Shown: one piece after another, positions 1 through 64,000 of the stretch
Position numbering within the stretch: position 1 is the first letter of the stretch
Layout of the letters: every line of letters begins with the position of its first letter
Assembly (NCBI RefSeq): GCF_009931435.1
Contig: NZ_CP043414.1
Strand: one strand, 5' to 3'
Source of the DNA: Escherichia coli
GTDB lineage: Bacteria; Pseudomonadota; Gammaproteobacteria; Enterobacterales; Enterobacteriaceae
Length of the DNA stretch: 64,000 nt
Made by a program: the position numbers and the translations under genes
Notes under the pieces: generated by a model
Databases searched by the model: none
What the model was told of the DNA's origin: nothing
Seen by the model: the letters and a program-made list of their open reading frames with translations, nothing else

Positions 1-422
1 TCAATCACGCTCATCGCCGTGGCGGTTTTGCTTACCTGCGCCAGCGAGCGGTTTAGTTGTTGGAGGGGGAAAAGTCGCGGGTCGGGAAAGGCCGAGGCAA
101 ACGGAACTACCGACGGATCGCGACTGGCCTGCAACATATCAAAAATATAGGTGTTGATATCGACTGCTTCATCTCGAGTGACTGGAATGACTGTCGCTTT
201 CGGCATTTTTATTGCCTGTGGCGCAACGTAATAACCCGATTGCGGTCGCGCGATAATATATCCCTGACTTTCGAGCAACTGATAGGCATGGCTGACAGTC
301 ATAAAGCTCATGCCAGAAAGCGCCACCTGGTCACGCAACGAAGGCAAACGATCTCCGGGTTGCCAGATACCCGACGCAATCTGCTCGCGTAATTGTTCTG
401 CAAGCTGCTGGTATTTTTTCAT
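1..422 (-). CDS. ydcR: MocR/GntR-family regulator YdcR (HTH plus aminotransferase-like domain), N-terminal part; gene continues beyond window start
   Basis: Minus-strand translation from ATG at 422-420 reads MKKYQQLAEQLREQIASGIWQPGDRLPSLRDQVALSGMSFMTVSHAYQLLE..., a GntR-type winged HTH; no stop before position 1. Listed +strand ORF 57-392 is its antisense. Confidence 0.8.
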   Translation of the reverse strand, partial: MKKYQQLAEQLREQIASGIWQPGDRLPSLRDQVALSGMSFMTVSHAYQLLESQGYIIARPQSGYYVAPQAIKMPKATVIPVTRDEAVDINTYIFDMLQASRDPSVVPFASAFPDPRLFPLQQLNRSLAQVSKTATAMSVI

Positions 423-500
423 TATCGAATCGTTATTATGTGCAGGTGATTCGGCAGTCTATATCAGTTGTTAAAAATGACAACTTTTCATTAACTGTTA

Positions 501-626
<126 letters not shown>

Positions 627-835
627 GTACCCACAATAACACGAGGGGGTACAACAATGAACATCGGTAAAGCAATCATCAACTACGCAGCGCGTCGCAA
701 CATGGACATTACCTGATTGACGATGAGACCGTGGCGTTCTGGGAAGCGGATAACGATTGTGAATGGATGTTCTCCTACATGATTGGTAATGATGGTTTCC
801 TCCACTTTAAAGGCAATGTGTATCTGCTGTAGTGG

Positions 836-1656
<821 letters not shown>

Positions 1657-1700
1657 GTTGCATACAACGGCAACAGGAAACCGCGCCCTGAGTTTCTCAA

Positions 1701-2012
<312 letters not shown>

Positions 2013-2088
2013 AATGTCACCTGTTTTTGACTATGAGGCGATGATATCACCTCTATTCAGGTGGCCAAATTCAGTGTGCCACTACAGT

Positions 2089-2265
2089 ATGGCTAAGATG
2101 GAATCAGAGATTAAATCACTTAAAGCTGATAACGCCGCATTACGAAAGAGTTTAAAACTGATTGATGAGACTAATGCGGTTATGATGGATCATGTATTCC
2201 CTGAGTGGCGAAATGAAACTAAACCTACACAATATAAGAAACCTACACTTCGAGTGGTTGCATAA
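2089..2265 (+). CDS. Hypothetical 58-aa coiled-coil protein, possibly a gene fragment truncated by the adjacent IS
   Basis: ATG at 2089 directly abuts the IS end (2086) with no Shine-Dalgarno; reads MAKMESEIKSLKADNAALRKSLKLIDETNAVMMDHVFPEWRNETKPTQYKKPTLRVVA. The listed ORF 2014-2265 begins inside the IS terminus. Confidence 0.3.
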   Translation: MAKMESEIKSLKADNAALRKSLKLIDETNAVMMDHVFPEWRNETKPTQYKKPTLRVVA

Positions 2266-2269
2266 AAAA

Positions 2270-2296
2270 AGGGACTCCGAAGAGTCCCTAGTAAGT
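2270..2296 (-). terminator. Intrinsic terminator (minus strand)
   Basis: Hairpin GGGACTC-TTCG-GAGTCCC followed by a run of seven T on the minus strand. Confidence 0.65.
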
Positions 2297-2371
2297 TTAG
2301 GTTAGGTTTGCACAACAAAGATGAGGTTATAATGAACATAATGCTACATTATTCTTTAAAGCCAGAAAAAT

Positions 2372-2392
2372 AACCGCCCCGAAGGGCGGGAG
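2372..2392 (-). terminator. Intrinsic terminator (minus strand) downstream of the small membrane-protein genes
   Basis: Minus-strand hairpin CCGCCC-TTCG-GGGCGG followed by TTATTTTTCT. Confidence 0.6.
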
Positions 2393-2547
2393 GATTAATA
2401 CTCAATCTATACTTGTTATGTTTTTATGTTGTATAGATCACTGACTATGAAAACACTGTACTGGAGTGTGTTTTATGGCTTTTAATCGGGAATCCTCAAA
2501 GAAGATCCCCTGTTAATAACCATAAGGAGAAAAGGCAGATTACACTA

Positions 2548-2721
2548 TTATTTAGCATCCTTTTTACAGCAACTAAAAAGAATAAACAGGATTAAACATC
2601 CCCAGCCGTAAGGTGTACCAATTAGAAATTTGAAAAACACCACCATCGATATAAAAATCAATTTAATGCCAGCGACGATAGTCAAAAACAGCAGAGTAGC
2701 AAAGTAGACAAAAAGATCCAT
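2548..2721 (-). CDS. Small hydrophobic protein (57 aa, about two TM segments, basic C-terminus); not in ORF track (under 60 aa)
   Basis: Manual translation MDLFVYFATLLFLTIVAGIKLIFISMVVFFKFLIGTPYGWGCLILFILFSCCKKDAK; ATG 2721-2719, TAA stop 2550-2548; co-directional with upstream genes and followed by the terminator at 2372-2392. Confidence 0.45.
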   Translation of the reverse strand: MDLFVYFATLLFLTIVAGIKLIFISMVVFFKFLIGTPYGWGCLILFILFSCCKKDAK

Positions 2722-2770
2722 AGATAATCCTCTTTGAAAACGACCATCATCTATAGTTCAATTCATCGAT

Positions 2771-2953
2771 TTAATTAATGATACTTGAAAGCGTTACACA
2801 CAGCAGAAATGCCAATATGTGCCATGAATATACGATAGTTAATCCTACAGTAAGACAAATCAAAAATTCAACCATAGGTAAATCCTCAAATAAGAAAAAG
2901 GTTAGCGGGGGGTGATTCCCCCCGTAGACGTTGACCAGCTCAACATCTTTCAT
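2771..2953 (-). CDS. Small hydrophobic protein (60 aa, about two TM segments)
   Basis: ORF-track protein MKDVELVNVYGGNHPPLTFFLFEDLPMVEFLICLTVGLTIVYSWHILAFLLCVTLSSIIN; starts 21 nt after the stop of the Nu1-like gene. Confidence 0.5.
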   Translation of the reverse strand: MKDVELVNVYGGNHPPLTFFLFEDLPMVEFLICLTVGLTIVYSWHILAFLLCVTLSSIIN

Positions 2954-2973
2954 ACATTTATTTATAACGCGTT

Positions 2974-3525
2974 TTAAGACACATCAAATTCATCGTCTTC
3001 TTCTGGTTCTTGTTCCGGTTCATCCATTAATGGTAATTCTTCTTCCTCGTCTTCTCCCAAATCAGCATTTTCGAACAAGTCCCCTACTTCATTTAAACGA
3101 AGCTCGATGATCTCCCTTAGCTTATTCTTCAATGTTTTCTGATCAGTGGCGGATTCTAAAATTTCTAGGGCATCGATTGTGGCGATCTGCAAGATAGTCT
3201 GCTTCACCTTCCCACAATATTCAGCTAGTTCCTGTTCTACATACCCGACCGGAATCAGGAGATTCATTGCTTCCTGGTTCTCTCGTTCGGCTGCATCTGC
3301 TAATGCTCTCTCACGGCGTAATTTCTCTACGTCGATTTGTTCCTTGATAGAAGTTTCTTTAAGCGGGTTAATGATGTTCTTCAAGACCCAATCACACCCA
3401 GGCTTCGCCGGGACACGTCTTGTATTTGTGTTATAAGGTAGACCCCTTTCTAACCATTTCTTAGCGGCGTTAATTGTATAGCCGTATAAGCGGGAAATTT
3501 CTGTAAGGGTTAATTCTTCTTTCAT
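2974..3525 (-). CDS. Putative DNA-binding protein resembling phage terminase small subunit Nu1 (N-terminal winged HTH, acidic C-terminal tail); orphan, no large terminase nearby
   Basis: Translation MKEELTLTEISRLYGYTINAAKKWLERGLPYNT...EKLRRERALADAAERE...DEEEELPLMDEPEQEPEEDDEFDVS has the layout of lambda gpNu1 as recalled. Start set at the second ATG (3525) because a GGAGG lies about 9 nt upstream; the listed ORF begins at 3540. Confidence 0.55.
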   Translation of the reverse strand: MKEELTLTEISRLYGYTINAAKKWLERGLPYNTNTRRVPAKPGCDWVLKNIINPLKETSIKEQIDVEKLRRERALADAAERENQEAMNLLIPVGYVEQELAEYCGKVKQTILQIATIDALEILESATDQKTLKNKLREIIELRLNEVGDLFENADLGEDEEEELPLMDEPEQEPEEDDEFDVS

Positions 3526-3886
3526 CCGGTTATCCTCCATTAAATTTGCGTAAAATTATTTATCTGATCTACGCATTCAGGAGAGCGCCTAAAACGCTTT
3601 CTAACGACATGAAAGATCTAGGCGTGGAAAGGAATTGGCGGGTGTTAATAGTCGCGTAGCGACCGCGCTGGTGGGCTGCACTGCACCTGTTTTGAAATCT
3701 CACACGCACATCAAATACCGGGGTGCCGAAAACTCCCTTTATTTCATCCGCGGAACAGTACCTTTTTAATTTGTCAAGCATTAATTTCTTAATTTAATTA
3801 CTAAATCTCACCCCAATAATTGAAAAAATATCAAAAATCAATAAAGTAAGCATCTAAAAGTCAGTCCATACCAAAAGAGGTATAAA

Positions 3887-4666
3887 ATGAAAAACATTAT
3901 CGCTGCTATCGTGCTTTCTGCTACTGCTTTCGGTGCTGATGCTGCGTCCTTTGATTGCACTAAGGCTATAACCAAATCAGAGAAGTTTATTTGTGCTAAT
4001 GAGTCAATCTCCGCACTGGATTCTAAACTTCATGAAGTATATGTTAAGGCTGTTAAGATTGATCCGTCTCTTAAACAAGAGCAACGCAACTGGAATAAAA
4101 CTGTTCGTGATACAATGATCAATATCGGGCAGATTCAGCCACTGGAGGCTGTATACAACGCTCAAATCCAAAACTTGATGAATGTATTATCTAAAGAAGA
4201 AACCGCGTCAGAGAGCGTTACAGATGATTCTGCAAAGGTTGAAGAAGAACAACCGAAACAGGAAGAAGTAAAGAAACTGAATGTTACCGCGATTTACGCA
4301 TGTACTGCAAAATTTACATGGAAAGTTATCGATGGTGAGGAAACAGAAGCTGTAAAAGATTACTTATACGGAAACAAAGATCATGATGATAAAGGCGGTA
4401 AACTTAAAATCAAACTGGTAGATGATGTTCCTGTGTATTTTGTTTACACCGACAAATATAACGTTTATAAATCACCACTCAAACCAGCTAAAGAAAATCC
4501 AAACGCAATGGAGGGTAAATCCAAACAGGATACTATTGGACGTGTTAACACTTATAACATCTGGGTAAGCAAAAAAGGTGACATGCGTCTTGAAGTTATT
4601 GAACCAAAATATGATTCTGAATATAAACACACTCAATTTGCATGTGACATGGTAGACGCAGAGTAA
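3887..4666 (+). CDS. Secreted/periplasmic protein with N-terminal DUF1311 (LprI-like lysozyme-inhibitor fold) domain and an uncharacterised C-terminal domain
   Basis: Signal peptide MKNIIAAIVLSATAFGADA; motif FDCTKAITKSEKFICANESISALDSKLHEVY typical of DUF1311; acidic linker; Shine-Dalgarno AGAGG 8 nt upstream. Confidence 0.75.
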   Translation: MKNIIAAIVLSATAFGADAASFDCTKAITKSEKFICANESISALDSKLHEVYVKAVKIDPSLKQEQRNWNKTVRDTMINIGQIQPLEAVYNAQIQNLMNVLSKEETASESVTDDSAKVEEEQPKQEEVKKLNVTAIYACTAKFTWKVIDGEETEAVKDYLYGNKDHDDKGGKLKIKLVDDVPVYFVYTDKYNVYKSPLKPAKENPNAMEGKSKQDTIGRVNTYNIWVSKKGDMRLEVIEPKYDSEYKHTQFACDMVDAE

Positions 4667-5226
4667 GAGGTGAAATGATGCAATTCAATAGCATGAAGAT
4701 TACTCAAAAATGGTGGGATGCGATGAAAGCTAACCACCAGAACGATATTAATTAAGTAACATTTTAGATATACAGCACCCAGCTAACAGATCACCTTTTA
4801 TGGATTTCATTATAACCCCTTTGATCTGGAAACTATGTTAATTAGTTGATTTCTAAGCCTTGTCCTTGTGATGGGGCTTTTTATTGCAAAATTTTTAGTT
4901 ATTTTGGGTTGACTACATTCGGGTTGCCAATTCGCCTGGCTAACTCTTGCTGAGTGATTTCTGACTGTAAAAAAGCATTTAACAGCAATACCTTAGAGGC
5001 GACGCTCAAAGGCACTTCAATAAAGTGATCGTGACTATTTAATGGCGAAGTTTACCTCCGTGTGTAATGTGCTCGAAAATAGCACTAAATCGCCGCAACG
5101 GCAGAATGCAATGCAAAATCAGGAAGGAAGATTCCAGAATTTCTTTGCGCTAATTTGCAAAACTGAATAATAACCTCAAGAAACGATCGGCATCATAGCG
5201 GCAAAAGGTCAGAAAAAGGTGGCGGG

Positions 5227-5457
5227 ATGTTTTCGAAGGCGTTATCGGTTGTCTTATTAACGTGTGCACTGTTCTCAGGACAACTCATGGCAGGGCACAA
5301 AGGACATGAATTTATGTGGGTAAAGAATGTGGATCATCAGCTGCGTCATGAAGCGGACAGCGATGAATTGCGTGCCGTGGCGGAAGAGTCGGCGGAAGGT
5401 TTGCGCGAGCATTTTTACTGGCAAAAATCGCGCAAACCAGAAGCAGGACAGCATTGA
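5227..5457 (+). CDS. yncJ: Small secreted protein YncJ
   Basis: 76-aa ORF MFSKALSVVLLTCALFSGQLMAGHKGHEF...WQKSRKPEAGQH, near-identical to E. coli YncJ as recalled. Confidence 0.9.
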   Translation: MFSKALSVVLLTCALFSGQLMAGHKGHEFMWVKNVDHQLRHEADSDELRAVAEESAEGLREHFYWQKSRKPEAGQH

Positions 5458-5467
5458 GTCGTATGAT

Positions 5468-5497
5468 GCCGGATGCGGCGTGACGCCTTACCCGGCC
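5468..5497. repeat. REP (repetitive extragenic palindromic) element
   Basis: GCCGGATGCGGCGTGACGCCTTACCCGGCC between convergent yncJ and ydcP. Confidence 0.6.
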
Positions 5498-5548
5498 AAC
5501 AAGATCATGCAGACTCAATGAGCTGAGAATAACCTGAAAACCTGCGTT

Positions 5549-7552
5549 TTATCCTTTACGCTTCGGCAATGTTTTTAGCAGCTCATCCGGGCTTACGGAG
5601 GCGACAACACTCCCTGGTAACGGCATTTTAAGAATGTGATTTTTGATTTTGCCAATGACGTGCATCTCACATGGGCGACAATCGAACTTTAGCGTTAATA
5701 CTTCATCGCCATTAACCAGTTGCATTGGCGTCGCCTTCCAGCTTTTGATGTTACCTTTTGCCTGTTTCGGACACAGATTGAAGGCAAAGCGCAGACAATG
5801 CTTGGTGATCATTACCGGCACTTCCCCCTTCTCTTCATGCGCTTCATACGCCGCATCAATCAGTTGCACACCATAGCGATGATAAAATTCACGCGCTTTC
5901 TGGTTGTAAACGTTCGCGAGGAAACTCAAATGCGTTTGCGGATAAACCGGCGCAGGGTCAGCAACCGGTTTACGACTGCCGCGCTGATAACTGGCAAGAC
6001 GTGCAGCATCCAGCATGTCAACGGCTTCACGGCGGAACTGATTTAACAGACTGTTCGGTACAAACAGCGCACCAGGCAGGTTAATTTGCACATCGCGGGC
6101 GTAATAGATGGTTTGCCCCAGCTTAGCCAGACCATCTTTCAGGTTATTAAGCGCTTTTTCGGCGTTATTAGCTTCGTCGAATTGTCCATCCAGCGTATGC
6201 GTGACGCTGACGCCCTCTTCACTGGTCAGGGTCAGAATCAGTTGTTCCTGCCAGCCGCCCAGTTCAATGTCTACCGCTACGCGACGTTCGCTGGATGTTT
6301 TGGTCAACGCCTGCTGCCAGTTATGGTCCAGATTACGATTAAGCGGATGATGCGGACGAATTTTATGCAAATCCGCAGGCATCTCATTTGGCCAGACGCG
6401 GTACTGATTTTGCCCGGTTTTTTCGACTGTATTGGCGCGAAAGCCAACCACTTCACGTTTAATCATCACATTCAGACCATCGCCATTTGCTAACGGCTCG
6501 GTGACGGCAACATCAATATGATCTTTCGCTACTTTCAATACTTCGCCCACCGGCAGGCCAATGAATTTCGGTGAATCGAACGCGCCAATATCGCCTTTAC
6601 GCGCGTTAACAAAGTAGTCTGTGCTGCCTCGGTGGAAAGTCTTTTCCGTCGACGGGACAAAGAAATGTTCAGTACGACCTGATGACGCACGCGCCAGATC
6701 GCCACGTTCTTCAATAATGGCATCCAGCATCTGGCGATAATGTGCGGTGATATTCTTCACGTAACTCATATCTTTGTAACGCCCTTCAATCTTGAAGGAG
6801 CGCACGCCAGCATCAATCAGCGCGCCGAGGTTGGCAGTCTGATCGTTATCTTTCATCGACAGCAGATGTTTTTCATAGGAAACCACCCGCCCCTGATCGT
6901 CTTTCAATGTGTATGGCAAACGGCACGCCTGCGAGCAATCGCCACGGTTGGCGCTACGCCCTGTTTGCGCATGAGAAATGTAGCACTGACCCGAATAGGC
7001 CACGCACAATGCACCATGAATAAAGAATTCAATGGTCGCGTCCGTGGCCTGGTGAATCGCGCGGATCTGCTCAAGATTCAGCTCTCGCGCCAGCACAATC
7101 TGCGTAAAGCCAACATCAGAGAGGAACTTCGCTTTTTCTACTGTGCGAATATCGCACTGCGTACTGGCGTGCAGTTCAATCGGCGGAATATCAAGTTCCA
7201 GAATCCCCATATCCTGAACAATCAGCGCATCGACGCCGGTCTGGTAGAGGTCGGTAATCAGCCGTTGCGCAGGTTCCAGCTCATCATCATGCAAAATGGT
7301 GTTAAGCGTGACGAAAATTTTTGCACCATAACGATGGGCAAACGGCACCAGTTCGGCAATATCTTTCAGGCTATTACTGGCATTATGACGGGCACCAAAA
7401 CCAGGGCCGCCGATATAAACAGCATCGGCACCGTGCAAAATAGCTTCGCGGGCAATGGCGGCATCGCGTGCCGGGCTTAACAGTTCAAGTCGATGAGAAG
7501 ATACGGTCACATTCTTATCCAGTAGCTGAAAAATGGCGGCTATTTTAGCCAC
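5549..7552 (-). CDS. ydcP: Peptidase U32-family protein YdcP (RlhA)
   Basis: 667-aa ORF with U32 peptidase-like core; the true start may be a few codons inside the listed ORF. Confidence 0.85.
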   Translation of the reverse strand: MAKIAAIFQLLDKNVTVSSHRLELLSPARDAAIAREAILHGADAVYIGGPGFGARHNASNSLKDIAELVPFAHRYGAKIFVTLNTILHDDELEPAQRLITDLYQTGVDALIVQDMGILELDIPPIELHASTQCDIRTVEKAKFLSDVGFTQIVLARELNLEQIRAIHQATDATIEFFIHGALCVAYSGQCYISHAQTGRSANRGDCSQACRLPYTLKDDQGRVVSYEKHLLSMKDNDQTANLGALIDAGVRSFKIEGRYKDMSYVKNITAHYRQMLDAIIEERGDLARASSGRTEHFFVPSTEKTFHRGSTDYFVNARKGDIGAFDSPKFIGLPVGEVLKVAKDHIDVAVTEPLANGDGLNVMIKREVVGFRANTVEKTGQNQYRVWPNEMPADLHKIRPHHPLNRNLDHNWQQALTKTSSERRVAVDIELGGWQEQLILTLTSEEGVSVTHTLDGQFDEANNAEKALNNLKDGLAKLGQTIYYARDVQINLPGALFVPNSLLNQFRREAVDMLDAARLASYQRGSRKPVADPAPVYPQTHLSFLANVYNQKAREFYHRYGVQLIDAAYEAHEEKGEVPVMITKHCLRFAFNLCPKQAKGNIKSWKATPMQLVNGDEVLTLKFDCRPCEMHVIGKIKNHILKMPLPGSVVASVSPDELLKTLPKRKG

Positions 7553-7582
7553 AAGCGCGACGTTGCGAAATAGTTTTCCCGC

Positions 7583-8119
7583 TTAACTGCGTGGGTAATG
7601 GATGAGGGAATGAAAATGTACGATTTGCTCCCCACCATTACGATAGACATGCGTAACGTCTGCAGCAAATCGAGCGCCTTCTCCACAATTAAGGCTCTGC
7701 CATTCACCATCAACGCACAGATCAAGTTGCCCATCAATGACGACAACATGTTCGATTACTCCCTTCTCATGGGGCGTCGATTCACTTATTGCACCGGGAG
7801 CCATCTGAATTGAGAAGTGTTCAAAGCAGAGTTGCGGATCATAAGGAAACAGCGAAGTGATCACCATCGCCTGCTGTTGCGGATCATAAACTGAAGGCGT
7901 AGCGGACTGCGGCGGAGAAATAAATGTCGAAAATGGCACATTCAACCCGGTGGCAATTTTCCATAATGTCGCGACCGTCGGGCTGGACTCATTACGCTCA
8001 ATCTGCCCTAACATCGCTTTAGAAACCCCCGTCGCTTCTGCCAGTCGCGAAAGACTCCAGCCGCGCTGCTGACGCAGATGTTTAAGTGTAGTGGATAAAA
8101 AGCGAGTGAGATTTTCCAT
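7583..8119 (-). CDS. sutR: HTH-XRE plus cupin transcriptional regulator SutR (YdcN)
   Basis: 178-aa ORF with N-terminal XRE HTH (LRQQRGWSLSRLAEATGVSKAMLGQIERNESSPTVATLWKIATGL) and C-terminal cupin. Confidence 0.9.
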   Translation of the reverse strand: MENLTRFLSTTLKHLRQQRGWSLSRLAEATGVSKAMLGQIERNESSPTVATLWKIATGLNVPFSTFISPPQSATPSVYDPQQQAMVITSLFPYDPQLCFEHFSIQMAPGAISESTPHEKGVIEHVVVIDGQLDLCVDGEWQSLNCGEGARFAADVTHVYRNGGEQIVHFHSLIHYPRS

Positions 8120-8210
8120 GTGACTCCTCCGGCAAAGCGGAAGTTTATCACTTGTGCGTTATAACGGACAAATGCTACGGTACCTGTACGCTATAACGCA
8201 CGAGGTGACC

Positions 8211-9383
8211 ATGCGTCTGTTTTCTATTCCTCCACCCACGCTACTGGCGGGGTTTCTGGCGGTATTAATTGGCTACGCCAGTTCAGCGGCAATAATCTGG
8301 CAAGCAGCGATTGTCGCCGGAGCCACCACTGCACAAATCTCTGGCTGGATGACGGCGCTGGGGCTGGCAATGGGCGTCAGTACGCTGGCTCTGACATTAT
8401 GGTATCGCGTACCTGTTCTCACCGCATGGTCAACGCCTGGCGCGGCTTTGTTGGTCACCGGATTACAGGGACTAACACTTAACGAAGCCATCGGCGTTTT
8501 TATTGTCACCAACGCGTTAATAGTCCTCTGCGGCATAACGGGACTCTTTGCTCGTCTGATGCGCATTATTCCGCACTCGCTTGCGGCGGCAATGCTTGCC
8601 GGGATTTTATTACGCTTTGGTTTACAGGCGTTTGCCAGTCTGGATGGTCAGTTTACGTTATGCGGTAGTATGTTGCTGGCGTGGCTGGCGACAAAAACTT
8701 ATGCGCCGCGTTATGCGGTAATTGCGGCGATGATAGTTGGCATCGTAATCGTTATTTTACAAGGTGACGTTGTCACAGGGGATATTGCCTTTAAACCCGT
8801 TCTCCCCGCTTATATTGCCCCTGAATTTTCGTTTGCTCACAGTCTGAGCGTTGCACTCCCCCTTTTTCTGGTGACGATGGCATCGCAAAACGCACCGGGT
8901 ATTGCGGCAATGAAAGCGGCCGGGTATTCGGCTCCTGTTTCGCCGTTGATTGTATTTACTGGATTGCTGGCGCTGGTATTTTCCCCTTTCGGGGTTTATT
9001 CCGTTGGTATTGCAGCAATCACCGCGGCTATTTGCCAAAGCCCGGAAGCGCATCCGGATAAAGATCAACGTTGGCTGGCAGCTGCCGTCGCAGGCGTTGT
9101 TTATTTGTTTGCAGGTCTGTTTGGTAGCGCCATAACTGGAATGATGGCCGCGCTGCCCGTGAGTTGGATCCAGATGCTGGCAGGTCTGGCGCTGTTGAGT
9201 ACCATTGGCGGCAGTTTGTATCAGGCGCTGCATAATGAGCGTGAGCGAGACGCGGCGGTGGTGGCATTTCTGGTAACGGCAAGTGGATTGACGCTGGTCG
9301 GGATTGGTTCTGCGTTCTGGGGATTAATTGCCGGAGGCGTTTGTTACGTGGTGTTGAATTTAATCGCTGACAGAAACCGATAA
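8211..9383 (+). CDS. ydcO: BenE-family inner-membrane transporter YdcO
   Basis: Polytopic membrane ORF; start placed at the ATG at 8211 (GAGGTG Shine-Dalgarno just upstream) rather than the listed 8154. Confidence 0.85.
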   Translation: MRLFSIPPPTLLAGFLAVLIGYASSAAIIWQAAIVAGATTAQISGWMTALGLAMGVSTLALTLWYRVPVLTAWSTPGAALLVTGLQGLTLNEAIGVFIVTNALIVLCGITGLFARLMRIIPHSLAAAMLAGILLRFGLQAFASLDGQFTLCGSMLLAWLATKTYAPRYAVIAAMIVGIVIVILQGDVVTGDIAFKPVLPAYIAPEFSFAHSLSVALPLFLVTMASQNAPGIAAMKAAGYSAPVSPLIVFTGLLALVFSPFGVYSVGIAAITAAICQSPEAHPDKDQRWLAAAVAGVVYLFAGLFGSAITGMMAALPVSWIQMLAGLALLSTIGGSLYQALHNERERDAAVVAFLVTASGLTLVGIGSAFWGLIAGGVCYVVLNLIADRNR

Positions 9384-9385
9384 TA

Positions 9386-9412
9386 AAAAGCGCCATCTTA
9401 CGATGGCGCGGC
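9386..9412 (-). terminator. Hairpin/terminator between convergent ydcO and ydcL
   Basis: GCGCCATC-TTAC-GATGGCGC stem with a T-run on the minus strand. Confidence 0.6.
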
Positions 9413-9417
9413 TGGAA

Positions 9418-10086
9418 TTACTTTTTGTTAACGTCAAACATAGTGGCATCGGTCGCCATGTCATCAATAACTTGTTTAATATTTTCGAAAGCCATTGGCG
9501 TACTTTCGTTATTCAGGTCTTTACCTTCGCCCTGACGAACGACTTTGATAACCGGTTTATTAGTAGCTGCATCAATCAGCTCACCTTCAAAATACAGGCG
9601 AGTATCCATGGTACGGTGGCCCGTCGCCATTTGCGTCCCCGCGACCACTAATGCGACAGGAACCACTTCATAGAATTGCAGCCCTTCTTTGCTGGTATCA
9701 ACACCGGTAATGGCCCCACGGAAAATCAGACTACGCGGCCCAGCGGTGGTAACCAGTGGTTTACGCTGCGCAATCGCTTCTTTCATTTCGGTGTTGGTAT
9801 AACTCAAAATTTTATCCAGAACTTTCTGCCCTACCTGGGTAGATGGTTTCGGTACCGGATAATAAGTGACTGGGTTCCAGACGATGCTGTCATATTTGCT
9901 TTGATCAAAACTCGGGTCTACCCAACGTAAAACAGGTTTACCTGTTGCTGAGGTTGTTTCTTTTAAATCAGAGTAATTGTTTAAAAAACCAGAATATTTA
10001 TCTGGCTGGGTGATTTTAGAGGCACAACCAGACAGAGCCAACAAGCCGCATAAAGCTGCAACTTTCGCAATTGATGTGGTACGCAT
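9418..10086 (-). CDS. ydcL: Lipoprotein YdcL
   Basis: 222-aa ORF with lipobox (LALSGC). Confidence 0.9.
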   Translation of the reverse strand: MRTTSIAKVAALCGLLALSGCASKITQPDKYSGFLNNYSDLKETTSATGKPVLRWVDPSFDQSKYDSIVWNPVTYYPVPKPSTQVGQKVLDKILSYTNTEMKEAIAQRKPLVTTAGPRSLIFRGAITGVDTSKEGLQFYEVVPVALVVAGTQMATGHRTMDTRLYFEGELIDAATNKPVIKVVRQGEGKDLNNESTPMAFENIKQVIDDMATDATMFDVNKK

Positions 10087-10388
10087 GAATAGTTTCCTGA
10101 GATGATTATATTACTTTCTAAGTTATAGCAAAAAGCGCCGCTTCGTGTTGTGGCAAAAAAAGTGTTGGTGAAAATAAATTTTTCAGCCCCTTTTCAGACG
10201 ACATAGTCAATGCCGAAAAAGGGGCTAAGTCAATCATCAGTAGTTAAATATCAGTGCGTTAATCTGATGAAAAACTTCGACTACCGTGATTAATTTCACA
10301 TCCTTTTGATTAAAAATATGCTTACCGAAAAGAACAACGGTTAACCATCTCAACGCGGGGCATTTTCACGCGCCTTGTTCTTACCGGG

Positions 10389-10982
10389 TCATTTTTTACG
10401 TGCCAGCATCGTGGCGAAACGCAGTTTAATCCGATTACCGTTGGCATCGGTGCGGTGCAACTCACCGACGTTTTCATTGTATTTCACCATCTCCCAGCCT
10501 TCGTAATATCGACGTAATTCTCCCTCTTTGAAGGCAAACGGGAAGCCGACGGTACATGGATAATCAGCGGTATTCATCGCCGCCACAATCAGGTTGTAAC
10601 CGCCAGGTTTAGTGCAACGTTGCATATTGGCAATCAGCCCAGGGATGGTTTTAGCCTCAAGGAACATCAGCACCACAGTCGAAAGAATAAAATCGTATTG
10701 CCCATCAAACGTGAAGTTATTCAGATCAACAACCCGGGTGTGTAAATTATCCAGATTTTCAATGGATTTAATGCGCTCGACGTTGGCGATACTCATGGCA
10801 TTTTTATCCCATGCGTCAACTTCATAACCATTGGCTGCCAGGTAAAGACTGTTACGACCATTGCCACAGCCCAGATCCAGCGTTTTACCGGGTTTAACCA
10901 CTTTCACCGCTTCCAGTACTTCAGAGTGTGTGCGGGTTAATTCATACTTATCAGTAAAATAGTTTTCGTCACGAATGATCAT
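10389..10982 (-). CDS. tehB: Tellurite resistance SAM-dependent methyltransferase TehB
   Basis: 197-aa ORF with motif [11 protein letters not shown]; 4-nt overlap with tehA. Confidence 0.95.
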
Positions 10983-11971
10983 TCTTTGTCCTCAGCTTTC
11001 ATTAAAACGGCGCGCTCGGTTCTGATTAACAATTTCCCCTGCATCAGAAGCGCGAAAGTTCGGATGAGCAGTATTGCAATTATAAAATTGGTAAAGATAA
11101 ACAGCGGCACCGCCAGGGTATGGAAAAATCCATTATCGCTGCCACTCCCCAGATGCAAACCGGTGGTTGCCAGTGCAGATACGCCGAACGAGAAACTCCA
11201 GAATGAAGCATTAAATGGCTGGGAGAGATACCATGGCATCAGACGTAGCATAAACAGCAGTTGCAGCAGCCCATAACCGAAAAGCATTTTCGCCAGCGTG
11301 TCACCCTCGCCGCCGTTGACGCTCAGCCAGGCACTACAGGCCACCAGCGCAGGAGCGAGCTGAATGCCGAGTGATGTCCGCAATGCCGTGGGTAACTCTC
11401 CCGAACTGCGCAGACGCTGCAAGATCACCGGTTCCAGGCTTAACCATGAGAAAACGCCTGCGCCTAAAAACACCAGACCGGCGTCGGTGTAGCCCAATGC
11501 ACCACAGGCCATTGCGCTGATAAAGTTGTTGGCAACTGTCGGCAGATACAGTCCAGGCGTGGTAGCTTCTTCAGGATGAGATCCGCGCCATAATCCCGCA
11601 GTTTGCCAGGCGGCATAAGCCAACTGAACCACGACACCAAAACTGAACAGGCATACCGCCAGTGGGCGAAACCACGGAACAAAACCAATCGCTACCAGCA
11701 TCGTCGTTGCAGGAAACAAACTCACAAAACTGCTCATCACTGGATGGCGCACTTCCGCCAGCACGCTATGCGGAAAACGTATGAGTCGGGTAATAAATGC
11801 GCTAGTCAATAATCCCCAGATGATCATCGCCAGAATTACCAGCCCATCCCCTAACCAGTGGCTGACCTGCCAAACCTGGCTGGCATAGCGCCAGGCAAAT
11901 CCCATCCCTATCGTCCCCAACACAATACCAAAGTAGCCTGCCGGCAAATTGAGCACTTTATCGCTCTGCAT
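10979..11971 (-). CDS. tehA: Tellurite resistance membrane protein TehA (TDT family)
   Basis: Start set at internal [22 protein letters not shown]... (330 aa); the listed ORF extends 36 codons upstream. Confidence 0.9.
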
Positions 11972-12094
11972 CTTCTTACTCATTTTGTTTAATTTATAAA
12001 GTATATTTGAAATACATTTTATGGAATTTTCTCGAGCATAGCCAGAGCCGCAGAATTTGCTACGGTTATAGTAAGTCACCTGTGGGAAAACGCT

Positions 12095-13075
12095 ATGCGC
12101 AAATATCGTCTAAGTGAAGAACAGCGAGCCTTTAGTTATCAGGATGATGGCACTAAAAAAAGTGTGTTATTACGGCAAATTATCGCCATGAGCGATTTTA
12201 ACGATGTGATAGCAGGAACCGCTGGCGGCTGGATCGATCGCGAAACGGTGTTAGCGCAGGAAGGTAATTGCTGGATTTACGATCAGAATGCTATTGCGTT
12301 CGGCGGAACGGTGATTTCCGGTAATACGCGTATCACCGGCACCAGCGTCCTTTGGGGAGAGGTTTACGCAACGGATAACGTCTGGATCGATAATAGTGAA
12401 GTCAGTCAGGGCGCATATATAAGTGACAGTGTCACCATTCGTGACTCATTAGTTTGCGGTCAATGTAGAATATTTGGTCACGCCTTAATTGATCAACATT
12501 CTATGATCGTCGCCGCGCAAGGCTTAACCTCCAACCATCAACTCCTGCTACAAATTTATGATCGCGCAAGGGTTAGCGCCTCGCGTATTGTCCACCAGGC
12601 ACAAATTTATGGCGATGCCGTCGTCCGGTATGCTTTTATTGAACATCGCGCCGAAATTTTTGATTTTGCCAGTATTGAAGGTAATGAAGAGAACAACGTC
12701 TGGCTATGCGATTGCGCTAAAGTCTACGGTCACGCGCAGGTGAAAGCTGGCATAGAAGAAGATGCCATTCCGACGATTCATTACAGTTCGCAGGTAGCGG
12801 AATATGCCATTGTGGAAGGTAATTGTGTGTTAAAACATCATGTCTTGATTGGCGGAAAGGCAGTGGTACGTGGCGGACCGATTCTGCTCGACGAGCACGT
12901 TGTAATACAAGGTGAGAGCCGTATTACAGGTGCGGTGATAATTGAAAACCATGTGGAGTTGACCGACCACGCCGTCGTTGAAGCCTTTGATGGCGACACG
13001 GTTCATGTCCGTGGTCCAAAAGTCATTAACGGCGAAGAGCGCATTACGCGAACGCCGCTGGCAGGGTTATTGTGA
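12095..13075 (+). CDS. ydcK: Hexapeptide-repeat protein YdcK
   Basis: 326-aa ORF with left-handed beta-helix repeats. Confidence 0.9.
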
Positions 13076-13606
13076 ATCGATAATACGCGCGTATAAGTTC
13101 ACATCATCATAGGCATCATTCAGAAACTCAGCCTGTTTCAGGCAACCTTCAAGGATAAAACCATTGCGCAAAGCGACCTGGTTGCTTTGCGCATTATCCA
13201 CCCGACATTTGATCACGAAGCGTCTAAGTTCACCAGACTGAGCGTAATGATGAATCAATGCCTGCAGCGCCTGAGAAATGATCCCCTGCCCCTGATGAGA
13301 TTCGTCCAGCCAGTAGCCGATTTCAGCGGTTTTATTCAGTGGTTCAATACGATTAAACGAGATAACGCCGATAAGTTCATCTTCTTTGAAAATCATGAAC
13401 ATTTTGGCATAGCCGCGTTGATGCAACATTACATTGCCCTGCACCGTTTTTCGCGTGTCCTCTTCACTTTGAACAAACTGCGGCCAGTTTAGCGACTGCT
13501 GTAACCAGGTTCTATTTTTACAGATTAACTGATAAAGAGGTGTGACATGACTTTCTGCAACAGCATGTAATTCAAGTGATTCACTTACTTTTATCGTTTC
13601 AGCCAT
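13067..13606 (-). CDS. rimL: Ribosomal-protein L7/L12 serine acetyltransferase RimL
   Basis: GNAT-fold ORF; start set at [12 protein letters not shown] (179 aa); 9-nt convergent overlap with ydcK. Confidence 0.9.
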
Positions 13607-13668
13607 CTTATCTCCAGTCAATCCATGCAGTTGTTAAAAAAGCCGCCTGGCTGGCGGCTTAGGAAAGT

Positions 13669-13893
13669 TTACACCTCTTTGACGCTCTCCTGCTGCAGGA
13701 TTTTGAGCATCTCATCTTTTAACTGTAGCTTTTGTTTTTTCATGCGGACCACTTCCGCATTGTACCCTCGACCGTCGGAACCTTCCTTTCTGGCAATTTC
13801 ATGATCAAGTTTATTGTGTTTATCGAACAAGGACATAAAGCGAGGATTTTCGTTTTTCAGACGGGATATTAAATCTCGGTATTCTGGAAACAT
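13669..13893 (-). CDS. ydcH: Small protein YdcH (DUF465)
   Basis: MFPEYRDLISRLKNENPRFMSLFDKHNKLDHEIARKEG...; ATG at 13893 with GGGAG upstream. The listed ORF starts two codons earlier at a GTG. Confidence 0.9.
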   Translation of the reverse strand: MFPEYRDLISRLKNENPRFMSLFDKHNKLDHEIARKEGSDGRGYNAEVVRMKKQKLQLKDEMLKILQQESVKEV

Positions 13894-14032
13894 ACGCACT
13901 CCCTGTTAGTGGCTGACAAGGTGTATCTGAAATACACACCATCAGATTACTCATTTAACTTAGGGAAAAATGCGAGCGGGATCGTGTTTAACCAGACGAC
14001 ACCTCCCGAAGAAGGTGCCGAAGAAAAAACGA

Positions 14033-15688
14033 TTAACTCATCACGCGGTCGTCAACATACTGACGTTTATCCGGCGCTGGCGGGAAATACTGATACAGCC
14101 ATGTTTCACTGATAGCGTCGCCCTGACAACGCAGATACATCCGCATATCGACCGGATCAGTGGAGTCCGAAGTCGGATACCAGTCAAACTGAATACGATA
14201 ACCATCAATGGGTTCAATATAGAGAATTTCGATTTGCTTCGCTTCCCCACTGGAAAGCGTAATCACCGGCTCAATGCCTTTTGGTGCGGCAGCTTTCAGA
14301 TCACCACCAACGAAATCGACGGCAAAACGACGCGCCCATTTTTCGGGATAGTGTTCACCAGGCGCCCAACCTTCCGGGAAACCGCCCATGCCGGTACGCG
14401 TTGCCATAACGCGCGCTAATGGGCAATGAACAGGCGGTTGCGCACTCCAGTACAGACGATACTGGAATGCAAACTCATCACCCGCTTTTACAGCTTTTTC
14501 TGGCTGCCAGAAGCAGACAATGTTATCCAGCGTTTCGCCCGTTGTTGGGATTTCCATCAGGCCGATGGTGCCCTTACCCCACTTGTTACGCGGCTCCACC
14601 CACAGACTTGGGCGTTTGTTATACCAGCCCATAATGTCCTGATAATGGGAGAAATCACGATCCAGTTGCAATAAACCAAACCCTTTCGGGTTGTTGTCGG
14701 TGTAAGCATTGAACTGCAATTTTTGCGGATTGTTCAGCGGACGACAAATCCACTCGCCGTTGCCCCGCCACATGGACAAACGATCAGAGTCATGGATTTG
14801 CGGATGAATGGTGTCGCACATCCGACGTTCATTAGTACCGCAGCTGAACATACTGGTCATCGGCGCAATGCCCAGCTGTTTAATGTCTTTGCGCGCATAC
14901 AGGTGATTTTCCACATCCATAATCACCTGACTTTTCTCGCAATGGATAGTGAACTTATAGGCACCAGTAATGCTGGCGCTATCGAGCAACGCATAAACGG
15001 TAAAGGTGGTTGCCCCCGGTTTTACCGTATCAAACCAGAAGGCGGTAAAGTCGGGGAACTCTTCTTTACTGTCGGTGTAAGTGTCGATCGCCAGGCCGCG
15101 AGCCGACAAACCGTATTGATATGTATCATCAACCGCGCGGAAATAACTCGCACCGAGGAATGATACGACATCACGGCGCGCCAGTTCGGGGGCTTTAAAC
15201 ACGCGAAAACCGGCAAAACCGAGATCGCTTTGCCCTTCTAATTGTTTGGTATCAACACCCGCATCGTTGTATTTGAACAACTCCGGGCGAAAGTGAATTT
15301 CACGCGCCAGATGTGTTGCGGGATCAACAGAAAACATACGAACGCGGCGACGGAATCCCATTCCCATATGGAAGAACTGAGCGTCCAGTTGACGGTTCTC
15401 AACGTTATGCCAGAGCGATTTTTCGGCGTCGTATTGAATACTGTTATAAGCCTGCGGCGTCATTGTCGCCAGAGTGTCAGGTAACGGACGCGGCGCACCA
15501 CGCCACGCGGTTTGCGCTAAGTCGTGCGCCATTGACTGTAGAATGGAGAAGTCAAAACGCTGGGTTTGCCCGTCGGCAATATCAGAATCTGCCGCGAATG
15601 CCGCCTGAGAAAAAAGAGAAGCAATGCCGCTGGTACCGCACACGGCGGCCATAGCCATTGAACCTTTAATAAATCGTCTACGATCCAT
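14033..15688 (-). CDS. opgD: Osmoregulated periplasmic glucan biosynthesis protein OpgD (MdoD), Tat-secreted
   Basis: 551-aa ORF with twin-arginine signal [16 protein letters not shown]. Confidence 0.95.
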
Positions 15689-15912
15689 ACCTGAAAGTGA
15701 GTCCTTCTGGTGTTGTGAATGGTCCCGCGCTGGTCGTTTTCAGCGGCAAGAAAGTGCTTATTTATGACCGCTCACTCTAGACAATATTTATTAATAATCC
15801 AATTGTTGAACTCAGAGAATATGCATTAATCGGCAATTTTTTTATGTCGATGGGATGAGCCTGATTCGTTTGTAAAATCAGGCAAATTTTTGCAAAGGCA
15901 GATAGTCAAAAT

Positions 15913-17256
15913 TTAAAGCAAACCACAGCGGCGTTTACTGCGTTCTTCCGCTTCCTGATAAAGCTGGAACTCATCAAAAACTGGGCATCCCAACGCATGT
16001 TCGAAAGCTTCGCGGCTGGCATTACCGTGACTGCGTGCCTGCGTTTCATTACCCAGATTTGACTGGAAGATCCCCGCAGCGCTAACAGGCAAAAAATCTT
16101 CATAAGTAATGGGTTGTGCCACTACCCAACCACGTTCAATTAAGGGTTGTGGATCGTCTCCGGGATGAATCGCCTGACGATGCGCCTCACCTGAAGGCGT
16201 CAAACGATATCGGAACCATGCCAACCCTTGCTGACGCATTAAAAACTCACTGTCAGGAAAAGTGCGGAAGGTTTCCTGTAAATGCATTTGATGAGTGAGA
16301 TTATCCTGCCCGGTTCCAGCGTTCCGCAGAAGATCATCATACATTTGTCGTCCTTTCGGCGTTAATGCCACGCCACGCTGCTCTATTTCACCAAAGCGCG
16401 CGGTATGCGTGCCCTGTTTCTGCCCCGCAAACAACACCTTCTCTTCCAGTGCTTTAAAGCTGGTCTGGCGTAGTAAAATCGGTACCTCGCGGCGCGGCGG
16501 CCCTTCGATCAGAATTTTGGGTTCAATTCCGCATTCAGGCATCATCGACTGCACACGGTCAATATCCAGCGTACGTGGCGTCAGGTGGTTGATATGGCAC
16601 CCAGGAAAACAGACCACATCAGCAATCAGCCGATGTTCGTTGTGCAACGCACGATAGGTTTCTTCATCAACCGTTGCTGACTGGTGCCAGCGAAACGTTT
16701 CCAGGGCTTCCTGCACAAACTCCTGTGCCTGTGTTTCGTTAAAACCGCCCCGCTGCTCATACTCCTCTAACAGTTGTCGACAACGTGGGGTGAAGATATC
16801 GCGCTGACGCAGAATCTCCGCCGCTTTCTGGCGCAAAAATTCGTTCTCGATAAGCTCAAGACGGAGTAATGAGGTAAAAACGCGGAAGGGATTACGCGCC
16901 AGAGAAGCATCATCAATGGGCCGAAATGCTGTGGAATGTACCGGCACGCCCGCCTGCGAGAGATCGTAATAGCTCACCGGGTACATCCCCATAATGGCAA
17001 ACATCCGCCGAAGAGTAGCAAGCTCTTGTGCAGTCCCAACGCGAATTGCCCCATGACGTTCAACATTCAGTCGCGCCAGCTCGTCTGCATTTACCATTTT
17101 TTCGTGCAGTTGAGGATTGTTTTCCAGCACAGCCAGATTCACATCAGCTACCAGTTCCAGCAGCGTGCCGTACTGCGGAACTTCTTGCTGGTACATGGCT
17201 GACATTGCCTGCGAAAACTGTTCCCGAATCTCATCCGCCGTGATGCTGTTCGCCAT
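15913..17256 (-). CDS. ydcJ: DUF1338 protein YdcJ
   Basis: 447-aa ORF MANSITADEIREQFSQAMSAMYQQEV... matching YdcJ as recalled. Confidence 0.9.
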   Translation of the reverse strand: MANSITADEIREQFSQAMSAMYQQEVPQYGTLLELVADVNLAVLENNPQLHEKMVNADELARLNVERHGAIRVGTAQELATLRRMFAIMGMYPVSYYDLSQAGVPVHSTAFRPIDDASLARNPFRVFTSLLRLELIENEFLRQKAAEILRQRDIFTPRCRQLLEEYEQRGGFNETQAQEFVQEALETFRWHQSATVDEETYRALHNEHRLIADVVCFPGCHINHLTPRTLDIDRVQSMMPECGIEPKILIEGPPRREVPILLRQTSFKALEEKVLFAGQKQGTHTARFGEIEQRGVALTPKGRQMYDDLLRNAGTGQDNLTHQMHLQETFRTFPDSEFLMRQQGLAWFRYRLTPSGEAHRQAIHPGDDPQPLIERGWVVAQPITYEDFLPVSAAGIFQSNLGNETQARSHGNASREAFEHALGCPVFDEFQLYQEAEERSKRRCGLL

Positions 17257-17472
17257 AATGTCTGCCTCCAGTGGTCAGTAATCTGGAGTGTAGGTAACCG
17301 CATTCACTCTGGCGGGAAGAATTTGCAAACTGTGATCTCGCCGCGAAAACATCAATATTATCCATTTCGCTGTAACACAATTGCTTTATTTGTTAATAAT
17401 ATTTTGCAACTAAGTTATCATAATCAAACAACTTCACTTGTCAGCGACACTGCTTCGTTTTTAACATCGCTT

Positions 17473-18396
17473 ATGGAAAAAAATAGTCTGTTTAGTCAGC
17501 GCATCCGTTTGCGCCACCTTCATACATTCGTAGCTGTCGCACAACAAGGAACTTTGGGGCGCGCGGCTGAAACCCTTAATTTGAGTCAACCTGCGCTCTC
17601 TAAAACATTGAATGAACTGGAGCAGCTGACGGGCGCTCGCTTGTTTGAGCGTGGTCGTCAGGGGGCGCAACTTACCTTACCCGGCGAACAATTTTTAACA
17701 CATGCAGTCAGAGTTCTTGACGCTATTAACACTGCCGGACAGTCGCTTCATCGTAAAGAAGGTCTTAACAATGATGTCGTCAGGGTAGGTGCATTACCTA
17801 CCGCGGCGCTGGGAATATTACCTTCGGTTATAGGTCAGTTTCATCAGCAACAAAAAGAGACGACCTTGCAAGTTGCGACAATGAGTAACCCTATGATTCT
17901 GGCGGGTTTGAAGACTGGCGAAATCGATATCGGCATTGGTCGGATGTCAGATCCTGAACTGATGACCGGGCTTAATTATGAACTGCTGTTTCTTGAATCG
18001 CTGAAGCTGGTCGTCCGCCCTAATCACCCGCTACTTCAGGAGAACGTAACGCTAAGCCGGGTGCTGGAATGGCCGGTTGTTGTATCACCAGAAGGCACTG
18101 CGCCACGCCAGCATTCAGATGCATTAGTGCAGAGCCAGGGCTGTAAAATTCCTTCGGGCTGTATCGAAACACTGTCTGCTTCGCTATCTCGTCAACTTAC
18201 GGTTGAATACGACTACGTGTGGTTTGTCCCTTCTGGCGCTGTAAAAGACGACCTGCGTCATGCCACGCTGGTGGCCCTGCCTGTTCCGGGTCATGGTGCA
18301 GGCGAACCGATTGGAATACTGACCCGCGTAGATGCGACGTTCTCTTCTGGTTGCCAGTTGATGATTAACGCTATTCGAAAATCAATGCCGTTCTGA
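17473..18396 (+). CDS. ydcI: LysR-family transcriptional regulator YdcI
   Basis: Start set at MEKNSLFSQRIRLRHLHTFVAVAQQGTLGRAAE (307 aa); the listed ORF starts 50 codons upstream. Confidence 0.9.
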   Translation: MEKNSLFSQRIRLRHLHTFVAVAQQGTLGRAAETLNLSQPALSKTLNELEQLTGARLFERGRQGAQLTLPGEQFLTHAVRVLDAINTAGQSLHRKEGLNNDVVRVGALPTAALGILPSVIGQFHQQQKETTLQVATMSNPMILAGLKTGEIDIGIGRMSDPELMTGLNYELLFLESLKLVVRPNHPLLQENVTLSRVLEWPVVVSPEGTAPRQHSDALVQSQGCKIPSGCIETLSASLSRQLTVEYDYVWFVPSGAVKDDLRHATLVALPVPGHGAGEPIGILTRVDATFSSGCQLMINAIRKSMPF

Positions 18397-18432
18397 AAAG
18401 TAAGGGATCTTTCGATCCCTTCTTTGATATTT

Positions 18433-20073
18433 TCACGCTGTTGCGAAACTAACAGACTCACCAGCTCCGCGTGATTCTGCCAACACAGAATGTTTGTTCA
18501 GGCGGAAAACGTCTACCGCCTCAGTTAATCGTGCAGCCTGTTCTTCAAGGGATAGCGCCGCCGCAGAAGCTTCTTCTACCAGAGAAGCATTCTGTTGCGT
18601 CACCTTATCCATTTCGGAAATCGCCTGGCTCACCTGCGTTATGCCTCTACTTTGTTCATCCGAGGCGGCGGCAATCTCCTGCATGATATGTGTGACACTC
18701 GCGACGGCATCAACAATCGTGCTCATGGTTTTCCCTGCCGTTGCCACTTCAACCGACCCCAGGTCAATTAACCTGACTGATTCACTGATCAAGCCTTCAA
18801 TCTCTTTCGCCGCCTGGGCGCTGCGACTTGCGAGTGTCCGTACTTCGCTGGCGACAACGGCAAATCCACGTCCTTGCTCACCCGCTCGCGCGGCTTCAAC
18901 GGCAGCATTCAGCGCCAGAATATTTGTCTGGAAAGCAATGCTGTTGATGACGGCAGTGATCTCGGAAATTTTCTTCGAACTCGTGGAGATAGCGCCCATC
19001 GTTTTTACTACACCGGAAACCGTCTCCCCGCCATCGCTGGCTTTAATGGAGGCCTCTTGCGCCAGTTTGCTGGCATGATGCGCGTTATCCGCATTCTGTT
19101 TCACCGTCGCAGTGAGTTGCTCCATGCTAGCGGCAGTTTGTTCGATTGCCGCCGCTTGTTCTTCGGTGCGAGATGAAAGGTCCGCATTGCCAGCGGAAAT
19201 TTCGCTGGTGCCACGATAAATCTCTTCCGCGCCCTGTCGAACAGTCCCGACTGTCATCCCCAGTGAATGCTGCATTTGCTGTAAATGATGACTTAAGCGA
19301 CCGATTTCATTACGACCCGCCGGTTCATCATTCATCGTCAGATCGCCACTGGCAATTTTTTCAATCCGTTGTGCGGCATGTTGCAGTGGACGAATGACGA
19401 TCCGACGTAGCACCATAAATGTTATCAGCGTCATGACCACGGCAAGCACAAACGCGCCAATCATAAACATCACACCCAGGCGGGTACGCTGATGGGCCTG
19501 TTCCGCCAGTTGGTTGGCTCTGGTGCTACGTATCTTAACGGCTTTGCTCAAAATATCGGTATAAGCATTATCCAGCGGTCGGTTCTGCTCACTTTCATGA
19601 TTGATAATCGCTTCAAACATGCCATTTTTGGCATATTTCAACATAGGTTGCATACCCGTGATATAAGCCTGAAAGCGTTGATTTAATTCAGTGTCGAGGG
19701 CTTCATCAGCAGGTGTTTTCACCGGCCGATTCTGATAAGCACGATACCCTTGCTGCGACTGTTTAATCTCCGATTCGGCTTGCGCAATATTTCGCTTCAT
19801 TGCTTCCATTTCCGCAATACGACTCGCCGCCCCGGCCTGAATCATATTGATCCGGGCCGAACGCAAAAAATCTGAGCTGTTCGCTAACCCGGTCCGAATC
19901 TCAATCTCCGCAGTCACATCACGCTGATCGCGATCGGCCTGCCAGAGGAAATAGCCAGCCAGGGCTGAACTCAAGGCAAACAGAAGTAAGATACCGCCAA
20001 GAATGCAGGCAAATAACGGAACCAGCCTGATGTGATGCAAAAAACCTAATCGCTGTGAGGGAGTTGTATTCAT
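18433..20073 (-). CDS. trg: Methyl-accepting chemotaxis protein III (ribose/galactose sensor) Trg
   Basis: 546-aa ORF with periplasmic sensor, HAMP and MCP signalling domain. Confidence 0.95.
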
Positions 20074-20112
20074 TACCGTTGTCTCTCTTCCAGGTTTACT
20101 CCTGATAGAAAG

Positions 20113-20139
20113 TCATCGGCATTTGACGGTAATTACTTA
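20113..20139 (-). promoter_or_regulatory. Sigma-28 (FliA)-type promoter upstream of trg
   Basis: Minus-strand TAAGTAAT-N11-GCCGATGA, about 40 nt upstream of the trg ATG; close to the TAAAGTTT-N11-GCCGATAA consensus. Confidence 0.6.
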
Positions 20140-20368
20140 CGACTAAAAACCTCTTTGCGTCACATTTTTACAACAATTATTGCAGAGAAGATTAATGCCA
20201 TTGGATTGAAGAAAGTGAGGAATGGTTAAACTGGCTAACCCGAATGACGAAAAATTCTGGAAAACAGCACGCAATTTCGTCAGGTGATTATTTTCGTCCC
20301 TAAGGAAACCACATAGGATGCTCACGGGTGCCTGAGACTTTCTGTTTTCAGGCTAACCGGGAATCAGA

Positions 20369-20413
20369 AAGACGAAGGCCCCGACCGATATTTCTATCAA
20401 CCGAGGCCAACGA

Positions 20414-20424
<11 letters not shown>
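20369..20424 (-). ncRNA. sokB: sokB antisense RNA of the hokB/mokB type I toxin-antitoxin locus (approximate coordinates)
   Basis: Placed from the conserved hok/sok architecture (antisense overlapping the mok start); boundaries not supported by clear promoter or terminator signals. Confidence 0.35.
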
Positions 20425-20621
<197 letters not shown>

Positions 20622-20692
20622 GGGCAAGCGCGGGGATTTTCCCCGCGCATCTGACTAGCGGATTCAGTTTCTCATGGCACCCCTTTTACACT

Positions 20693-20866
20693 TCAGTTAG
20701 TGCATGTTTTTTTCGATGCACTAATAGAACCATCATTACAGACAAATTTGCCGCCTGCCGTACAGTGTGAGATCCCCCCTTTCGAACCAGAACAGGGTTT
20801 GCGCCCGGCATCGGCATAAAAGGAAACAAGCGCTCCCATAACCAAGATAAGTGCCAATTTTTTCAT
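20693..20866 (-). CDS. ydcA: Small secreted Cys-rich protein YdcA
   Basis: Manual translation MKKLALILVMGALVSFYADAGRKPCSGSKGGISHCTAGGKFVCNDGSISASKKTCTN (57 aa) with GGAGG Shine-Dalgarno. Confidence 0.8.
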   Translation of the reverse strand: MKKLALILVMGALVSFYADAGRKPCSGSKGGISHCTAGGKFVCNDGSISASKKTCTN

Positions 20867-21110
20867 ATAACCTCCATGATTTATCGAATCTTATGTTCGA
20901 TTTGAACGTTATACGCTGGTTTATTTTGATACCGTTGATGAGATCAAAGATCGGGTGAATTGATTAAAGATAAGCCAGATGGACATATGGACAAGGATTA
21001 TGGTTTTATTTGTCATACAAATAAATATAATAGGCGCTTCCGATGTAGGCCCGTATTCTTCGCCTGTACCACGGGTCGGTTTTAGTACAGGCGTTTTCTT
21101 TAAATATCCT

Positions 21111-21641
21111 TCAGGAACGTTTACGCGGCATCATGCGTAGAAGTGTGTTGTCCTTCCAGAAATAGTGGTGTGCCAGTGCAGCCGCAGCGTGCAACCCGAT
21201 GACAAAATATCCCAGATTCGCCAGCGTCTCATGCCACCACTTTAAGCTATCAACCCGTTCGAAATTGGCCTCTGCTGCATAAGGCATTGTCATACCAAAC
21301 GCAAACCACGGGTTGCCCCGGTTATACATCATCACCAAACCAATCACTGGCAGCGCAATAAACAGGAGATAGATCACCAAATGTCCCAAATGTGCCAGTC
21401 CCGTCATCATCGGTTTTGGTTTAGGTACAATCGGCGGAGTTGAGTATTTAAGCCTTAACAAAAGACGAACAACCATCAGCACGAGAATTGAGATGCCACA
21501 GGAAACATGAATCATGTTGATGAGCGGCCGATCGCTACGTGGGAAGAAACCACGAAACTCCATTGCGCAATACGCTGCGATAACCAACAAAAAGACCAGC
21601 CAGTGAATGCTGATTTGTAACCTTGAGTATTTATTTTCCAT
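21111..21641 (-). CDS. cybB: Cytochrome b561 CybB
   Basis: Start set at MENKYSRLQISIHWLVFLL (176 aa). Confidence 0.9.
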   Translation of the reverse strand: MENKYSRLQISIHWLVFLLVIAAYCAMEFRGFFPRSDRPLINMIHVSCGISILVLMVVRLLLRLKYSTPPIVPKPKPMMTGLAHLGHLVIYLLFIALPVIGLVMMYNRGNPWFAFGMTMPYAAEANFERVDSLKWWHETLANLGYFVIGLHAAAALAHHYFWKDNTLLRMMPRKRS

Positions 21642-21829
21642 AACATTTCCTGCTTTAACATAATTTTCCGTTAACATAACGAGCTTTTCTTAAAATTTCA
21701 TTAAATATTGTTCACCCGTTTTCAGTACGTTACGTTTCACGGCAAGAATGTAGATTGCCCATCCCGCCATCCTGGTCTAAGCCTGGAAAGGATCAATTTT
21801 CATCCGAACGTTCCTGACAGGAGAAGACC

Positions 21830-22831
21830 ATGAGTAAAGTTGGTATTAACGGTTTTGGTCGTATCGGTCGACTGGTGTTGCGTCGATTACTTGAAGTCAA
21901 AAGCAACATAGACATTGTCGCTATTAATGATCTCACTTCCCCAAAAATTCTCGCCTACCTGCTGAAACATGATTCAAACTACGGACCGTTCCCCTGGAGC
22001 GTTGATTTTACGGAAGATTCACTTATCGTTGACGGGAAAAGTATCGCGGTTTACGCCGAAAAAGAGGCTAAAAATATTCCATGGAAAGCGAAAGGCGCAG
22101 AAATCATTGTCGAATGTACTGGCTTTTATACCTCCGCCGAGAAATCGCAGGCGCACCTTTATGCTGGTGCGAAGAAGGTGTTGATTTCCGCCCCTGCCGG
22201 TGAAATGAAAACCATCGTTTATAACGTCAATGACGACACACTGGATGGCAACGACACCATTGTTTCCGTGGCGTCATGCACCACTAACTGTCTTGCACCG
22301 ATGGCCAAAGCCTTGCACGACAGTTTCGGAATAGAAGTCGGCACGATGACGACCATTCATGCCTATACTGGCACCCAGTCACTGGTGGATGGCCCGCGAG
22401 GTAAAGATCTACGCGCTTCACGTGCAGCGGCAGAAAATATCATTCCCCACACTACAGGCGCGGCAAAAGCCATTGGTCTGGTGATCCCAGAACTGAGCGG
22501 CAAACTGAAAGGTCATGCGCAACGCGTACCCGTGAAAACAGGTTCGGTGACTGAACTGGTGTCTATTCTTGGAAAAAAAGTGACTGCCGAAGAGGTGAAC
22601 AACGCGCTTAAAAACGCGACAAACAATAACGAGTCATTTGGTTATACCGATGAAGAAATAGTCTCTTCTGATATCATTGGCAGCCATTTCGGGTCGGTGT
22701 TTGATGCCACGCAAACCGAAATTACCGCCGTGGGCGATTTACAGCTGGTGAAAACGGTCGCCTGGTATGATAACGAATATGGCTTCGTCACGCAGCTTAT
22801 TCGCACCCTCGAAAAATTCGCTAAACTCTGA
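21830..22831 (+). CDS. gapC: Glyceraldehyde-3-phosphate dehydrogenase GapC, intact 333-aa frame
   Basis: Full-length GAPDH with NAD-binding GFGRIGR and catalytic SCTTNCL motifs in one frame. Confidence 0.9.
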
Positions 22832-22838
22832 CGAGCAA

Positions 22839-22866
22839 AGGCGGAGGGAAAAGCCTCCGCCTCTTT
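22839..22866. terminator. Hairpin/terminator between convergent gapC and aldA
   Basis: GGCGGAGGG-AAAA-GCCTCCGCC stem followed by TCTTTC. Confidence 0.6.
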
Positions 22867-22872
22867 CACTCA

Positions 22873-24312
22873 TTACGACTGTAAATAAACCACCTGGGTC
22901 TGCAGGTATTCATGCAAGCCATGTTTACCATCTGCGCCGCCAATACCGGATTTACGCCATCCGGCGTGGAATCCTTGCATAGCTTCGAAGTTTTCACGGT
23001 TGATGTAAGTTTCACCAAACTTCAGCCCTTTAATAGCTTTCATCGCGACGTTCAGGTTTTGGGTATAGAGTGATGAGGTCAGGCCGTAATCACTGTCATT
23101 AGCCATTGCGATAGCCTCTTCCAGCGTGTCAAATGCGACCACTGGCAGCACCGGGCCAAAGGTTTCCTCGTGCATAATCGACATTTCCTGACGAACATCC
23201 AGTAGCAATGTCGGCGGATAATAATATCCTTTCCCCTCTACTGCCTTGCCCCCCAACGCCACTCTCGCCCCCTCTTCGACTGCGCGCGCCACTTTTTGCT
23301 CGACCCTTTCCAGCGCCGCGGCGTTAATCAACGGCCCCATCGCAATATCGTTGCGTTCAGCAGGGTTACCAAATTGAACCGCCTGCATCGCTTCACCCAG
23401 CCGATTGACGAAATGATCATAAATGCCTTTCTGTACATAAACACGTTCTGCACAGTTACACACTTGCCCACTATTAATGACGCGTGAATCAACGATGGCT
23501 TTGACTGCCAGTTCAAGATCGGCATCGTCCATTACGATAGCTGGTGCTTTACCACCCAATTCCAGACACACTTTTGTGATATTTTTTGCTGCAGTCGCCA
23601 TGATCTTTTCACCTGCAGAGACGCTGCCTGTCATACTGACCATTGCGACCTTTGGGTTACCCGCCAGTTCTTGCCCAACGGTTTCACCACGCCCCAGCAC
23701 AAGGTTAAACACACCGCGTGGAAGGCCTATTTCATCGACAATTTTGGCAAAAGCAATCGCATTGTTTGGCGTAAATTCACTGGGTTTAATGACGATGGTA
23801 TTACCGGTCAAAAGAGCGGGAGCCATTTTGCGGGCAATGAGGAAGAACGGGAAGTTCCACGGCAGAATGCCGGTAGTCACGCCAAGCGCACGTTTAAACA
23901 GAAGAATATTTTCTCCTGGACGATCGCTTTGAATAATCTCGCCTTCATAACGCCGTGCCCACTCCGCCATGTAATCGATATAGTCCGCAGTAAAAGCCAC
24001 TTCGACTTCAGCCAGCTGCTGGATCTTGCCCCCTTCTTCAACAATCAGCGCACTGATTTCACCTGCGCGTTCGCGGATCCCGGCGGAGATTTTGCGCAAC
24101 CAACTGGCGCGTTCAATGGCAGGCAACGCTTCCCATTCTGGTTGTGCACGTTCTGCTGCATCGATTGCCTTACGGGCATCCTCGGCCTGACCATCGGGAA
24201 TGCGGGAAATGACCGCCTCTGTAGCAGGGTTTACCACATCAATCCATGCGTCTCCACGCCAGGTAACAAACTGTCCATCTATATACATAGGATGTTGAAC
24301 GGGTACTGACAT
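22873..24312 (-). CDS. aldA: Lactaldehyde dehydrogenase AldA
   Basis: 479-aa aldehyde dehydrogenase with catalytic Cys motif (GQVCNCAERVYV). Confidence 0.95.
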   Translation of the reverse strand: MSVPVQHPMYIDGQFVTWRGDAWIDVVNPATEAVISRIPDGQAEDARKAIDAAERAQPEWEALPAIERASWLRKISAGIRERAGEISALIVEEGGKIQQLAEVEVAFTADYIDYMAEWARRYEGEIIQSDRPGENILLFKRALGVTTGILPWNFPFFLIARKMAPALLTGNTIVIKPSEFTPNNAIAFAKIVDEIGLPRGVFNLVLGRGETVGQELAGNPKVAMVSMTGSVSAGEKIMATAAKNITKVCLELGGKAPAIVMDDADLELAVKAIVDSRVINSGQVCNCAERVYVQKGIYDHFVNRLGEAMQAVQFGNPAERNDIAMGPLINAAALERVEQKVARAVEEGARVALGGKAVEGKGYYYPPTLLLDVRQEMSIMHEETFGPVLPVVAFDTLEEAIAMANDSDYGLTSSLYTQNLNVAMKAIKGLKFGETYINRENFEAMQGFHAGWRKSGIGGADGKHGLHEYLQTQVVYLQS

Positions 24313-24508
24313 GGGCGACTCCTGTGATTTATATGTTTGCTTTTGGTAAATGCATTGTTAATTAACATCAATCATCATAGAGACGGCATCGTGAAAGGAC
24401 AATTCTGTGAAGGGCTTCATAAAAACAAGTGTAAAAGGAATAAAAGGCAGAAATAAACGTCAGGAGTCATGCCCGTTTGCAAACAAATGGTTAACAAACG
24501 GGCAATTT

Positions 24509-25309
24509 TTAACGTAACGAGCGACTTTCCATCGCCTCGATGAGCACCGCATCGTGTTTCAGCGTTTGCCATGCCTGGATGACTTCTGCCGGAAAATCAA
24601 CGTGAACGATAAAATCTCGCCCGCGGGGACCGTAGCCATCGCTATCATCGCGTAAACGTGGCAGCTCGCCAGTGAGTAGTGAGAGATAACGCTCAACCGG
24701 CCATAATCCTTGCAACGGATTAACAAAGATTACACTGTCTGCGTTGTTTCCTAGCTGAGGAATGAATCCGGGATAACTTAACCAGCGAGGTGCATCTGGA
24801 TTGTCCCCGGTCATACGGCGGAACGTCGCCATCGTGCGCCGCTGCATGGTGGGGTCCTGAACAACGATAGCCGTATGAACTCTTTCTACGGCCTGATTCA
24901 ATAGCGCGATGCTAAAGCGTGCGTTTTCACCGCAGTTTGTTGACTGGTCTTCAATCCAGATTTTTTCATGCGGAATGTGCCAGAACTGATGAGCGATATC
25001 CGCCAGGATGGTAGCTTCTGCTCTGCCAGTGGTGCGGATAGTGTTGTAGTGCGGATGCTGTGCGATGGCGCTATACAAAAAAGTTGTCGAGTGACCGATA
25101 CCACCACTAATCAGTAGAGGAATTTGCTGATCGCGGGCAATCTTACATGCCGCATCGATAGTCGGCATAACCGCATTGCCTGCAAGGATCACGCAATCGG
25201 CCTGATACGGCACCTCACCGGAGAAATCATCCTGCGCCAGCCACTGACCGATAACATTTATGGCATCTATGGTTGCCGGCGAAAGCGTCGGAAACGGGGT
25301 AATGTTCAT
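24509..25309 (-). CDS. ydcF: DUF218 protein YdcF
   Basis: 266-aa ORF matching YdcF as recalled. Confidence 0.9.
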
Positions 25310-25580
25310 GGTTCCTCCTTATCGTTCCCTTAAGAATACTGCGTGAGATAATAATGAGAAGCGGAGCACTCTGAAAGGAGGAAGTCGTATTTCCTTAACC
25401 GCCACTCCGCAAGCCTGACATATCTTTTAAGGAAATGCTGTAGATAAACATTATTCATCTTGCAGCAGAGAATTGTATTTTTCTGAATTCCTGAATTTTT
25501 GCCCTTACCGTTTTAGAATTAATAAAAAACCCGGCGCTAAATGCTTACCGGGTTTTAGATTTATCAGGCAAATAGCAGTG

Positions 25581-28500
25581 TTAACCGCTAATCTGCTCCA
25601 TCGCCTGCAAAATACGCTTATCTGAAATCGGATAAGGCGTACCAAGTTGTTGAGCGAAGTAACTAACGCGCAACTCTTCTATCATCCAACGGATCTCTTT
25701 CACGTCTTCATCCTCACGACGTGCAGGCGGCAGTTTGTTGATCCACTGCAGCCACGCCTGCTGGACGTTTTCAACTTTCAGCATCTGAGCACGGTCACGG
25801 TGCGGATCAACCGCCAGTTTTTCCAGACGTTTTTCAATCGCCTGTAAATAACGCAGCGTGTCGCCCAGCCGTTTAAAACCGTTGCCAGTGACAAAACCGC
25901 GATACACCAGCCCGCCCATCTGCGCTTTAATGTCAGAAAGCCCCAGCGCCATAGTCATATCCACCCGCCCTTTCAGGCGTTTGTTGATATTGAACACCGC
26001 TGTGAGGATTTGCTCGACCTGCTTCGCAATATCCACCACCGTGTCGTTCAGTTCAGCGCGCACTTTTTCATGAAGCGCAGCAAAGCCTTCTTCCGTCCAG
26101 ACCGGGCCACCATTGGCGTCGATCAGTTGATCCACACCGCAGGAGATACAGTCGTCTATCAGCTCCAGCACTTTGCCATACGGGTTAAAGTACAGCCCAA
26201 GTTTGGCTTTGTTTGGCAACTTCTCATGCAAATATTTGATTGGCGACGGAATATTCAGCAGCAGTAAACGGCGAAGACCGTTCCACATTGCCTGCTTTTG
26301 CTCCAGCGGGTTATCAAACAGTTTGATCGCCACGCTGTCGCGCTCATCCACCAACGCTGGCCACGCCTTCACTTTGTAGTTGCCACGCTTCTGTTCGTAG
26401 CTTTCCGGCAGTTGCCCAAAACTCCAGATATGTAACCCGCTTTGCTCAATACCATCATCGGCAACGGCGGAAAGCGTTTCCTGCACTTTGCCTTTCAGGG
26501 CGTCTTTCAGATCCTGTAATGAGCGCCCTTCTTTTAGCTTCTTATTTTTGTCATCCACCACACGGAAGGTGATTTTCAGGTGATCGGGCACCTGATCCCA
26601 GTGCCAGTCTTCGCGGTCAACGGTAACGCCGGTCATCCGCCGTAGCTCGCGCTCAAGGCTGTCGAGCAACGGCAGTTCCAGCGGCGTGACGCGACCTAAA
26701 AACGCTTCGGCGTAGTTTGGCGCGGGCACAAAATTACGCCGTACCGGTTTCGGCAACGATTTGATTAGAGCAATCACCAGTTCACGGCGCAGGCCGGGGA
26801 TCTGCCACTCAAACCCGCTTTCCTCAACCTGGTTAAGTAACGGCAGCGGAATATGCACGGTCACACCGTCAGCATCCGCCCCCGGCTCAAACTGATAGCT
26901 TAAACGCAGCTTGAGATTGCCCTGATGCCAGAAGTTCGGGTAATCCAGCTTGCTGATTTTTTCCGCCCCTTCTTTGATCAACATGCTCTTTTCAAAGTTG
27001 AGCAAATCAGGTGTTTCGCGGCTGACTTTTTTCCACCAACTATCAAAGTGTCGTGCAGAGATCACATCATGGCTGATGCGCTGGTCGTAGAACTCAAACA
27101 ACGTTTCGTCATCCACCAGAATATCGCGGCGACGTGATTTGTGTTCCAGTTCTTCCACTTCTGCCCGTAGTTTCAGGTTTTCACGGAAGAATGCGTGACG
27201 CGTCTGCCAGTCACCTTCCACCAGCGCGTGGCGAATAAAAAGTTCACGACACAACGCCGGATCAATCTGGCTGTAGTTGACCTTACGCGCAGCAACAATC
27301 GGCAACCCGTAAACGGTGACTTTTTCAGTTGCCATCACCGCGCCCTGCGCCCGTTCCCAGTGCGGTTCGCTGTAGGAGCGTTTAATCAAATGCTGAGCAA
27401 CTGGCTCCACCCATTCTGGATCGATGCGTGCCGCAATGCGCCCCCACAGGCGGCTGGTTTCTACCAGTTCCGCCACCATTGCCCATTTCGGCGGCTTCTT
27501 GAATAAACCAGAACCGGGGAAGATGGAGAAACGCGCGTTACGTGCGCCGGTATATTCCTGTTTATCGGCATCTTTCATGCCGATATGCGAAAGCAAACCT
27601 GTCAGTAAGGCGATGTGAATTTCGCGATACTCCGCCGGTTCGCTGTTAACCGGAATGCCAAGTTCTTTCACCACCTGGCGCAACTGGGTGTAGATATCCT
27701 GCCATTCGCGCACGCGCAGATAGTTAAGGTAATCGGTACGGCACAGGCGACGGAAGGCGTTTGAAGAGAGCGCCTTTTGCTGCTCGCCGAGATAATTCCA
27801 CAGATTTACAAACGCCAGGAAGTCGGATTCTTTATCGTGAAAGCGACGATGTTTTTCGTCCGATGCCTGCTGCTTGTCCATTGGCCGCTCACGCGGGTCC
27901 TGAATAGAGAGCGCGGAAGTGATAATCATCGCCTCACGCACGCAGCCATGTTTCTGCGCTTCCAGCACCATTCGCGCCAGACGAGGATCGACTGGCAGTT
28001 GCGAGAGCTGGCGACCGAGCGGCGTCAGTTTATAGGCGCTGGCCTGTTCATCAGTGGTGATCGCGCCCAGCTCTTCGAGCAGACGCACGCCATCCTGGAT
28101 ATTGCGTTTATCCGGCGCTTCTACAAACGGGAACGCAGCGATATCGCCCAGCCCCAGCGCGGTCATCTGCAAAATAACCGAGGCCAGGTTGGTACGCAGA
28201 ATCTCCGGATCGGTAAACTCCGGGCGCGAGAGGAAATCGTCTTCGGAATAAAGACGAATGCAGATCCCTTCTGACACACGACCACAGCGGCCTTTACGCT
28301 GATTAGCTGAAGCCTGCGAAATGGGCTCAATCGGCAGACGCTGCACTTTGGTGCGATAGCTGTAGCGGCTGATACGCGCCGTACCTGGGTCGATAACGTA
28401 TTTAATCCCCGGCACAGTCAGCGAGGTTTCCGCGACGTTAGTCGCCAGCACAATGCGCCGTCCGCTGTGCGACTGGAAGACGCGGTTCTGCTCGCTGTTC

Positions 28501-29483
28501 GAAAGCCGTGCATAAAGCGGAAGAATTTCCGTATGGCGTAAGTTCAGCTTGTTCAGCGCATCGGCGGTATCGCGAATTTCTCGCTCGCCGCTCATAAAAA
28601 TCAGAATGTCGCCAGGGCTTTCCTGACTCAGTTCGTCTACGGCGTCAAAAATCGCCTGCAACTGGTCGCGCTCGGTGTCATCAGCTTCTTCAACAATCGG
28701 GCGATAGCGCACCTCCACCGGATAGGTACGACCGGAGACTTCGATAATCGGCGCATTATTAAAGTGGCGCGAAAAGCGTTCCGGGTCGATAGTCGCGGAA
28801 GTGATAATGATTTTTAGGTCAGGACGCCGCGGCAGTAACTCTTTCAAATAACCGAGGAGAAAATCGATATTCAGGCTACGTTCGTGCGCTTCGTCAATAA
28901 TGATAGTGTCGTACTGCATCAGCAGGCGGTCTTGCTGGATCTCTGCCAGCAGGATACCGTCGGTCATCAGCTTGACCATCGTGTTATCACTGACGTGATC
29001 GCTGAAACGCACTTTATACCCGATGCAACCGCCCGGCTCCGTTTGCAGCTCTTCCGCAATACGGTTCGCCACCGTTCGTGCCGCCAGACGACGCGGCTGG
29101 GTATGGCCGATCAGCCCTTTAATCCCGCGGCCCAGTTCCATACAGATTTTCGGTAACTGAGTCGTTTTACCGGAACCCGTTTCCCCGGCGACGATCACCA
29201 CCTGGTGATCACGGATTGCTTCGAGAATGTCCTGCTTTTTCTGACTAACCGGCAAATTGTCCGGATAAGTGATTTCCGGTCGTGCTGCTTCACGCAGCAG
29301 GACTTTCCCTGCCGCCTGGTCAATCTCTTTCGCCATCTCCTGGAAAATGGCCTGTTGTGCATCAGGATTTTTAACCTTCTTCACACCATGCAGACGGCGG
29401 GAAAAACGCAGTCTGTCACGCAGCATCAGCGAATCCAACCGTTGCTGCAAGGCCGTAAAGGTCAATTTTTGTTGTTCTGTCAT
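25581..29483 (-). CDS. hrpA: ATP-dependent RNA helicase HrpA (DEAH-box)
   Basis: 1300-aa ORF with GETGSGKTTQ Walker A and DEAH motifs. Confidence 0.95.
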   Translation of the reverse strand: MTEQQKLTFTALQQRLDSLMLRDRLRFSRRLHGVKKVKNPDAQQAIFQEMAKEIDQAAGKVLLREAARPEITYPDNLPVSQKKQDILEAIRDHQVVIVAGETGSGKTTQLPKICMELGRGIKGLIGHTQPRRLAARTVANRIAEELQTEPGGCIGYKVRFSDHVSDNTMVKLMTDGILLAEIQQDRLLMQYDTIIIDEAHERSLNIDFLLGYLKELLPRRPDLKIIITSATIDPERFSRHFNNAPIIEVSGRTYPVEVRYRPIVEEADDTERDQLQAIFDAVDELSQESPGDILIFMSGEREIRDTADALNKLNLRHTEILPLYARLSNSEQNRVFQSHSGRRIVLATNVAETSLTVPGIKYVIDPGTARISRYSYRTKVQRLPIEPISQASANQRKGRCGRVSEGICIRLYSEDDFLSRPEFTDPEILRTNLASVILQMTALGLGDIAAFPFVEAPDKRNIQDGVRLLEELGAITTDEQASAYKLTPLGRQLSQLPVDPRLARMVLEAQKHGCVREAMIITSALSIQDPRERPMDKQQASDEKHRRFHDKESDFLAFVNLWNYLGEQQKALSSNAFRRLCRTDYLNYLRVREWQDIYTQLRQVVKELGIPVNSEPAEYREIHIALLTGLLSHIGMKDADKQEYTGARNARFSIFPGSGLFKKPPKWAMVAELVETSRLWGRIAARIDPEWVEPVAQHLIKRSYSEPHWERAQGAVMATEKVTVYGLPIVAARKVNYSQIDPALCRELFIRHALVEGDWQTRHAFFRENLKLRAEVEELEHKSRRRDILVDDETLFEFYDQRISHDVISARHFDSWWKKVSRETPDLLNFEKSMLIKEGAEKISKLDYPNFWHQGNLKLRLSYQFEPGADADGVTVHIPLPLLNQVEESGFEWQIPGLRRELVIALIKSLPKPVRRNFVPAPNYAEAFLGRVTPLELPLLDSLERELRRMTGVTVDREDWHWDQVPDHLKITFRVVDDKNKKLKEGRSLQDLKDALKGKVQETLSAVADDGIEQSGLHIWSFGQLPESYEQKRGNYKVKAWPALVDERDSVAIKLFDNPLEQKQAMWNGLRRLLLLNIPSPIKYLHEKLPNKAKLGLYFNPYGKVLELIDDCISCGVDQLIDANGGPVWTEEGFAALHEKVRAELNDTVVDIAKQVEQILTAVFNINKRLKGRVDMTMALGLSDIKAQMGGLVYRGFVTGNGFKRLGDTLRYLQAIEKRLEKLAVDPHRDRAQMLKVENVQQAWLQWINKLPPARREDEDVKEIRWMIEELRVSYFAQQLGTPYPISDKRILQAMEQISG

Positions 29484-29674
29484 AACGTTAGTGGGCAGTT
29501 GGCTGCCTGATTAATTTTCTTTTAAATGATAGATATAGAGTACCACATCGCGGCTTTCTATGCGTTGTTCAATAAATTCGAACATAGGCTTCGATTTATT
29601 GCGCTATCTCTGTGGCAGGATTGTGAATAAAGTGTCAACAAGCAACGGGGCATCGCCCATTCAAACATCTATAA

Positions 29675-30289
<615 letters not shown>

Positions 30290-30342
30290 CCGGACACTAT
30301 TTTGATGTGGACTGTAGATATTCAGTCCACATCTCAATCCAC

Positions 30343-33406
<3,064 letters not shown>

Positions 33407-33421
33407 TTTCTCTATTTTCCT

Positions 33422-34318
33422 TCAGTAACAGCAGTAGCGAATAAAATAAAAAAATACCGGAGCGGTGAAAATTAATGAGTCAATCCTGTCAAGGAGTCCG
33501 CCATGTCCTGGTAATAGTTTTCCACTATCTTTAACACCAATATCTCGTTTGATGGCTGACATCACTACATCGCCGCAAAAACCACTAATACCAATTAACA
33601 AACCCGCTAATAATGCCTGTAATGTATCTAGCGGTGTCAGCAACGGTCCAATAATCAGTGACGCAATCATGGTGGTGATTACGCCGCCCATCAGACCTTC
33701 CAATGTTTTTCCCGGGCTGACTTTAGGGACCACTTTTCTTCTGCCGCAGGATTTCCCCCATAAATACTGTGCAATATCGTTTGACTCGGTTAATGCCAAA
33801 AGAAATAACACCAGTAACGCCCCGACCTGGATATTTATGGTTGGCAACATTAATAACCAGGCGGCATGACTCAAGGCGAAAACGGTCATTATCCAGCCCC
33901 AAAAAATGGCGCTCACGGTATGCAGAAAACCGGAGAGGTCACCCACAAAAACTTGCCAGGTGGCTAATATCAGAAACCCAGCCAAAGGTATGAATAACAG
34001 AAACAGCTCAAAGCAATTAAAACCGATAAGCAAATAGTTAAGAGGAATAACCCAATATAACCAACGCGGAAAATGAACGGATATAAGCGTACAATATTCT
34101 TTCAATGCCATAAAACTTATCAGCGCAAAAAACGTCAATGTCATCCAGTGTGGACCTGAAATGACCAGTGAAAAACAAATGACGATGCCCCACCAGGTAC
34201 GAATACGTAATGTAACTTCATCCCCTTTTCTCTTTGGTAACCGCCATACCAGAAAACGGTTTATCAGCGTTGCTAAAATTAACAACACGAAAAGTATTGC
34301 CAGAGATTTTTCCAGCAT
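33422..34318 (-). CDS. ynbB: CdsA-like phosphatidate cytidylyltransferase paralogue YnbB
   Basis: 298-aa polytopic membrane ORF with CTP-transferase family C-terminal signature. Confidence 0.9.
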   Translation of the reverse strand: MLEKSLAILFVLLILATLINRFLVWRLPKRKGDEVTLRIRTWWGIVICFSLVISGPHWMTLTFFALISFMALKEYCTLISVHFPRWLYWVIPLNYLLIGFNCFELFLLFIPLAGFLILATWQVFVGDLSGFLHTVSAIFWGWIMTVFALSHAAWLLMLPTINIQVGALLVLFLLALTESNDIAQYLWGKSCGRRKVVPKVSPGKTLEGLMGGVITTMIASLIIGPLLTPLDTLQALLAGLLIGISGFCGDVVMSAIKRDIGVKDSGKLLPGHGGLLDRIDSLIFTAPVFFYFIRYCCY

Positions 34319-34923
34319 TACTTTTCAGCACTCATAAAAAGCACGCTCCGACTACGATTAATCGCAGTCCAGATAAGCAGAATTGAAGCAATGCTCCATA
34401 AAAGATTATTCCATTGCATCCACTGTGGATAAATGGCAACGGCCAGCCCCCACAACCCAAATATTAACGCACGATCGCTTTTGCCAAATGGACCGGCATA
34501 ACTGCGAATACCGTTAATCGTCTGCGCGAGTAAACCGCAAAACTCAGTCAATATGGTGCAAAATAACATGAGTATTACGAGTGATGCGTTACTTTCCGGT
34601 AAAAATAAAAACGGTAAATAAAGCGCAATATCGGAAATAACATCGCCAGTTTCATTCAAAATCGCCCCAAGACGTGTTTGCTGATTACACTCACGCGCCA
34701 TCATGCCATCCAGCGCATTGAGTGCCATACGGACAAAAAGCACGATGGGCAATAGCAAAAAGAGGATGGGGCGTGCCACCAACATCAACAGCAATCCGGT
34801 AAGAAGAGAAAGCGCCAGTGCAGCAAGAGTGATGTGATTCGCTGTAACATGGTGCTTATTAAGCCAAAACATCGTCGGCCTTAACAGCGACTGAAAGAGC
34901 GGTTTTATCTGGTAGAGCGTCAT
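34318..34923 (-). CDS. ynbA: CDP-alcohol phosphatidyltransferase-family protein YnbA
   Basis: Motif D-G-x2-A-R...G-x3-D-x3-D region (LDGMMARE...GAILNETGD); ATG at 34923 (201 aa); 1-nt overlap with ynbB. Confidence 0.9.
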   Translation of the reverse strand: MTLYQIKPLFQSLLRPTMFWLNKHHVTANHITLAALALSLLTGLLLMLVARPILFLLLPIVLFVRMALNALDGMMARECNQQTRLGAILNETGDVISDIALYLPFLFLPESNASLVILMLFCTILTEFCGLLAQTINGIRSYAGPFGKSDRALIFGLWGLAVAIYPQWMQWNNLLWSIASILLIWTAINRSRSVLFMSAEK

Positions 34924-35093
34924 TATCAATCCTTGATAATTCGGTTTGCGCTATGGTGCATCAATTCCCCTGACGGAGATATCGCAACACGCCGCTTCAT
35001 TAAAAATTCAGAATATATCAAGGTATTGGGGACTCACCGTCAGGAATGATTATCCCCAATAGATCAAGTGGTTAAAAATTATTACGCTGTTAT

Positions 35094-37400
35094 TCAATAC
35101 AACTCATCAAGTTTTCTCATCGCTTGTTCCCGTATTGCGCGCGTCTTACCGTTAAGCGCCAGCTGGCGAACTAAATCCAGTTCAGGGTTAACAAGCTCTA
35201 ACGCCAGCAAAGGATCACGTTTCAGCCTCGCCTTCAATACATCAACTGGAAAGCGGGGATTATTCATCGCCACAATCCACCACTCGGGATCAATTTCTGC
35301 CGCCAGTGCCGCAGGGGGGGTGTGGCGGTTGCTAAGTGCGCCGAACTTGAAAAATGTGAGATTGCTTTTCGCCAGTGTACTCCACCATATACGATCCGGT
35401 TGTTTTGCCAGTACATCCAGTTGTGCTAACGCATCGGGGTCGAGTGCATAATAAACACGTAACGCTTCGTTAACCTGCGCACGGGAACTGTTTTCCTGCC
35501 TCAGAAAAAACTTCGCCCAAATATCATTGCGTGGCGTGTTTTGCTGTAATTCCTTGAGAACAACAGCGGGTAAATCATCCCAACTAATTAATGCACTCTC
35601 TAAAAAGTCCCAGTCGTCCGAACGTATCAGAGAGGTGGCATTTAATAGCATCTGGTCATCAACTTCACCGTAGCTGATAAGCTCAGACAAAATCATATCA
35701 GCGCTGGTTTCATATGCATCTGAATCTGCTTTGGGATTATTTTTCCGATGCGATAAAGCACGTTGCCAAATTTTTTGTTTCATCGACGTGCTCAGATACT
35801 GATTTTTCGCCAGATTACTCCACCCCTCAGGATCGTTGAAACGTGTCAATAACCGTTGTAGAGCAGCGTCAGAGTGAATTACCTGCATATCCCGACAGCA
35901 AAAGTAGGCAGGGGATTTTTTCTCCATCCTTTTAACAAAATTAAACTGTAAGTTATCTGGCAATGCTAAAAATAACACACGTATTAGATCATCGTCATTC
36001 TCGAATTTTTGGTATAAATATACTGCTATTTTGTCACTCTCTTGTGGCGTCATCCGCAACAATTGACCATGGTGTTTCATCTCTGCCAGTTTGAACGCTA
36101 ATCTTGTGACAACATCGTTTGATGAATCGTTCGCCAACTGCATTGCCTGATTGTAGGTGAGTTGTCCTCCAGCACCGACTTGACGAATAGAGGAATCATC
36201 ACTGCGGATATAGCCATCAATAATGGATTCGGGCAATAACCACGCATCTTTATAAAGCTCCTGAATGATCATATCCCAATCTCTTTTCGCCAGAGTCATG
36301 ACGATATCCAGAGGGAGATTTTCACGTAGCGCAAGATTCAACGGACCGACACCATCAGGTAGATGACTCATTCGCGTCATTATTTCGACAGAGAGCGGTT
36401 CACGGTCGAGCAACCCCAGAACAACAGGCTGGTAACCTAATTGCTGATCGGTCAACTCCAGAATCTCATTGTCAGGCATATATCTCGCCATACTTGCAAT
36501 CGTTTTTTCATCATTGCTATTAATAAGTTGTTTGCGTAGGTTAGCTGAAATTCCTTTAAGCCTTGGGAGAGTTCGCATTATGGCAAGATCAAATGTCGCA
36601 ATATCTCGTCCTTCAAATGCAGCAACGTTGCCTTCATCCAGAATTTGCAATTCCTGCACTAACTCAGGAGAAGGCTTAGGGCGAAACAGCGCTTCTTTTT
36701 TCATCTGATTACAGACATTCCCTGCCATGCGAATATTGCTTCGCTTAAAAATTTCTTTCAGAGCATCTTCATCATTTATTAGACCCCAATAATATGCATC
36801 AGGATTTATTATCATCAGCGCTTTTTTGACATTTTCAGTGTCATTTTTATCACTCGCACGGACCATGAATTCACTATTTGTCGAAGACGCAACAACAGGT
36901 GCAATTATGTCATTGATAAATATCCCACGCGCATTAATACTCCCCTTAATCGTAGACGGATTATCGTAATATGAATCGATAAATACCAGTCCACTTGCAT
37001 TTATCGAACCGGTAATTAACAGTGGTGAATCCGTAACTATATTCGTTGCCGTCACGTTACCGAGAATAACCCATGGATTAGAAAGAGAGAAAGTGGAAAT
37101 ATTACCTTTGACTGTCAAATTGCCAAGAACAATCAATTTTTGATTACTCTCTATATTACCTTCTACCACTAAATCGCCACGATGCACTTTCCAGTCCGAT
37201 GCAGATAAACCGAAGGGGACAAGATTCACGCTACTGTTGATAGCTTGTTCAACTTGCTGTTTATCTTCAGCGGTAGCCGCAGATAAAAATGGATTAATAT
37301 CAACTGCATTTGCAACACATCGAAGTTCCGCCTGTACTGGAAGACTCAGGATAAACAGGGGAAGTAAACGTATCCAGCCGCAAATCCTGGCCTTAAACAT
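35094..37400 (-). CDS. ydbD: Periplasmic protein YdbD (DUF2773)
   Basis: 768-aa ORF from the ATG at 37400 with signal peptide; the listed ORF begins two codons earlier at a GTG. Confidence 0.9.
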   Translation of the reverse strand: MFKARICGWIRLLPLFILSLPVQAELRCVANAVDINPFLSAATAEDKQQVEQAINSSVNLVPFGLSASDWKVHRGDLVVEGNIESNQKLIVLGNLTVKGNISTFSLSNPWVILGNVTATNIVTDSPLLITGSINASGLVFIDSYYDNPSTIKGSINARGIFINDIIAPVVASSTNSEFMVRASDKNDTENVKKALMIINPDAYYWGLINDEDALKEIFKRSNIRMAGNVCNQMKKEALFRPKPSPELVQELQILDEGNVAAFEGRDIATFDLAIMRTLPRLKGISANLRKQLINSNDEKTIASMARYMPDNEILELTDQQLGYQPVVLGLLDREPLSVEIMTRMSHLPDGVGPLNLALRENLPLDIVMTLAKRDWDMIIQELYKDAWLLPESIIDGYIRSDDSSIRQVGAGGQLTYNQAMQLANDSSNDVVTRLAFKLAEMKHHGQLLRMTPQESDKIAVYLYQKFENDDDLIRVLFLALPDNLQFNFVKRMEKKSPAYFCCRDMQVIHSDAALQRLLTRFNDPEGWSNLAKNQYLSTSMKQKIWQRALSHRKNNPKADSDAYETSADMILSELISYGEVDDQMLLNATSLIRSDDWDFLESALISWDDLPAVVLKELQQNTPRNDIWAKFFLRQENSSRAQVNEALRVYYALDPDALAQLDVLAKQPDRIWWSTLAKSNLTFFKFGALSNRHTPPAALAAEIDPEWWIVAMNNPRFPVDVLKARLKRDPLLALELVNPELDLVRQLALNGKTRAIREQAMRKLDELY

Positions 37401-37463
37401 ATGCACTCCATGCCATTAAAAAAGAAACAAAAGGGAAATGCATCTTTCCCTTTTGTATATTCG

Positions 37464-38324
37464 TTATTCTCGCGAAATACCATCCAACGTAGACAACACG
37501 TCCGCAGAAAGATGCAATTTTTCAGCAGCCATATTCTCCCGTAAATGCGCAACAGAAGATGTTCCAGGAATCAACAAAATATTCGGTGAACGTTGTAACA
37601 GCCACGCCAGCGCTACCTGCATTGGTGTCGCATTAAGGCTCGCAGCAACATCGGAAAGCGTGGAGGATTGCAGCGGCGTAAAGCCCCCGAGCGGGAAGAA
37701 CGGCACGTAGGCAATGCCGTCACGAGCCAAAGCATCAATCATTGCGTCATCAGCACGATGAGCAATGTTGTATTCGTTCTGCACGCAGACGATTTCGGCA
37801 ATCTTGCGTGCCTCTGCAACCTGCGTCGGTGTGACGTTGCTCAGGCCAATATGTTTTACCAGGCCTTGTTGTCGCATCTCTGCCAGCACGGTCAGGCTGG
37901 CTTCAATCGATCCTTCCGCTGGGCCATGACCATCCCCCATCATAACGCGCAGGTTGACCACATCCAGTACGTCCAGTCCGAGATTACGTAGATTATCGTG
38001 TACCGCTTTTTGCAACTCTGCCGGAGAAAATGCGGGCAACCAGGAGGCGTCCTCTCCACGCCGCGCCCCAATTTTAGTAACAATGGTCAGGTCGTCAGAG
38101 TAAGGATAAAGCGCTTCGCGGATAATCTGATTGGTGACGTGTGGACCATAAAAGTCACTGGTATCAATGTGATTAACGCCTAATGCCAGCGCCTCGCGCA
38201 GCACGGTTATAGCGACGTGGCGATCCCTTGGGGGACCAAAAACTCCAGGACCTGCCAGTTGCATCGCGCCATAACCAAGACGGTTAACGGATTTTGTACC
38301 GAGAGTAAATGTGTTGCTGCTCAT
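37464..38324 (-). CDS. ydbC: Aldo-keto reductase YdbC (PdxI, pyridoxine 4-dehydrogenase)
   Basis: 286-aa AKR-family ORF. Confidence 0.9.
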   Translation of the reverse strand: MSSNTFTLGTKSVNRLGYGAMQLAGPGVFGPPRDRHVAITVLREALALGVNHIDTSDFYGPHVTNQIIREALYPYSDDLTIVTKIGARRGEDASWLPAFSPAELQKAVHDNLRNLGLDVLDVVNLRVMMGDGHGPAEGSIEASLTVLAEMRQQGLVKHIGLSNVTPTQVAEARKIAEIVCVQNEYNIAHRADDAMIDALARDGIAYVPFFPLGGFTPLQSSTLSDVAASLNATPMQVALAWLLQRSPNILLIPGTSSVAHLRENMAAEKLHLSADVLSTLDGISRE

Positions 38325-38478
38325 CGCACCCTGCCCTGTAATAAAACGGATTAAGAAAAATCAGTATAGAAACGAAAAGAGTTAAATAATGCGAAGGCGT
38401 AAACAAGATTACTGGATGAGTTGCTCTATTGTCCTGAAAAACACCAAAACAAAACGCGTCAAGCGCCGCATCCGGCAA

Positions 38479-38511
38479 TAAAAAACCGCAACCTGTATCA
38501 GCGTTGCGGTT
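38479..38511 (-). terminator. Intrinsic terminator downstream of ydbA
   Basis: Minus-strand hairpin AACCGCAAC-loop-GTTGCGGTT followed by TTTTTT; an adjacent REP-like GCCGGATGCGGCG half-site at about 38462-38477. Confidence 0.75.
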
Positions 38512-38531
38512 TATGCATCACATACTAAAAA

Positions 38532-41500
38532 TTAGAACGTTTTCTTGAAGTTCAGCATCACGCCTTTATCGCTGATACCATCCTCTTTCCAGTGGTAAGC
38601 ATCCAGATTCAGCGAACTTTCTTTGCTGCTGTACTTCACGCCGACGCTTGCCAGACTGTTGATGCCGCCGCCCTTCTGCCCATCATCGACATTAAAGTGC
38701 TGGCTGCCTGCGCCTGCCAGGCTTGCCGTGCGCTGGCTCTTGCTGTAGCTGAGGTTCGGCCCACCTTCCAGCGTGGCGTTCGCACTCCAGCCGTCTTTCC
38801 CTGCGTAGTCCAGCTTCAGCCCGACGATGCTGTCCACCGCCGTTTCGCTGCCGCTGTTCATGCTCAGGTTAAAGTCTCCGGCATTGCGCTCCTGATAGTC
38901 GCCTTCCAGCGTGTGACGCAGTTTCACACCCGCATATGGCGTGATTTTCAGCCCTTCGCGCGGTTCAAAGGTTTTCGCCCCTTCGCTGCGGAACTCCAGG
39001 TACTGTTGTTTCACATTCGTGTCTGCCGTCTTACTGATGTCGCCGTAAGCCACCGAACGGCTGCTGTCCAGTTGGTGAATATCGTAGCGCAGCGCGTTAT
39101 TCCAGCTCATACCGTTGTCAAAGGACATCTGATGCTTCAGGCCAAAGAACTGGCTGTAGCCGCCTGTAACACCATTATCACCCGCTTTCTGCGCACCATC
39201 GCCGTCCAGACGGGCGATACCGTACTCCAGGCTCATGGTCTGGTTTTCGCTCAGGTCGAGGGTTTTGCGCAGCGCCAGCATGTCGTACTCGGTATTATTC
39301 CCCAGCTCTGCACGCGGATCGCCTTTCGCCACCACGTTAAATGCCAGACCGTTGCCCATCTTCGGTGCTGCGTCTGCCAGCATACTAAAGCGATTGCTTA
39401 ACACACGCGCTTCGCGGAATACCGTGGTCGCCTGGCTACCGCTAATTTGCTTAAGTGCGCTGTTCAGCTCTGCAGTGGTGCCGACGTTCAGACTGGTATA
39501 CAGCTCATTGTTGGTGTAACCCGCATCCAGCGCTTTTGCCACGTCATTCACTGAGGCATCCGTCGCCACATCGGTGTAGGCTTTTTTGCTCATGGTCACG
39601 TCAACGTTGCCGCTGGCGTCGGTACTGCCTGTCGCCTGCCAGACAACAGATGTCGAAGTGATCGCTTGCGCATCGGTCAGGTTGCTGCCTTGCACCACAT
39701 CATCAAAGCTGGCGGTTTTGTCCGCCGTTCCCGCCGCAAAAGCAGTGTTGATCTCCACGCCTTTCATACTGGCGTTATTGACCATCAGCTTACCAGCGCT
39801 ACCATCGGCGTTCGTCCCCACCACGTAACCATTGAGGTTGTTCATGCCATCGTTGCGGCTAACGGAAGAAGAATGACTGTCGTCGTATGGCGTAATGGTG
39901 GGTTCTTCCGGCGCGGTAAAGTCGACATAGTGTACTTCCGTACCGTCTCCCCCTTCACCACTGCCCTCCATCACCGTGCCAGATTGTTTAATTAATCCGG
40001 AACCATTCACGCTGTCGTCAATATAAACAGTGCCGTTGTTAACAATATGACCATTGCTCCCGAGCTTGCTGAAGGCATATGAATTGCTGGCATATATATT
40101 GATGGTGCCGTTATTCTCAATCACCGCATCAGCCGTGGCATCGGATTCCAGTTGCATCCCTACCATGCCTGTCCTGGTAGTTCCTTGCGTGCCAACGTTA
40201 ATGGTGCCGTTGTTGATCATTTTGGCTTTACCGTGCGCCGACATCGCCACATTACTATTTTTGTCGATATTAATAATGCCGTCGTTTATTGCCTTGCTGG
40301 CCGTGTTTGATGTCAGGATCTGCCCGTTGATGAAGCCAGACTGGCCATTATAGAACGTATGCCCATCACCACCGGTGCTAATTCTCATGTCACCTTCTAC
40401 TGTCCCCCAATTATTAAAATGTCCTGTCCACAGCGCATTCGTCGCCACCGTTGCCACACTGCCTTCCAGATTGTTGAAGGTGCCACCTTTATCAACCGAT
40501 GCATTATTTACGGTACCAGCATTATTAAAGGTAGAGGCTGCAGCAAAAGTTATTTTCTCTACTTTTCCACCGGCCTGATTATTCATTACGGCAGACCCGG
40601 AAGAACCTTTCCAGGCGTTCACCGTTCCGGTGTTATAAAAATTGCTGGCCCACTGGTCAACCGTGTTGATGCTGCCTGAGTTGTGAATAACCGATCCTGC
40701 AACAGTCGTTCCGACTTGCCCGCTCACCGTACCTTCGTTAGTGAACACGCCGCCATCCACAGAAACAGTTTTTGTCGTGCCGTGGTTGGTGTATTCCCCA
40801 CCGGTTGCGATATCAACCTCAATAATACTGCCCGTGGTTTCATTGACCAGATGACCAAAGTCAGCCACGGTGACAGGTCCCCCGGTGACCGTACCCGTGT
40901 TTGTTACCAGGGTTTCGGCGGTTGCCGTGATATCAGTAGTACCGCCATATGAATACAGGTTAAGCGTTTCCCCGTCAGCCGAAATAATGTCACCATTTCT
41001 CCAGCTTAATGAAACAAACCCGTCAGTCGGGTTATAGGCGTTATTGTCCTGGCATTTCCCAAAAGTACAGATGGATCCGTAATTAACGATAGTCCCGCTG
41101 CCATCGTTATAGAACGCCTGCCCGTTTTCAGCATTAATATTGATGATGCCCGTCTGATCATTAATCGCAGTGGCACCATTGTAAACAGCCATGCCGACCA
41201 ATTTATTTGGCCCCAGCGTATCATCATCATTTTCATTTACTTCCAGATTTATAGTTCCCTGGTTAATAATAATGTTACCTGGCTTCATCGCAGCCATACC
41301 GGCACCGGAATTATAGAGTGTTATTTCACCACCCTGCTGGTTAATGGCGGTAGAATTAACGCTGGCACCAGAACTGTCTGTACCCACAGCCATCCCGACA
41401 GCATAATCTTTGGCGCTGTCATGAGCGATATTGGACGCCAGACTGGAAGTATCGTTTTCATCAACCCATAATGCGTCAATGAAAATCTTACCCATATTGT

Positions 41501-44024
41501 CAATGGTTGAATTATTGGAGGCCAGCATGCCAACACTCCCCCGGCCGTACATTTGGATCTCACCGGCAGTATTATTTAAAGCGGTGCCATTGTTGCCTGC
41601 CGTCATCCCCGTCAGACTAATGACTTGATTATTAAAAATTAAAGGGTCACTCAAACCTTGAGCGTTCAGACTATTGAAAATACGTCCCTGCGCGAGTACC
41701 TTACTGGTGATGGCACTGTTATTAACAACTCGACCACCATAGACGCTCAAATACGCAGAACTAGCAGAGTCTGATGTATTCCCCTCTACGCCGTAGATAG
41801 AAATCGTTACGTTGTTATTATTTACAGCTAGCGACTCTTCACCAGTAGCCCTGGCAAAGCCAATATTACCCAGTTCTACATCACCATTATTTATCATCTG
41901 CGAACCGGAATTCACCAGTACAACCTGTGATGTGTCACTATTATAATGTTCAAATGTATTTATATCTTTTAGGATAAAAGTGGCGTTGCGGCCAAGTTCT
42001 AAATGGGCTCGGTTATTCAGTTGAATGATATCGCCTAATCCAAGCGGAAAAACACCACTGATTGTTGAATCCCCATTTAGATACAGAGTAGAGTGCCCAT
42101 CGATTTTGATAACAGGCGTATCGCCATAACCATTACGTTTTAAAGCAGGTGTGGAGCCATCCTGTAGAGTATTTTCTTCGCCAGCTAAATGGATACCACC
42201 ATTAATTTCGACGGTATTACCGTCACCCGACACAACCAGACCATTAATATTTTCCTGGCTGCCATCCATTTCATTATAGATACGAGAAGTGACTTCACTG
42301 TCAGCAACAACGGTAAGATTGCCATTTAATACGATATTATTGTCGTGTCCCTGCACCTGAATGCCAACAGAAGGGGTAAAAAAGTCATTTATTGAATGCT
42401 CTCCGGCCTGATTTTTATCCACCAGAATATTACCGGTAATTTCAACTTCATTGCCATCACCGGCTACATTTACCCCTGTCGCAACACTGCCGGTCACATT
42501 AAGCTCATTTGTCGCCAGCGTCATGGCGTTATTATTTCCAGAGACATCCAGACCGGTTGAATAATCCCCTACATCCACACGGCCAGCCAGAGAAATCAGA
42601 CCATCATCTCCGATGATGCGAATCCCGGTACTGAAATTATCAGCAATGATGTCCCCCACATTGATAAGGGTAGAATGATTACCCTCAATCAGAATCCCTG
42701 TCGCATTGGCCTCTGAACTACCATTACTGACGGATATATCCCCCCTGTTAATGAACGTCGACGCATCACCACTGAGAGAAACACCCTGCGAATTTTCATC
42801 CACGACCGTTATATTTCCTTTGTTGCTGACGATCGCGCCATTACCCTCAACATCAATACCCCGTGCAGCATTGCTAACGTATAAATCCCCTTCCTGTATA
42901 ACCGTCGCATTATTACCAACGATTTTGCTGCCCGTTGAATTTTGCCCATCAACCGTCATATGTCCTTTATTATCGGTCCTGACATCATTACCGCTAATAA
43001 CGGCCCCTATTCCGCCGTTATTGACAGTGGAGTCGCCAGTGTTATTTAAGATTGTACGATCGCCATTGACGATAACCGCCGTGCCAGCATCGACCACCGT
43101 CTGACCGTTATTATTGATGGTTATATTATCGCCGGTCAGGATACCGACCACCGAACCTTCACCGACAGCCTCTGTTTTACCCTCGTTTGTCAGCGCAATG
43201 TTGTTACCATTAATCATCATCACCGTGCCGCCATTCAGGGCCGTGTTACCGCCCTGGTCAGTGATAATCGCATCATTAACGGTAATTATTCTGTCCGTTG
43301 TTCCATCAGACACGACACTGGCTAACTGTGTGACGTGGAGTTTACCTTCGTCATCGTAGCGCCATTCCATATCACCTGTGGTACTCACACCACTAAACAT
43401 GGCGGTATGAGTCTCTTCATGGTTTTCCCACTCAGTCACAATGGTTTTTCGGCCATCTTTTGCCGTCAGCGTGTAGCTACCATCTTCATTTTGGGTATAA
43501 GTGAACGTCGCCCCGCGAATCTTCAGGGTTTGCGCGTCCTTGTCCCATGTCACATTGTTATCAAAGACAACGGGTTCTGTTCTCGGGGGGTCAACATCAT
43601 CACCGCTATTGTCGGGTGGAGTAACATTACCGCCGTTATCTGGCTTTACAGGTATACCTGAATCTTCATCACTGGGAACGGGTAGCGGTAGAGGGCCATT
43701 ATCATCTGGCGGTATGGGCTGGGGAAAAGAAGAGTGAGCAGAATGATCATTGTCATGAGACAATTCAATCACTGCGAGTGTTGCCAGTACCGCCGTGGCA
43801 CCTAATGCCAGTAACGAGCTGAAACCATTATTTGTAACAACAGCACATTTTTCTGGCACTGTTTTCAACTTCGTTGACGGTCGGGCGTGCCCTTCTGACT
43901 GACATGTCATTTGAGAGCTTCTGCGCATACTGTCTGCACTCTCGCCTTCTGTTATTTCCGCCCCCCAGCTTTGGCCACTTAACGCTATAGCGATACACGC
44001 TGATAATAACGTTTTCTTTTGCAT
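38532..44024 (-). CDS. ydbA: Giant autotransporter adhesin YdbA, uninterrupted 1830-aa frame
   Basis: Signal peptide, long degenerate beta-helical passenger repeats (N-x-G-x-I/V motifs) and C-terminal beta-barrel translocator ending ...MLNFKKTF. Confidence 0.9.
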   Translation of the reverse strand: MQKKTLLSACIAIALSGQSWGAEITEGESADSMRRSSQMTCQSEGHARPSTKLKTVPEKCAVVTNNGFSSLLALGATAVLATLAVIELSHDNDHSAHSSFPQPIPPDDNGPLPLPVPSDEDSGIPVKPDNGGNVTPPDNSGDDVDPPRTEPVVFDNNVTWDKDAQTLKIRGATFTYTQNEDGSYTLTAKDGRKTIVTEWENHEETHTAMFSGVSTTGDMEWRYDDEGKLHVTQLASVVSDGTTDRIITVNDAIITDQGGNTALNGGTVMMINGNNIALTNEGKTEAVGEGSVVGILTGDNITINNNGQTVVDAGTAVIVNGDRTILNNTGDSTVNNGGIGAVISGNDVRTDNKGHMTVDGQNSTGSKIVGNNATVIQEGDLYVSNAARGIDVEGNGAIVSNKGNITVVDENSQGVSLSGDASTFINRGDISVSNGSSEANATGILIEGNHSTLINVGDIIADNFSTGIRIIGDDGLISLAGRVDVGDYSTGLDVSGNNNAMTLATNELNVTGSVATGVNVAGDGNEVEITGNILVDKNQAGEHSINDFFTPSVGIQVQGHDNNIVLNGNLTVVADSEVTSRIYNEMDGSQENINGLVVSGDGNTVEINGGIHLAGEENTLQDGSTPALKRNGYGDTPVIKIDGHSTLYLNGDSTISGVFPLGLGDIIQLNNRAHLELGRNATFILKDINTFEHYNSDTSQVVLVNSGSQMINNGDVELGNIGFARATGEESLAVNNNNVTISIYGVEGNTSDSASSAYLSVYGGRVVNNSAITSKVLAQGRIFNSLNAQGLSDPLIFNNQVISLTGMTAGNNGTALNNTAGEIQMYGRGSVGMLASNNSTIDNMGKIFIDALWVDENDTSSLASNIAHDSAKDYAVGMAVGTDSSGASVNSTAINQQGGEITLYNSGAGMAAMKPGNIIINQGTINLEVNENDDDTLGPNKLVGMAVYNGATAINDQTGIININAENGQAFYNDGSGTIVNYGSICTFGKCQDNNAYNPTDGFVSLSWRNGDIISADGETLNLYSYGGTTDITATAETLVTNTGTVTGGPVTVADFGHLVNETTGSIIEVDIATGGEYTNHGTTKTVSVDGGVFTNEGTVSGQVGTTVAGSVIHNSGSINTVDQWASNFYNTGTVNAWKGSSGSAVMNNQAGGKVEKITFAAASTFNNAGTVNNASVDKGGTFNNLEGSVATVATNALWTGHFNNWGTVEGDMRISTGGDGHTFYNGQSGFINGQILTSNTASKAINDGIINIDKNSNVAMSAHGKAKMINNGTINVGTQGTTRTGMVGMQLESDATADAVIENNGTINIYASNSYAFSKLGSNGHIVNNGTVYIDDSVNGSGLIKQSGTVMEGSGEGGDGTEVHYVDFTAPEEPTITPYDDSHSSSVSRNDGMNNLNGYVVGTNADGSAGKLMVNNASMKGVEINTAFAAGTADKTASFDDVVQGSNLTDAQAITSTSVVWQATGSTDASGNVDVTMSKKAYTDVATDASVNDVAKALDAGYTNNELYTSLNVGTTAELNSALKQISGSQATTVFREARVLSNRFSMLADAAPKMGNGLAFNVVAKGDPRAELGNNTEYDMLALRKTLDLSENQTMSLEYGIARLDGDGAQKAGDNGVTGGYSQFFGLKHQMSFDNGMSWNNALRYDIHQLDSSRSVAYGDISKTADTNVKQQYLEFRSEGAKTFEPREGLKITPYAGVKLRHTLEGDYQERNAGDFNLSMNSGSETAVDSIVGLKLDYAGKDGWSANATLEGGPNLSYSKSQRTASLAGAGSQHFNVDDGQKGGGINSLASVGVKYSSKESSLNLDAYHWKEDGISDKGVMLNFKKTF

Positions 44025-44670
44025 GAGAAATCCTTTTCAATGAATGACATTTCAAATAATAAAATATGAGTAATAGATAAGAAATAGCCACAGGCTGTGT
44101 CATGATTTAATGCCTGCTCTTGAAATTTTATTTAGCAATCCCAGAACATTCAACTTAATTAGTATTTCGAAACCTCAATGTAGACACATAAAAAACAAAT
44201 TATTCGATTACTTAGGCTATTTGTTGCATTAATACACATCCTCTAACAATAATCAGACAAAAAGCAATGTCAGCGTCAAATTGGGTAGCTGATTCATATT
44301 ACTGACCACTCCGGAAATTCATTCATCGTGAAAATATTAACATTTCAACCATGTTCCATTTAATCAACCCACTGAAAATCTGGAGGTTATCTACTGCGGT
44401 TTGTTGTTGACTGCCCCTGACAGGTTTACCAGGCGTTGACAGAAGATGAGGCTTGCAAGATGCTAAAAACAATGTGGTGTTACAAGCAATCCCATAAACC
44501 TCGTAACTTCACTTAAATGAGCGATGCCGTCCATATTTGGGTTGACTATAAAAACCCTTAATATTGAGGTTGATGATGATATTCATGATGGCATTGGAAA
44601 AATAGGACACCCATAAAATATCTATACAGCCTTTAAATTAAATCATTGAAATATCGCTGTTGCATAGTGC

Positions 44671-44997
44671 TTATTTTTGCAACCATTTCCCGTTAATTCC
44701 CTGCACATATTCCCCCGGTTTGGCCCGAGCTACAAGCTTTTGTCCGGCAAGCTTCGCGATATCATCTACCGATACATTATTTTGCTTTGCCAGTTGTTGA
44801 TAACTCACTTTACGTGCGGCATTAATCTCGGTTACTAATTTCTCTGTTTCAGCATCCGTTTTCAACGCAACCAAATAACCGTTAAATGTTTCACCTACCC
44901 GCCCCTGAATTCTGGCCTCGTCCAGTGTTAATGCCACTACATTGCTGCTTACCAGTCCAACAAGAAACGCACAAAGAAGTAATGTTTTCTTCATCAT
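44671..44997 (-). CDS. ydbL: Periplasmic protein YdbL (DUF1318)
   Basis: Start set at MMKKTLLLCAFLVGLVSS (signal peptide); the listed ORF extends 26 codons upstream into ynbE. Confidence 0.85.
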   Translation of the reverse strand: MMKKTLLLCAFLVGLVSSNVVALTLDEARIQGRVGETFNGYLVALKTDAETEKLVTEINAARKVSYQQLAKQNNVSVDDIAKLAGQKLVARAKPGEYVQGINGKWLQK

Positions 44998-45001
44998 CCC
45001 C

Positions 45002-45187
45002 TCAGAAAAGATCGCTACGGGTTTTGAGTAAATCTTCGACATCTTTGTCTGCCTTAATGATGATCTCATGCTCAATTTTAACGTTCATATTGATAGTGAT
45101 CGGTTCCTTAGGTGCAGCGACTTCAATGCGAGGCGTACAGCCAACCAGCATAAAAGATGACGTCAACGCAGCCAGTAAAATTTTCAT
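45002..45187 (-). CDS. ynbE: Lipoprotein YnbE
   Basis: 61-aa ORF MKILLAALTSSFMLVGCTPRIE... with lipobox; 4-nt overlap with ydbH. Confidence 0.9.
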   Translation of the reverse strand: MKILLAALTSSFMLVGCTPRIEVAAPKEPITINMNVKIEHEIIIKADKDVEDLLKTRSDLF

Positions 45188-47823
45188 TGTTTTTCCTCAC
45201 ACCCTTTTCCTTGCGGACAGCCATTTTCCGGCAGACGCGCGTTCTGCTCCAACCATGCCTGGAGATTATCGCCAAAGCGTAAACTGCGCCACAGGGTAAA
45301 AATATTCTCTTCATGATGGTAATTAAGGTTTACCGTACCACTTTTACCGTCGACGCGACTGGTACCTGTAATATTGGCCTGCATGGTTAACACACCAAGA
45401 TTATCTAAATTAATTTTTGTCGATGAACGGCTAATTTCCATATAGCGCAACCAGTTAATCGCTGAACCCGCAGTCATATTGTCTTTCACCACCGCATCTG
45501 CGGTGTCTTTATCCAGCCGCAAAGTCATTGGTCCGCTATTTGCCAGCCAGCCGTCTTTAACTATCCATTTTTCATTGTTCAGCCATAAAGGCAATGCCCC
45601 ACTAAATGCCCCGGACATGGCGAATTGTTTCGGATTGACGGCGCTAACCAGTTCGCTGGATGAGAGATTATTCAGCCGCAACAGCGCCGGGTCATGTTGC
45701 GGCATGCGTAATTGTTTCATCAGCACGTTACCGCCTAACACATCGACGCTAACATCGGTCAACAACAATGGTTCGTCTTCACTCCACGGATAACGCCCTT
45801 GCAAGTCAGCCGTAATATTTTTCGCTGTCACCAGATTAATCACTTCGGCAATTCGCAACGTAACGGGGCCGCGAGTCCCCAGATGCCAGGCTCCATCGGC
45901 AAAACGGAAAGGCAGGACAAAATCGACACCGTTGACCTGATTATCTGGCATCCAGGCACTACCGCCTTTCAACACACCGTGCCCTCCCGCGCGGAATCCT
46001 TGTTCAGGCGCAGCAGAAAATGCAACCTGGGCATACAGCTCGCCATCGCGTAAGTTCATCTTCCAGTCGGGTGGCACCAACGGTTGAAACACAGTCAACG
46101 ATTGCTTAGGCCACCAGGCGTTACCGCGCAGGCGAATGCCGTCCCAGCGTCCATTTACCTGCACCGGCCCAATCTCACCAGCATGTAAATCCCCTTTGAA
46201 GAGGAAATATGTCGGATCGCGTCCATCGACACTAAATTTTAAGGTTGATGGCGGTAACACACTGCCACCCGTGAACAGCGTTTGCCCGGCGTCCAGTGAC
46301 AGCGCGCCGCTGAACGAAGGATTCTGCACATCACGTACCCAGACGACGGGCTTGTCGAGAATCAATCGCGGCTTTTCTACCGTCATTGTCCCGTATTGCA
46401 ATTTGTCAAAGCCGGTTGAGAGATCGGTCAGCGTAATCGTGCTGTCATGCCACTCACCTTTTCCTGCGACATCCCAGGTGGCATTCATCGGTGTAAAACT
46501 CCCTTTTCCCCAGTAGCGCCACTGCCAGCGGCCAGCGTCAGGGAGAAAATCATTCGCCAGCCCATCCATATGCAGTACGAAATCGCCCAGTTCATTTTCA
46601 TGCGCCTGCAAAATGGCCTGCAAACGTCCGTCAACACCACGTTGGGTGACTTTTACACCCGCTAAAGGCCAGCGGATTTCATCAATATCCAGCGAATCGA
46701 TGACTCTTCCCTTCGAACGTAATAACGCGCCTGGCTCAAAGGCCAGCGTTGGGTCAGTCAGACTTCCGCTTAGCTGCGCAGGTAAACGGGCATATAAAAT
46801 GAGGTCCGCCTGTTTCGCTTCACCGGTCAGTTGCATAGGCAGCTGGCTGTTATCCATGCTTAATTTTCCTGGGCCAAAATTAAGCACCGCGTTGCCCTTA
46901 CCCGCTTGCCCCTGGGTCAGCACACTCAGTCGTCCGCTGACCAGAGCATTCTCAAGCCCTGCCTGCCAGTTGTCGACTTTGACACCCAGTCGTCCACTCA
47001 AAGGAAAACCTGCATACGGCCAGCTCCAGCGACCATCGCTTACGGTCAATTGTTGGCGAGTAATTTGCCACGGCAGATCGAGCAACGGATCGCCGTTATC
47101 CCGTGCCAGCACAATCAATTGCCCGCTATTTTCCTGCCAGTCCAGCTCGGCATCCACCAGTGAAGGCTCCTGCGGCAAGTTTAACGTCGCAGTAGCATGA
47201 CCACTTACAGGAAGTCCATCCGGCACTAGCGGCATAGTAAATTCCCCCACCAGTTTAACTGGCGGCTGATTTTCAAACGCGACGACATCCAGTTCGCTGA
47301 CTGTAAGTTGTTGCCCTTTCAGCTGGCCTTGAAATTTAACTTTTTCGCCCTGATAACGCAGTTGCTGGATATCGGAGTTTAATGCGAGAGAGAGTTTTCC
47401 CTGCCATTCCTGCCAGGGAGAAAAAATCAGTTTATCGATATTGATCCAGGTGTTAGGCAACATGGCCTGCCACTGCGCGAGGGTTTTCGGAGCGGCTGGC
47501 GATTGCTCCGTCTGCGGCAATTTCGCCAGACAAGCAGAATCAAGTTCTACCGTGCCGACGTTCAATAACCAGCGGCTGGGATGAGAAAGGCTGGCGTTTG
47601 TGATATGTGCAAGCTGACAATCTCCTACCAGATAACGGAGATCGGGAATGATTAAACCTTTACGCGTAATGCGTGGGCTTTCATCTAAAGCAATACGTGT
47701 GCCGAGCGGTAGCCAGATGCCCGCCAGCGTGGGAACCCACAACCCGAGCGTCATCAGTAGCGTCAACGGCACAAGAATAATCAGTAATAGCAGCGCGAGA
47801 ACGGCTTTATATTTACCCAACAT
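45184..47823 (-). CDS. ydbH: AsmA-like large protein YdbH
   Basis: 879-aa ORF with N-terminal TM anchor; operon ydbH-ynbE-ydbL. Confidence 0.9.
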   Translation of the reverse strand: MLGKYKAVLALLLLIILVPLTLLMTLGLWVPTLAGIWLPLGTRIALDESPRITRKGLIIPDLRYLVGDCQLAHITNASLSHPSRWLLNVGTVELDSACLAKLPQTEQSPAAPKTLAQWQAMLPNTWINIDKLIFSPWQEWQGKLSLALNSDIQQLRYQGEKVKFQGQLKGQQLTVSELDVVAFENQPPVKLVGEFTMPLVPDGLPVSGHATATLNLPQEPSLVDAELDWQENSGQLIVLARDNGDPLLDLPWQITRQQLTVSDGRWSWPYAGFPLSGRLGVKVDNWQAGLENALVSGRLSVLTQGQAGKGNAVLNFGPGKLSMDNSQLPMQLTGEAKQADLILYARLPAQLSGSLTDPTLAFEPGALLRSKGRVIDSLDIDEIRWPLAGVKVTQRGVDGRLQAILQAHENELGDFVLHMDGLANDFLPDAGRWQWRYWGKGSFTPMNATWDVAGKGEWHDSTITLTDLSTGFDKLQYGTMTVEKPRLILDKPVVWVRDVQNPSFSGALSLDAGQTLFTGGSVLPPSTLKFSVDGRDPTYFLFKGDLHAGEIGPVQVNGRWDGIRLRGNAWWPKQSLTVFQPLVPPDWKMNLRDGELYAQVAFSAAPEQGFRAGGHGVLKGGSAWMPDNQVNGVDFVLPFRFADGAWHLGTRGPVTLRIAEVINLVTAKNITADLQGRYPWSEDEPLLLTDVSVDVLGGNVLMKQLRMPQHDPALLRLNNLSSSELVSAVNPKQFAMSGAFSGALPLWLNNEKWIVKDGWLANSGPMTLRLDKDTADAVVKDNMTAGSAINWLRYMEISRSSTKINLDNLGVLTMQANITGTSRVDGKSGTVNLNYHHEENIFTLWRSLRFGDNLQAWLEQNARLPENGCPQGKGCEEKQ

Positions 47824-48030
47824 GGGTAGTTAATATCCTGATTTAGCGAAAAATTAAGCATTCAATACGGGTATTGTGGCATGTTTAACCGTTCAGTTGA
47901 AGGTTGCGCCTACACTAAGCATAGTTGTTGATGAATTTTTCAATATCGCCATAGCTTTCAATTATATTTGAAATTTTGTAAAATATTTTCAGTAGCTTAA
48001 ATGTGATTCAACATCACTGGAGAAAGTCTT

Positions 48031-49020
48031 ATGAAACTCGCCGTTTATAGCACAAAACAGTACGACAAGAAGTACCTGCAACAGGTGAACGAGTCCTTTG
48101 GCTTTGAGCTGGAATTTTTTGACTTTCTGCTGACGGAAAAAACCGCTAAAACGGCCAATGGCTGCGAAGCGGTATGTATTTTCGTAAACGATGACGGCAG
48201 CCGCCCGGTGCTGGAAGAACTGAAAAAGCACGGCGTTAAATATATCGCCCTGCGCTGTGCCGGTTTCAATAACGTTGACCTTGACGCAGCAAAAGAACTA
48301 GGGCTGAAAGTAGTCCGTGTTCCAGCCTATGATCCAGAAGCTGTTGCTGAACACGCCATCGGTATGATGATGACGCTGAACCGCCGTATCCATCGCGCAT
48401 ATCAGCGTACGCGTGACGCCAACTTCTCTCTGGAAGGTCTGACCGGCTTTACCATGTATGGCAAAACGGCAGGCGTTATCGGTACTGGTAAAATCGGTGT
48501 GGCGATGCTGCGCATTCTCAAAGGTTTTGGAATGCGTCTGCTGGCGTTCGATCCGTATCCAAGTGCGGCGGCGCTGGAACTCGGTGTGGAGTATGTCGAT
48601 CTGCCAACCCTGTTCTCTGAATCAGACGTTATCTCTCTGCACTGCCCGCTGACACCGGAAAACTACCATCTGTTGAACGAAGCCGCCTTCGATCAGATGA
48701 AAAATGGCGTGATGATCGTCAATACCAGTCGCGGTGCATTGATTGATTCTCAGGCGGCAATTGAAGCGCTGAAAAATCAGAAAATTGGTTCGTTGGGTAT
48801 GGACGTGTATGAAAACGAACGCGATCTGTTCTTTGAAGATAAATCCAACGACGTAATCCAGGATGATGTCTTCCGTCGTCTGTCTGCCTGCCACAACGTG
48901 CTGTTTACCGGGCACCAGGCATTCCTGACAGCAGAAGCTCTGACCAGTATTTCCCAAACTACCCTGCAAAACTTAAGCAATCTGGAAAAAGGCGAAACCT
49001 GCCCGAACGAACTGGTTTAA
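48031..49020 (+). CDS. ldhA: Fermentative D-lactate dehydrogenase LdhA
   Basis: 329-aa D-2-hydroxyacid dehydrogenase with NAD-binding GxGxxG (GVIGTGKIGVAM). Confidence 0.95.
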   Translation: MKLAVYSTKQYDKKYLQQVNESFGFELEFFDFLLTEKTAKTANGCEAVCIFVNDDGSRPVLEELKKHGVKYIALRCAGFNNVDLDAAKELGLKVVRVPAYDPEAVAEHAIGMMMTLNRRIHRAYQRTRDANFSLEGLTGFTMYGKTAGVIGTGKIGVAMLRILKGFGMRLLAFDPYPSAAALELGVEYVDLPTLFSESDVISLHCPLTPENYHLLNEAAFDQMKNGVMIVNTSRGALIDSQAAIEALKNQKIGSLGMDVYENERDLFFEDKSNDVIQDDVFRRLSACHNVLFTGHQAFLTAEALTSISQTTLQNLSNLEKGETCPNELV

Positions 49021-49130
49021 TCTTGCCGCTCCCCTGTACGCCAGGGGAGCTTATTCAGATAATCCCCAAAGATATTTCATCCTCTATTCTTAAAATATTC
49101 CTCAGTCAGAAACCGTAATTGAGAACCACA

Positions 49131-49553
49131 ATGAAGAAAGTAGCCGCGCTTGTTGCGCTAAGCCTGCTGATGGCGGGATGTGTAAGTAATGACAAAATTG
49201 CTGTAACCCCAGAACAGCTACAGCATCATCGCTTTGTGCTGGAAAGCGTAAACGGTAAGCCCGTGACCAGCGATAAAAACCCGCCAGAAATCAGCTTTGG
49301 TGAAAAGATGATGATTTCCGGCAGCATGTGTAACCGCTTTAGCGGTGAAGGCAAACTGTCAAATGGTGAACTGACAGCCAAAGGGCTGGCAATGACCCGT
49401 ATGATGTGCGCTAACCCGCAGCTTAATGAACTCGATAACACCATTAGCGAAATGCTGAAAGAAGGTGCACAAGTGGATCTGACCGCGAACCAGTTAACGC
49501 TGGCGACCGCGAAACAGACATTAACTTATAAGCTGGCGGATTTAATGAATTAA
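49131..49553 (+). CDS. hslJ: Heat-shock lipoprotein HslJ
   Basis: Start set at MKKVAALVALSLLMAGCVSN (140 aa, lipobox). Confidence 0.9.
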   Translation: MKKVAALVALSLLMAGCVSNDKIAVTPEQLQHHRFVLESVNGKPVTSDKNPPEISFGEKMMISGSMCNRFSGEGKLSNGELTAKGLAMTRMMCANPQLNELDNTISEMLKEGAQVDLTANQLTLATAKQTLTYKLADLMN

Positions 49554-49816
49554 TAGCTGCCACAGCTCCCGGCGGCAAGTGACTGTTCGCTACAGCGTTT
49601 GCCGTTGGGTAATGCACACATCCCAATCGCCGTACCATCCAGTTGACGGGCAACAGAAAGCGAACCGCCGATCATTGCACAATTTGCTTCTCCACTACTG
49701 GACATCGACACTTTTAAACCTGGCGCTACGTGCGCCGCAGTCGCCTGCTGAACAGGTTCACTACTACACGCCGACAATAATAAAGCGGCACACCCTACCC
49801 AAAACGCTGCTCGCAT
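49550..49816 (-). CDS. ydbJ: Lipoprotein YdbJ (DUF333)
   Basis: 88-aa ORF MRAAFWVGCAALLLSACSS... Confidence 0.9.
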   Translation of the reverse strand: MRAAFWVGCAALLLSACSSEPVQQATAAHVAPGLKVSMSSSGEANCAMIGGSLSVARQLDGTAIGMCALPNGKRCSEQSLAAGSCGSY

Positions 49817-50089
49817 CTTTTCTTCCTCTGATCTTCAAGCCAAACGACACCGCCATAAATAATAGGCAGCACAGAGGGCGGCGTCGAGAGCTGTCCTGCG
49901 CGTTGCCCCGCATTTTTACTTTTTTATGGCTATTTTTTTGCCCTCTGTTTGATCAAAACATTCATTACGCTGATGTGGGGGACACAAAAGCGAAAATGCA
50001 GAAGAAAGCCATTTGCTAAAATTGAAAGATAACTACTGGGCGCGCAGCAATTTCGTGCGCCCCTCATTTGCGCAATGTAAGGGTGTCAT

Positions 50090-53000
50090 ATGATTACTAT
50101 TGACGGTAATGGCGCGGTTGCTTCGGTGGCGTTTCGCACCAGTGAAGTTATCGCCATCTACCCTATTACCCCCAGTTCCACGATGGCAGAACAGGCTGAT
50201 GCATGGGCCGGAAACGGCTTGAAAAACGTTTGGGGAGACACACCACGCGTGGTTGAAATGCAGTCGGAAGCGGGTGCTATCGCTACCGTGCATGGTGCTT
50301 TGCAAACTGGCGCCCTCTCAACATCGTTTACGTCATCGCAGGGTTTGCTGCTGATGATCCCAACGCTGTACAAACTGGCAGGCGAACTGACGCCGTTTGT
50401 CCTGCATGTTGCGGCTCGTACCGTTGCCACACATGCACTCTCTATTTTTGGCGATCATTCCGACGTCATGGCAGTGCGCCAGACGGGTTGCGCGATGTTG
50501 TGTGCAGCAAACGTCCAGGAGGCGCAAGACTTTGCTCTCATTACGCACATTGCGACGCTGAAAAGTCGCGTGCCATTTATTCATTTCTTTGATGGTTTCC
50601 GCACCTCCCACGAGATCAATAAAATTGTCCCGCTGGCCGATGACACTATTCTTGAACTGATGCCGCAGGCAGAAATTGATGCTCATCGCGCCCGTGCACT
50701 CAACCCGGAACATCCGGTGATCCGCGGTACGTCCGCCAATCCTGACACTTATTTCCAGTCTCGCGAAGCCACCAACCCATGGTACAACGCAGTCTATGAC
50801 CATGTTGAACAGGCAATGAATGATTTCGCTGCCGCGACAGGTCGCCAGTATCAGCCGTTTGAGTATTACGGGCATCCACAAGCGGAACGGGTGATTATCC
50901 TGATGGGCTCTGCCATTGGCACATGTGAAGAAGTGGTTGATGAATTGCTGACCCGTGGCGAAAAAGTCGGCGTGCTGAAAGTTCGCCTGTACCGCCCCTT
51001 CTCCGCCAAACACTTACTGCAAGCATTGCCGGACTCTGTTCGGATAGTGGCGGTGCTGGATCGCACCAAAGAGCCAGGTGCGCAAGCGGAACCCCTGTAT
51101 CTGGATGTGATGACTGCACTGGCAGAAGCCTTTAATAATGGCGAGCGCGAAACCCTGCCCCGTGTCATCGGCGGGCGCTATGGTCTTTCATCCAAAGAAT
51201 TTGGCCCGGACTGTGTACTGGCGGTATTTGCCGAGCTCAACGCGGCTAAACCGAAAGCGCGCTTTACGGTTGGTATTTACGATGATGTGACCAATCTGTC
51301 ACTTCCGTTACCGGAAAACACCCTGCCAAACTCGGCGAAACTGGAAGCCTTGTTTTATGGTCTTGGTAGTGATGGCAGCGTTTCCGCGACCAAAAACAAT
51401 ATCAAAATTATCGGTAATTCCACGCCGTGGTACGCACAGGGCTATTTTGTTTACGACTCCAAAAAGGCAGGCGGCCTGACGGTTTCTCACCTTCGCGTGA
51501 GCGAGCAGCCGATTCGTTCCGCTTATCTCATTTCCCAGGCTGATTTTGTTGGCTGTCACCAGTTGCAGTTTATCGACAAATATCAGATGGCTGAACGTTT
51601 GAAACCTGGCGGCATTTTCCTGCTCAACACGCCGTACAGCGCAGAGGAAGTGTGGTCGCGCTTACCGCAGGAAGTTCAGGCCGTGCTAAACCAGAAAAAA
51701 GCGCGTTTCTATGTGATTAACGCGGCGAAAATTGCCCGCGAATGTGGCCTGGCGGCCCGTATTAATACTGTCATGCAGATGGCATTTTTCCATTTGACAC
51801 AAATTCTGCCTGGCGATAGCGCCCTGGCCGAATTGCAGGGCGCGATTGCCAAAAGCTACAGCAGCAAAGGCCAGGATCTGGTGGAACGCAACTGGCAGGC
51901 TCTGGCACTGGCGCGTGAATCGGTAGAAGAAGTTCCGCTGCAGCCGGTTAATCCGCACAGCGCCAATCGACCGCCTGTGGTTTCCGATGCTGCTCCTGAT
52001 TTCGTGAAAACCGTTACCGCTGCGATGCTCGCCGGACTTGGCGATGCTCTCCCCGTTTCGGCGCTGCCGCCAGACGGCACCTGGCCGATGGGTACCACCC
52101 GCTGGGAAAAACGCAATATTGCCGAAGAGATCCCCATCTGGAAAGAGGAACTCTGTACCCAATGTAACCACTGCGTTGCCGCTTGCCCACACTCAGCTAT
52201 TCGCGCCAAAGTGGTGCCGCCTGAAGCAATGGAAAATGCCCCTGCCAGCCTGCATTCGCTGGATGTAAAATCGCGTGATATGCGCGGGCAGAAATATGTC
52301 TTGCAGGTAGCTCCGGAAGATTGCACCGGCTGTAACCTGTGCGTCGAAGTTTGCCCGGCGAAAGACCGTCAGGATCCAGAGATTAAAGCCATCAATATGA
52401 TGTCGCGCCTGGAACATGTCGAGGAAGAGAAAATCAATTACGACTTCTTCCTGAATTTACCAGAAATCGATCGCAGCAAACTGGAACGTATTGATATTCG
52501 TACATCGCAACTGATTACACCGCTGTTTGAATATTCAGGTGCTTGCTCTGGTTGTGGCGAGACGCCGTATATTAAATTGCTGACTCAGCTCTATGGCGAT
52601 CGGATGTTGATCGCTAACGCTACGGGTTGTTCTTCAATTTATGGCGGTAACCTGCCCTCTACACCGTATACTACCGATGCCAACGGTCGTGGACCGGCAT
52701 GGGCGAACTCGCTGTTTGAAGATAACGCCGAATTTGGCCTTGGTTTCCGCCTGACGGTCGATCAACACCGTGTCCGCGTGCTGCGTCTGCTGGATCAATT
52801 TGCCGATAAAATCCCGGCGGAATTACTGACTGCGTTGAAATCAGACGCCACGCCAGAGGTTCGTCGTGAACAGGTTGCAGCTTTACGTCAGCAACTCAAC
52901 GATGTTGCCGAAGCACATGAACTGCTACGTGATGCAGATGCACTGGTGGAAAAATCGATCTGGCTGATTGGTGGCGATGGCTGGGCTTACGATATCGGCT

Positions 53001-53614
53001 TTGGCGGTTTGGATCATGTATTGAGTTTGACGGAAAACGTCAACATTCTGGTGCTGGATACGCAATGCTATTCCAATACCGGTGGTCAGGCGTCAAAAGC
53101 CACGCCGCTTGGCGCGGTGACTAAGTTTGGCGAGCACGGCAAACGTAAAGCGCGTAAAGATCTTGGCGTCAGTATGATGATGTACGGTCATGTTTATGTG
53201 GCGCAGATTTCTCTCGGCGCGCAGCTCAACCAGACGGTGAAAGCGATTCAGGAAGCGGAAGCGTATCCGGGGCCATCGCTGATCATCGCTTATAGCCCGT
53301 GTGAAGAGCATGGTTACGATCTGGCACTCAGTCACGACCAGATGCGCCAACTCACTGCTACCGGCTTCTGGCCGCTATATCGCTTTGATCCGCGTCGTGC
53401 CGATGAAGGCAAACTGCCGCTGGCGCTGGATTCACGACCGCCGTCAGAAGCACTGGAAGAAACGTTACTTCACGAGCAGCGTTTCCGTCGTCTGAATTCG
53501 CAGCAGCCAGAAGTGGCAGAACAGTTATGGAAAGATGCCGCAGCTGATTTGCAAAAACGCTATGACTTCCTGGCACAAATGGCCGGAAAAGCGGAAAAAA
53601 GCAACACCGATTAA
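50090..53614 (+). CDS. ydbK: Pyruvate:flavodoxin oxidoreductase YdbK (PFOR/NifJ family)
   Basis: 1174-aa ORF with two 4Fe-4S ferredoxin CxxCxxCxxxCP motifs and a TPP-binding domain. Confidence 0.95.
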   Translation: MITIDGNGAVASVAFRTSEVIAIYPITPSSTMAEQADAWAGNGLKNVWGDTPRVVEMQSEAGAIATVHGALQTGALSTSFTSSQGLLLMIPTLYKLAGELTPFVLHVAARTVATHALSIFGDHSDVMAVRQTGCAMLCAANVQEAQDFALITHIATLKSRVPFIHFFDGFRTSHEINKIVPLADDTILELMPQAEIDAHRARALNPEHPVIRGTSANPDTYFQSREATNPWYNAVYDHVEQAMNDFAAATGRQYQPFEYYGHPQAERVIILMGSAIGTCEEVVDELLTRGEKVGVLKVRLYRPFSAKHLLQALPDSVRIVAVLDRTKEPGAQAEPLYLDVMTALAEAFNNGERETLPRVIGGRYGLSSKEFGPDCVLAVFAELNAAKPKARFTVGIYDDVTNLSLPLPENTLPNSAKLEALFYGLGSDGSVSATKNNIKIIGNSTPWYAQGYFVYDSKKAGGLTVSHLRVSEQPIRSAYLISQADFVGCHQLQFIDKYQMAERLKPGGIFLLNTPYSAEEVWSRLPQEVQAVLNQKKARFYVINAAKIARECGLAARINTVMQMAFFHLTQILPGDSALAELQGAIAKSYSSKGQDLVERNWQALALARESVEEVPLQPVNPHSANRPPVVSDAAPDFVKTVTAAMLAGLGDALPVSALPPDGTWPMGTTRWEKRNIAEEIPIWKEELCTQCNHCVAACPHSAIRAKVVPPEAMENAPASLHSLDVKSRDMRGQKYVLQVAPEDCTGCNLCVEVCPAKDRQDPEIKAINMMSRLEHVEEEKINYDFFLNLPEIDRSKLERIDIRTSQLITPLFEYSGACSGCGETPYIKLLTQLYGDRMLIANATGCSSIYGGNLPSTPYTTDANGRGPAWANSLFEDNAEFGLGFRLTVDQHRVRVLRLLDQFADKIPAELLTALKSDATPEVRREQVAALRQQLNDVAEAHELLRDADALVEKSIWLIGGDGWAYDIGFGGLDHVLSLTENVNILVLDTQCYSNTGGQASKATPLGAVTKFGEHGKRKARKDLGVSMMMYGHVYVAQISLGAQLNQTVKAIQEAEAYPGPSLIIAYSPCEEHGYDLALSHDQMRQLTATGFWPLYRFDPRRADEGKLPLALDSRPPSEALEETLLHEQRFRRLNSQQPEVAEQLWKDAAADLQKRYDFLAQMAGKAEKSNTD

Positions 53615-53642
53615 ATGCTCTGGATAAGGATTATCCAATTCT

Positions 53643-53752
53643 AAAAAAAAGCCCGGACGACTGTTCGGGCTTGTCTTTTTATATGTTGGAAAATCAGTGG
53701 CAATGCAATGGCCCAACAGAAAATAAAATCTGTGACAATAAAGGCATATAAC
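53643..53752 (-). ncRNA. micC: MicC small RNA (Hfq-dependent regulator of ompC), divergent from ompN
   Basis: Minus-strand sequence GTTATATGCCTTTATTGTCACAGATTTTATTTTCTGTTGGGCC...GCCCGAACAGTCGTCCGGGCTTTTTTT matches MicC as recalled; its terminator hairpin also follows the ydbK stop. Confidence 0.9.
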
Positions 53753-53979
53753 TCGCGCAGAATAACGTATAGCAAATTAAAAGTATAATTTTTATTTTGT
53801 ATGTATTATCTTCGATACATTCACCAGACTTATTATCATTTCAGAGGAATTATTTGATTAAGGTTTTACTTAAGGCGTAACAAATGATATTTATCGGCTA
53901 ACTGAACTTCTCCTTTAGGATGTTTTCATTCCCCGAAATGGGGATAAAAGGCAAATAAAATAACTAAAGGATTTATTCA

Positions 53980-55113
53980 ATGAAAAGCAAAGTACTGGCA
54001 CTTTTAATTCCTGCCCTGCTCGCCGCAGGTGCTGCACATGCAGCCGAAGTTTATAATAAAGACGGCAACAAATTAGATCTGTATGGCAAAGTTGATGGCC
54101 TGCATTATTTTTCTGATAATTCAGCGAAAGATGGCGACCAGAGCTATGCGCGTCTGGGTTTTAAAGGCGAAACCCAAATTAACGATCAACTTACTGGCTA
54201 CGGTCAATGGGAATACAATATTCAGGCAAACAACACTGAATCTTCAAAAAACCAGTCATGGACCCGTCTGGCATTTGCCGGACTGAAATTTGCAAATTAC
54301 GGTTCTTTCGATTACGGACGTAATTATGGCGTACTGTACGACATCGAAGGCTGGACCGATATGCTGCCTGAATTTGGCGGTGACTCTTATACCAATGCAG
54401 ACAACTTTATGACTGGTCGTGCCAATGGCGTCGCGACTTATCGTAACACTGATTTCTTCGGTCTGGTAAATGGTCTGAACTTCGCGGTGCAGTATCAAGG
54501 TAACAACGAAGGAGCCAGTAATGGTCAGGAAGGCACCAACAACGGACGTGATGTTCGCCATGAAAACGGTGACGGCTGGGGTCTTTCCACAACATATGAT
54601 TTAGGCATGGGCTTTAGCGCTGGTGCGGCATACACCTCTTCTGACCGCACCAATGACCAGGTTAACCATACTGCGGCTGATGGTGATAAAGCAGACGCGT
54701 GGACTGCTGGGCTAAAATACGATGCTAACAATATTTACCTGGCAACCATGTATTCAGAAACGCGTAATATGACCCCGTTTGGCGACAGCGATTATGCTGT
54801 TGCAAACAAAACCCAGAACTTTGAAGTCACTGCACAGTACCAGTTTGATTCTGGTCTGCGTCCGGCAGTCTCTTTCCTGATGTCTAAAGGCCGTGACCTG
54901 CACGCTGCCGGTGGTGCAGACAACCCGGCAGGTGTTGATGATAAAGATCTGGTTAAATACGCCGATGTTGGCGCGACTTACTATTTCAACAAAAATATGT
55001 CCACCTACGTTGACTATAAAATCAACCTGTTGGATGAAGATGACAGCTTCTACGCTGCCAACGGCATCTCTACCGATGATATTGTCGCTTTAGGTCTGGT
55101 TTATCAGTTCTAA
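53980..55113 (+). CDS. ompN: Outer-membrane porin OmpN
   Basis: 377-aa general-porin ORF with signal peptide and C-terminal ...LGLVYQF. Confidence 0.95.
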
Positions 55114-55121
55114 ATCCTCCT

Positions 55122-55146
55122 GCCCGCTGTTATGGCGGGCTTTTTC
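55122..55146 (+). terminator. Intrinsic terminator of ompN
   Basis: GCCCGC-TGTTATG-GCGGGC followed by TTTTT. Confidence 0.8.
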
Positions 55147-55172
55147 TGCTTATTCTTCCTCCTTTGATCTAA

Positions 55173-55688
<516 letters not shown>

Positions 55689-55695
55689 CACTAAC

Positions 55696-55721
55696 GCCCG
55701 CACATTGCTGCGGGCTTTTTG
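55696..55721 (+). terminator. Intrinsic terminator of uspF
   Basis: GCCCGCA-CATTGC-TGCGGGC followed by TTTTT. Confidence 0.8.
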
Positions 55722-55863
55722 ATTCATTTCGCAAATGTGCTGACATTTTCCCCTCTAATCCGTACCATACACGCCACAGTTTTTATATCAGATTTCTTAT
55801 GCTGGGCGTTCCGGCATGACGCATACTCTTCTGATGCCATATAACGAATTGAGTCGCTTTTAA

Positions 55864-56799
55864 ATGTCGCAAAATCAAGAAATTAGTAAGAAAGAACAAT
55901 ACAATCTCAACAAATTACAAAAACGTCTGCGTCGTAACGTGGGCGAAGCCATTGCTGACTTCAATATGATTGAAGAAGGCGATCGCATCATGGTTTGCCT
56001 CTCCGGGGGTAAAGACAGCTATACCATGCTGGAGATTCTGCGCAATTTGCAGCAAAGCGCGCCAATCAATTTTTCGCTGGTGGCTGTTAACCTCGATCAA
56101 AAGCAACCGGGCTTCCCGGAACACGTTCTGCCCGAGTATCTTGAAAAGCTGGGCATTGAGTACAAGATTGTGGAAGAGAACACTTACGGTATCGTGAAAG
56201 AGAAGATTCCGGAGGGCAAAACCACTTGCTCACTGTGTTCTCGTCTTCGTCGCGGAATTCTTTACCGTACCGCAACGGAACTGGGAGCGACGAAGATCGC
56301 GCTGGGTCACCATCGTGACGATATCCTGCAAACGTTGTTCTTAAATATGTTCTACGGCGGCAAGATGAAAGGTATGCCTCCGAAACTGATGAGCGATGAT
56401 GGCAAACATATTGTGATTCGTCCGCTGGCCTACTGCCGCGAGAAAGATATTCAGCGCTTTGCCGATGCAAAAGCGTTCCCGATTATTCCGTGCAACCTGT
56501 GCGGTTCACAGCCTAACCTGCAACGTCAGGTGATTGCTGACATGTTGCGTGACTGGGATAAACGTTATCCGGGGCGTATCGAGACGATGTTCAGCGCGAT
56601 GCAGAATGTGGTGCCGTCGCATCTGTGCGATACCAACCTGTTCGATTTCAAAGGCATTACCCACGGTTCTGAAGTGGTTAACGGGGGTGATCTGGCGTTT
56701 GATCGCGAAGAGATCCCTCTACAACCGGCGGGTTGGCAGCCTGAAGAAGATGAAAATCAGTTGGATGAGTTACGACTGAATGTGGTTGAAGTGAAATAA
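55864..56799 (+). CDS. ttcA: tRNA 2-thiocytidine(32) synthetase TtcA, intact
   Basis: 311-aa ORF with PP-loop SGGKDS and Cys clusters. Confidence 0.95.
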
Positions 56800-56808
56800 C
56801 CCGGATAG

Positions 56809-56881
56809 CGCCCGATGCGCAAGCTTATCGGGCTACTCTTATGGAGGCCGGATAAGACGCGGCCAGCGTCGCATCCGGCAA
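56809..56881. repeat. REP/BIME repeat cluster between ttcA and dbpA
   Basis: Palindromic GCCCGATGCGCAAGCTTATCGGGC and GGCCGGATAAGACGCGGCCAGCGTCGCATCCGGC. Confidence 0.6.
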
Positions 56882-56927
56882 TCCCGAAGAAGATGTTTAC
56901 TCTTGCACCCTGCGATTCAACATTTCA

Positions 56928-58301
56928 TTATTTTAATAACCGCACCCGGCACGTTTTTCCTTTAATCTTCCCGCCCTGTAACTGTTTCCATGCTTTATGA
57001 GCAACAGCCTGACGCACCGCGACATAGACATGCGCCGGATGCACGGCGATTTTGCCAATATCTGCGCCATCAAGCCCGATATCTCCTGTCAGCGCACCTA
57101 ATACATCACCCGGGCGCATTTTGGCTTTTTTCCCGCCATCGATACATAACGTTGCCATTTCTGCTTCCAGCGGCACAATGGAACTATTAACTGGCGGCGT
57201 TTGCCAGTTAAGTTTTATCTGCAACATGTCAGAAATGATATTGGCCCGCTGTGCTTCTTCCGGGGCACAGAAACTGATCGCCAGACCGCTATTTCCTGCA
57301 CGCGCTGTACGACCGATGCGATGTACATGAACTTCAGGGTCCCACGCCAGTTCAAAGTTCACTACCAGCTCAAGCGATTTAATATCAAGACCACGCGCAG
57401 CAACATCCGTCGCGACCAGCACACGAGCGCTACCGTTAGCAAAACGTACCAGGGTCTGATCGCGGTCACGTTGCTCCAGATCGCCATGTAACGACAATGC
57501 ACTTTGCCCTATGTCATTCAGCGCGTCGCAGACAGCCTGACAATCTTTTTTGGTATTGCAAAACACCACGCAAGAGGATGGCTGATGCAAACTTAATAAC
57601 CGTTGCAACAGCGGAATTTTGCCTTTGCTGGATGTCTCATAAAATTGTTGTTCAATGGGAGGCAGAGCATCTGTTGAGTCAATTTCAATCGCCAATGGCT
57701 CGCGTTGAACTCGTCCGCTGATTGCGGTGATGGCTTCCGGCCAGGTTGCCGAAAACAGAAGCGTCTGTCGAGATGCTGGCGCAAAACGGATAACATCATC
57801 AATGGCATCGCTAAATCCCATATCCAGCATGCGATCGGCTTCATCCATCACCAGCATATTCAACGCATCCAGTGATACCGTGCCTTTTTGCAGATGGTCC
57901 AGCAAACGACCTGGGGTTGCCACGATAATATGCGGCGCATGTTGCAACGAATCACGCTGCATACCGAACGGTTGACCACCGCACAAAGTCAAAATTTTGG
58001 TATTTGGCAGAAAACGCGCCAGCCGACGCAATTCACCTGCCACCTGATCCGCCAGTTCACGCGTAGGGCACAGCACTAAAGCCTGGGTCTGAAATAGCGA
58101 CGCATCAATTTTCTGTAGCAGCCCGAGGCCAAAAGCCGCCGTTTTGCCGCTGCCGGTTTTCGCCTGCACGCGAACATCTTTTCCGGCAAGGATCGCCGGA
58201 AGCGCGGCAGCCTGCACCGGCGTCATAGTCAAATAACCCAACTCATTAAGGTTCGTGAGTTGGGCGGGAGGCAAAACATTCAGGGTAGAAAAAGCGGTCA
58301 C
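56928..58301 (-). CDS. dbpA: ATP-dependent 23S rRNA-specific RNA helicase DbpA (DEAD-box)
   Basis: 457-aa ORF with AKTGSGKT Walker A, DEAD motif (VMDEADRM), SAT and C-terminal RNA-binding domain. Confidence 0.95.
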   Translation of the reverse strand: MTAFSTLNVLPPAQLTNLNELGYLTMTPVQAAALPAILAGKDVRVQAKTGSGKTAAFGLGLLQKIDASLFQTQALVLCPTRELADQVAGELRRLARFLPNTKILTLCGGQPFGMQRDSLQHAPHIIVATPGRLLDHLQKGTVSLDALNMLVMDEADRMLDMGFSDAIDDVIRFAPASRQTLLFSATWPEAITAISGRVQREPLAIEIDSTDALPPIEQQFYETSSKGKIPLLQRLLSLHQPSSCVVFCNTKKDCQAVCDALNDIGQSALSLHGDLEQRDRDQTLVRFANGSARVLVATDVAARGLDIKSLELVVNFELAWDPEVHVHRIGRTARAGNSGLAISFCAPEEAQRANIISDMLQIKLNWQTPPVNSSIVPLEAEMATLCIDGGKKAKMRPGDVLGALTGDIGLDGADIGKIAVHPAHVYVAVRQAVAHKAWKQLQGGKIKGKTCRVRLLK

Positions 58302-58331
58302 AATCTGTTCTCGTGGTCATCGACGCAAAAA

Positions 58332-58505
58332 TTAGCAAGCGCGTATCCTCGCAGATCTACGCTCACGATGCGACAATTTAATCGGTTCTTCATCGGGTGG
58401 TGGGTCAGGCATGGGTTGCGGGCGAGGGATTGGATCGGGCACTGGAACAGGATCGCCAGGAATCGGTTCAGGGACAGGAATTTGCAAATAAATGAGTGTC
58501 GTCAT
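58332..58505 (-). CDS. Candidate small proline-rich protein (57 aa) immediately upstream of dbpA; not in ORF track
   Basis: Manual translation MTTLIYLQIPVPEPIPGDPVPVPDPIPRPQPMPDPPPDEEPIKLSHRERRSARIRAC; GGAGGG Shine-Dalgarno about 6 nt before the ATG; stop 31 nt upstream of the dbpA start. Confidence 0.4.
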   Translation of the reverse strand: MTTLIYLQIPVPEPIPGDPVPVPDPIPRPQPMPDPPPDEEPIKLSHRERRSARIRAC

Positions 58506-58562
58506 ATTTCCCTCCGGTCATTGGGTGGACTCTTAAAGGGTAGACGCTGATATATAACAGGC

Positions 58563-58684
58563 AAAAAAAAGCCGACTCATCAAAGTCGGCGTCGTACGAA
58601 TCAATTGTGCTATGCAGTAATTCAAAAAAGGAAGTAAGACAATATGGAGCGCAACGCCCATCGCTTGACGTTGCATTCACCTGC
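58563..58684 (-). ncRNA. fnrS: FnrS small RNA (FNR-activated, Hfq-dependent)
   Basis: Minus-strand GCAGGTGAATGCAACGTCAAGCGATGGGCGTTGCGCTCC...GCCGACTTTGATGAGTCGGCTTTTTTTT matches FnrS as recalled. Confidence 0.9.
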
Positions 58685-58719
58685 AAGAGAGATATTGCCC
58701 TGAATGGGTAGAGAGTTTA

Positions 58720-58733
58720 TTGACTTCGCTCAA
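58720..58733 (-). promoter_or_regulatory. FNR binding site (class II position) in the fnrS promoter
   Basis: Minus-strand TTGAG-CGAA-GTCAA (consensus TTGAT-N4-ATCAA) centred about 42 nt upstream of the fnrS 5' end. Confidence 0.6.
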
Positions 58734-58779
58734 ACTTTGCGGCGTTTTTGTATACAGATAGTAGGGAAAATTGCTGTTG

Positions 58780-59784
<1,005 letters not shown>

Positions 59785-60017
59785 TTATTTTGTAGTCTAG
59801 CCTTCTGGCCCTGTTACGCAACATCTCATCACCCCATTACCCTGAAATGATTAATAAAATTCTGTCTAAATTGAATACAAAAAGCAAAATGCTTTTCCAT
59901 ATACAAACCGTGTGAAGTGTTAAATAGCGTCTATCATTATCAGAATTATCTGATCATATGACGTGGCTTTATTGCGATCGGATAGCAACAAAAATTGATA
60001 AAAATAACGGGATCTCA

Positions 60018-61250
60018 ATGATTACGCACAACTTCAATACCCTGGACTTACTCACCAGTCCTGTCTGGATCGTTTCGCCCTTTGAGGAACAGTTAATTTA
60101 TGCCAACAGCGCGGCGCGACTGTTGATGCAAGACCTCACGTTTAGTCAGCTACGAACCGGTCCCTATTCCGTCTCCTCACAAAAAGAACTGCCGAAATAC
60201 CTCTCCGATCTGCAAAACCAACACGATATTATCGAAATCCTCACCGTTCAACGTAAAGAAGAGGAAACAGCATTAAGCTGTCGGCTTGTTTTGCGAGAGC
60301 TGACAGAAGCAGAACCGGTGATTATTTTCGAAGGTATCGAAGCGCCGGCAACGCTGGGTTTAAAAGCCAGTCGCTCGGCAAATTATCAGCGCAAAAAACA
60401 AGGTTTTTATGCGCGCTTTTTTCTGACTAACTCTGCACCAATGTTGTTGATTGACCCCTCACGAGATGGCCAAATCGTCGATGCTAACCTCGCCGCGCTC
60501 AATTTCTATGGTTATAACCATGAAACGATGTGCCAGAAACATACCTGGGAAATTAATATGCTCGGGCGTCGCGTCATGCCTATCATGCATGAAATCTCGC
60601 ATTTACCCGGTGGTCATAAGCCTTTGAATTTTGTTCATAAACTGGCGGATGGTTCGACTCGTCATGTGCAGACCTATGCTGGGCCGATTGAAATTTATGG
60701 CGACAAGCTCATGTTATGTATTGTGCATGATATTACTGAGCAAAAACGGCTGGAGGAGCAGCTGGAACATGCTGCCCACCATGACGCGATGACCGGATTA
60801 CTGAATCGGCGCCAGTTTTATCACATTACCGAGCCAGGCCAAATGCAGCACCTCGCCATCGCTCAGGATTACAGCTTATTGCTCATCGACACCGATCGTT
60901 TTAAACACATTAACGATCTCTATGGGCATTCTAAAGGTGATGAGGTGTTATGCGCCCTCGCCCGCACTCTCGAAAGTTGCGCTCGCAAAGGCGATTTGGT
61001 GTTTCGTTGGGGAGGCGAAGAGTTTGTCTTATTGCTACCAAGAACCCCACTGGATACCGCGCTTGCGCTGGCTGAAACTATCCGCGTAAGCGTGGCAAAA
61101 GTGAGTATTTCGGGCTTACCACGCTTTACCGTCAGCATTGGTGTGGCGCATCACGAAGGAAATGAAAGCATCGATGAACTGTTTAAACGCGTTGATGATG
61201 CTTTGTATCGGGCGAAAAATGATGGACGCAACCGCGTGCTGGCGGCATAA
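60018..61250 (+). CDS. dgcM: Diguanylate cyclase DgcM (YdaM), PAS-PAS-GGDEF
   Basis: Start set at MITHNFNTLDLLTSPVWIV (410 aa); GGEEF active-site motif (RWGGEEFVLLL). Confidence 0.9.
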   Translation: MITHNFNTLDLLTSPVWIVSPFEEQLIYANSAARLLMQDLTFSQLRTGPYSVSSQKELPKYLSDLQNQHDIIEILTVQRKEEETALSCRLVLRELTEAEPVIIFEGIEAPATLGLKASRSANYQRKKQGFYARFFLTNSAPMLLIDPSRDGQIVDANLAALNFYGYNHETMCQKHTWEINMLGRRVMPIMHEISHLPGGHKPLNFVHKLADGSTRHVQTYAGPIEIYGDKLMLCIVHDITEQKRLEEQLEHAAHHDAMTGLLNRRQFYHITEPGQMQHLAIAQDYSLLLIDTDRFKHINDLYGHSKGDEVLCALARTLESCARKGDLVFRWGGEEFVLLLPRTPLDTALALAETIRVSVAKVSISGLPRFTVSIGVAHHEGNESIDELFKRVDDALYRAKNDGRNRVLAA

Positions 61251-61270
61251 GCCGCGGATGCGTCTCGAGA

Positions 61271-61834
61271 TCAACGACTGCGCTTAGCGTGGCGCTCCCA
61301 GTTTTCTTGCTTTGCCTGCGCCGTTTTACGTAGTGCGACGTAACACGCCCCGCTGCCGCCATGATGCGGTAGCGCGGTACAATATGCCTGGACATCATCA
61401 AATTCGGTCAACCAGCGCGCCACATAGCTGCGGACAATATTGGCATGCGATTTATCTTCCCGCCCTTTACCATGAATAATCAGCACATTACGCAAACCAT
61501 CCGCCAGGGCTTGTTGAATGAAACTGAACACCATTTTGCGGCACTCTTCCACCGGCTGGCGCAAAAGATTCAGGCTCGCCTGTTGCGGATATTTACCACT
61601 GCGCAGCTTATCCAGCACCCCATGTTGCAACCCTTCCCGCCGAAACTCCAGCGGCTGGCTTAGCGGGATGATGTCGAGAAATCCGGTGGTGAGGAAATTA
61701 TCAAGTTGCAGCGTGTCGATACGCTGCGGCGCACGTTGGTTACGCGTTGGATGCCAGTGGACATCTGTAGCACGTTTCAGCGGCTGGACATCTTCCATGG
61801 CGTCAAGAAACAGCGATTTGTCGTCAAGGTTCAT
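61271..61834 (-). CDS. smrA: Smr-domain endonuclease SmrA (YdaL)
   Basis: 187-aa ORF with C-terminal Smr domain (LIIHGKG...). Confidence 0.9.
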   Translation of the reverse strand: MNLDDKSLFLDAMEDVQPLKRATDVHWHPTRNQRAPQRIDTLQLDNFLTTGFLDIIPLSQPLEFRREGLQHGVLDKLRSGKYPQQASLNLLRQPVEECRKMVFSFIQQALADGLRNVLIIHGKGREDKSHANIVRSYVARWLTEFDDVQAYCTALPHHGGSGACYVALRKTAQAKQENWERHAKRSR

Positions 61835-62061
61835 GTTACATCCTCCCGCAATTAAGAGCGCGATATGATAACCAGACCGGGTCGGTCCAACAACGTATTA
61901 CCCAAAATTCCAGTAATAAGTTCCAAATATTGCCGATATTTTAAGCAAAATGCTTATGCATGATTATTCATTCACGATGTTAATAATGTAACTTATATTT
62001 TCGTGAAATCTGTCACTGAAGAAAATTGGCAACTAAAGGTTAAAACCGTTATAACACAGTC

Positions 62062-62155
62062 ACCGGCGCAGAGGAGACCATGCCGGATTTAAGACGCGGA
62101 TGCACTGCTGTGTGTACTGTAGAGTCTGGCGGATGTCGACAGACTCTATTTTTTT
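62062..62155 (+). ncRNA. mcaS: McaS (IsrA) small RNA
   Basis: ACCGGCGCAGAGGAGACCATGCCGGATTTAAGACGCGGATGCACTGCTGTGTGTACTGTAGAGTCTGGCGGATGTCGACAGACTCTATTTTTTT in the abgR-smrA intergenic region matches McaS as recalled, including the terminator hairpin. Confidence 0.85.
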
Positions 62156-62163
62156 ATGCAGTT

Positions 62164-63072
62164 TTAACTTTGCAGATAGCCGCTTTCTCGCCGAAATTGC
62201 GTGATTAATGACGCGGTCAGTGGTGTCTGGCGACTATCACGCCGCTGAATCAAATAATAGGCCGCTTTCGGTAAAATTTCGCTAACCGGCAACATCACCA
62301 GCCCCTGTCCGTGCAAGGGATCGCAGCCCATTTCTTCAGGTAGTATGCTGAGAAAATCGCTTTTTGCCACCAGACTGATACAGGCTGAAAACGTCTCGCA
62401 GACTACGCCGACCTGTGGCGTTTGCGCCTGATCGTCAAGCAATTCACTCAACTGTTTGTAGTAGCTGCCGTGTGGCGTCGGCATTGTCCAGCTGTAGTCC
62501 AGTAACTGTTTGATCGAACGGGCACCAATGGCGGGATGTCCTGGGCGGCAAAAGATCGCGAATTGCTTTTCCAGTAATTTCTCAAAAGTAAATTCGTGGT
62601 CGTAGGGTCCCTGATAATAGGTATTGATGGTGAAATCCAGTTCTCCCTGGCGCAATTCATTAATCATCGACACCAGTTGCCCTTCCATAATGCGTACTTT
62701 TACCTGCGGATGCTGCTGATGAAAACGAGATATGACAGCTGGCATCAGACTGCGGGAAATACTGGCCCCCATGCCGATATTAATTTGCCCTGCCAGTTGC
62801 CCTTGTCGTTGGCGAATATCCTCTTGCGCTGCGCGCAGCTCTTCAAGAATAAGACTGGCGTGCTGATAAAAACTTTCACCGGCATCAGTTAACGTCACGC
62901 CTTTACTACGGCGAAAAAAGAGTTGCGCCGCTAACCCTTCTTCCAGCTCCTGAATAGATTTACTCAGTGCCGGTTGCGACATATTCAACATTCGGCTCGC
63001 TCCGCGAATGCTGCCCTGACGAGCCACTTCAACAAAAGCCCGAATTTGATGAATTTTTACCTGAAAAGCCAT
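62164..63072 (-). CDS. abgR: LysR-family regulator AbgR
   Basis: 302-aa ORF with N-terminal HTH, divergent from abgA. Confidence 0.9.
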   Translation of the reverse strand: MAFQVKIHQIRAFVEVARQGSIRGASRMLNMSQPALSKSIQELEEGLAAQLFFRRSKGVTLTDAGESFYQHASLILEELRAAQEDIRQRQGQLAGQINIGMGASISRSLMPAVISRFHQQHPQVKVRIMEGQLVSMINELRQGELDFTINTYYQGPYDHEFTFEKLLEKQFAIFCRPGHPAIGARSIKQLLDYSWTMPTPHGSYYKQLSELLDDQAQTPQVGVVCETFSACISLVAKSDFLSILPEEMGCDPLHGQGLVMLPVSEILPKAAYYLIQRRDSRQTPLTASLITQFRRESGYLQS

Positions 63073-63247
63073 GACGCCACCGATAACCGTTATTTATCAG
63101 ACCAAAGAAACTGGCATCTACTTTAATGCAGATGATTGTGTCAGGGTAATTTATGAACGGTTAAAACTGTGAAAAATCAGTTAGTGATAAGTAAAAACTA
63201 TCACTACGTGAACCGGGTCACATTTTTTACTGATGACGGGAAAGGTT

Positions 63248-64000
63248 ATGGAGTCTTTGAATCAATTTGTTAATTCGCTTGCCCCAAGATTATCGCACTG
63301 GCGACGTGATTTTCATCGCTATGCAGAGTCTGGCTGGGTGGAATTCCGCACAGCCACCCTTGTTGCAGAAGAATTGCACCAGCTCGGCTATTCACTGGCG
63401 CTGGGCCGCGAAGTCGTTAATGAAAGTAGTCGGATGGGACTACCTGATGAATTCACTCTACAGCGCGAATTCGAGCGCGCTCTTCAACAAGGTGCGTTAG
63501 CACAATGGATTGCGGCTTTTGAAGGTGGTTTCACTGGCATCGTCGCCACCCTGGATACCGGTCGCCCCGGTCCGGTGATGGCTTTCCGTGTCGATATGGA
63601 CGCGCTGGATCTCAGTGAAGAACGGGATGTCAGCCATCGCCCCTACCGCGACGGTTTTGCGTCATGTAACGCCGGAATGATGCATGCCTGTGGTCATGAT
63701 GGACATACCGCTATTGGGCTTGGGCTGGCGCACACCCTTAAACAGTTCGAGTCCGGACTACATGGCATCATCAAACTGATTTTTCAGCCTGCAGAGGAAG
63801 GTACGCGTGGCGCGCGGGCGATGGTCGATGCAGGTGTAGTGGATGATGTTGATTATTTTACTGCCGTGCACATTGGCACTGGCGTACCTGCGGGCACCGT
63901 GGTGTGCGGCAGTGATAATTTTATGGCAACAACCAAATTTGACGCGTACTTCACCGGGACCGCCGCTCACGCAGGCGCAAAACCAGAAGATGGTCACAAT
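63248..64000 (+). CDS. abgA: p-Aminobenzoyl-glutamate hydrolase subunit A (M20 peptidase), 5' part; continues beyond window end
   Basis: Frame from ATG 63248 open to the window end: MESLNQFVNSLAPRLSHWRRDFHRYAESGWVEF...MHACGHDGHTAIGLG (M20 metal-binding motif). Absent from the ORF track because there is no stop in the window. Confidence 0.85.
   Translation, partial: MESLNQFVNSLAPRLSHWRRDFHRYAESGWVEFRTATLVAEELHQLGYSLALGREVVNESSRMGLPDEFTLQREFERALQQGALAQWIAAFEGGFTGIVATLDTGRPGPVMAFRVDMDALDLSEERDVSHRPYRDGFASCNAGMMHACGHDGHTAIGLGLAHTLKQFESGLHGIIKLIFQPAEEGTRGARAMVDAGVVDDVDYFTAVHIGTGVPAGTVVCGSDNFMATTKFDAYFTGTAAHAGAKPEDGHN

Follow-up and report, generated by a model that had tools for sequence, protein, structure and literature searches.

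We found that the AT-rich block at positions 2087–4923 of the window (the whole 64,000-nucleotide stretch of Escherichia coli DNA that was analyzed) is very probably the right arm of a temperate phage whose genome inserted in hicB and has since degraded, with a loss of ~33 kb beside an insertion sequence (table 1). Four things were observed directly: the junctions, the homology with intact prophages, which genes are present, and how frequent the arrangements are in the population. As the surviving right end of a prophage, the block points to ordinary genome decay; therefore, the locus is best regarded as an IS-truncated cryptic prophage rather than a new island of defense or addiction genes, and hicAB does not act as a hotspot for cargo. 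The original prediction of horizontally acquired accessory DNA that is lacking in K-12 and bordered by an IS911-like element was upheld, and its interpretation as a variable slot was not.

Table 1. Features of the hicB region in the window
Position	Strand	Feature	Remarks
501–614	-	hicB 3′ fragment, codons ~102–138 and stop; attL chromosomal arm	96.6% identity to BL21-type hicB
613–614		attL central TT dinucleotide, putative crossover	attB (hicB), attL, and attR compared with attL and attR of ycdX insertions
615–827	+	Prophage left-end remnant: P′ arm and first 57 codons (657–827) of the first prophage ORF	Truncated by the IS
828–2086	-	IS3-family (IS911-like) insertion sequence, 1259 bp	Inverted repeats read directly
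836–1366 and 1354–1656	-	IS orfB	Split by an extra frameshift (~1360)
1701–2012	-	IS orfA	
2087–4923		Probable prophage right arm, 2.84 kb, 38% GC	93% identity to the right end of the 2014EL-1346-6 hicB prophage
2087–2265	+	3′ part of an 80-aa prophage ORF	First ~74 nt removed by the IS
2548–2721	-	Hydrophobic ORF, 57 aa, probable membrane protein	Three relatives have the ORF intact and with few substitutions
2974–3525	-	Terminase-small-subunit-like (TerS-like) gene, 183 aa annotated	ORF extends to 3540; PHROG 57
3887–4666	+	Secreted two-domain protein, 259 aa, prophage moron	
4855–4879	+	Terminator-like hairpin and T-run after the secreted-protein gene	Terminator scan; falls in the final ~85 bp of the phage arm, which are conserved
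4924–4925		attR central TT dinucleotide	Same att-site comparison
4926–5050	-	hicB internal fragment, codons ~60–101; attR chromosomal arm	97.7% identity to BL21-type hicB
5050–5051		Deletion junction, 444/445 bp	hicB codons 1–59, hicA, and ~44 bp upstream of hicA removed
5051–5226		Ordinary intergenic DNA upstream of yncJ	

Homology to Intact Prophages

The GC content of the block was 38.0%, compared with 48.9 ± 2.5% (lowest value 43.0%) for segments of equal length from the rest of the window, which bears out the AT-richness first ascribed to it. The ~3 kb of foreign cargo that had been predicted to run to ~5100 proved foreign and somewhat shorter: ~2.8 kb is absent from K-12 and BL21-type genomes, and it ends at 4923/4925. 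By pairwise blastn, positions 2097–5050 matched the right end of a prophage in the O6:H16 genome 2014EL-1346-6. Positions 1–827 were 97% identical to positions 15825–16652 of a sequence segment from this genome, and the alignment continued past hicB into the prophage. In 2014EL-1346-6, ~35.8 kb of prophage lies between two pieces of hicB and encodes tail, capsid, and portal proteins, TerL gpA, Rha, an endolysin-like protein, and a 559-aa recombinase. A ~36-kb prophage is found inside hicB in about 20–30 other complete genomes, and the prophages of UTME-9, EC05, rl0044, and others end with the same right arm. In the window, the prophage is reduced to 213 bp from its left end and ~2.8 kb of its right arm, on either side of the IS, and ~32.8 kb is gone. 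The window retains only the TerS-like gene and morons; the relatives have the whole range of genes for virions, packaging, and lysis. What the window holds is therefore a remnant and not a prophage. The best intact relative is only ~93% identical, so the direct parent of this stump has not yet been sampled.

The 559-aa enzyme of the intact relatives has the domains of a large serine recombinase (Pfam: Resolvase, 5.8e-14; Recombinase, 3.6e-7; Zn_ribbon_recom, 1.6e-9) and matched the integrase family PHROG 95 (E = 7e-58). The window lacks its gene, which in at least 18 genomes is located 29–36 kb away from the right arm at hicB. The prophages resemble other large-serine-recombinase prophages in these domains, in their insertion within a coding sequence, in the position of the recombinase gene at one prophage end, and in a 2-bp att core with imperfect dyad flanks and no long duplication. 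Such prophages residing in genes include Bacillus SPbeta in spsM and Listeria A118/phi10403S in comK, alongside the phiC31- and Bxb1-type integrases. Unlike these, the present prophages have an E. coli host and target the helix-turn-helix (HTH)-coding part of hicB or, alternatively, ycdX; in the window, moreover, the recombinase and 90% of the phage were lost. No close match existed among the isolate phages of INPHARED, where TerL was at most 44% identical and the TerS-like protein had no tblastn hit. A DNA search for a sequenced phage isolate matched only the gene of the secreted moron, in T4-like phages. IMG/VR contained ~23 related viral contigs of 35–38 kb, in which the TerS-like gene lay 0.5–1.7 kb from a contig end. 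An uncharacterized lineage of temperate phages appears to occupy ~1% of complete E. coli genomes.

We also considered whether the arms belong to a small satellite-like integrative element (integrase, small terminase, and moron) that parasitizes a helper phage, the window holding a crippled copy. Strain EC7072022BGR has a 5.5-kb att-bounded element in hicB that contains only three small ORFs, a serine recombinase, a TerS-like gene, and an LprI-like gene; the TerS-like gene adjoins attR, far from TerL; and all three independent reduced forms kept the right arm. This explanation is nevertheless highly improbable, since the same arms enclose one contiguous 36-kb phage genome in at least 18 genomes, and the mini-element is the single one found and carries no replication or helper-interference genes. 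Moreover, the window copy lacks the integrase, and IS insertions explain the reduced forms in the window (IS3 family) and in EC05 (ISKpn26).

Attachment Sites in hicB

The boundaries of the prophage fall within hicB. The original prediction recognized only the last ~38 codons of the gene; these are indeed present at 501–620 on the minus strand, annotated in RefSeq as a hicB pseudogene without its N-terminus, and a second fragment (codons ~60–101), annotated as a pseudogene without either terminus, lies on the far side of the block. By pairwise blastn, the internal fragment aligned to positions 3001–3133 of the BL21-type locus sequence, and window positions 1–621 and 4918–5050 adjoin each other in the empty BL21-type locus. 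The att junctions were concordant in three genomes. The attL and attR sites share a core of only 2 bp (TT), flanked by imperfect dyads and without long direct repeats. A 14-bp core suggested by the overlap of the two hicB alignments was rejected, as it arises from a GCCAA shared beside the TT crossover. The attB site lies in the HTH-coding part of hicB (..CTGTTTAGGT-TT-GCCAATTCGCC..), and a second attB, in ycdX, also crosses over at TT and shows dyad symmetry of the form GGN-TT-NCC. The corresponding attP reads ..ACATTCGGG-TT-GCCAAATATCATG..; it is a reconstruction rather than an observation, because no exact match to a free or circular junction occurred in IMG/VR or JGI metagenome contigs. 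Searches of the literature for prophage attachment at hicB, yncJ, or ycdX returned nothing relevant. In lysogens, HicB should keep its N-terminal domain and lose the DNA-recognition helix. The integrase and its att sites could serve as a candidate tool for genome engineering.

State of the hicAB Locus across E. coli

In BL21-type genomes, hicB and hicA are located between ydcR and yncJ, as the original prediction had stated for K-12. Neither gene is intact in the window: hicA is gone, and hicB consists of the two fragments. The missing hicA and hicB 5′ end are explained by a separate 444/445-bp deletion, which corresponds to positions 3134–3577 of the BL21-type locus sequence (pairwise blastn). 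The junction at 5050/5051 is the same as in the cargo-free strain NCTC11151, to which positions 4924–6432 aligned without gaps.

Among 5426 complete E. coli genomes, the ydcR–yncJ locus was contiguous in 4218 (~78%), and the 445-bp hicA/hicB deletion allele was carried by roughly 1100–1200 (about 1160; ~22%, about one-fifth of the species), with no cargo there. In only ~35 genomes (0.65%) was the locus split, and every split locus that we inspected contained the same prophage family. At least 80% of the region 2087–5100 was present in only 18 of the 5426 genomes, and the exact arrangement of the window in one, strain 2020CK-00188 (100% identity). Empty attB sites in hicB were abundant in this collection. 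These frequencies bear on the hypothesis that the ydcR–yncJ interval is a hotspot of interchanging defense or addiction cassettes and that the strain carries a cassette other than hicAB. The block is indeed foreign, AT-rich, and rare, hicA is absent from the window, and two cassettes of the right arm (2556–2895 and 3783–4838) vary between strains. However, almost every other carrier has the prophage directly adjoining hicA and the 5′ three-quarters of hicB, the very arrangement that the original prediction had named as evidence against itself, so the cargo was inserted into hicB and did not replace hicAB. Moreover, the locus is mostly intact or plainly deleted, the inspected examples of its rare split form trace to one prophage family, PADLOC gave no significant match for six cargo ORFs, and the variability is that of the phage and not of a chromosomal slot. 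A defense or addiction hotspot is therefore very unlikely. Strain H26 (AVS0193) was considered as an IS-only version of the locus and rejected; it carries the 445-bp deletion allele, and its ISEc52 is an unrelated insertion in rlhA.

The Insertion Sequence and the Probable Loss of Phage DNA

The IS911-like element that had been noticed after the hicB fragment was confirmed as a member of the IS3 family, with exact ends at 828 and 2086. It does not follow hicB directly, as had been supposed, since 213 bp (615–827) from the other end of the foreign element lie between them. Its inverted repeats (TGTAGTGG...CCACTACA, also read as TGTAGTGGTCAAC.../...GCCACTACA) have the TG...CA ends of the family and are IS911-like, its length is ~1.25 kb, and both orfA and orfB of the transposase are present. 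In contrast to IS911 and the IS3 family, orfB has an extra frameshift (RefSeq: "IS3 family transposase, frameshifted") and the target site is not duplicated (flanks ..TCTGC and GTATG..). Accordingly, this is not a simple active IS3 insertion, in which a 3–4 bp target-site duplication and an intact orfAB frame would be seen. The element is single-copy in the host and over its full 1259 bp is 99% identical to copies in other genomes; close copies (at least 95% identity) were limited to ~18 records, and it was only ~60–80% identical to the common E. coli IS3-family copies. The unduplicated flanks and the split orfB fit a deletion associated with the IS and decay of its transposase. That the element itself brought the cargo, as a composite transposon or by one-ended transposition, is practically excluded: it abuts the block exactly (2086/2087), but there is one copy without a target-site duplication, the block ends on the far side, at 4923/4925, in an attR junction that ~30 genomes without this IS also have, and DNA of the phage left end lies on its other side.

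The order of events and the recombinase mechanism (the enzyme is absent here) we infer as follows. An ancestor would have carried the common 445-bp hicAB deletion allele, with the 3′ two-thirds of hicB kept, and the ~36-kb prophage would have entered this hicB remnant by conservative site-specific recombination between attP and attB. The IS911-like element may then have entered the prophage, and a deletion associated with the IS would have taken out ~32.8 kb, with the genes for integrase, lysis, tail, head, portal, large terminase, and regulation. It could have arisen as an adjacent deletion or by recombination of one IS copy with another. Such an event would leave a single IS copy, its target not duplicated, between 213 bp from the left end of the prophage and 2.84 kb from the right. 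The extra frameshift of the IS would have been acquired later.

The result resembles the IS-truncated cryptic prophages of E. coli (the Rac, DLP12, e14, and Qin remnants of K-12) in the few kilobases left at the attachment site, the IS-adjacent truncation, the absence of mobility functions, and the retention of a moron that is possibly still expressed. It differs from them in belonging to another phage lineage (TerL ≤44% to any isolate) with a serine and not a tyrosine integrase, and in being confined to one sequenced strain.

Genes Retained in the Right Arm

The stump is no longer able to excise, replicate, or package. Its only plausibly active products would be the secreted moron, which has its own terminator, and perhaps the 57-aa membrane peptide. 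For this peptide, PHROGs, NCBIfam, and PADLOC gave no family match, and the cassette that holds it (2556–2895) is swapped for the gene of a 95-aa membrane protein in UTME-9 and rl0044. The second variable cassette (3783–4838) differs among strains, with a gene for an LprI-like protein in some and a GIY-YIG nuclease or an ORF of 306 bp in others, and the adjoining block 4839–4925 is conserved in all relatives. The NCBIfam and PHROGs scans of all cargo ORFs returned no defense or toxin–antitoxin families, and the only Rfam match in window positions 1–5600 (E ≤ 1) was a sub-threshold naRNA4/REP-like hit outside the cargo.

The TerS-like protein matched PHROG 57, "terminase small subunit" (E = 4.4e-13, residues 2–173 of 188), and was 92% identical to its counterpart in the intact prophage; Pfam, NCBIfam, and PDB gave no match. 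A terminase small subunit is expected directly upstream of the large terminase. In the intact relative, ~6.5 kb separates the gene from TerL, and the genes in between lie on both strands, an arrangement atypical for a terminase pair. In the stump, the gene is a fossil.

Three further ORFs were discarded. The apparent ORF at 2014–2265 is a chance fusion of IS sequence with the cut phage ORF, whose counterpart in the related prophage (3927–4169 of its locus segment) corresponds to window positions ~2023–2265. The ORF at 2771–2953 (MKDVELVNVYGG...), considered as a microcin-like peptide with a double-glycine leader, has a broken frame in three relatives, and the 70-aa ORF at 3569–3781 is not conserved.

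DUF1311 and β-Barrel Domains of the Secreted Moron

The 259-aa moron product comprises a signal peptide, a helical DUF1311/LprI domain (PF07007), an acidic linker, and an 8-stranded β-barrel with two conserved cysteines. The domain order, DUF1311 followed by an 8-stranded barrel closed by a cysteine pair, is that of Mycobacterium tuberculosis LprI. In contrast to LprI and the periplasmic lysozyme inhibitors MliC/PliC, the protein has no lipobox, so it would be soluble in the periplasm and not a lipoprotein, and its barrel is hypervariable. None of 22 family members matched the MliC Pfam model (PF09864), and Foldseek against PDB gave only weak generic barrel matches, none with E ≤ 1e-3; in AFDB, both domains aligned with proteins that carry the annotation MliC or C-type lysozyme inhibitor (E = 1e-5 to 6e-7). 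A DUF1311 domain by itself gives no resistance to lysozyme (ScwA, PMC7933661). We tentatively suggest, as a possibility that is rather unlikely, that the protein belongs to a polymorphic family of phage-borne periplasmic inhibitors, in which an invariant DUF1311 module is joined to a fast-diversifying MliC-like barrel that neutralizes peptidoglycan hydrolases. The hydrolases concerned may be host lysozyme, tail lysozymes that superinfecting phages bring with them, or T6SS effectors. If a function of this kind is selected for, this could account for the retention of the right arm in all three independently reduced prophage copies.

The family is common to temperate and lytic phages, being carried by temperate E. 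coli prophages and by lytic RB49-like (Krischvirus) phages. Its N-terminal domain is nearly invariant (~97% conserved, the lytic RB49-like phages included), and the mean identity of its barrel is 32%.

Locus Identity and Breakpoints

The chromosome of E. coli 2020CK-00188, isolated from a human rectal swab in the USA, was 100% identical to the window, and this strain alone among 5426 complete E. coli genomes held the arrangement of window 1-5600 (1/5426); at least 80% of 2087-5100 was held by 18 of the 5426. The foreign block of ~2.8 kb had a GC content of 38.0%, compared with 48.9 ± 2.5% in same-size windows across the rest of the 64 kb (minimum 43.0%), and this AT-rich DNA was missing from K-12/BL21-type genomes. 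The features of the original description were present: a hicB 3' fragment (here 501-620), an IS3-family element after it (828-2086), and an accessory block foreign to K-12. For the breakpoint map, the window was aligned by blastn to an empty BL21-type hicAB locus (L003) and to both ends of the hicB prophage locus of strain 2014EL-1346-6 (O6:H16; L002 and L004); the termini of the IS, taken directly from its sequence, and the derived att crossovers were then added. Two pieces had been overlooked: a second hicB fragment (the 3' end was thought to be all that was left) and a short prophage left-end piece, the cargo having been placed only directly 3' of the IS. Its right edge, put near 5100, was drawn ~175 bp too far right. 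We consider it very probable that the locus is a cryptic prophage truncated by an IS, sitting at an attachment site for a serine integrase within hicB, and that its background is a common allele lacking hicA. It is not the defence or addiction hotspot that had been proposed, and no PADLOC model matched the cargo ORFs.

Features of the hicB locus in the window and attachment sites of the prophage family
Feature	Position	Strand	Sequence or remark
ydcR 5' part	up to 422
hicB codons ~102-138 (3' fragment)	501-614		RefSeq hicB pseudogene at 501-620
Prophage left end	615-827		213 bp
IS3-family element	828-2086
Prophage right arm	2087-4923
Terminator-like hairpin	2270-2391	-
Hydrophobic ORF, 57 aa	2548-2721	-	intact in three relatives
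TerS-like gene (terminase-small-subunit-like)	2974-3525	-	PHROG 57 'terminase small subunit', E 4e-13; 92% identical to intact prophage protein
Terminator-like hairpin	4855-4879	+
hicB codons ~60-101	4926-5050
Junction of 444/445-bp deletion	5050/5051
Normal intergenic region upstream of yncJ	5051-5226
yncJ	5227-5457
attB (hicB)			..CTGTTTAGGT-TT-GCCAATTCGCC..
attL (hicB)			..TTTAGGT-TT-GCC(A/T)AATATCATGTACCC..
attR (hicB)			..ACATTCGGG-TT-GCCAATTCGCC..
attL (ycdX)			..TTTGGGA-TT-GCCAAATATC..
attR (ycdX)			..TTCGGG-TT-TCCGGGATGG..
Predicted attP			..ACATTCGGGTTGCCAAATATCATG.. (reconstructed, not observed)
attB (hicB), as expected when restored			..TTTAGGTTTGCCAATTCG..

Intact Relatives and Attachment Sites

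In 2014EL-1346-6, the two hicB pieces lay ~35.8 kb apart and the intervening DNA was a prophage. From its left end, it had three small ORFs and the gene of a 559-aa recombinase, followed by genes for an endolysin-like D-Ala-D-Ala carboxypeptidase, tail proteins, a capsid protein of 667 aa, a portal protein, the large terminase (TerL, gpA type), and a Rha regulator; its right end was the arm that also survives in the window. The recombinase contained Resolvase, Recombinase, and Zn_ribbon_recom domains and matched the PHROG 95 integrase family (E 7e-58), and therefore it is a large serine recombinase. By coordinates, at least 18 genomes had the full-length arrangement at hicB, with integrase and right arm 29-36 kb apart. 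In IMG/VR, the family was represented by about 23 viral contigs, most of them 35-38 kb long, with the TerS-like gene 0.5-1.7 kb from one contig end. In INPHARED, the right arm had no DNA match except for the moron gene (3887-4666), and the TerS-like protein had no tblastn match, while TerL was at most 44% identical to that of any isolate phage. Judged by these searches, no isolated phage resembles this hicB prophage lineage. A literature search on prophage attachment at hicB found no relevant report, and the lineage and its hicB attB appear to be undescribed. In strain 14EC007, a DEAD/DEAH helicase gene and hypothetical genes directly downstream of the recombinase formed a further variable slot.

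The same phage family used ycdX as an alternative insertion site (..TTTGGGA-TT-TCCGGG..) in UTME-9 (L005 8781-9185 and L013 976-1317) and 14EC007 (L014). The ycdX-site integrase was ~93% identical to the hicB-site integrase at the nucleotide level, and about 33 genomes carried the ycdX-type variant. The ETEC1717 recombinase, with 91.7% nucleotide identity, nevertheless sits at hicB, so the choice of site does not follow simply from recombinase identity. A GGN-TT-NCC dyad was common to all three att sites. The predicted crossover is at the TT dinucleotide, the only position that fits both the hicB and ycdX sites; in the window, TT occurs at 613-614 and 4924-4925. Exact-match searches for the reconstructed attP gave no copy in IMG/VR or JGI metagenome contigs.

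In lysogens that keep hicA, hicB was cut after codon 101 (..QQELARRIG|KPKQEITRL..), inside its HTH motif (e.g., L002 6741-7136), and the product was HicB(1-101) plus eight phage-encoded residues. Such a cut would remove the recognition helix of the DNA-binding domain. In several carriers (L007, L009, and L012), hicA was annotated as frameshifted; because a frameshifted 'mRNA interferase' allele was found in noncarriers too, the frameshift is not established as linked to the prophage.

The hicA Deletion Allele

The 444/445-bp gap takes out hicB codons 1-59, hicA, and ~44 bp upstream of hicA, including part of the promoter region. The same junction was found in the insertion-free strain NCTC11151, to which window 4924-6432 aligned without gaps. 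When the empty locus was used as query against the 5426 complete genomes and coverage of at least 80% was counted, 4218 genomes qualified; of the ~1200 others, most had a 516-bp two-piece pattern corresponding to the 445-bp deletion, and the locus was split into two places in only about 35. The deletion allele was thus present in roughly 1100-1200 of the 5426 genomes, with the same junction in cargo-free strains. Therefore, on the basis of this junction and its high frequency, hicA loss is a common allele independent of the cargo, and, attB being outside the deleted segment, the phage could still integrate. The deletion allele (L011 1296-1532) is accompanied by a form of yncJ annotated in RefSeq as 'DUF2554 family protein'.

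The IS Element and Content of the Remnant

The IS was 1259 bp long with IS911-like inverted repeats (TGTAGTGGTCAACAAAAATTGGCCAC.. / ..GTGGCCAAATTCAGTGTGCCACTACA). It was single-copy in its own host; a few other genomes carried copies with 99% identity across the whole element. Its orfB had a frameshift additional to the programmed one, and RefSeq annotates the transposase as a pseudogene. The bases flanking the IS differ (TCTGC vs GTATG), and therefore there is no target duplication. These flanks mapped ~32.75 kb apart on the prophage of 2014EL-1346-6, which is the signature of an IS-associated deletion.

Comparison of six loci, L005, L007, and L008 among them, showed that the right arm was conserved apart from two variable cassettes. 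The first (2556-2895) encoded either a membrane protein of 95 aa or small membrane-protein ORFs. The content of the second (3783-4838) depended on the strain: an LprI-like gene, a GIY-YIG nuclease gene of 1065 bp, or an ORF of 306 bp. The TerS-like protein had no Pfam or PDB support; its gene lay ~6.5 kb from TerL in intact relatives. ORFs at 2771-2953 and 3569-3781 were rejected, their frames not being conserved in relatives.

The moron protein began with a signal peptide, and its Pfam match to LprI/DUF1311 was weak (E 1e-3); 18 of 22 relatives gave this match at E ≤ 1e-3. In a collection of 5.8 billion proteins, its homologs formed 21 clusters only, belonging to prophages of E. coli and to T4-like phages. 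RB49-like Krischvirus genomes matched window ~3881-4751 in two pieces, with 91-93% DNA identity across the conserved portion. The matching gene, RB49p262 (phage RB49, L010 2507-3339), is within the small-ORF block between gene 52 and gene t, and a 26-codon ORF just downstream of the moron (4675-4755) matched the 5' end of RB49p261. The weak DUF1311 match of the RB49 ORF had already been listed in 2006 (PMC1524935). The family, found in lytic RB49-like phages as well as in temperate prophages of E. coli, combines a conserved DUF1311 N-terminal domain (residues 20-103, 97% mean pairwise identity) with a hypervariable barrel (residues 131-259, 32%, minimum 9%). Of two Cys residues in the C-terminal part, C253 was invariant and C139 was kept by at least 90% of the sequences.

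The AF2 model (mean pLDDT 73.6; barrel ~88) comprised an N-terminal helical domain joined through an acidic, disordered linker to an eight-stranded beta-barrel. Foldseek aligned both domains to AFDB proteins annotated as MliC or C-type lysozyme inhibitor (E 6e-7 to 1e-5) and gave no significant match in the PDB. In Salmonella ScwA, the LprI/DUF1311 domain alone gives no lysozyme resistance, the MliC domain being the inhibitor (PMC7933661), and a role in T6SS immunity has been proposed as well for proteins with DUF1311 (PMC12135965). Therefore, that the moron protein may be a periplasmic hydrolase inhibitor is offered as a hypothesis and not as a finding. Of the elements described here, only this polymorphic DUF1311-barrel protein might merit further study.

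Reduced Copies and Flanking Observations

Two other strains carried independently reduced forms, both keeping the TerS-like and LprI-like genes. In EC05 (L009), ISKpn26 adjoins the hicB 3' fragment and ~4.3 kb of right arm was kept; EC7072022BGR (L012) had a 5.5-kb att-bounded mini-element with only left-end ORFs, the recombinase, and these two genes. The right arm was retained in all three reduced forms, the window included, as might be expected if they represented a small satellite-like element, a reading to which we assign a low probability. Retention of the arm could be due to selection for the moron, or it could be a matter of chance.

The right flank (5300-6800 and 8550-9300, comprising rlhA, the 3' portion of yncJ, and some of the sutR-ydcO region) was patchily divergent from O6:H16, BL21, and NCTC11151, with 86-94% identity in 250-bp windows compared with 96-99% on the ydcR side, which suggests recombination with a divergent lineage. 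Between yncJ and rlhA, a weak, sub-threshold Rfam naRNA4 match (5461-5497, minus strand) scored 29 bits, the gathering score being 59.5, and probably marks an element of the REP type. Beside ynbA-D/ydbC-like genes, an uninterrupted 1830-aa autotransporter ORF (38532-44024, minus strand) was found, whose counterpart in K-12, ydbA, is disrupted by an IS; the C-terminal 1400 residues of the uninterrupted ORF matched NCBIfam BigA with a score far below the curated cut-off.

Follow-up and report, generated by a model that had tools for sequence, protein, structure and literature searches.

Rho-independent terminators are known to occur in tandem, rrnB T1-T2 being an example. Terminators of this kind also form the 3' ends of Hfq-binding small RNAs (sRNAs), in which a long uninterrupted U-tail and an A/U-rich 5' flank are typical, and among prophage regulators AgvB was reportedly described by Tree and colleagues in 2014 as an anti-sRNA. 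Terminators of convergent gene pairs form a further class, for which hairpin-dependent collision termination of the convergent polymerases has been described (bioRxiv 10.1101/2022.10.23.513370). In the IsrK RNA of the Salmonella Gifsy-1 prophage, partial read-through of a first terminator yields short and long isoforms, with the involvement of a small upstream ORF and of alternative structures (PMC4825925).

Here we describe two minus-strand hairpins in a stretch of 64,000 nucleotides of Escherichia coli DNA (NCBI RefSeq assembly GCF_009931435.1, contig NZ_CP043414.1), which we call the window. Tandem terminators at a convergent junction are an already known arrangement and, as terminators, the two hairpins are textbook. 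Comparison with related loci suggests that they are also the tail of a folded, untranslated phage RNA of ~290 bases that has no match among described families.

Tandem hairpins in a prophage remnant

The first 5 kb of the window is what remains of a prophage that had integrated into hicB, with hicB fragments at ~502-621 and 4921-5049. At the matching hicB site, E. coli H2 (NZ_CP028733) has an intact prophage of ~35 kb, with genes for a large serine recombinase, for lysis, tail, capsid and portal proteins and for a gpA-type large terminase. In the window, most of the prophage is replaced by an IS3-family element on the minus strand (837-2086) with a frameshifted transposase (837-2013) and an IS end near 2086. 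The surviving minus-strand genes include the terminase small subunit gene (TerS, 2974-3540; phrog_57, E = 4e-13), with one RefSeq relative so annotated, a gene for a 34-aa hydrophobic protein (2771-2875), which uses an internal start of a 60-aa ORF with a GAGGA Shine-Dalgarno sequence, and a gene for a 57-aa two-pass hydrophobic protein (2548-2721). The last of these is unannotated in RefSeq, and its slot is occupied by membrane proteins of 32-95 aa in all relatives. An LprI-family gene on the plus strand, past TerS along that strand, has also survived. From the other side, a three-gene operon on the plus strand converges on this unit; its last gene, encoding an 80-aa coiled-coil protein, is truncated by the IS to a remnant at 2087-2265. 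Searches of Pfam, PHROGs, NCBIfam and PADLOC had no matches to the small proteins nearby or to the converging operon, and no promoter was found for the minus-strand TerS unit. Just after TerS, at 2900-2925, lies a hairpin whose U-run is delayed, so that TerS could be transcribed apart from the rest.

The proximal hairpin, T1 (2374-2389, minus strand; CCGCCC-UUCG-GGGCGG), was identified by terminator scan and by folding; its stem consists of six GC pairs and is followed by the U-tract UUAUUUUUC (2365-2373, minus strand). The distal hairpin, T2 (2270-2289, minus strand; AGGGACUC-UUCG-GAGUCCCU), was identified by the same two approaches and by the covariation count described below; its stem of eight pairs is followed by a U7 tail (2263-2269, minus strand), which on the plus strand is an A-run containing the TAA stop codon (2263-2265) of the converging ORF. 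Read on the minus strand, both loops are of the extra-stable C(UUCG)G type. The hairpin energies are −13.0 kcal/mol for T1 and −14.1 kcal/mol for T2, with z-scores of −2.3 and −4.4, respectively, and the two are the top-ranked of the 13 terminator-like sites found at positions 1-6000 of the window (5.1 ± 2.1 in dinucleotide shuffles). A GC-rich stem-loop followed by a U-rich tract, the sequence signature of an intrinsic terminator, is found in T1, in T2 and in 16/16 relatives, and on every sequence-level criterion T1 and T2 are predicted Rho-independent terminators. An earlier note on this DNA had placed two minus-strand hairpins with T-runs at 2372-2392 and 2270-2296, about 75 nt apart and with no credible ORF between them. 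Both are present at those places, with limits slightly narrower than had been given; the T2 stem begins 75 nt after the T1 U-tract (84 nt stem to stem), and the spacer contains no credible ORF of at least 30 aa, its plus strand carrying a 13-codon mini-ORF.

T1 lies 158 nt beyond 2548, the minus-strand end of TerS and the small membrane-protein ORFs, and this 158-nt stretch, which separates T1 from the small hydrophobic ORFs, is untranslated. Given the directions of the minus-strand unit and the plus-strand operon, T1 and T2 sit where the two converge, and a convergence of genes on T2 was found at all loci examined. The proposal in the earlier note that the hairpins form a read-through barrier protecting a neighbouring gene remnant holds up: the pair stands at the junction between the minus-strand unit and the converging operon, and the remnant corresponds to the final gene of that operon, cut short by the IS3-family element and with a stop codon that overlaps the T2 A-run.

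T2 itself lies between convergent stop codons, 4 nt from the stop of the plus-strand ORF (2263-2265). At four related loci (L065, L069, L070 and L071), T2 is symmetric, with AAAA ... UUUUUU flanks, and thus has the two-way form. In the window, the plus-strand tail of T2, UAGUAAGU, contains three U among eight positions, too few to count as a U-tract, and the terminator scan reported no plus-strand site; by its sequence, T2 of the window lineage is thus a hairpin-only site in that direction and does not have the two-way form. By its position, T2 of the window would mark the end of the converging operon, with a doubtful efficiency in the plus direction. By analogy with other convergent pairs, collision termination could also take place there.

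A conserved folded RNA

The non-coding block at 2262-2555 is present in 62 of 5426 complete E. coli genomes, always on the chromosome and never annotated, and in 25 prophage contigs of IMG/VR; a 26th IMG/VR match (L033) was rejected as a chance match. The untranslated stretch upstream of the hairpins was found in exactly the same 62 genomes, at 64 places, and always forms one unit with the hairpin segment. Alignments show that the block is conserved, with interchangeable gene cassettes on both sides and sharp cassette junctions at 2262-2265 and 2555. One locus, L065, is a mosaic of a window-like 3' region and a 54%-identical TerS, and recombinational spread could explain part of the strong conservation of the block. 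More distant loci were represented by TerS homologues 54-79% identical to that of the window, from Salmonella, Proteus columbae and other E. coli, in which gene order and intergenic layout are kept: T1 starts 147-189 nt past the stop codon of the membrane-protein gene, the stems of T1 and T2 are 71-107 nt apart, and T2 adjoins the converging gene, 0-11 nt from its stop codon. A collection of 50,697 phage records had no counterpart of the 1.6-kb stretch around the hairpins, as DNA, or of the TerS protein, save for matches to the IS end, and a profile search of genome contigs with TerS returned no relative. The gapped motif AGCCA...TTTTCATAGT, searched for in IMG/VR, was too unspecific (120+ chance matches) and was discarded.

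Conservation of the hairpins in related islands had been suggested as a check in the earlier note, and no examined relative lacked either of them, their sequences showing compensatory changes and the replacement of whole stems. Among the E. coli copies, the stems are constant and the loops vary, the T1 loop being UUCG, UUC, GAAA or GAAG, with some mutual inversions; T2 has two stem versions related by a C-G to G-C swap. Across lineages, down to Salmonella, Proteus and divergent E. coli loci with a TerS of 54-70% identity, we distinguished five types of T1 stem (CCGCCC, CCGCCUC, CCCCUC in Proteus, CCCGUGG and CGGGGUA) and six types of T2 stem (GGGACUC, GGGAGUCUC, GGGACUCC, GGGCGAUCUC in Proteus, GGCCGACUCC and GGGGCUAUC). 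Single-sequence minimum-free-energy folds contained T2 in 16/16 relatives and T1 in 15/16, the remaining T1 having a shortened 4-bp stem. The two U-tracts also differ consistently, that of T1 being interrupted by A or C in every lineage and that of T2 being an uninterrupted run of U5-7. Abutting the T1 stem, the anti-Shine-Dalgarno-like sequence AAUCCUC (2390-2396, minus strand) stays while the stem itself changes.

Applied to 16 sequences in the sense of TerS, which is the minus strand of the window, RNAalifold recovered T2 together with two helices upstream of T1. Helix H0 (2482-2516, minus strand; GGGGAUCUUC UUU GAGGAUUCCC with outer A-U pairs) shows changes on both sides in 9/14 pairs, has 98.7% of cells paired and includes one invariant U.G pair, while helix H2 (2405-2439, minus strand; GAUCUAUAC, an A-rich 17-nt loop and GUAUAGAUU) shows such changes in 7/9 pairs, has 100% of cells paired and includes one invariant G.U pair. 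A weak, A/U-rich helix, H1 (2450-2474, minus strand; AAAACAC ... GUGUUUU), was recognized by eye in the alignments and stands outside the formal count. In that count, over the same 16 sequences, 97.4% of cells were paired, compared with 35-57% when the partner columns were slid, and 19 pairs changed on both sides, compared with 3-6; these values were reached by 0/500 shuffles.

The helices contain G.U pairs, two of them invariant, that would be A.C mismatches on the opposite strand, and the variant stems of T1 and T2 have G.U where the opposite strand would carry C.A. Such strand-specific pairs show that the selected molecule is the minus-strand RNA, and neither a DNA cruciform nor a plus-strand transcript; for the same reason, a cos, pac or other DNA-level site is unlikely. 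Rfam 15, searched with permissive thresholds, gave no match at E ≤ 1 in positions 1-8000 of the window, except for a sub-threshold REP-like match elsewhere, and none in the intergenic region of seven relatives (the families searched include GcvB, AgvB, IsrK and phage RNAs). Nor did ARAGORN detect a tRNA or tmRNA in the region. As far as Rfam 15 shows, the element would represent a new family.

Within the block, the T1-T2 spacer (2290-2364, minus strand) is particularly constrained, and its core (2297-2347) is the most conserved stretch of all. Across 11 E. coli loci, the mean pairwise difference is 0.021 in the spacer core and 0.069 over the whole non-coding block, while at 4-fold degenerate sites of the adjacent TerS it is 0.31. 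Diversity in the spacer ranges from 0.021 to 0.064, compared with 0.31 at the TerS 4-fold sites; the spacer is under strong purifying selection and, given this low diversity, is not filler.

A further feature of the spacer is a candidate long-range helix, P-LR, in which the segment directly after the T1 U-tract (UGGCUUU, 2358-2364, minus strand; 3' strand) may pair with a segment just after H0 (AAAGCCA, 2476-2482, minus strand; 5' strand). Its two strands covary between lineages (AGCCAG/CUGGCU, AGCCAUG/CAUGGCU, AAGCCAA/UUGGCUU, AGCAG/CUGCU and, in Proteus, AGUAGA/UCUACU), and cognate pairs are more stable than permuted partners (−8.8 versus −7.2 ± 0.55 kcal/mol; permutation p = 0.002), the helix being short (5-7 bp) and its AGCCA/UGGCU core mostly invariant. 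P-LR can form only if T1 is read through and, as the spacer pairs back across T1, read-through to T2 probably matters. Other partners for fold-back of the spacer, namely the upstream 3' region and the ribosome-binding sites of the membrane genes, were rejected because the duplex energies were no better than those of shuffles (z from −2.0 to +1.6).

Proposed read-through isoforms and alternative readings

The reading that we favour, and consider probable though well short of certain, is that two serial terminators close a prophage unit with a folded tail, a leaky T1 and a tight T2 giving rise to short and long isoforms. The minus-strand unit would consist of TerS, then one or two small membrane-protein genes and then an untranslated tail of ~290 nt, folded from 5' to 3' into H0, H1, H2, T1, a GU-rich linker and T2. 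Under established terminator rules, the interrupted U-tract of T1 and the uninterrupted tract of T2 suggest that the first stop leaks and that the second is tight. With termination efficiencies of this order, some transcripts would have their 3' end at T1 and form the short isoform, and polymerases that pass T1 would halt at the U5-7 of T2 and form the long isoform. In the latter, pairing would join the segment after T1 to the AGCCA segment that follows H0, with the GU-rich stretch exposed beside T2. T2, 0-11 nt past the converging stop codon, would thereby end the plus-strand operon too.

The GU-rich stretch contains the motif CUCAUCUUUGUUGUGC (2325-2310, minus strand), which elsewhere takes the form CUCCUUUGUGUUGU and is present in all lineages, 25-40 nt before T2. 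Together with the U5-7 of T2, it fits the description of Hfq-type or 3'UTR sRNAs, in which a conserved single-stranded seed stands beside a long-U-tail terminator. E. coli has GcvB (RF00022, 199 bits), and common words of 8-12 nt link the spacer to the GcvB R1 seed in 7/10 lineages, compared with 0-3% of window background segments, both R1 and the spacer motif being low-complexity sequences.

These features would also be expected if the GU-rich seed, the T2 hairpin and the U7 tail made up an independent sRNA of ~55-70 nt, transcribed from a minus-strand promoter within the spacer, with T1 serving only the upstream mRNA. Such an sRNA would account for the position of the block's most conserved part in the spacer core, for the words shared with GcvB R1 and for the long uninterrupted U-tail and A/U-rich 5' flank of T2, which resemble those of Hfq-binding sRNAs. 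In most lineages, a TAnAAn hexamer resembling a −10 box stands before the GU-rich motif, and distant lineages have full minus-strand promoter-like sites (TTTTCA-17-TAAAAT, TTCAAA-19-TATAAT and TTGTCA-19-TAAAAT). The window spacer, however, has TATAAC as its hexamer and lacks a −35 box at a distance of 15-19 nt, and promoter-like matches in the AT-rich DNA of the window are at chance level (11 versus 13.0 ± 3.9 expected). We looked for one consistent promoter on either strand and rejected all candidates, as the sites differ by lineage and the matches do not exceed chance. Furthermore, the start of the spacer pairs upstream of T1, which implies continuity with a longer RNA, and Rfam gave no match. 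We therefore regard an independent sRNA as unlikely. The small independent transcript that the earlier note had entertained finds no support in the window lineage either: no recognisable minus-strand promoter lies between T1 and T2, the TATAAT on the plus strand has a poor −35 box, and the pairing of the spacer upstream of T1 is better fitted by a read-through isoform of one longer RNA than by a separate gene.

A more ambitious extension of read-through, which we consider quite improbable, would make the locus a member of an undescribed family of structured phage RNAs of ~290 nt with short and long forms and with P-LR spanning T1, in which a GcvB R1-like seed, exposed in the long form beside an Hfq-type terminator, regulates host CA-rich mRNAs in trans or the complementary strand acts as a GcvB decoy. 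The host targets would be CA-rich mRNAs such as those for amino-acid and peptide transporters. When pairing between GcvB R1 and the plus-strand spacer was evaluated by whole-duplex energy, the result was unexceptional relative to the window background, and only the common-word statistic stands.

The plus strand of the spacer has features of its own. The perfect TATAAT that had been noticed near 2330 is located at 2328-2333 and, with a TTTGCA 15 nt upstream (a −35 box matching at 4/6 positions), forms a promoter-like site at 2307-2333. The TATAAT overlaps the start codon of the mini-ORF: the CA-rich GCACAACAAAG is followed by a GAGG Shine-Dalgarno sequence and 13 codons (MNIMLHYSLKPEK), which occupy 2322-2372 on the plus strand (ORF 2331-2372, GAGG-N5-ATG). 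Opposite the GU-rich motif, the plus strand has a CA-rich run that immediately precedes a Shine-Dalgarno sequence and ATG. A function on this strand could take the form of a TATAAT-driven antisense RNA, or of operon read-through with a translated mini-ORF, serving as a GcvB-target mimic or decoy or, in a type I toxin-antitoxin-like way, as an antisense RNA against the mRNA of the membrane proteins. Every E. coli-group copy retains a perfect −10 box, a 9-nt repeat deletion notwithstanding, and the distance of this box from TTTGCA improves from 15 nt to 16 or 17 nt in L005 and L004. An SD-N4-10-ATG arrangement is found on the plus strand in 10/10 lineages, compared with 2-10% of composition-matched shuffles, and the neighbouring genes encode small hydrophobic proteins.

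We nevertheless judge a plus-strand function to be very unlikely, because every covarying helix includes G.U pairs confined to the minus strand. Considered as a sigma-70 promoter, the site has the −10 box and lacks both a −35 box at 16-18 nt and conservation: the consensus promoter scan of the window did not report it, and in the promoter comparison it was absent from distant lineages. The mini-ORF was rejected as a conserved peptide gene, and we do not call it a gene, because its peptides (mostly 5-13 aa), frames and stops vary between lineages and even within E. coli. No plus-strand terminator lies downstream, Rfam gave no AgvB or GcvB match, and the duplex energies with GcvB R1 are, as noted, unexceptional. 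The comparison with type I toxin-antitoxin loci points both ways: hydrophobic ORFs of 34 and 57 aa occur here, with a 94-aa three-pass protein in their place in relatives, the antisense promoter is weak and lineage-specific, and PADLOC, Pfam and NCBIfam gave no matches. The SD-ATG pattern could just as well arise as the complement of an anti-ribosome-binding-site element that belongs to the minus-strand RNA.

Finally, the hairpins might be insulators only, blocking transcription from both sides of an otherwise functionless block conserved through homologous recombination at a mosaic joint, but although different cassettes abut the block at sharp junctions on both sides and L065 joins a window-like 3' region to a divergent TerS, this is highly improbable, since recombination leaves unexplained the compensatory changes in H0, H2, T1 and T2 and the invariant G.U pairs, as well as the persistence of this layout in Proteus, where the sequence is quite different.

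Comparison with known systems

If two serial terminators with a leaky first stop do close the unit, the immediate consequence would be an ordinary one, in that the T1/T2 pair would insulate the two converging operons of the prophage against one another. More unusual is the long, covarying and unannotated RNA element to which they belong, which is more conserved than the surrounding protein genes. Should the long isoform be made and act in trans, the locus would add to the cases in which a prophage rewires the post-transcriptional control of its host; otherwise it would still offer a clean instance of termination graded in two steps, first at a leaky T1 and then at a tight T2, with the spacer under selection.

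With tandem and bidirectional terminators, the locus shares GC-rich hairpins and U-tracts in series on one strand and, with the terminators of convergent pairs (bioRxiv 10.1101/2022.10.23.513370), a distal hairpin common to the converging operon and flanked by an A-run and a U-run. It differs from them in that the spacer is more constrained than the loops and pairs with upstream RNA, and in that the plus-strand U-tract of T2 is degenerate in the window. For read-through isoforms in a prophage, IsrK (PMC4825925) is the nearest functional analogy, the isoforms proposed here being predicted from sequence. The two have no sequence or Rfam relationship, and the RNA described here lies 3' of membrane-protein genes, whereas IsrK lies upstream of an antiterminator gene.

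The long isoform would also resemble 3'UTR-derived Hfq-dependent sRNAs and the R1 seed of GcvB, in that a GU-rich single-stranded stretch would stand beside a long-U-tail terminator at the end of an mRNA, and its complementary strand resembles GcvB targets in having a CA-rich element immediately before a Shine-Dalgarno sequence. The element shares no homology with GcvB or AgvB (no Rfam match); the duplex energies are unexceptional, and a role as an sRNA is putative. Lastly, the surrounding genes behave like the cassettes of phage morons (PMC3594210), with which they share that they are small accessory prophage genes, have a terminator of their own and are exchanged as cassettes among related phages. 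The difference is that the conserved part of this locus is the untranslated tail rather than a gene.

Decay of the hicB prophage

Of the prophage integrated in hicB, which measures about 35 kb when intact, only about 4.3 kb survives in the window, flanked by hicB fragments at 502-621 and 4921-5049. A frameshifted IS3-family element (837-2086) sits where about 30 kb was deleted, and its end truncates an 80-aa plus-strand gene, the last of a converging three-gene operon. Upstream of this operon, intact relatives carry a conserved stretch of 1.3-1.5 kb without genes (41384-42650 in L012, the E. coli H2 locus; 6882-8251 in L062, from Salmonella; 6400-7856 in L064, a further relative locus), which may represent an origin, a large RNA or a regulatory region and which has been deleted from the window. 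In the intact prophage, ~6 kb of oppositely oriented genes separates the terminase small subunit (TerS) gene from a gpA-type large terminase gene. We found no tblastn match to TerS (2974-3540) among 50,697 phage records and, at the DNA level, none to 2014-3600 except for the IS end; this region of the prophage is therefore without a counterpart in the collection.

Small membrane proteins and their untranslated tail

Directly past the TerS stop codon, the minus strand carries a hairpin, GGGGGG-AAUCA-CCCCCC (2900-2925), with UUUUUCUUAUUU located 7 nt beyond it. The hairpin falls within a mechanically called 60-aa ORF, is also found in L062 and in another relative, L069, and may act as a divider between TerS and the membrane-protein genes. 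These genes encode two unannotated small hydrophobic proteins on the minus strand, of 57 aa (2548-2721) and 34 aa (2771-2875), and the same position in relatives is occupied by a membrane protein of 94 aa (three-pass), 74 aa or 32 aa. No family match to these small proteins was obtained in Pfam, PHROGs, NCBIfam or PADLOC.

The folded, untranslated tail that follows them contains two more conserved motifs on the minus strand that are pyrimidine-rich and anti-Shine-Dalgarno-like: UUUUCUCCUUAUGG (2520-2533) and AAUCCUC (2390-2396). The latter is an exact complement of GAGGAUU, the Shine-Dalgarno sequence plus flank that precedes both membrane-protein ORFs. Near-identical copies of T1, the first of the tandem terminators closing this unit (2374-2389 in the window), differ between relatives in carrying a CGAAG or a CUUCG loop, an apparent inversion of the kind that template switching leaves behind in a quasi-palindrome.

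Further elements

A sub-threshold match to the Rfam family naRNA4 (29 bits, compared with a gathering score of 59.5) was observed on the minus strand at 5461-5497; it corresponds to a REP-like element with yncJ on one side and rlhA on the other. At the prophage edge, adjoining hicB, lies a plus-strand gene of the LprI family (lysozyme inhibitor; 3887-4666), which behaves as a swappable cargo cassette, since other small genes take its place in relatives.

Follow-up and report, generated by a model that had tools for sequence, protein, structure and literature searches.

A stretch of 64,000 nucleotides of Escherichia coli DNA (contig NZ_CP043414.1; hereafter the window) contains three co-directional minus-strand open reading frames, at 2974–3525, 2771–2953 and 2548–2721, separated by gaps of 20 and 49 nt. 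A preliminary description had read them as a protein with the layout of the phage terminase small subunit Nu1 and two membrane proteins of 57–60 aa, placed in the hicAB slot, and had offered either a lysis, toxin or abortive-infection module or a satellite remnant as their possible nature. Is this a functional unit in its own right, or what is left of something larger? The region is AT-rich as described (GC content 0.35–0.43 over 2001–5000, against ~0.48–0.52 in the flanks), and the slot is the one proposed, as fragments of hicB flank the locus at 501–626 and 4839–5050. The analysis below indicates that the three-gene locus is an ordinary phage remnant and no self-standing toxin or defence module. 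Positions 627–4838 are very probably the stump of a ~35-kb prophage inserted in hicB, with the 183-aa gene as its Nu1-type terS and the small genes as accessory cargo.

Organization of the prophage remnant

On the attR side, the C-terminal fragment of hicB (501–626, minus strand), assigned from the PGAP annotation of a twin strain and from the match to one of the loci used for comparison (L004; these loci are designated by L and a number), represents the host side of the junction. It is followed by the first 57 codons (657–826, plus strand) of an attR-proximal prophage gene for a 90-aa protein (phrog_6147; 100% identity by tblastn), which is cut off by an insertion sequence. This 1259-bp element of the IS3 family (828–2086, minus strand) was recognized by its orfA and orfB translations and by the PGAP name ‘IS3 family transposase’, and has imperfect terminal inverted repeats of ~26 nt. 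On its other side, a convergent prophage gene that was truncated by the IS survives in its last 58 codons (2089–2265, plus strand), which encode the C-terminus; the gene encodes 80 aa in L002, where 13531–13704 matches with 90% identity by tblastn. A PADLOC match of the ORF at 2014–2265 to Cas11e was spurious, this ORF being the IS end fused to the truncated phage gene. Towards attL, the prophage carries as cargo a gene for a secreted, lysozyme-inhibitor-like protein of the LprI family (3887–4666, plus strand; PGAP name; phrog_14799, E 4e-109), which is swapped for other cargo in L002, L005 and L052. An internal hicB fragment (4839–5050, minus strand; L004 match and PGAP annotation) marks the host side of attL, and hicA is absent beside it.

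Window positions 1–827 match L004 12890–13717 at 97%, and 4839–5050 match L004 48669–48880 at 96%. The IS lies between the two points, 827 and 2265, at which collinearity with the intact prophage is lost, and ~32 kb of prophage DNA is absent from the window by this comparison. The parts kept are attL, the LprI-family gene, a conserved non-coding region, terS, the small ORFs and two terminators. An IS-associated deletion, with the IS3-family element at its junction, would have removed the rest in this strain, namely the early region, the gpA terminase, the head, tail and lysis genes and the recombinase. The locus resembles E. coli cryptic prophage remnants produced by IS-associated deletion in its split att-flanking host gene fragments and the IS at the breakpoint, but differs from other such remnants in being very small, its two stretches of phage DNA measuring ~2.6 kb and ~0.2 kb. 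A tblastn search of the remainder of the 64-kb window turned up nothing else from this phage family, neither a large terminase nor a portal nor any further protein. The description of the Nu1-like gene as an orphan, correct for the window, applies only to this strain, as the related loci demonstrate.

An intact prophage family with the same unit

In strain 24AR0357, hicB harbours a complete prophage that has the genes for recombinase, endolysin, tail, capsid, portal and gpA. In the remaining loci examined, from E. coli, Salmonella and Proteus, terS comes first among the genes at one end of a ~35-kb prophage, and in all of them it lies ~6 kb upstream of the genes for a gpA-type large terminase, portal and capsid. 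Throughout the family, the ~6 kb between terS and gpA is taken up by early or regulatory genes. These prophages encode a large serine recombinase and are inserted in hicB, ycdX or codB; the arrangement of terS and gpA recurs at the ycdX and codB sites, in Salmonella, in Proteus, in diverged E. coli and in a relative with 42% identity. The prophage gpA is a full-length homologue of lambda gpA (phrog_15, E 6e-135; GpA_ATPase and GpA_nuclease). The preliminary description had held that invariable occurrence of the three genes inside intact lambdoid prophages beside a large terminase would contradict an independent module, and this is essentially what was found: of ten records taken at even intervals along the E. 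coli ranking, nine had gpA under the same match. The proposed lysis, toxin or abortive-infection module, which outside this strain sits within a full prophage with gpA ~6 kb away, is not sustained. The locus is a remnant, as also suggested at the outset, but it originates from a complete temperate phage, not from a satellite.

No close relative of the prophage family was found among 50,697 deposited phage genomes, and a literature search on hicB- or ycdX-integrating serine-recombinase phages and on orphan Nu1 genes gave nothing relevant. The locus points to an uncharacterised temperate phage family of E. coli, Salmonella and Proteus, integrating by a serine recombinase at hicB, ycdX or codB, in which a Nu1-type terS is consistently uncoupled from gpA by an early region. 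For follow-up, the family offers an exchangeable slot for small membrane proteins and a covarying hairpin element. In strain rl0044, a prophage of this family has undergone a second, independent truncation.

The 183-aa protein is a diverged Nu1-type terminase small subunit

The start of terS (2974–3525, minus strand) was set at 3525, which is preceded by a GGAGGA ribosome-binding site; an ATG further upstream, at 3540, is not conserved. The encoded 183-aa protein matched phrog_57, ‘terminase small subunit’, over its full length (E 4.4e-13; profile positions 5–190 of 199). A profile of its family (A1) aligned with lambda Nu1 in hhalign with a probability of 94.3% and E 1.1e-7 (residues 4–91 against 2–109), and a wider profile (A2) matched the lambda TerS structures 6hn7_B (1.8e-16) and 1j9i (1.4e-14). 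In a Pfam scan of the protein alone, nothing reached the threshold, Phage_Nu1 (PF07471) included, and PDB searches with the single sequence or the A1 profile gave only sub-threshold Nu1 matches and a spurious epimerase match. The comparison with Phage_Nu1 that had been recommended came out positive for its relatives, 27 of the 71 retrieved by profile matching this family. The name ‘terminase small subunit’ is already attached to close homologues in some sources. In the non-structural regions of the prophage, no other protein matched a TerS family.

The Nu1-like layout noted earlier was borne out by an AF2 model, which consists of a winged helix-turn-helix (HTH), long helices and a disordered acidic tail. 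Residues 4–56 are predicted to form a strand, two helices, a wing strand and a helix (pLDDT ~75–80), and the tail ends in a conserved EFDVS (…EEDDEFDVS). A Foldseek search with the whole-chain model placed BldC, 1j9i, 7lw0 and Xis on top at a non-significant E of ~1; in such a comparison the long helices dilute the small DNA-binding domain. From the profile and transitive evidence, we conclude that the 183-aa protein is a diverged terminase small subunit of the lambda Nu1 type; sequence comparison establishes both its homology and its synteny.

TerS and lambda gpNu1 (PF07471; PDB 1J9I and 6HN7) have in common an N-terminal winged HTH followed by a helical segment, a length of ~180 aa, a gpA-type large terminase as the partner and, directly upstream of the gene, a conserved non-coding region where lambda has cos. 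Unlike gpNu1, the window TerS has no GGGKG wing loop, possesses a long acidic C-terminal tail, stays below the Pfam threshold and is partnerless in this window; moreover, its gene lies ~6 kb from gpA in the family rather than overlapping with it, which is atypical of lambda-like phages. By analogy with lambda, we infer DNA sites and a contact with gpA for TerS: in the intact phage, the N-terminal winged HTH would bind candidate cos sites in the conserved region just upstream, the helical middle would oligomerise, and the acidic C-terminus would recruit the gpA-type large terminase encoded ~6 kb off.

A conserved non-coding region upstream of terS

An alignment of nine loci, including Salmonella, revealed a conserved non-coding region upstream of terS (3541–3800, minus strand). 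It includes a TTGACA box (3768–3778), the palindrome GCGGTCGCTACGCGAC (3651–3666) and an inverted repeat, TGCGTA-N17-TACGCA (3547–3575). In lambda, cos sits upstream of Nu1, and by this analogy the region is a candidate for a promoter plus a cos or TerS-binding region. A promoter scan called no sigma-70 promoter on the minus strand, and neither a cos cleavage site nor a TerS-binding repeat could be established, a search upstream of terS giving only weak 9-nt repeats. Related sequences accounted for 22 of the 35 IMG/VR contigs carrying GCGGTCGCTACGCGAC; those checked resemble predicted prophage regions, so that the contig ends are uninformative about virion termini.

Small genes in an exchangeable slot after terS

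The terS stop codon is immediately followed by two tandem hairpins (2926–2948 and 2906–2924, minus strand) and then a T-rich tract; E. coli, Salmonella, Proteus and L012 all retain the hairpin structures. They form a terminator- or attenuator-like boundary of an exchangeable small-ORF cassette. The 60-aa ORF reported previously (2771–2953) was mis-delimited with respect to these structures: its codons 1–26 cross the two hairpins and the ribosome-binding site of the real gene, and the hairpins explain the ‘VYGGNHPP’ codons of the spurious extension. The ATG of the 60-aa ORF is GTG in L001 and L005, and in L006 and L007 a 2-nt gap shifts it out of frame. The real ORF (2771–2875, minus strand) starts at an internal ATG at 2875, with a GAGGA ribosome-binding site 7 nt upstream. 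In all 17 of the other cassette loci (six protein variants), the ORF starting there encodes a 33-aa peptide with a single TM segment. The window allele, 34 aa in length, has its C-terminal half frameshifted by a 1-bp deletion at ~2824 that is present in the window and in the twin strain. The 33-aa peptide gene is under purifying selection (pooled pN/pS 0.17), and the peptide has a Salmonella homologue (z = 8.8; 0 of 2000 shuffles).

The 57-aa protein (2548–2721, minus strand; AGAGGA ribosome-binding site) is a real accessory membrane protein, in which a GTPYGW turn joins two hydrophobic segments and the tail is short and basic. Of the pair of two-TM proteins initially proposed, this one stands, but its neighbour gives way to the shorter, single-TM peptide. 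The 57-aa protein is intact in all cassette-A loci (nine protein variants; pooled pN/pS 0.23, indicating purifying selection), and shows weak similarity to a 60-aa Salmonella protein in the equivalent slot (z = 3.2). The Salmonella counterparts of the two small genes stand in swapped order. A word-indexed protein search with the 57-aa protein returned only near-identical E. coli copies, and comparison of the small-protein variants with PADLOC, NCBIfam and PHROGs found no family.

The slot after terS is exchangeable. Other loci have membrane proteins of 92–94 aa or 74 aa at this position, and in L052, the 42%-identical relative, the slot is empty and terS is retained. No separate promoter was found for the small ORFs, and thus they are probably read through from terS. 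From these sequence comparisons, the small genes are best explained as accessory cargo in an exchangeable slot between the hairpins following terS and the conserved 3′ region. We infer that their products most likely have a membrane function that benefits the phage, such as superinfection exclusion or membrane conditioning. Phage morons and small superinfection-exclusion membrane proteins, such as HK97 gp15 and T4 Imm, provide a parallel. The small proteins share with them the small size, hydrophobicity, poor conservation and exchangeability, as well as the location near a prophage end beside other cargo; they differ in having no detected promoter of their own and no sequence similarity to the described families.

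Alternative interpretations of the three genes

Because small hydrophobic proteins are typical of membrane effectors, and the unit is intact save for one frameshift and has its own terminators, the three genes could be taken as a self-standing toxin, abortive-infection or defence module, retained in the hicAB slot for its own benefit, in which a DNA-binding sensor or regulator controls two membrane-disrupting effectors. Cargo and defence genes also cluster beside terS in relatives, for example a gene for a TIR-domain protein in L052. This interpretation is nevertheless highly improbable: the large protein is a full-length TerS homologue, nearly all carriers have the unit at the end of complete prophages, one ‘effector’ is frameshifted exactly in the strain with the orphan unit, and terS persists even where the contents of the small-ORF slot differ or are missing. 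PADLOC returned only the mad1 HTH for TerS (E 0.005, over 31 residues) and nothing for the small proteins. What appeared as a DNA-binder and membrane-protein ‘module’ in a toxin-antitoxin slot is a prophage stump, and offers no new defence or toxin system to pursue. Another proposal would make the 183-aa protein an Xis- or MerR-like regulator, a directionality factor for the serine recombinase, or a packaging redirector resembling satellite Rpp. Its N-terminal fold is indeed common to Xis, BldC and MerR proteins, its gene adjoins attL and would, once the phage is circular, face the recombinase on the opposite side of attP, and the A2 profile also matches RppC (9.5e-9). RppC of the cos-type E. 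coli satellites called PICIs (PDB 6HLK) likewise has an N-terminal domain like the Nu1 DNA-binding domain, is related to TerS, and is encoded away from a large terminase. Against these points, the TerS-family homology extends over the whole length, beyond the HTH, and reaches lambda Nu1 residues 2–109; RppC is matched neither by the protein itself nor by its own family profile, and the protein is closer to Nu1 than it is to RppC. The int, alpA and pri-rep context of the PICIs is missing. The surroundings are those of a 35-kb phage with a full structural set, rather than a 10–15-kb island, and these complete phages have their own gpA and no other TerS candidate. We regard a regulator or redirector as very unlikely.

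The small membrane proteins could alternatively be a holin/antiholin pair for lysis timing, expressed late with terS. In lambda, lysis and terminase genes are neighbours around cos, and holins typically come from different sequence families; in every close family member examined here, the slot encodes one or more small multi-TM proteins, which belong to different sequence families. The C-terminal tails are basic, the 92-aa variant faintly matches NCBIfam ‘holin_1’ (E 0.063), and the gene just upstream of the endolysin does not encode a membrane protein; the missing separate promoter would imply co-transcription with a late gene. However, the small genes are not adjacent to the endolysin, and the lysis region already has two candidate membrane proteins, a 92-aa TM and coiled-coil protein and a 56-aa hydrophobic protein. 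The slot is also empty in L052, which keeps its lysozyme gene, and the holin_1 match is far below the cut-off. A holin pair is an unlikely assignment. A bacteriocin or microcin precursor with a double-glycine leader (MKDVELVNVYGG↓…), encoded by the 60-aa ORF and accompanied by the 57-aa protein as its immunity protein, was considered as well, a leader-like motif being present together with a weak match to an NCBIfam bacteriocin-like peptide (E 0.089). We rejected it, as neither the start codon nor the reading frame of the ‘leader’ is conserved, with a 2-nt indel inside it in relatives. The ‘YGG’ codons correspond to a G6/C6 hairpin, a ribosome-binding site lies inside the ORF before Met27, and the annotated neighbourhood has no C39-peptidase exporter; the precursor has next to no probability.

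As a prophage remnant, the three-gene unit is most likely inert in this strain, because nothing in the 64-kb window encodes a large subunit with which TerS could pair; a compatible large terminase could, however, come from another prophage located beyond the window. It is quite improbable that the retained cos-like region together with the intact TerS, or the cassette after terS, is still active. If so, the cos-like region and TerS might hamper incoming phages of the same family or be exploited by them, whether by decoy binding, by the formation of mixed TerS oligomers or by packaging of the neighbouring chromosome. Alternatively, the small membrane proteins of the exchangeable cassette might exclude superinfecting relatives, and the conserved downstream hairpin element would then be an RNA regulator of the cassette.

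Conserved structures downstream of the small genes

This downstream element is a conserved non-coding stretch (2395–2547, minus strand) with two hairpins (2487–2512 and 2404–2439), as defined by the A3 alignment and RNAalifold. Comparison of E. coli, Salmonella and Proteus shows covariation in the stems of the hairpins, and the second hairpin has an invariant A-rich loop. In this second hairpin, 7 of the 9 pairs have changes on both sides according to RNAalifold; the sole broken cells in its alignment belong to two E. coli loci with a gap of 1 nt in the alignment. The stretch could be a 3′UTR or a small RNA. When the prophage was searched for sequences with which the conserved hairpin loop might pair in trans, only the trivial antisense match emerged, and an Rfam search of 2200–5300 gave no match. 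With regard to a type I toxin-antitoxin system, hydrophobic peptides are present and the structured RNA-like region lies downstream on the same strand; no antisense promoter was called, and Rfam again offered no match.

The intrinsic terminator with which the unit had been said to end exists, as a hairpin at 2374–2389 (minus strand; CCGCCC-TTCG-GGGCGG and a T-run, 2366–2393 in the terminator scan), but it is 158 nt past the last stop codon, with the conserved structured stretch in between. It is conserved in all nine aligned loci, with compensatory stem changes in the Proteus locus. The same scan identified a second intrinsic-terminator-like hairpin with a T-run (2264–2289, hairpin 2270–2289; minus strand), which is likewise conserved with compensatory changes.

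The locus as a prophage remnant

Three minus-strand ORFs were found by ORF translation: one of 183 aa (2974-3525; terS, for terminase small subunit, with TerS as its product), one of 60 aa as first drawn (2771-2953) and one of 57 aa (2548-2721). A terminator scan revealed two terminator-like hairpins on the same strand (2374-2389 and 2270-2289). The GC content is 0.35-0.43 across 2001-5000, as compared with ~0.48-0.52 outside. In a twin strain that is 99.9% identical, PGAP places hicB fragments on both sides of the locus and annotates the 183-aa gene as the one 'hypothetical protein', alongside an 'LprI family' gene and an 'IS3 family transposase'. The preliminary description was therefore correct about the ORFs, the terminator, the AT-rich region and the hicAB slot, but not about the 60-aa ORF as drawn.

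Window positions 1-827 are collinear with the attR side of an intact prophage, ending at codon 57 of its first gene, and 2265-4257 with its attL-side 2 kb; 4839-5050 is hicB sequence. The phage pieces flank an IS3-family element of 1,259 bp (828-2086; imperfect terminal inverted repeats of ~26 nt), which adjoins the 58 codons that remain of a convergent phage gene (2089-2265). About 32 kb of the phage is absent, and no further protein of it is encoded anywhere in the 64-kb window, in agreement with the reported lack of a large terminase, portal or structural gene nearby. The locus is thus an ordinary prophage stump, as the 'remnant' reading had proposed.

The attL side (4839-5226) retains no more than an internal piece of hicB and lacks hicA, whereas among other lysogens hicA is intact in strain rl0044 and frameshifted in locus L001. 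Prophage insertion thus knocks out an antitoxin gene, after which the toxin gene paired with it deteriorates or disappears.

The 183-aa protein as a diverged Nu1-type TerS

The 183-aa protein matches PHROG 57 ('terminase small subunit'; E 4.4e-13, profile positions 5-190 of 199), while by itself it falls below threshold in Pfam, NCBIfam and PADLOC. Its close family (54-96% identity) was found in E. coli, Salmonella and Proteus only, and a few sources already label close homologues 'terminase small subunit'. A search of 1.8 billion representatives with a profile built from this family (A1) yielded 216 proteins, and the 71 full-length proteins among them constituted a wider profile (A2). Pfam Phage_Nu1 matched 27 of the 71, and A2 matched the lambda TerS structures 6hn7_B (1.8e-16) and 1j9i (1.4e-14); lambda Nu1 residues 2-109 aligned directly even with the narrow A1 profile (probability 94.3%). 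In the AlphaFold model (pLDDT 73), a winged HTH at the N-terminus is followed by long helices and an acidic tail that is disordered; the model's best Foldseek matches were BldC, 1j9i, 7lw0 and Xis-type wHTH proteins, none of them significant. F180 and EFDVS form an invariant C-terminal motif in the family. These profile, alignment and model results uphold the earlier structural description (Nu1-like, winged HTH, acidic tail) and, as judged from sequence and predicted fold, identify the protein as a diverged Nu1-type TerS.

Intact prophages in other strains

Megablast against 5,426 complete E. coli genomes found the region in 63, chromosomal in every case. In strain 24AR0357, hicB is interrupted by a prophage of ~35 kb that has this region at one end. 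The prophage begins with the LprI-like gene, terS and the small ORFs, then has convergent genes and a 1.4-kb gap free of ORFs; the Rha-type regulator comes next, followed by gpA terminase, portal, protease-capsid fusion, tail genes, endolysin and, last, a serine recombinase of 559 aa. The layout is the same at the ycdX and codB insertion sites, and in Salmonella, Proteus, a 54%-identical E. coli lineage and a 42%-identical relative (L052). Every intact member examined has, ~6 kb downstream of terS, a gpA-type large terminase, a full-length homologue of lambda gpA; a TerS family search found no second TerS among the prophage's other non-structural proteins. A query of 8.5 kb that covered terS through gpA likewise matched 63 genomes; of 10 records taken at even intervals down the ranking, 9 had gpA under the same joined match as terS. 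Remnants were seen in the window's lineage, in rl0044 and in the weakest match of this sample. Thus, 'orphan' describes the Nu1-like gene in the window's lineage but not elsewhere, including other species.

The rl0044 locus (L005 14717-15076) is an independent truncation, in which the gene for the Rha-type regulator is the last of the phage, with a patD fragment fused behind it and host genes ydcR-ydcV lost. The ORF-free gap of ~1.4 kb lies among the early genes of every intact member (L001 14875-16243) and is deleted in the window. It contains tandem repeats of 13-21 nt (L001 15221-15258 and 15502-15568) and is a candidate iteron region or origin of replication; the prophage yielded no recognisable replication protein.

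Small membrane proteins 3′ of terS

We aligned the region 3′ of terS across relatives. The ATG of the 60-aa ORF is GTG in some of them, its frame is broken by a 2-nt gap in others, and its first 26 codons run through a conserved pair of hairpins (2926-2948 and 2906-2924) as well as a ribosome-binding site, GAGGA. It was therefore rejected as a gene; from the alignment, it is an over-extension of a gene beginning at an internal ATG (2875). The product of that gene in 17 other loci (6 variants) is a peptide of 33 aa with a single TM segment, MVEFLIYLAVGLTIVYSLAHIGISTVCNAFKYH; a 1-bp deletion replaces its C-terminal half only in the window and its twin. The 57-aa ORF is intact throughout the loci carrying this pair (9 protein variants) and is a real gene. 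Of the two two-TM proteins first proposed, only the 57-aa one therefore stands. Both small genes look constrained: pooled pN/pS, from pairwise counts that are not independent, was 0.17 (33-aa gene) and 0.23 (57-aa gene), compared with 0.27 in terS.

Salmonella prophages have counterparts of both genes in swapped order: homology is clear for the 33-aa peptide (z = 8.8, 0/2000 shuffles), and a 60-aa two-segment protein is weakly similar to the 57-aa protein (z = 3.2). In other family members the slot is occupied by an unrelated protein of 92-94 aa or by a protein of 74 aa; in L052 it is empty, and no slot protein was recognised as a family member in any library searched. The slot thus holds small membrane proteins that are accessory and exchangeable. 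The minus strand of the window gave no sigma-70 promoter call, and relatives have only weak candidates; the small ORFs are therefore probably expressed when transcription of terS runs on through the hairpins.

Superinfection exclusion or a similar accessory function at the membrane is our preferred reading, because the small proteins are variable, dispensable and located beside other cargo (LprI in the window; YuaX and a TIR-domain protein in L052). The main alternative, a holin/antiholin pair, is made less likely by the candidate membrane proteins in the lysis region, by the distance of the small genes from the endolysin and by the empty slot in L052. Of the initial interpretation, 'Nu1-like' and 'remnant' survive, whereas a self-standing module of DNA-binder and membrane proteins is not supported.

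A cargo hotspot adjoins terS at the end of the prophage (window 3887-4666 (+); L052 7460-8643). In the window it is occupied by an LprI-family secreted protein; L002 and L005 have an unrelated protein of 101 aa there, and L052 has YuaX with a CAP12/TIR-domain protein, likely a defence gene.

Non-coding elements and putative TerS function

A ~270-nt non-coding region 5′ of terS is conserved; in it lie a TTGACA box, an AT-rich tract bounded by an inverted repeat, and the palindrome GCGGTCGCTACGCGAC (3651-3666). TerS has Nu1 homology and, by comparison of loci, conserved co-occurrence with gpA. By analogy with lambda, it would bind sites in this upstream region, a candidate cos, oligomerise via its helices and recruit gpA through its tail. 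The window copy, with gpA deleted, cannot package DNA by itself.

Tandem hairpins right after the terS stop (window 2906-2948 (-); L001 ~12975-13015; L007 ~9840-9880) are kept as structures family-wide; the loop of the G/C hairpin is AGAACAT in L001 and ATGTTCT in L007, an exact inversion. A conserved non-coding stretch of ~150 nt separates the last small ORF from the first terminator (window 2395-2547 (-); L008 9997-10295; L011 9879-10156). It forms two hairpins with stems covarying between E. coli, Salmonella and Proteus, the second having a nearly constant 18-nt A-rich loop (AACAUAAAAACAUAACAA). It had no Rfam match, and no trans target was found inside the prophage; it may be a 3′UTR-derived or stand-alone small RNA.

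Comparison with known systems

The closest known entity to the window TerS is lambda gpNu1, from which it differs in scoring below the Pfam threshold, lacking the GGGKG wing loop and having a long acidic tail. Unlike the lambda gene, terS in this family is consistently apart from gpA, with the early region between. An Rpp-type satellite protein was rejected because the gene belongs to a 35-kb phage with a complete structural gene set. PADLOC matched no system, a literature search found no paper on this phage family, and no close relative was present among deposited phage genomes, where the best large-terminase match, in a record that may be chimeric, was 43% identical. That record, PQ671644.1 ('Escherichia phage DCP80'; 141 kb, filed under Straboviridae), has the lambda-type gpA at 1.7 kb and, at 25.8 kb, a terS-like gene that follows an endolysin; the assembly may include a relative of this phage family, with terS and terL again apart. 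Another orphan terS-like gene, 36% identical, occurs on a metagenomic contig (L053 3549-5500), directly 5′ of an Hcp gene and a gene for a Tlde1-domain T6SS effector, with a Phage_Mu_F fragment alongside.

Follow-up and report, generated by a model that had tools for sequence, protein, structure and literature searches.

A candidate terminase recognition region upstream of the TerS gene in a hicB prophage remnant of Escherichia coli

The conserved non-coding DNA directly upstream of a terminase small-subunit (TerS) gene in a prophage remnant of Escherichia coli, at positions 3526-3782 of the window (the whole stretch of DNA that was analysed, 64,000 nucleotides long), is probably the cosB-like terminase recognition (cos/pac) region of a family of prophages found in hicB or ycdX. 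We hold this reading with moderate confidence, and according to it the same DNA would also contain the TerS promoter. It is proposed because the pattern observed in the family matches the one that governs packaging specificity in phage lambda as compared with phage 21. A region of this type is an ordinary phage feature; what is new is an uncharacterised member of a kind that is already well known.

As a mechanism we propose that TerS would bind, through its N-terminal winged-helix domain, a short direct repeat (E5, 3674-3687) together with three GCGT-core sites (3547-3600), and that TerS bound in this way would position a gpA-type large terminase (TerL) for a nearby cut. This cut would be made at one of two GC-rich dyads (3651-3663 or 3720-3737), from which packaging would begin, an arrangement that would do the work of lambda cosB and cosN together. 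The conserved TTGACA hexamer at 3772-3777 would be the candidate TerS promoter within the same region. The data themselves show where the element lies, how it is conserved, that RNA and ORF signals are absent, that the block is exchanged as a module and that the class of the TerS helix agrees with that of the DNA; binding by TerS, the site of the cut, the use as cos or as pac and the use of the promoter are the parts of this scheme that we infer.

The remnant prophage, its intact relatives and its TerS protein

The island lies in the ydc-hicAB-yncJ-rlhA region of the E. coli chromosome, where two fragments of hicB flank a frameshifted IS3-family element, unannotated DNA, a TerS-like gene and a gene for an LprI/DUF1311 protein (Table 1). 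The window agrees with NZ_ABACVG020000001 at 100% identity. Other E. coli strains (O55:H7 DEC5A and others) carry at this position in hicB a prophage of ~35 kb that appears to be complete. Its genes encode a large serine recombinase, a large terminase of the gpA type, and portal, capsid, tail and lysis proteins; the window shows the IS3 element in place of ~30 kb of this prophage. The island is a prophage remnant from which an IS3-associated deletion took about 30 kb; insertion of the element and the deletion associated with it removed TerL, portal, capsid and tail. The only survivors between the two halves of hicB are TerS, the DNA upstream of it and the LprI cargo. Because the genes for TerL and the capsid are gone, the conserved element is a fossil in the window strain.

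The ~35-kb family integrates into hicB or ycdX by means of its large serine recombinase. In the intact relatives, TerS is the last backbone gene, followed by a cargo gene and then by attR, so placed at the extreme right end of the prophage, and about 6 kb with regulatory-looking genes separate it from TerL. Among the genes from TerS to TerL in four relatives (L003 7800-43100 and L040-L042), Pfam and PHROGs revealed no recognisable replication gene or CI/Cro-type repressor, a pRha/Ant-like regulator being the only product recognised. One of these intact relatives (L003, NZ_CP038394) also contains, between divergent gene groups, a stretch of 1.27 kb without annotated genes (37590-38863). This stretch holds an iteron-like array at 38186-38298 with at least five copies of TAGTGTAGGTTT at a spacing of 11 or 22 bp, which could be an origin or an operator array, and it has been deleted from the window.

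The 183-aa TerS protein matches phrog_57 ('terminase small subunit') over its full length (E 4.4e-13), and its start is placed by RefSeq at 3525 (MKEEL...). An AF2 model (pLDDT 75) shows a helix-turn-helix at residues 7-26 and a wing at residues 37-39, with a winged-helix domain for DNA binding at the N-terminus that is followed by long helices and by an acidic tail without order; residues 18-26 are predicted from this model to be the recognition helix. A Foldseek search with TerS returned no match at E <= 0.001, the top matches, all of them weak, being MerR winged helix-turn-helix proteins, the DNA-binding domain of gpNu1 (1j9i) and excisionases, so that the likeness of the N-terminal domain to gpNu1 is weak; a comparison of the TerS sequence with the PDB gave no meaningful match. 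The TerL of the intact relatives consists of GpA_ATPase and GpA_nuclease domains (PF05876, PF20454). The nearest TerL in the phage collection, at 43% identity, is encoded at the start of PQ671644.1 (1-9000; L039), a 141-kb record filed under Straboviridae whose first genes resemble a head module of the siphovirus type. This record may be a chimeric assembly, and for this reason it was of no help as a source of known genome ends.

Conservation and anatomy of the region upstream of TerS

The gap between the TerS and LprI genes spans exactly 3526-3886 (360 bp), as the first-pass annotation had it, TerS starting at 3525 and LprI at 3887. Of 5426 complete E. coli genomes, 60 contain its sequence, essentially as one copy in each, and in 29 of the 30 genomes among the matches listed RefSeq leaves it free of annotated features. 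INPHARED contains no relative, either by the DNA of the gap or by the TerS protein, and the literature on hicB-integrating prophages yielded nothing relevant. For the comparison, 23 IMG/VR proviruses were used together with loci chosen from 76 TerS protein clusters, and these loci represent E. coli, Salmonella and Proteus as well as metagenomes, the most divergent TerS among them being 54% identical. Every one of them shows 290-480 bp of non-coding DNA directly upstream of TerS, followed by divergent genes and then by the host junction, which is hicB or, in many loci, ycdX; the divergent genes are variable and of no recognised function.

Only 3526-3782 is conserved throughout the family, in E. 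coli, Salmonella and Proteus alike. Ten motifs, E1 to E10 (Table 1), keep their order from E. coli through Salmonella to Proteus while TerS identity falls to 54%, and the element is present as a single copy per prophage. Homology between loci with different cargo ends at about 3783. The gap has two parts: 3526-3782 is part of the phage backbone and remains with TerS under any cargo, even under none (L046), and 3783-3886 is part of the exchangeable LprI moron or cargo.

The slot between the region upstream of TerS and attR (window 3783-4919; L027 3403-3708, L033 2638-3524, L029 2918-3601, L032 2978-3592) is a hot spot for cargo. Some members carry LprI/DUF1311 there and in L046 it is empty; others hold unrelated proteins of 76-342 aa without a Pfam family. 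In addition, Salmonella and some E. coli members (L029, L036, L033, L034) present an extra conserved stretch ~60-100 bp upstream of CTTGACA. This stretch, which is absent from the window type, is rich in TGACC/GGTCA inverted repeats (TTATATTGATGACCGGA...TGTCAA..GGTCAA.TCATTGATT.TGACCG).

Table 1. Features of the hicB island and of the conserved element, in window coordinates
Feature	Positions	Strand	Remarks
hicB fragments	501-620 and 4920-5048		flank the island inside hicB (501-5048)
IS3-family element, frameshifted	836-2012		between the hicB fragments
Unannotated DNA, about 1 kb			between the IS3-family element and the 183-aa gene
TerS-like gene, 183 aa	2974-3525	minus	between the hicB fragments
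Shine-Dalgarno GGAGGA of TerS	3531-3536	minus	read from the sequence; (G/A)GAGGA kept in all homologues
E10: inverted repeat TGCGTA-N17-TACGCA	3547-3575	.	A/T-rich spacer with TAAATA; 22-50 bp upstream of the TerS ATG
E9: AAAGCGTTTTAGGCGC	3585-3600	minus	third GCGT-core site; direct repeat of the E10 left arm, ~22-24 bp off
E7 CCTTTCC and E8 CGCCTAGATCTTTC	3611-3632	minus	E8 is CTAGATCTTTC when listed in minus-strand order
E6: core TTAATAGTCGCGTAGCGACCGC	3646-3666	.	with the palindrome GTCGC-GTA-GCGAC (GGTCGCTACGCGAC inside)
E5: period-5 direct repeat G-TGCAG-TGCAG-CC	3674-3687	minus	given as TGCAGTGCAG in the first-pass annotation
E4: GTGCGTGTGAGATTTCAAAAC	3689-3709		minus-strand order; between E3 and E5
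E3: GC-rich dyad GGGAGTTTTCGGCACCCC	3720-3737	.	between an A-tract and a T-tract; second candidate cut site
E2: AGGT(A/T)CT	3756-3764	minus	8-10 nt after CTTGACA
E1: CTTGACA after an A-rich stretch	3772-3778	minus	hexamer TTGACA at 3772-3777; perfect -35-like
LprI leader, AT-rich	3783-3886	plus	promoter-like TTGAAA-16-TAAAGT at 3820-3847; Shine-Dalgarno AAGAGG before the ATG at 3887
LprI/DUF1311 gene	3887-4666		between the hicB fragments

The patch at 3596-3760 had been described as GC-rich, which is true in comparison with its flanks (GC 0.509, against 0.386 for 3526-3595 and 0.246 for 3761-3886) but not with the genome, to whose average it is close (0.484 for the whole window). The hairpin GTCGC-GTA-GCGAC at 3651-3663 and the direct repeat GGCTGCACTGCACC at 3674-3687 are both present as reported. 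A 5-bp hairpin is unremarkable alone, and it is through conservation across the prophage family that the motifs of the patch exceed chance.

On the side nearest to TerS, all 16 aligned homologues have the GCG/CGC cores of the inverted repeat E10 unchanged, and 7 of 11 representatives show an inverted repeat in matching alignment columns. The direct repeat formed by E9 and E10 recurs in 5 of the 11, at the column pairs 202-205 and 226-229. In this way, three GCGT-core sites are arranged about two helical turns apart within 3547-3600, two of them direct and one inverted. E8 and E9 also form an imperfect 14-bp dyad, and the sequence of E8/E7 varies with the class of TerS. A shorter core of E6, GCGGTCGCTACGCGAC, is identical across the class A loci, including those of Salmonella, the flanking TTAATA and CGC bases being variable there; several class B loci have another dyad in this position, GCTC-N6-GAGC. 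E6 is a candidate nicking or dyad site.

At the distal end, E1 and E2 are kept in all E. coli and Salmonella members and are absent from the Proteus member. They could be the TerS promoter, which would then be activator-dependent, or a boundary element similar to cosQ. Like E10, they occur once per prophage: a scripted motif search found no extra copies of E1/E2 or of E10 elsewhere in the prophage, and a late-promoter motif common to the prophage was discarded on these grounds.

The first-pass annotation had also suggested an operator array controlling the divergent genes. The array survives as a dense set of conserved DNA repeats and dyads of a protein-binding kind, and the idea of operators was right in spirit; the shared control does not survive. 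Since homology stops at ~3783 and the cargo varies there, the patch is not a control region common to the two divergent genes, and since different cargo, or none, replaces LprI past that point, the conserved part belongs to the TerS side only.

Exchange of the TerS-DNA block and the readings that compete to explain it

The core of the conserved region is exchanged between prophages together with the beginning of the TerS gene. In comparison with a locus that has the same LprI flank (L043), the window diverges over 3294-3733 (45-80% identity), and the identity of the flanks is 85-100% towards TerS and 97-100% towards LprI. In comparison with L010, the divergent block covers 3454-3693. The exchanged block has its left end at ~3693-3733, in the E3/E4 zone (3689-3737) that contains the left recombination breakpoints, crosses the patch and reaches into the TerS gene, where it takes in the first 24-77 codons. 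L027 encodes a mosaic TerS: over the first 60 alignment columns it shares 80% identity with class B, its C-terminal part shares 96% with the window, and the DNA upstream of it is that of class B. Moreover, the cargo flanks LprI and a 101-aa protein are each found with all three central classes.

These classes can be read both in the protein and in the DNA. TerS proteins fall into three classes, AAKKW, GG(G/A)KRW and AV(Q/T/N)KW, which differ precisely in the helix of residues 18-26, and the pentamers of E5 fall into three as well: TGCAG-TGCAG, TCACT-TCACT (or CAGTGCAGT) and TT(T/A/C)AG-TTAA(G/C). When AAKKW is paired with TGCAG, GGxKRW with TCACT and AVxKW with TTWAG, the class of the helix equals the class of the pentamer in all 32 of the 32 loci with distinct upstream sequence. 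Most of the class-diagnostic alignment columns fall within E5, and its two pentamers change in concert between classes, as would be expected if two copies of one protein recognised the site. E5 is the leading candidate for the target of the recognition helix of TerS. TerL identities (57-80%) sort with neither the E6 nor the E3 class, and because the type of TerL tracks no sub-element, the cut site is not assignable to one dyad.

That the variable core follows the DNA-binding domain of TerS points to terminase recognition rather than to transcriptional operators, even though the match of helix and DNA would suit any DNA-binding role of that domain. The region might then serve transcription control only, as the promoter of the TerS operon with operators bound by TerS or by the pRha/Ant-like regulator, the packaging site lying elsewhere. 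A promoter for TerS must indeed lie in the region, because the gene upstream is divergent; the TTGACA hexamer is perfect, conserved and preceded by an A-rich stretch, and the inverted repeat at 3547-3575 is placed like an operator near the ribosome-binding site. However, no member has a -10 element at a spacing of 16-18 bp from this hexamer, the minus strand yielded no sigma-70 call in a promoter scan, and a series of conserved motifs kept in order over ~250 bp far exceeds what a promoter and one operator would take up. The confinement of the motifs to this one place in the prophage speaks against a common late-promoter motif, and co-evolution of TerS with cosB is established (PMC4669245). With these points on the two sides, a role in transcription control only is considered unlikely, though it is the alternative that fares best.

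Autoregulation by a TerS of the Nu1 type is, to our knowledge, not an established mechanism.

Simple linkage could also yield the association of helix and DNA under mosaic recombination, the two sequences being physically adjacent. If linkage alone explained it, the region might have no current function and be decaying DNA of a dead prophage, whose motifs reflect nothing but ancestry and mosaic recombination, and the state of the strain's remnant, devoid of TerL and structural genes, would agree with this. Nevertheless, the order of the motifs is kept across apparently intact ~35-kb prophages of three genera in which the sequence between motifs falls to ~50%, and a concerted change of both E5 pentamers is hard to obtain without selection, so an absence of function appears improbable.

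It had further been proposed that the patch is structured, as a 5' leader or a small RNA, and here the data point the other way. An RNA could in principle act as the 5' leader of TerS transcripts, in antitermination, or as an antisense or small RNA: a transcription start near 3745 would place the patch in a leader of ~215 nt, and the GC hairpin at 3720-3737, flanked by A/T tracts, remains a hairpin in several members despite changes in its sequence and overlaps a weak terminator-like call on the plus strand (3720-3736). This compensatory-looking hairpin was rejected as evidence of RNA, being destroyed in L016, L043 and L044. On neither strand does the minimum free energy depart from that of dinucleotide shuffles (z of +0.09 for 3526-3782, minus strand, and of -0.07 for 3596-3760, plus strand). 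The consensus that RNAalifold builds from 16 homologues has an energy of -2.2 kcal/mol, to which covariation contributes -0.16, essentially nothing, and the sole helix retained is the TGCG/CGCA inverted repeat. Rfam had no match in the gap when the first 12 kb of the window were searched at E <= 1, nor in an intact relative at E <= 0.1, and a scan for tRNA and tmRNA was negative. Indels are tolerated throughout the gap. A structured RNA is thus held to be very unlikely, and the best reading is that the conserved region works as double-stranded DNA and not as RNA.

The sole Rfam match in the window was a sub-threshold one to naRNA4 at 5461-5497 on the minus strand (29 bits, with a gathering score of 59.5). 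It is a palindrome of the REP type between yncJ and rlhA, an ordinary REP sequence of E. coli.

As for coding, the 70-aa minus-strand ORF at 3569-3781 starts with ATG and has 70 open codons in the window, but it has next to no chance of being a real small protein gene: its ATG is preceded by ATTAAATTAAGAAATTA and lacks a Shine-Dalgarno sequence, as had been pointed out, it has no Pfam or PHROG match, RefSeq marks no feature there in the 29 genomes mentioned above, only 29 aa of it are left in relatives at 87-90% identity, L011 has lost its start codon, and L023, L014, L027 and more distant members do not have it at all. The earlier doubt about this ORF was therefore well placed, neither reading frame nor start being conserved in homologues. 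A 44-aa ORF was set aside as well, for it is not kept in relatives and has no Pfam or PHROG match.

Comparison with known packaging systems

In lambda and phage 21, specificity resides in the recognition helix of TerS and in the R sites of cosB, the rest of the terminase being interchangeable (PMC4669245). The cosB region contains three R sequences, one of them inverted, and these lie beside cosN, immediately ahead of the TerS gene (PMC4669245). The hicB/ycdX family resembles this arrangement in several respects: ~200-250 bp of non-coding DNA lie directly upstream of a TerS gene of the Nu1 type, the large terminase of the intact relatives is of the gpA type, several short repeats, one of them inverted, are present as candidate TerS sites, and GC-rich dyads are found 130-200 bp upstream of the TerS ATG. 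As in lambda and 21, the recognition helix of TerS and the adjacent DNA co-vary and the remainder of TerS is exchangeable, linkage being a possible cause of this co-variation. In the hicB/ycdX family the block is exchanged independently of its flanks.

There are also clear differences. The repeats of the element are unlike the R sites of lambda, and the position of TerS, ~6 kb from TerL and at the prophage end beside attR, is unusual for lambda-type terminases. The IHF consensus WATCARNNNNTTR, which in lambda lies between R sites, has no exact match on either strand in 14 members. A search for a 12-nt 5' cohesive end like that of lambda (GGGCGGCGACCT) gave a best match with 4 of 12 mismatches, which was equalled by 220 of 500 shuffles. 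When IMG/VR was scanned with a 16-nt core, known family members and probable chance matches were recovered, and no contig ends in the region. The region could even be a pac site, and it does not fall into the group with lambda-like cohesive ends.

Phage N15 has a 'simple' cosB with a single critical site, R3, and the architecture of cosB varies among terminases of the Nu1 type (PMC4669245). E5 could act in a comparable way, as a single specificity site near the position of R3, although the two show no sequence similarity and three conserved GCGT-core sites are present here near the TerS start as well. A third comparison is offered by the Gram-negative phage-inducible chromosomal islands (cos, Rpp), with which the remnant would share the presence of a packaging site in a chromosomal element unable to make its own capsids; the Rpp structure 6hlk is among the weak fold matches of TerS. 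Unlike these islands, the remnant encodes a TerS that is full-length and belongs to the family found in the intact prophages, and hallmarks of such islands, for instance alpA, pri-rep or an integrase, are missing from the window.

A more speculative idea, to which we give little chance, is that the remnant could be a minimal hitch-hiker, in which the terminase of an intact infecting phage that shares both the family and the TerS class, or a mixed TerS complex, would package from the chromosomal site and transduce adjacent host DNA, the TerS-site block being a freely swapping specificity cassette. If this were true, the hitch-hiker would act like a cos island or by lateral transduction, and the N-terminal domain of TerS together with the site block would set packaging incompatibility groups within the prophage family.

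For the biology of the host, the terminase recognition region proposed here would have little consequence in this strain, its prophage being dead. If the reading is correct, a recurrent unannotated stretch of complete E. coli genomes would gain an annotation as a packaging site, and the family would provide a clean case from nature in which the DNA-binding domain of TerS and its site are exchanged jointly. The most useful product of the analysis is a testable pairing, that of three helix classes with three pentamer classes.

Follow-up and report, generated by a model that had tools for sequence, protein, structure and literature searches.

The stretch of DNA analyzed here (the window, 64,000 nucleotides in length) belongs to an E. 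coli chromosome and is 100% identical to strain 2020CK-00188. It carries an open reading frame of 780 nt (3887-4666, plus strand) with an ATG start, which encodes a protein of 259 amino acids labeled by RefSeq as 'lysozyme inhibitor LprI family protein' (WP_032184150.1). A sequence-only reading of the same DNA had given this frame with the coordinates and the exact translation that we obtained, and it had noted that the gene diverges from a Nu1-like module, which agrees with the terminase match of the neighboring gene. The features of the locus are the following:

836-2012, minus strand: IS3-family element, frameshifted, left bound of the remnant (annotation and ORFs)
2974-3540, minus strand: terminase-small-subunit-like gene, divergent neighbor (PHROG 57, E = 6.5e-13; annotated as hypothetical)
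3820-3847, plus strand: sigma-70-like promoter candidate, TTGAAA-16-TAAAGT (consensus scan, 9/12 matches)
3862-3886, plus strand: 5' recombination junction and ribosome-binding site (AAAAGAGG), where the similarity to RB49 and Phi1 begins
3887-3943, plus strand: predicted signal peptide, residues 1-19, cleavage ADA/A (sequence reading; invariant A17, A19 and A20)
3944-4189, plus strand: constant DUF1311/LprI helical domain, residues 20-101, with Cys24 and Cys36
4190-4279, plus strand: acidic disordered linker of variable length, residues 102-131 (composition, pLDDT, indels)
4280-4666, plus strand: polymorphic eight-stranded beta-barrel, residues 132-259, and stop codon
4675-4755, plus strand: 26-codon ORF, MMQFNSMKITQKWWDAMKANHQNDIN, with the homologous part from 4675 to about 4741; truncated relic of the RB49 ORF261 family with an inherited ribosome-binding site
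4855-4885, plus strand: terminator-like hairpin followed by a U-run, end of the transcription unit (scan match, 10-bp stem)
4920-5048, minus strand: hicB fragment at the prophage-chromosome junction (RefSeq pseudogene fragment)

Dozens of full-length homologues put the 780-nt frame beyond chance, and the 259-aa gene is a real phage gene. Its promoter candidate (3820-3847) is weak evidence since the number of promoter-like sites in the region is not above that in shuffled sequences. The sequence of this site is 98%-100% conserved among hicB prophages and unrelated to that of the lytic phage RB49, which makes it prophage-derived. When the DNA was compared with RB49 and Phi1, the identity amounted to about 37% upstream, reached 67%-71% at 3862 and was 95% from position 3896 onward. 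On the other side of the gene, the terminator-like hairpin has a centroid energy of -10.9 kcal/mol and a z-score of only -1.6, and this makes it a weak terminator call. It is kept in all prophage alleles including those of type C. A search of the 3' region for RNA elements in Rfam yielded no match at E <= 1.

We found that positions 2097-5050 of the window are collinear with a prophage of the O55:H7 strain DEC5A at 92.4% identity, that the collinearity starts only at 2097 and that 444 bp of DEC5A are missing from the window. DEC5A carries a complete prophage in hicB with terminase, portal, capsid and tail genes, and strain E275a carries in hicB a prophage right arm that reaches the terminase gene. 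In both strains, the 259-aa gene is the last one before the hicB junction. The hicB gene is also interrupted in the loci of other strains that we inspected. These strains retain the N-terminal part of hicB and hicA at the junction, whereas the window has lost hicA and part of hicB. The surroundings of the two hicB fragments were searched for an att core in the form of a direct repeat with full identity over 10-25 nt, and none was found. Similar DNA is present in 54 of 5426 complete E. coli genomes and it is chromosomal every time. From these alignments, the gene lies at the right end of a prophage remnant of about 2.8 kb that was inserted in hicB, and it has survived intact in this strain though nearly all of the prophage was deleted. 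The gene lies at the prophage extremity, it has its own weak promoter and terminator candidates, and comparison with Krischvirus delimits a foreign segment from about 3862 to 4741. The same prophage slot is occupied by different alleles in different strains. Such an arrangement is that expected of a phage accessory ('moron') gene, and we classify the gene as such from its sequence context.

The N-terminus of the protein (MKNIIAAIVLSATAFGADA, followed by ASFDC) combines a lysine at position 2, a 12-residue hydrophobic core and an A-x-A motif at -3/-1. The residues of this signal peptide are invariant in 22 homologues, and residues 1-20 are unstructured in the AF2 model (pLDDT below 50). Reading of the cleavage region (GADA/ASFDC) for a lipobox revealed no L-[AS]-[GA]-C motif. 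The 259-aa protein is thus predicted to be Sec-exported and soluble in the periplasm. In the AF2 model, a four-helix domain follows at residues 24-105, and its helical bundle is predicted to be like that of solved DUF1311 structures. With the single sequence, the match to PF07007 was weak and partial: it scored 19.9 bits (i-E 9.9e-4) and aligned residues 24-76 with positions 1-71 of the 106-position model. Most homologues carry a precomputed PF07007 match, the family profile retrieves 3332 proteins at E <= 1e-3, all of them through residues 1 to about 130, and the structural neighbors in AFDB carry the names DUF1311 or LprI-like. Cys24 and Cys36 are invariant in all 22 aligned homologues. The linker (residues 102-131) contains 10 acidic and 5 basic residues, its pLDDT values are 28-46, with residues 105-129 below 50, and it differs between alleles by indels and repeats.

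The C-terminal part is a beta domain (residues 132-258, pLDDT 74-91 in the AF2 model). Cys139 and Cys253, which sit on its first and last strands, are invariant across the barrel-type alleles. The model thus predicts what is typical of MliC and PliC: an eight-stranded barrel with a disulfide between the terminal strands. The type-C allele is predicted to have the same architecture. For the window protein, no Pfam, NCBIfam or PADLOC family could be assigned to the barrel, and when 1.84 billion proteins clustered at 50% identity were searched, a single cluster extended over this domain. An NCBIfam match to an IS1 transposase was spurious (19.8 bits against a cutoff of 100), and PADLOC gave only a weak PDC-S13 match with the type-C allele (E = 0.0044). 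The family profile had zero matches among solved structures at E <= 1, Spackle included. When the barrel was compared with the PDB using Foldseek, nothing was obtained below E = 1e-3, and the weak fold matches were FABP, lipocalin and TbpB/fHbp barrels. In AFDB, the matches were lipocalin-like and uncharacterized small secreted barrels. Taken together, the cleavable signal peptide, the N-terminal DUF1311 domain, the acidic linker and a C-terminal domain without a family, all of which had been proposed from the letters of the sequence, were recovered.

Visual inspection of the barrel (Y-x-C ... FVY-D ... Y-x-W ... C) pointed to a relationship with MliC, and this suggestion was rejected by Pfam, by phmmer and by two hhalign tests. 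Neither the protein nor 11 barrel sequences scanned singly matched PF09864. With hhalign, the probability was 1.2% for E. coli MliC and 2.1% for an MliC/PliC alignment (123 sequences of low diversity), and phmmer with MliC found nothing significant among 168 family proteins. The barrel alignment contains no conserved copy of the lysozyme-plugging SGxxY loop, and its invariant residues look like core positions. In topology only, the barrel is like MliC and PliC, yet membership in the MliC family is not supported. It resembles MliC, PliC and PhiA, to which it has no detectable sequence relationship, no better than it resembles Cap15, NHBA, TbpB, fHbp or designed barrels. Since the barrel fails every sequence test of the MliC family, 'lysozyme inhibitor' is only an annotation. 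The RefSeq name rests on DUF1311 alone, a domain without demonstrated lysozyme inhibition. For M. tuberculosis LprI, the MliC domain and not DUF1311 was reported to be sufficient for lysozyme resistance, and ScwA, which is a DUF1311 protein, gives no protection against lysozyme (PMC7933661). The label 'lysozyme-inhibitor fold' for DUF1311 is unproven and weaker than it sounds.

Full-length homologues of the 259-aa protein (PHROG 14799, E = 3.8e-109) occupy one syntenic early-gene slot of the lytic T4-like Krischvirus, which lies between the topoisomerase gene 52 and holin t. Carriers are RB49 (ORF262), Phi1 (ORF262), JSE (EpJSE_00265), GEC-3S and about 50 others, and Krischvirus-like metagenomic contigs use the same slot. 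In RB49, reading of the sequence directly upstream of ORF262 revealed a promoter-like site of the sigma-70 type (TTGACA-17-TAAGAT), which is in line with early expression in this lytic phage. An RB49 'ORF260c' that was listed in 2006 with a DUF1311 match (E = 0.2) is probably this homologue under an older numbering. In the literature on DUF1311, on LprI in prophages and on periplasmic proteins of Krischvirus, we found no functional study of the 259-aa protein. The homologues of RB49, Phi1 and JSE are like the window protein in signal peptide, two-domain plan and cysteine pairs. They differ from it in that they carry other barrel alleles, reside in a lytic early region and not at a prophage end, and are followed by a complete ORF261. 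More distant T4-like phages encode similar secreted DUF1311 proteins with other, apparently helical, C-terminal modules, and examples are a metagenomic contig carrying P0021 and the Klebsiella phage F48.

The 26-codon ORF downstream of the gene had been described in the sequence-only reading as a further ORF behind its own Shine-Dalgarno sequence. Its coordinates, its sequence and the spacing were correct: AAGAGG (4665-4670) overlaps the stop codon TAA of the 259-aa gene and ends 4 nt ahead of the ATG. What did not hold is its standing as an independent small gene. By itself the ORF is not beyond chance because 143 ORFs with a length of 20 aa or more fall wholly or partly within the first 9 kb of the window. 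RB49 ORF261 (96 aa, PHROG 15915) starts with MQFNNMKITKDWWDAMR behind the same TAAGAGGT junction, and the homologue on a Krischvirus-like contig (L014) starts with MQFNNMKITKDWWDAMKANHR. In phages, the homologues of ORF261 have 93-102 aa. The window ORF matches this family over about 22 codons and then continues with 4 unrelated codons and a stop in prophage DNA, and the DNA alignment places the breakpoint near 4742. It is thus the truncated 5' end of a phage neighbor gene that was carried in together with the 259-aa gene, and this truncated relic shows that the transfer went from a Krischvirus-like phage to the prophage. It is hardly credible that the ORF encodes a functional micropeptide whose translation is coupled to that of the upstream gene; the strong Shine-Dalgarno sequence and the start codon are kept and the ORF is intact in the type-A and type-B' prophage alleles, but it is absent from the type-C alleles at the same locus, has no family match and carries no RefSeq annotation.

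Sequence comparison of the alleles yielded an overall identity of 57%-64% between the window protein and the homologues of RB49, Phi1 and JSE. The first 125 or so residues are more than 95% identical across all full-length homologues, and the DNA identity of the N-terminal half is 90%-100%. Barrels of different types are deeply divergent, share only 25%-42% identity and have the same cysteines. For the N-terminal half, comparison of the prophage copies with the lytic-phage copies gave dS values of 0.06-0.19 and dN/dS ratios of about 0.04-0.2. At least three barrel types were found in the hicB prophage (one in the window and in DEC5A, one in EC416 and one in E275a), and each of these three types has a Krischvirus counterpart. 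Within type A, the dN/dS ratio was 0.30-0.34 for the barrel and 0.04 for the N-terminal domain. Positive selection of the barrel by point mutation was considered and rejected, as its dN/dS is relaxed or patchy and not above 1; the diversity is thus better explained by exchange of old alleles. Similarly, the low dS of the N-terminal half in combination with old barrel lineages argues for cassette exchange and not for rapid point mutation. These sequence data indicate that the transfer was followed by repeated allele exchange among lytic and temperate phages. Recombination likely used the constant N-terminal coding half as a handle and, in most alleles, also the conserved beginning of the following gene.

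The history and the possible function of the gene can be outlined as follows. It is at home in the early accessory region of Krischvirus, between gene 52 and holin t. From there it was copied, along with some 22 codons from the start of its downstream neighbor, into a temperate prophage that integrates in hicB, and at the att-proximal end of this prophage the copy has its own candidate promoter and terminator. The periplasmic protein may act as an immunity-type binder. Its DUF1311 domain would engage a conserved murein hydrolase or another cell-wall partner, as in the DUF1311 immunity proteins of type VI systems, and the polymorphic barrel would supply variable target specificity. In this way, the wall of the infected cell or the lysogen might be shielded against external attack, most plausibly by the tail lysozymes or tail tips of superinfecting phages, and the outcome might be superinfection exclusion or resistance to lysis from without. 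Of the functions considered, we tentatively regard an immunity-type role against exogenous murein hydrolases or incoming phages as the most likely one. Such a protective role is favored because the protein is secreted, because a promoter-like site lies upstream of the gene in the lytic phage and because the gene is a moron at a prophage end. For type VI effectors that target the cell wall, DUF1311 proteins have been described as the cognate immunity proteins or predicted to be such (PMC12981562, PMC12135965). ScwA is a DUF1311 protein that is soluble, periplasmic and disulfide-containing, and it modulates MltD, a lytic transglycosylase, by controlling its levels.

If the barrel recognizes a phage component, this component is not one of the carrier phage itself. 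The gp5 tail lysozyme is present in RB49, and in the 60 Krischvirus records listed, gp5 was at least 98.8% identical regardless of the barrel allele. Co-evolution of the barrel with the carrier's own gp5 was rejected on these grounds. Co-evolution with the gp37 receptor-binding tip was also rejected, as its identity does not partition by allele.

Several other functions have to be weighed against the protective role. According to the first, the protein is a ScwA-like modulator of host murein hydrolases, which binds or stabilizes lytic transglycosylases, amidases or endopeptidases and thereby tunes wall integrity or the timing of lysis. ScwA controls MltD levels without inhibiting lysozyme, the invariant N-terminal domain would fit a conserved host target, and in Krischvirus the gene is located about 2.3 kb from holin t. 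However, a conserved host target leaves the extreme diversity of the barrel unexplained, and ScwA differs from the window protein in that its DUF1311 domain is at the C-terminus and a barrel is lacking. We regard this function as unlikely.

The constant-plus-variable layout of the protein is also typical of polymorphic toxin/immunity systems, and as DUF1311 proteins are reported or predicted to be type VI immunity proteins, it might be an orphan immunity protein against bacterial peptidoglycan-degrading toxins (type VI effectors, bacteriocins), with barrel alleles matched to the toxins. The gene is still intact after decay of the prophage, which would be in line with this suggestion. The type VI DUF1311 immunity proteins (such as EHEC Etsi4) and Salmonella ScwA are like the window protein in that they are exported DUF1311 proteins that act on periplasmic wall-degrading enzymes. 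They differ from it in that they are chromosomal, that the immunity proteins adjoin their effector, and that none has been described with a barrel of the window type or with cassette-like exchange. In contrast, no effector gene was adjacent to our gene in any context examined; its neighbors are phage genes. In E. coli it is flanked by the terminase-like gene and by the hicB junction, and in the phages by early genes of the T4 type. Moreover, it primarily belongs to the early region of a strictly lytic phage, which would gain little from protection against competitors. This makes an orphan immunity protein quite unlikely.

A true lysozyme inhibitor of the LprI/MliC type, in which a strongly diverged MliC/PliC barrel acts against lysozymes of the c-type (animal) or of phages, would agree with the RefSeq name, with the eight strands and with the disulfide between first and last strand, as found in MliC, PliC and PhiA. 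M. tuberculosis LprI is similar in that it is exported and carries its domains in the same order, DUF1311 and then a small beta-barrel. However, M. tuberculosis LprI is a lipoprotein with a recognizable PF09864 MliC domain, whereas the window protein has neither lipobox nor SGxxY loop, and its barrel failed in the PF09864 and hhalign searches. In addition, the best compact match is PhiA, a protein that fails to inhibit lysozyme when assayed in vitro. Such an inhibitor is very improbable.

We judge it equally improbable that the protein is a ligand binder or a blocker of envelope entry, the lipocalin-like barrel of which binds a hydrophobic molecule, the periplasmic face of an outer-membrane receptor or a Tol/Ton component and acts against phages or colicins. 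The Foldseek matches in AFDB and PDB point in this direction, and variable loops over a conserved core would suit a binding scaffold. However, all of these fold matches are weak, the allele type is independent of the phage's own receptor-binding tip, and there is no lipid anchor to place the protein at the outer membrane.

For the protective role outlined above, Spackle (gp61.3) of phage T4 is the proposed functional analog, with which the 259-aa protein shares no sequence or fold relationship. Spackle is a small, secreted periplasmic superinfection-exclusion protein, which is expressed early and contains a structural disulfide; it consists of a single small helical domain. When we searched RB49 for a Spackle homologue, none was detected, and the best tblastn match (E = 0.049) was located inside gene 41. 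That RB49 possesses a gp5 tail lysozyme and yielded no Spackle homologue is circumstantial support for the protective role. The Klebsiella phage F48, which is T4-like, encodes both a DUF1311 protein and a protein annotated as Spackle, the latter only weakly similar to that of T4, and this indicates that the two are not simple alternatives. In its broadest form, which we consider doubtful, the protective role would extend to a previously unrecognized exclusion system, polymorphic and located in the periplasm, that T4-like coliphages share with temperate ones. In such a system, DUF1311 would serve as a 'handle' for interchangeable modules (barrels, and helical ones in distant phages), each of which neutralizes a different phage or wall-degrading enzyme, and virulent phages and prophages would trade the alleles by recombination in the constant half.

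New here is a DUF1311 periplasmic protein with a previously undescribed polymorphic barrel, which lytic and temperate phages exchange with each other. As a case of gene flow from a strictly lytic to a temperate phage, the locus is clean and datable, and the truncated neighbor gene is the footprint of this transfer. Because of the constant-plus-cassette build, specificity is easy to test by swapping alleles. If the inferred role is true, the protein would be a second and structurally unrelated answer to the problem that Spackle solves in T4.

The hicB gene of the window strain is split by the prophage, and the features of this site outside the secreted DUF1311 gene are as follows.

501-620 and 4920-5048: hicB fragments
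5050: further position at the split hicB site
836-2012, minus strand: frameshifted IS3-family transposase (ORFs 1701-2012, 1354-1656 and 836-1366), left edge of the prophage remnant
2548-2721 and 2771-2953, minus strand: two short hydrophobic ORFs, 57 and 60 aa long, within the conserved prophage remnant
3569-3781, minus strand: 70-aa ORF within the conserved prophage remnant

When we compared the sequences with DEC5A, an O55:H7 strain with a complete prophage at this site, we found that 444 bp kept in DEC5A are missing from the window strain. Since this segment spans the N-terminal part of hicB and the entire hicA, the HicAB toxin-antitoxin pair is gone in the window strain. Other lysogens retain hicA beside the truncated hicB, whereas it is absent here. 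The IS3-family element is probably tied to the deletion that removed the rest of the prophage. None of the three small ORFs is annotated in RefSeq, and in the intergenic region 3540-3886 the three hicB prophages compared share 98-100% identity from position 3786 onward.

The window allele of the DUF1311 gene is unique, with ≥99% identity in only one of 5426 genomes. Its main difference from the common type-A allele, the barrel class shared with DEC5A, is a patch of 78-85% DNA identity at 4343-4500 (codons ~153-205), which covers the long loop following the first strand and the next strands and looks like a small recombination patch. In E. coli UTME-9 (NZ_CP157110.1), the query region matched at two places, so the locus or the prophage may be present twice in this genome.

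Secreted DUF1311 proteins with a different C-terminal module were found in more distant T4-like phages.

L021, 4001-4753: gp108 of Klebsiella phage vB_Kpn_F48
L016, 6001-6813: P0021, on a metagenomic contig

In both proteins, a secreted DUF1311 domain of this kind is joined to another C-terminal module, which has its own cysteine pair and, to judge from its sequence, appears helical. In F48, the DUF1311 gene lies near the primase gene, and an annotated spackle gene is located about 2 kb away.

For RB49 and the Krischvirus-like contigs, the following genes were considered.

L011, 4719-5108: RB49p102, annotated RB49 endolysin, a small peptidase-type enzyme
L014, 2863-3111 and L018, 5960-6208: 82-aa gene, homologue of RB49p255, with a weak Tad2-like (anti-Thoeris) Pfam match

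The RB49 endolysin, for which a D-Ala-D-Ala carboxypeptidase Pfam match was listed in a 2006 paper, is of a different kind from the T4 e-type lysozyme, and thus gp5 is the sole protein annotated as lysozyme in RB49. In both Krischvirus-like contigs, the DUF1311 gene is followed four to six genes further downstream by the RB49p255 homologue, whose weak Tad2-like match suggests that the interval between gene 52 and t is an accessory, counter-defence region.

Follow-up and report, generated by a model that had tools for sequence, protein, structure and literature searches.

In Escherichia coli K-12 the convergent genes ydcO and ydcL are held apart by the insertion sequence IS609. In the E. coli DNA analyzed here (a stretch of 64,000 nucleotides from contig NZ_CP043414.1, hereafter the window) the same two genes face each other directly, which raises the question of whether IS609 never reached this site or was once there and has been lost.

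The ydcO-ydcL junction as an empty IS609 site

The names ydcO and ydcL are those of the RefSeq annotation in near-identical genomes, and the features of the junction are collected in Table 1, in which the coordinates of ydcO are those of its longest ORF (in close relatives RefSeq puts the start at the equivalent of ~8172 or 8211). The first-pass annotation had described two convergent genes with only a 34-bp spacer that contains a shared hairpin; the two ORFs confirm both the orientation and the spacer length, and a hairpin is indeed found where it was proposed. The ydcO stop codon, a TAA at 9381..9383, is directly followed by a second in-frame TAA.

Table 1. Features of the ydcO-ydcL junction, in window coordinates.
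Feature	Position	Strand	Remarks
ydcO, BenE-family transporter	8154..9383	+	409-aa ORF; Pfam BenE, E 8e-159
20 nt identical to the K-12 IS609 right-end flank	9363..9382	-	Sequence comparison
T-tract TTTTTATTAT	9380..9389	-	Directly 3' of the hairpin in the ydcL sense; overlaps the ydcO stop codon
K-12 IS609 insertion point	9382..9383		Inside the ydcO stop codon, TA/A
TTTAT	9383..9387	-	Directly 5' of the IS609 left end in K-12
Spacer between convergent ydcO and ydcL	9384..9417		Exactly 34 bp, from the sequence and the ORF list
Predicted terminator hairpin	9390..9409	-	8-bp stem (6 G-C pairs), 4-nt loop
ydcL, DUF3313 lipoprotein gene	9418..10086	-	222-aa ORF; Pfam DUF3313, E 6e-63

The same annotation had placed an IS609-family gene, insQ, between ydcL and ydcO in K-12 and had called it absent here. 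This gene order is right: in MG1655 (NC_000913.3) IS609 is annotated at 1503161..1504908, a span of 1748 bp between ydcL (b1431) and ydcO (b1433), and it consists of the pseudogene yncK (tnpA, b4578) and of insQ (b1432). Alignment to MG1655 yields two colinear blocks, in which window positions 5050-9382 correspond to 1509241-1504909 and positions 9383-39847 to 1503160-1472698, and what is missing from the window at their junction is exactly the annotated 1748 bp of IS609, insQ included. The K-12 flanks read CCGATA on one side of these 1748 bp and ATAAAAAGC on the other, and when rejoined they give the window sequence CCGATAATAAAAAGC to the base. The occupied and the empty allele differ by IS609 exactly, with neither target duplication nor scar, and the K-12 flanks are rejoined just as exactly in O157:H7 and ATCC 25922.

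Away from the breakpoint, the window matches K-12 over 30 nt on the right-end side of the element and in the TTTTTAT on its left-end side; the spacer differs from the K-12 flank at three positions, one a T/A difference in the hairpin loop and the other two located between the hairpin and ydcL. Because the right end of IS609 supplies TAT TGA in place of the interrupted stop codon, YdcO of K-12 is one residue longer. Throughout the 64-kb window no insQ, tnpA or IS609 end was detected, at up to three mismatches or by blastn, and on this basis the presence of hidden IS609 ends or of a mini-element in the window was rejected. The ydcO-ydcL junction of the window is an empty target site of IS609, an element of the IS200/IS605 family.

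The ydcO gene itself is a recombination mosaic in the window. Between ~8600 and 9200 it departs by ~10% from mainstream E. coli, reaching up to 18 differences per 100 nt, and at 8300-8600 and 9200-9382 it is nearly identical to mainstream E. coli. The closest genome, 2020CK-00188, has the divergent ydcO tract in common only to ~9000. The description of the strain as a deep-branching lineage, considered for the ~5% divergence of the flanks, was softened, since much of this divergence comes from the mosaic at ~8600-9200.

The spacer hairpin as a predicted ydcL terminator

The hairpin reads GCGCCATC-TTAC-GATGGCGC on the plus strand and folds with -15.3 kcal/mol on this strand and -16.2 kcal/mol on the minus strand; its z scores are close to -3 on both (~-2.9 and ~-3.1, respectively), with one or two of 200 shuffles folding equally well. 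On the minus strand GCGCCATCGTAAGATGGCGC is followed by TTTTTATTAT, and the hairpin lies 11 nt past the ydcL stop codon. A terminator scan passes the minus strand alone, and comparison of the spacer with Rfam returned no family at gathering score. With its GC-rich 8-bp stem, 4-nt loop and immediate T-run, the structure resembles Rho-independent terminators.

Conservation was surveyed in 80 enterobacterial loci that carry ydcL, with one genome per species. Almost every ydcL homologue in these 80 species has a GC-rich hairpin within ~10-25 nt after its stop codon, in most cases with a T-run and irrespective of the gene downstream. Among 30 enterobacterial species (species-level genomes) the stem takes the form GCRCCRTC/GAYGGYGC, with G-C at position 3 in 21 species and A-T in the other 9, with A-T at position 6 in 27 and G-C in the remaining 3, and with no mispair at either position. 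The loop varies freely, with at least 14 variants. Retention of the stem in these 30 genomes, with full compensation at two positions, shows that the hairpin is conserved beyond chance. By its structure and conservation it is best described as being mainly the intrinsic (Rho-independent) terminator of ydcL, and it would end ydcL transcription.

The word "shared" in the first-pass annotation therefore holds only in part: the hairpin lies physically between both genes, but it has the form of a canonical terminator for ydcL only. In the ydcO sense the stem is followed by GGCUGGAAUUAC, with no U-tract within 2 nt, and because this sequence takes the place of a U-tract the hairpin is not a canonical terminator of ydcO; a canonical bidirectional terminator for both genes was rejected on this ground and because the scan reports the minus strand only. 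Toward ydcO the hairpin would at most pause transcription or terminate it partly, and it may pause the polymerase or act through collisions, as in convergent gene pairs. Bidirectional terminators between convergent E. coli genes were described by Ju et al. (2019), as related in bioRxiv 10.1101/2022.10.23.513370. The present junction is like those cases in having one hairpin between a convergent pair with a very short spacer. In the occupied allele of K-12, IS609 puts 1.75 kb between ydcO and the hairpin with no evident harm, so that ydcO has no strict need of it.

The gene neighborhood of ydcL varies among the 80 loci. The two genes converge tightly in Escherichia and a few other taxa; in most other genera, including most loci of Citrobacter, Enterobacter and Klebsiella, ydcL and ydcO stand ~2 kb apart. 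In Klebsiella pneumoniae (locus L062, 4716..6662) this interval is filled by a hydrophobic ORF of 298 aa and an ORF of 292 aa, that on visual inspection resemble an EamA/DMT-type transporter and an AraC-type regulator. In E. albertii NBRC 107761 ydcO is absent 3' of ydcL, apart from ~20 nt resembling the ydcO 3' end, and the predicted terminator stem of this strain carries a compensatory A-T to G-C change.

Distribution of the empty site and its probable history

A census of 5426 complete E. coli genomes with 160-bp junction queries found the uninterrupted junction in 2042, among them O157:H7, ATCC 25922 and O127:H6, and the K-12-type junction of ydcO with the IS609 right end in 3265, K-12 and BL21 included; ~119 genomes carry neither form. 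The empty junction is thus a common presence/absence polymorphism of a transposase-dead IS609, and it is already annotated in thousands of public genomes. Outside the species, three other species-level representatives of Escherichia, 7-13% diverged, possess the same empty convergent spacer, and insQ stands beside ydcL in none of the 80 enterobacterial species representatives (0/80).

On the strength of the census and of the empty spacer in these three Escherichia outgroups, we consider it highly probable that the window, with its unoccupied junction around the predicted ydcL terminator, shows the ancestral state, and that the K-12 state goes back to a single old insertion. In the ancestral form the terminator would have been contained in the 34-bp spacer between the two genes. 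IS609 would have inserted once, long ago, in the lineage leading to K-12, in an ancestor of a large E. coli clade, entering 3' of TTTAT in the ydcL T-tract and splitting the ydcO stop codon without duplication, and the window strain, having no such insertion, would have retained the ancestral state. That IS609 spread or homed to the ydcL site recently was rejected, because in six occupied strains the element is as diverse as its flanks (2.7% segregating sites in IS609 vs. 2.8-2.9%). It should be added that Escherichia sp. MOD1-EC7003 has an IS609-like remnant at the identical position, which means that the site was occupied more than once or very early, and that the local history need not track the strain tree, because ydcO of the window is a mosaic.

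We infer that the site in the window was never occupied, rather than cleanly excised, a state that is not provable from sequence alone because IS200/IS605 elements excise scarlessly (bioRxiv 10.1101/2023.03.14.532601). Under the alternative, a former IS609 copy was removed by TnpA-catalyzed excision that regenerated the original sequence; excision in this family is precise and its donor joint is the empty site (bioRxiv 10.1101/2023.03.14.532601), intact tnpA alleles such as that of O111:H2 08-3342 could act in trans, at least one IS609 left end occurs in 4333 of the 5426 genomes, and the related lineage of MOD1-EC7003 holds its remnant at this very position. Such a loss is nevertheless improbable, given that the spacer is empty in more distant Escherichia species, that tnpA at the ydcL locus is dead in 6/6 sampled occupied strains, that the K-12 copy did not move in mutation-accumulation lines, in which zero IS609 events were recorded (PMC5009759), and that the 64-kb window is free of any IS609 sequence.

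It is highly improbable that an occupied allele was swapped for an empty one by homologous recombination with another strain. Such an exchange could draw on the mosaic ydcO with its diverged tract, and on the comparison with 2020CK-00188, in which near-identity gives way from ~9005 to 1-3.5% divergence, except for an identical stretch at 9198-9474. However, the recombination breakpoints lie at least 180 bp from the junction, nothing indicates that the replaced allele held IS609, and the empty state is both frequent and the outgroup state. Loss of IS609 through assembly collapse or mis-join, for which nothing specific speaks beyond the general capacity of repeats to break or collapse assemblies, has a practically negligible probability, as the junction is identical base for base in 2042 complete genomes (2013C-4282 matches the 160-bp query at 100%) and the join falls at the exact IS609 boundary with no partial IS end present.

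The junction is of modest value as the empty half of a clean natural allele pair for an IS200/IS605 element, a pair that illustrates base-exact, duplication-free insertion into the T-tract of a predicted terminator and through a stop codon.

IS609, its target motif and the predicted guide target

The gene insQ had been called a transposase gene in the first-pass annotation. It does belong to IS609, but its product matches the Pfam families OrfB_IS605, Cas12f1-like_TNB and HTH_OrfB_IS605, and by these domains insQ is a TnpB-type RNA-guided nuclease gene; the transposase of the element is tnpA. This Y1 transposase gene is a pseudogene with an internal stop in K-12, and intact copies are found in some E. 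coli, e.g., O111:H2 08-3342 (Pfam Y1_Tnp, E 2e-40). In the six strains with a K-12-type IS609 at the ydcL site, tnpA contains stops or frameshifts in 6/6 and insQ is intact in 6/6, with a pN/pS of ~0.2-0.5 that rests on small counts (at most 12 synonymous differences per pair), which suggests that the TnpB gene has been kept by selection after the death of the transposase. A literature search for InsQ function (insQ, TnpB, E. coli) found nothing relevant.

The occupied allele shows the family hallmarks of a Y1 HUH transposase, TnpB and subterminal hairpins, of which the right-end hairpin has a z of -3.9 and the left-end fold is weaker (z -1.35). When the 3' end of K-12 insQ was compared with Rfam for a guide RNA, only sub-threshold matches were obtained, namely HgcC at 22 bits vs. 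a cut-off of 50 and RAGATH-18 at 25 bits vs. a cut-off of 45, neither of them usable. Similar to the "peel-and-paste" IS200/IS605 elements IS608, ISDra2 and ISGst2, the K-12 IS609 has no target duplication, possesses subterminal hairpins together with Y1 transposase and TnpB genes, and is inserted 3' of a short AT-rich motif. Indeed, the TTTAT at K-12 IS609 is the same pentamer as the TAM of ISGst2.

The motif recurs at five independent IS609 loci (ydcL, yajI, TetR/ytfB, yeaR-DUF1869 and gltX), where TTTAT stands directly before the left end CCGGTGCGCC in 4/5 and CTTAT in 1/5, and where the right end terminates in GGATGTCAA. The landing of IS609 at the ydcL site can be explained by the ydcL T-tract, which supplies TTTAT. 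Following the published TnpB model (bioRxiv 10.1101/2023.03.14.532601), the K-12 insQ guide RNA is predicted to target TTTAT and the 20 nt after it on the minus strand of the window, and the same stretch is the predicted donor joint of scarless excision. The window differs from the IS608, ISDra2 and ISGst2 elements in presenting the empty site alone, its role as a donor joint being putative, and its junction offers a ready native target for probing E. coli InsQ as a guide-RNA nuclease.

Other elements have come to lie at the same place. In P31_YH1_02.21 an IS200C lies a few bp from the IS609 insertion point, and in Escherichia sp. MOD1-EC7003 (locus L006, 4704..4750) TTTTTAT is directly followed by 46 bp in which IS609-like left and right ends are fused, with most of ydcO deleted beside this hybrid. 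This remnant looks like the product of a deletion between the similar hairpins of two IS ends, and a remnant of its type was found in no complete E. coli genome at 80% query cover or more. One may ask whether the ydcL T-tract is a recurrent landing pad for IS200/IS605 elements, with an intact insQ maintained there by selection. We regard this combined proposal as unlikely; it counts three elements that lie within a few bp of one point in different lineages, i.e., IS609, the divergent 46-bp IS609-like sequence and IS200C, and would explain the selected insQ either by predicted cleavage of empty alleles after recombination, favoring IS609 retention, or by domestication for a host function. Only two points are mildly unusual, namely that elements of one family have used the ydcL T-tract repeatedly and that insQ is still intact.

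The empty junction is one of several absences of K-12 mobile DNA in the window. At ~55871..55913 the 23-kb cryptic prophage Rac of K-12 is absent and ttcA is uninterrupted, the alignment of the window across the duplicated attachment site of K-12 overlapping by 43 bp. At 39848..44672 ydbA, a 5.5-kb autotransporter-type gene, is intact; the MG1655 counterpart of this region is 26.5 kb long, with ydbA broken by IS2D and IS30C and with the paa, tynA and feaRB genes in addition, and these genes and both insertion sequences are absent from the window. A 4.3-kb insertion at 622..4923 lies within a remnant of hicB, and the window has neither hicA, the toxin gene, nor the 5' portion of hicB (444 bp in MG1655). 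The insertion carries a frameshifted IS3-family transposase (rve, HTH_Tnp_1), an LprI-like gene and an ORF of 188 aa that matches no Pfam family, and only one complete genome, 2020CK-00188, has the whole arrangement. The hokB/sokB toxin-antitoxin module, which is missing from the related strain N96 owing to a 342-bp indel, is present in the window as it is in K-12 (20326..20477 and 20335..20676; Rfam sok, 114 bits).
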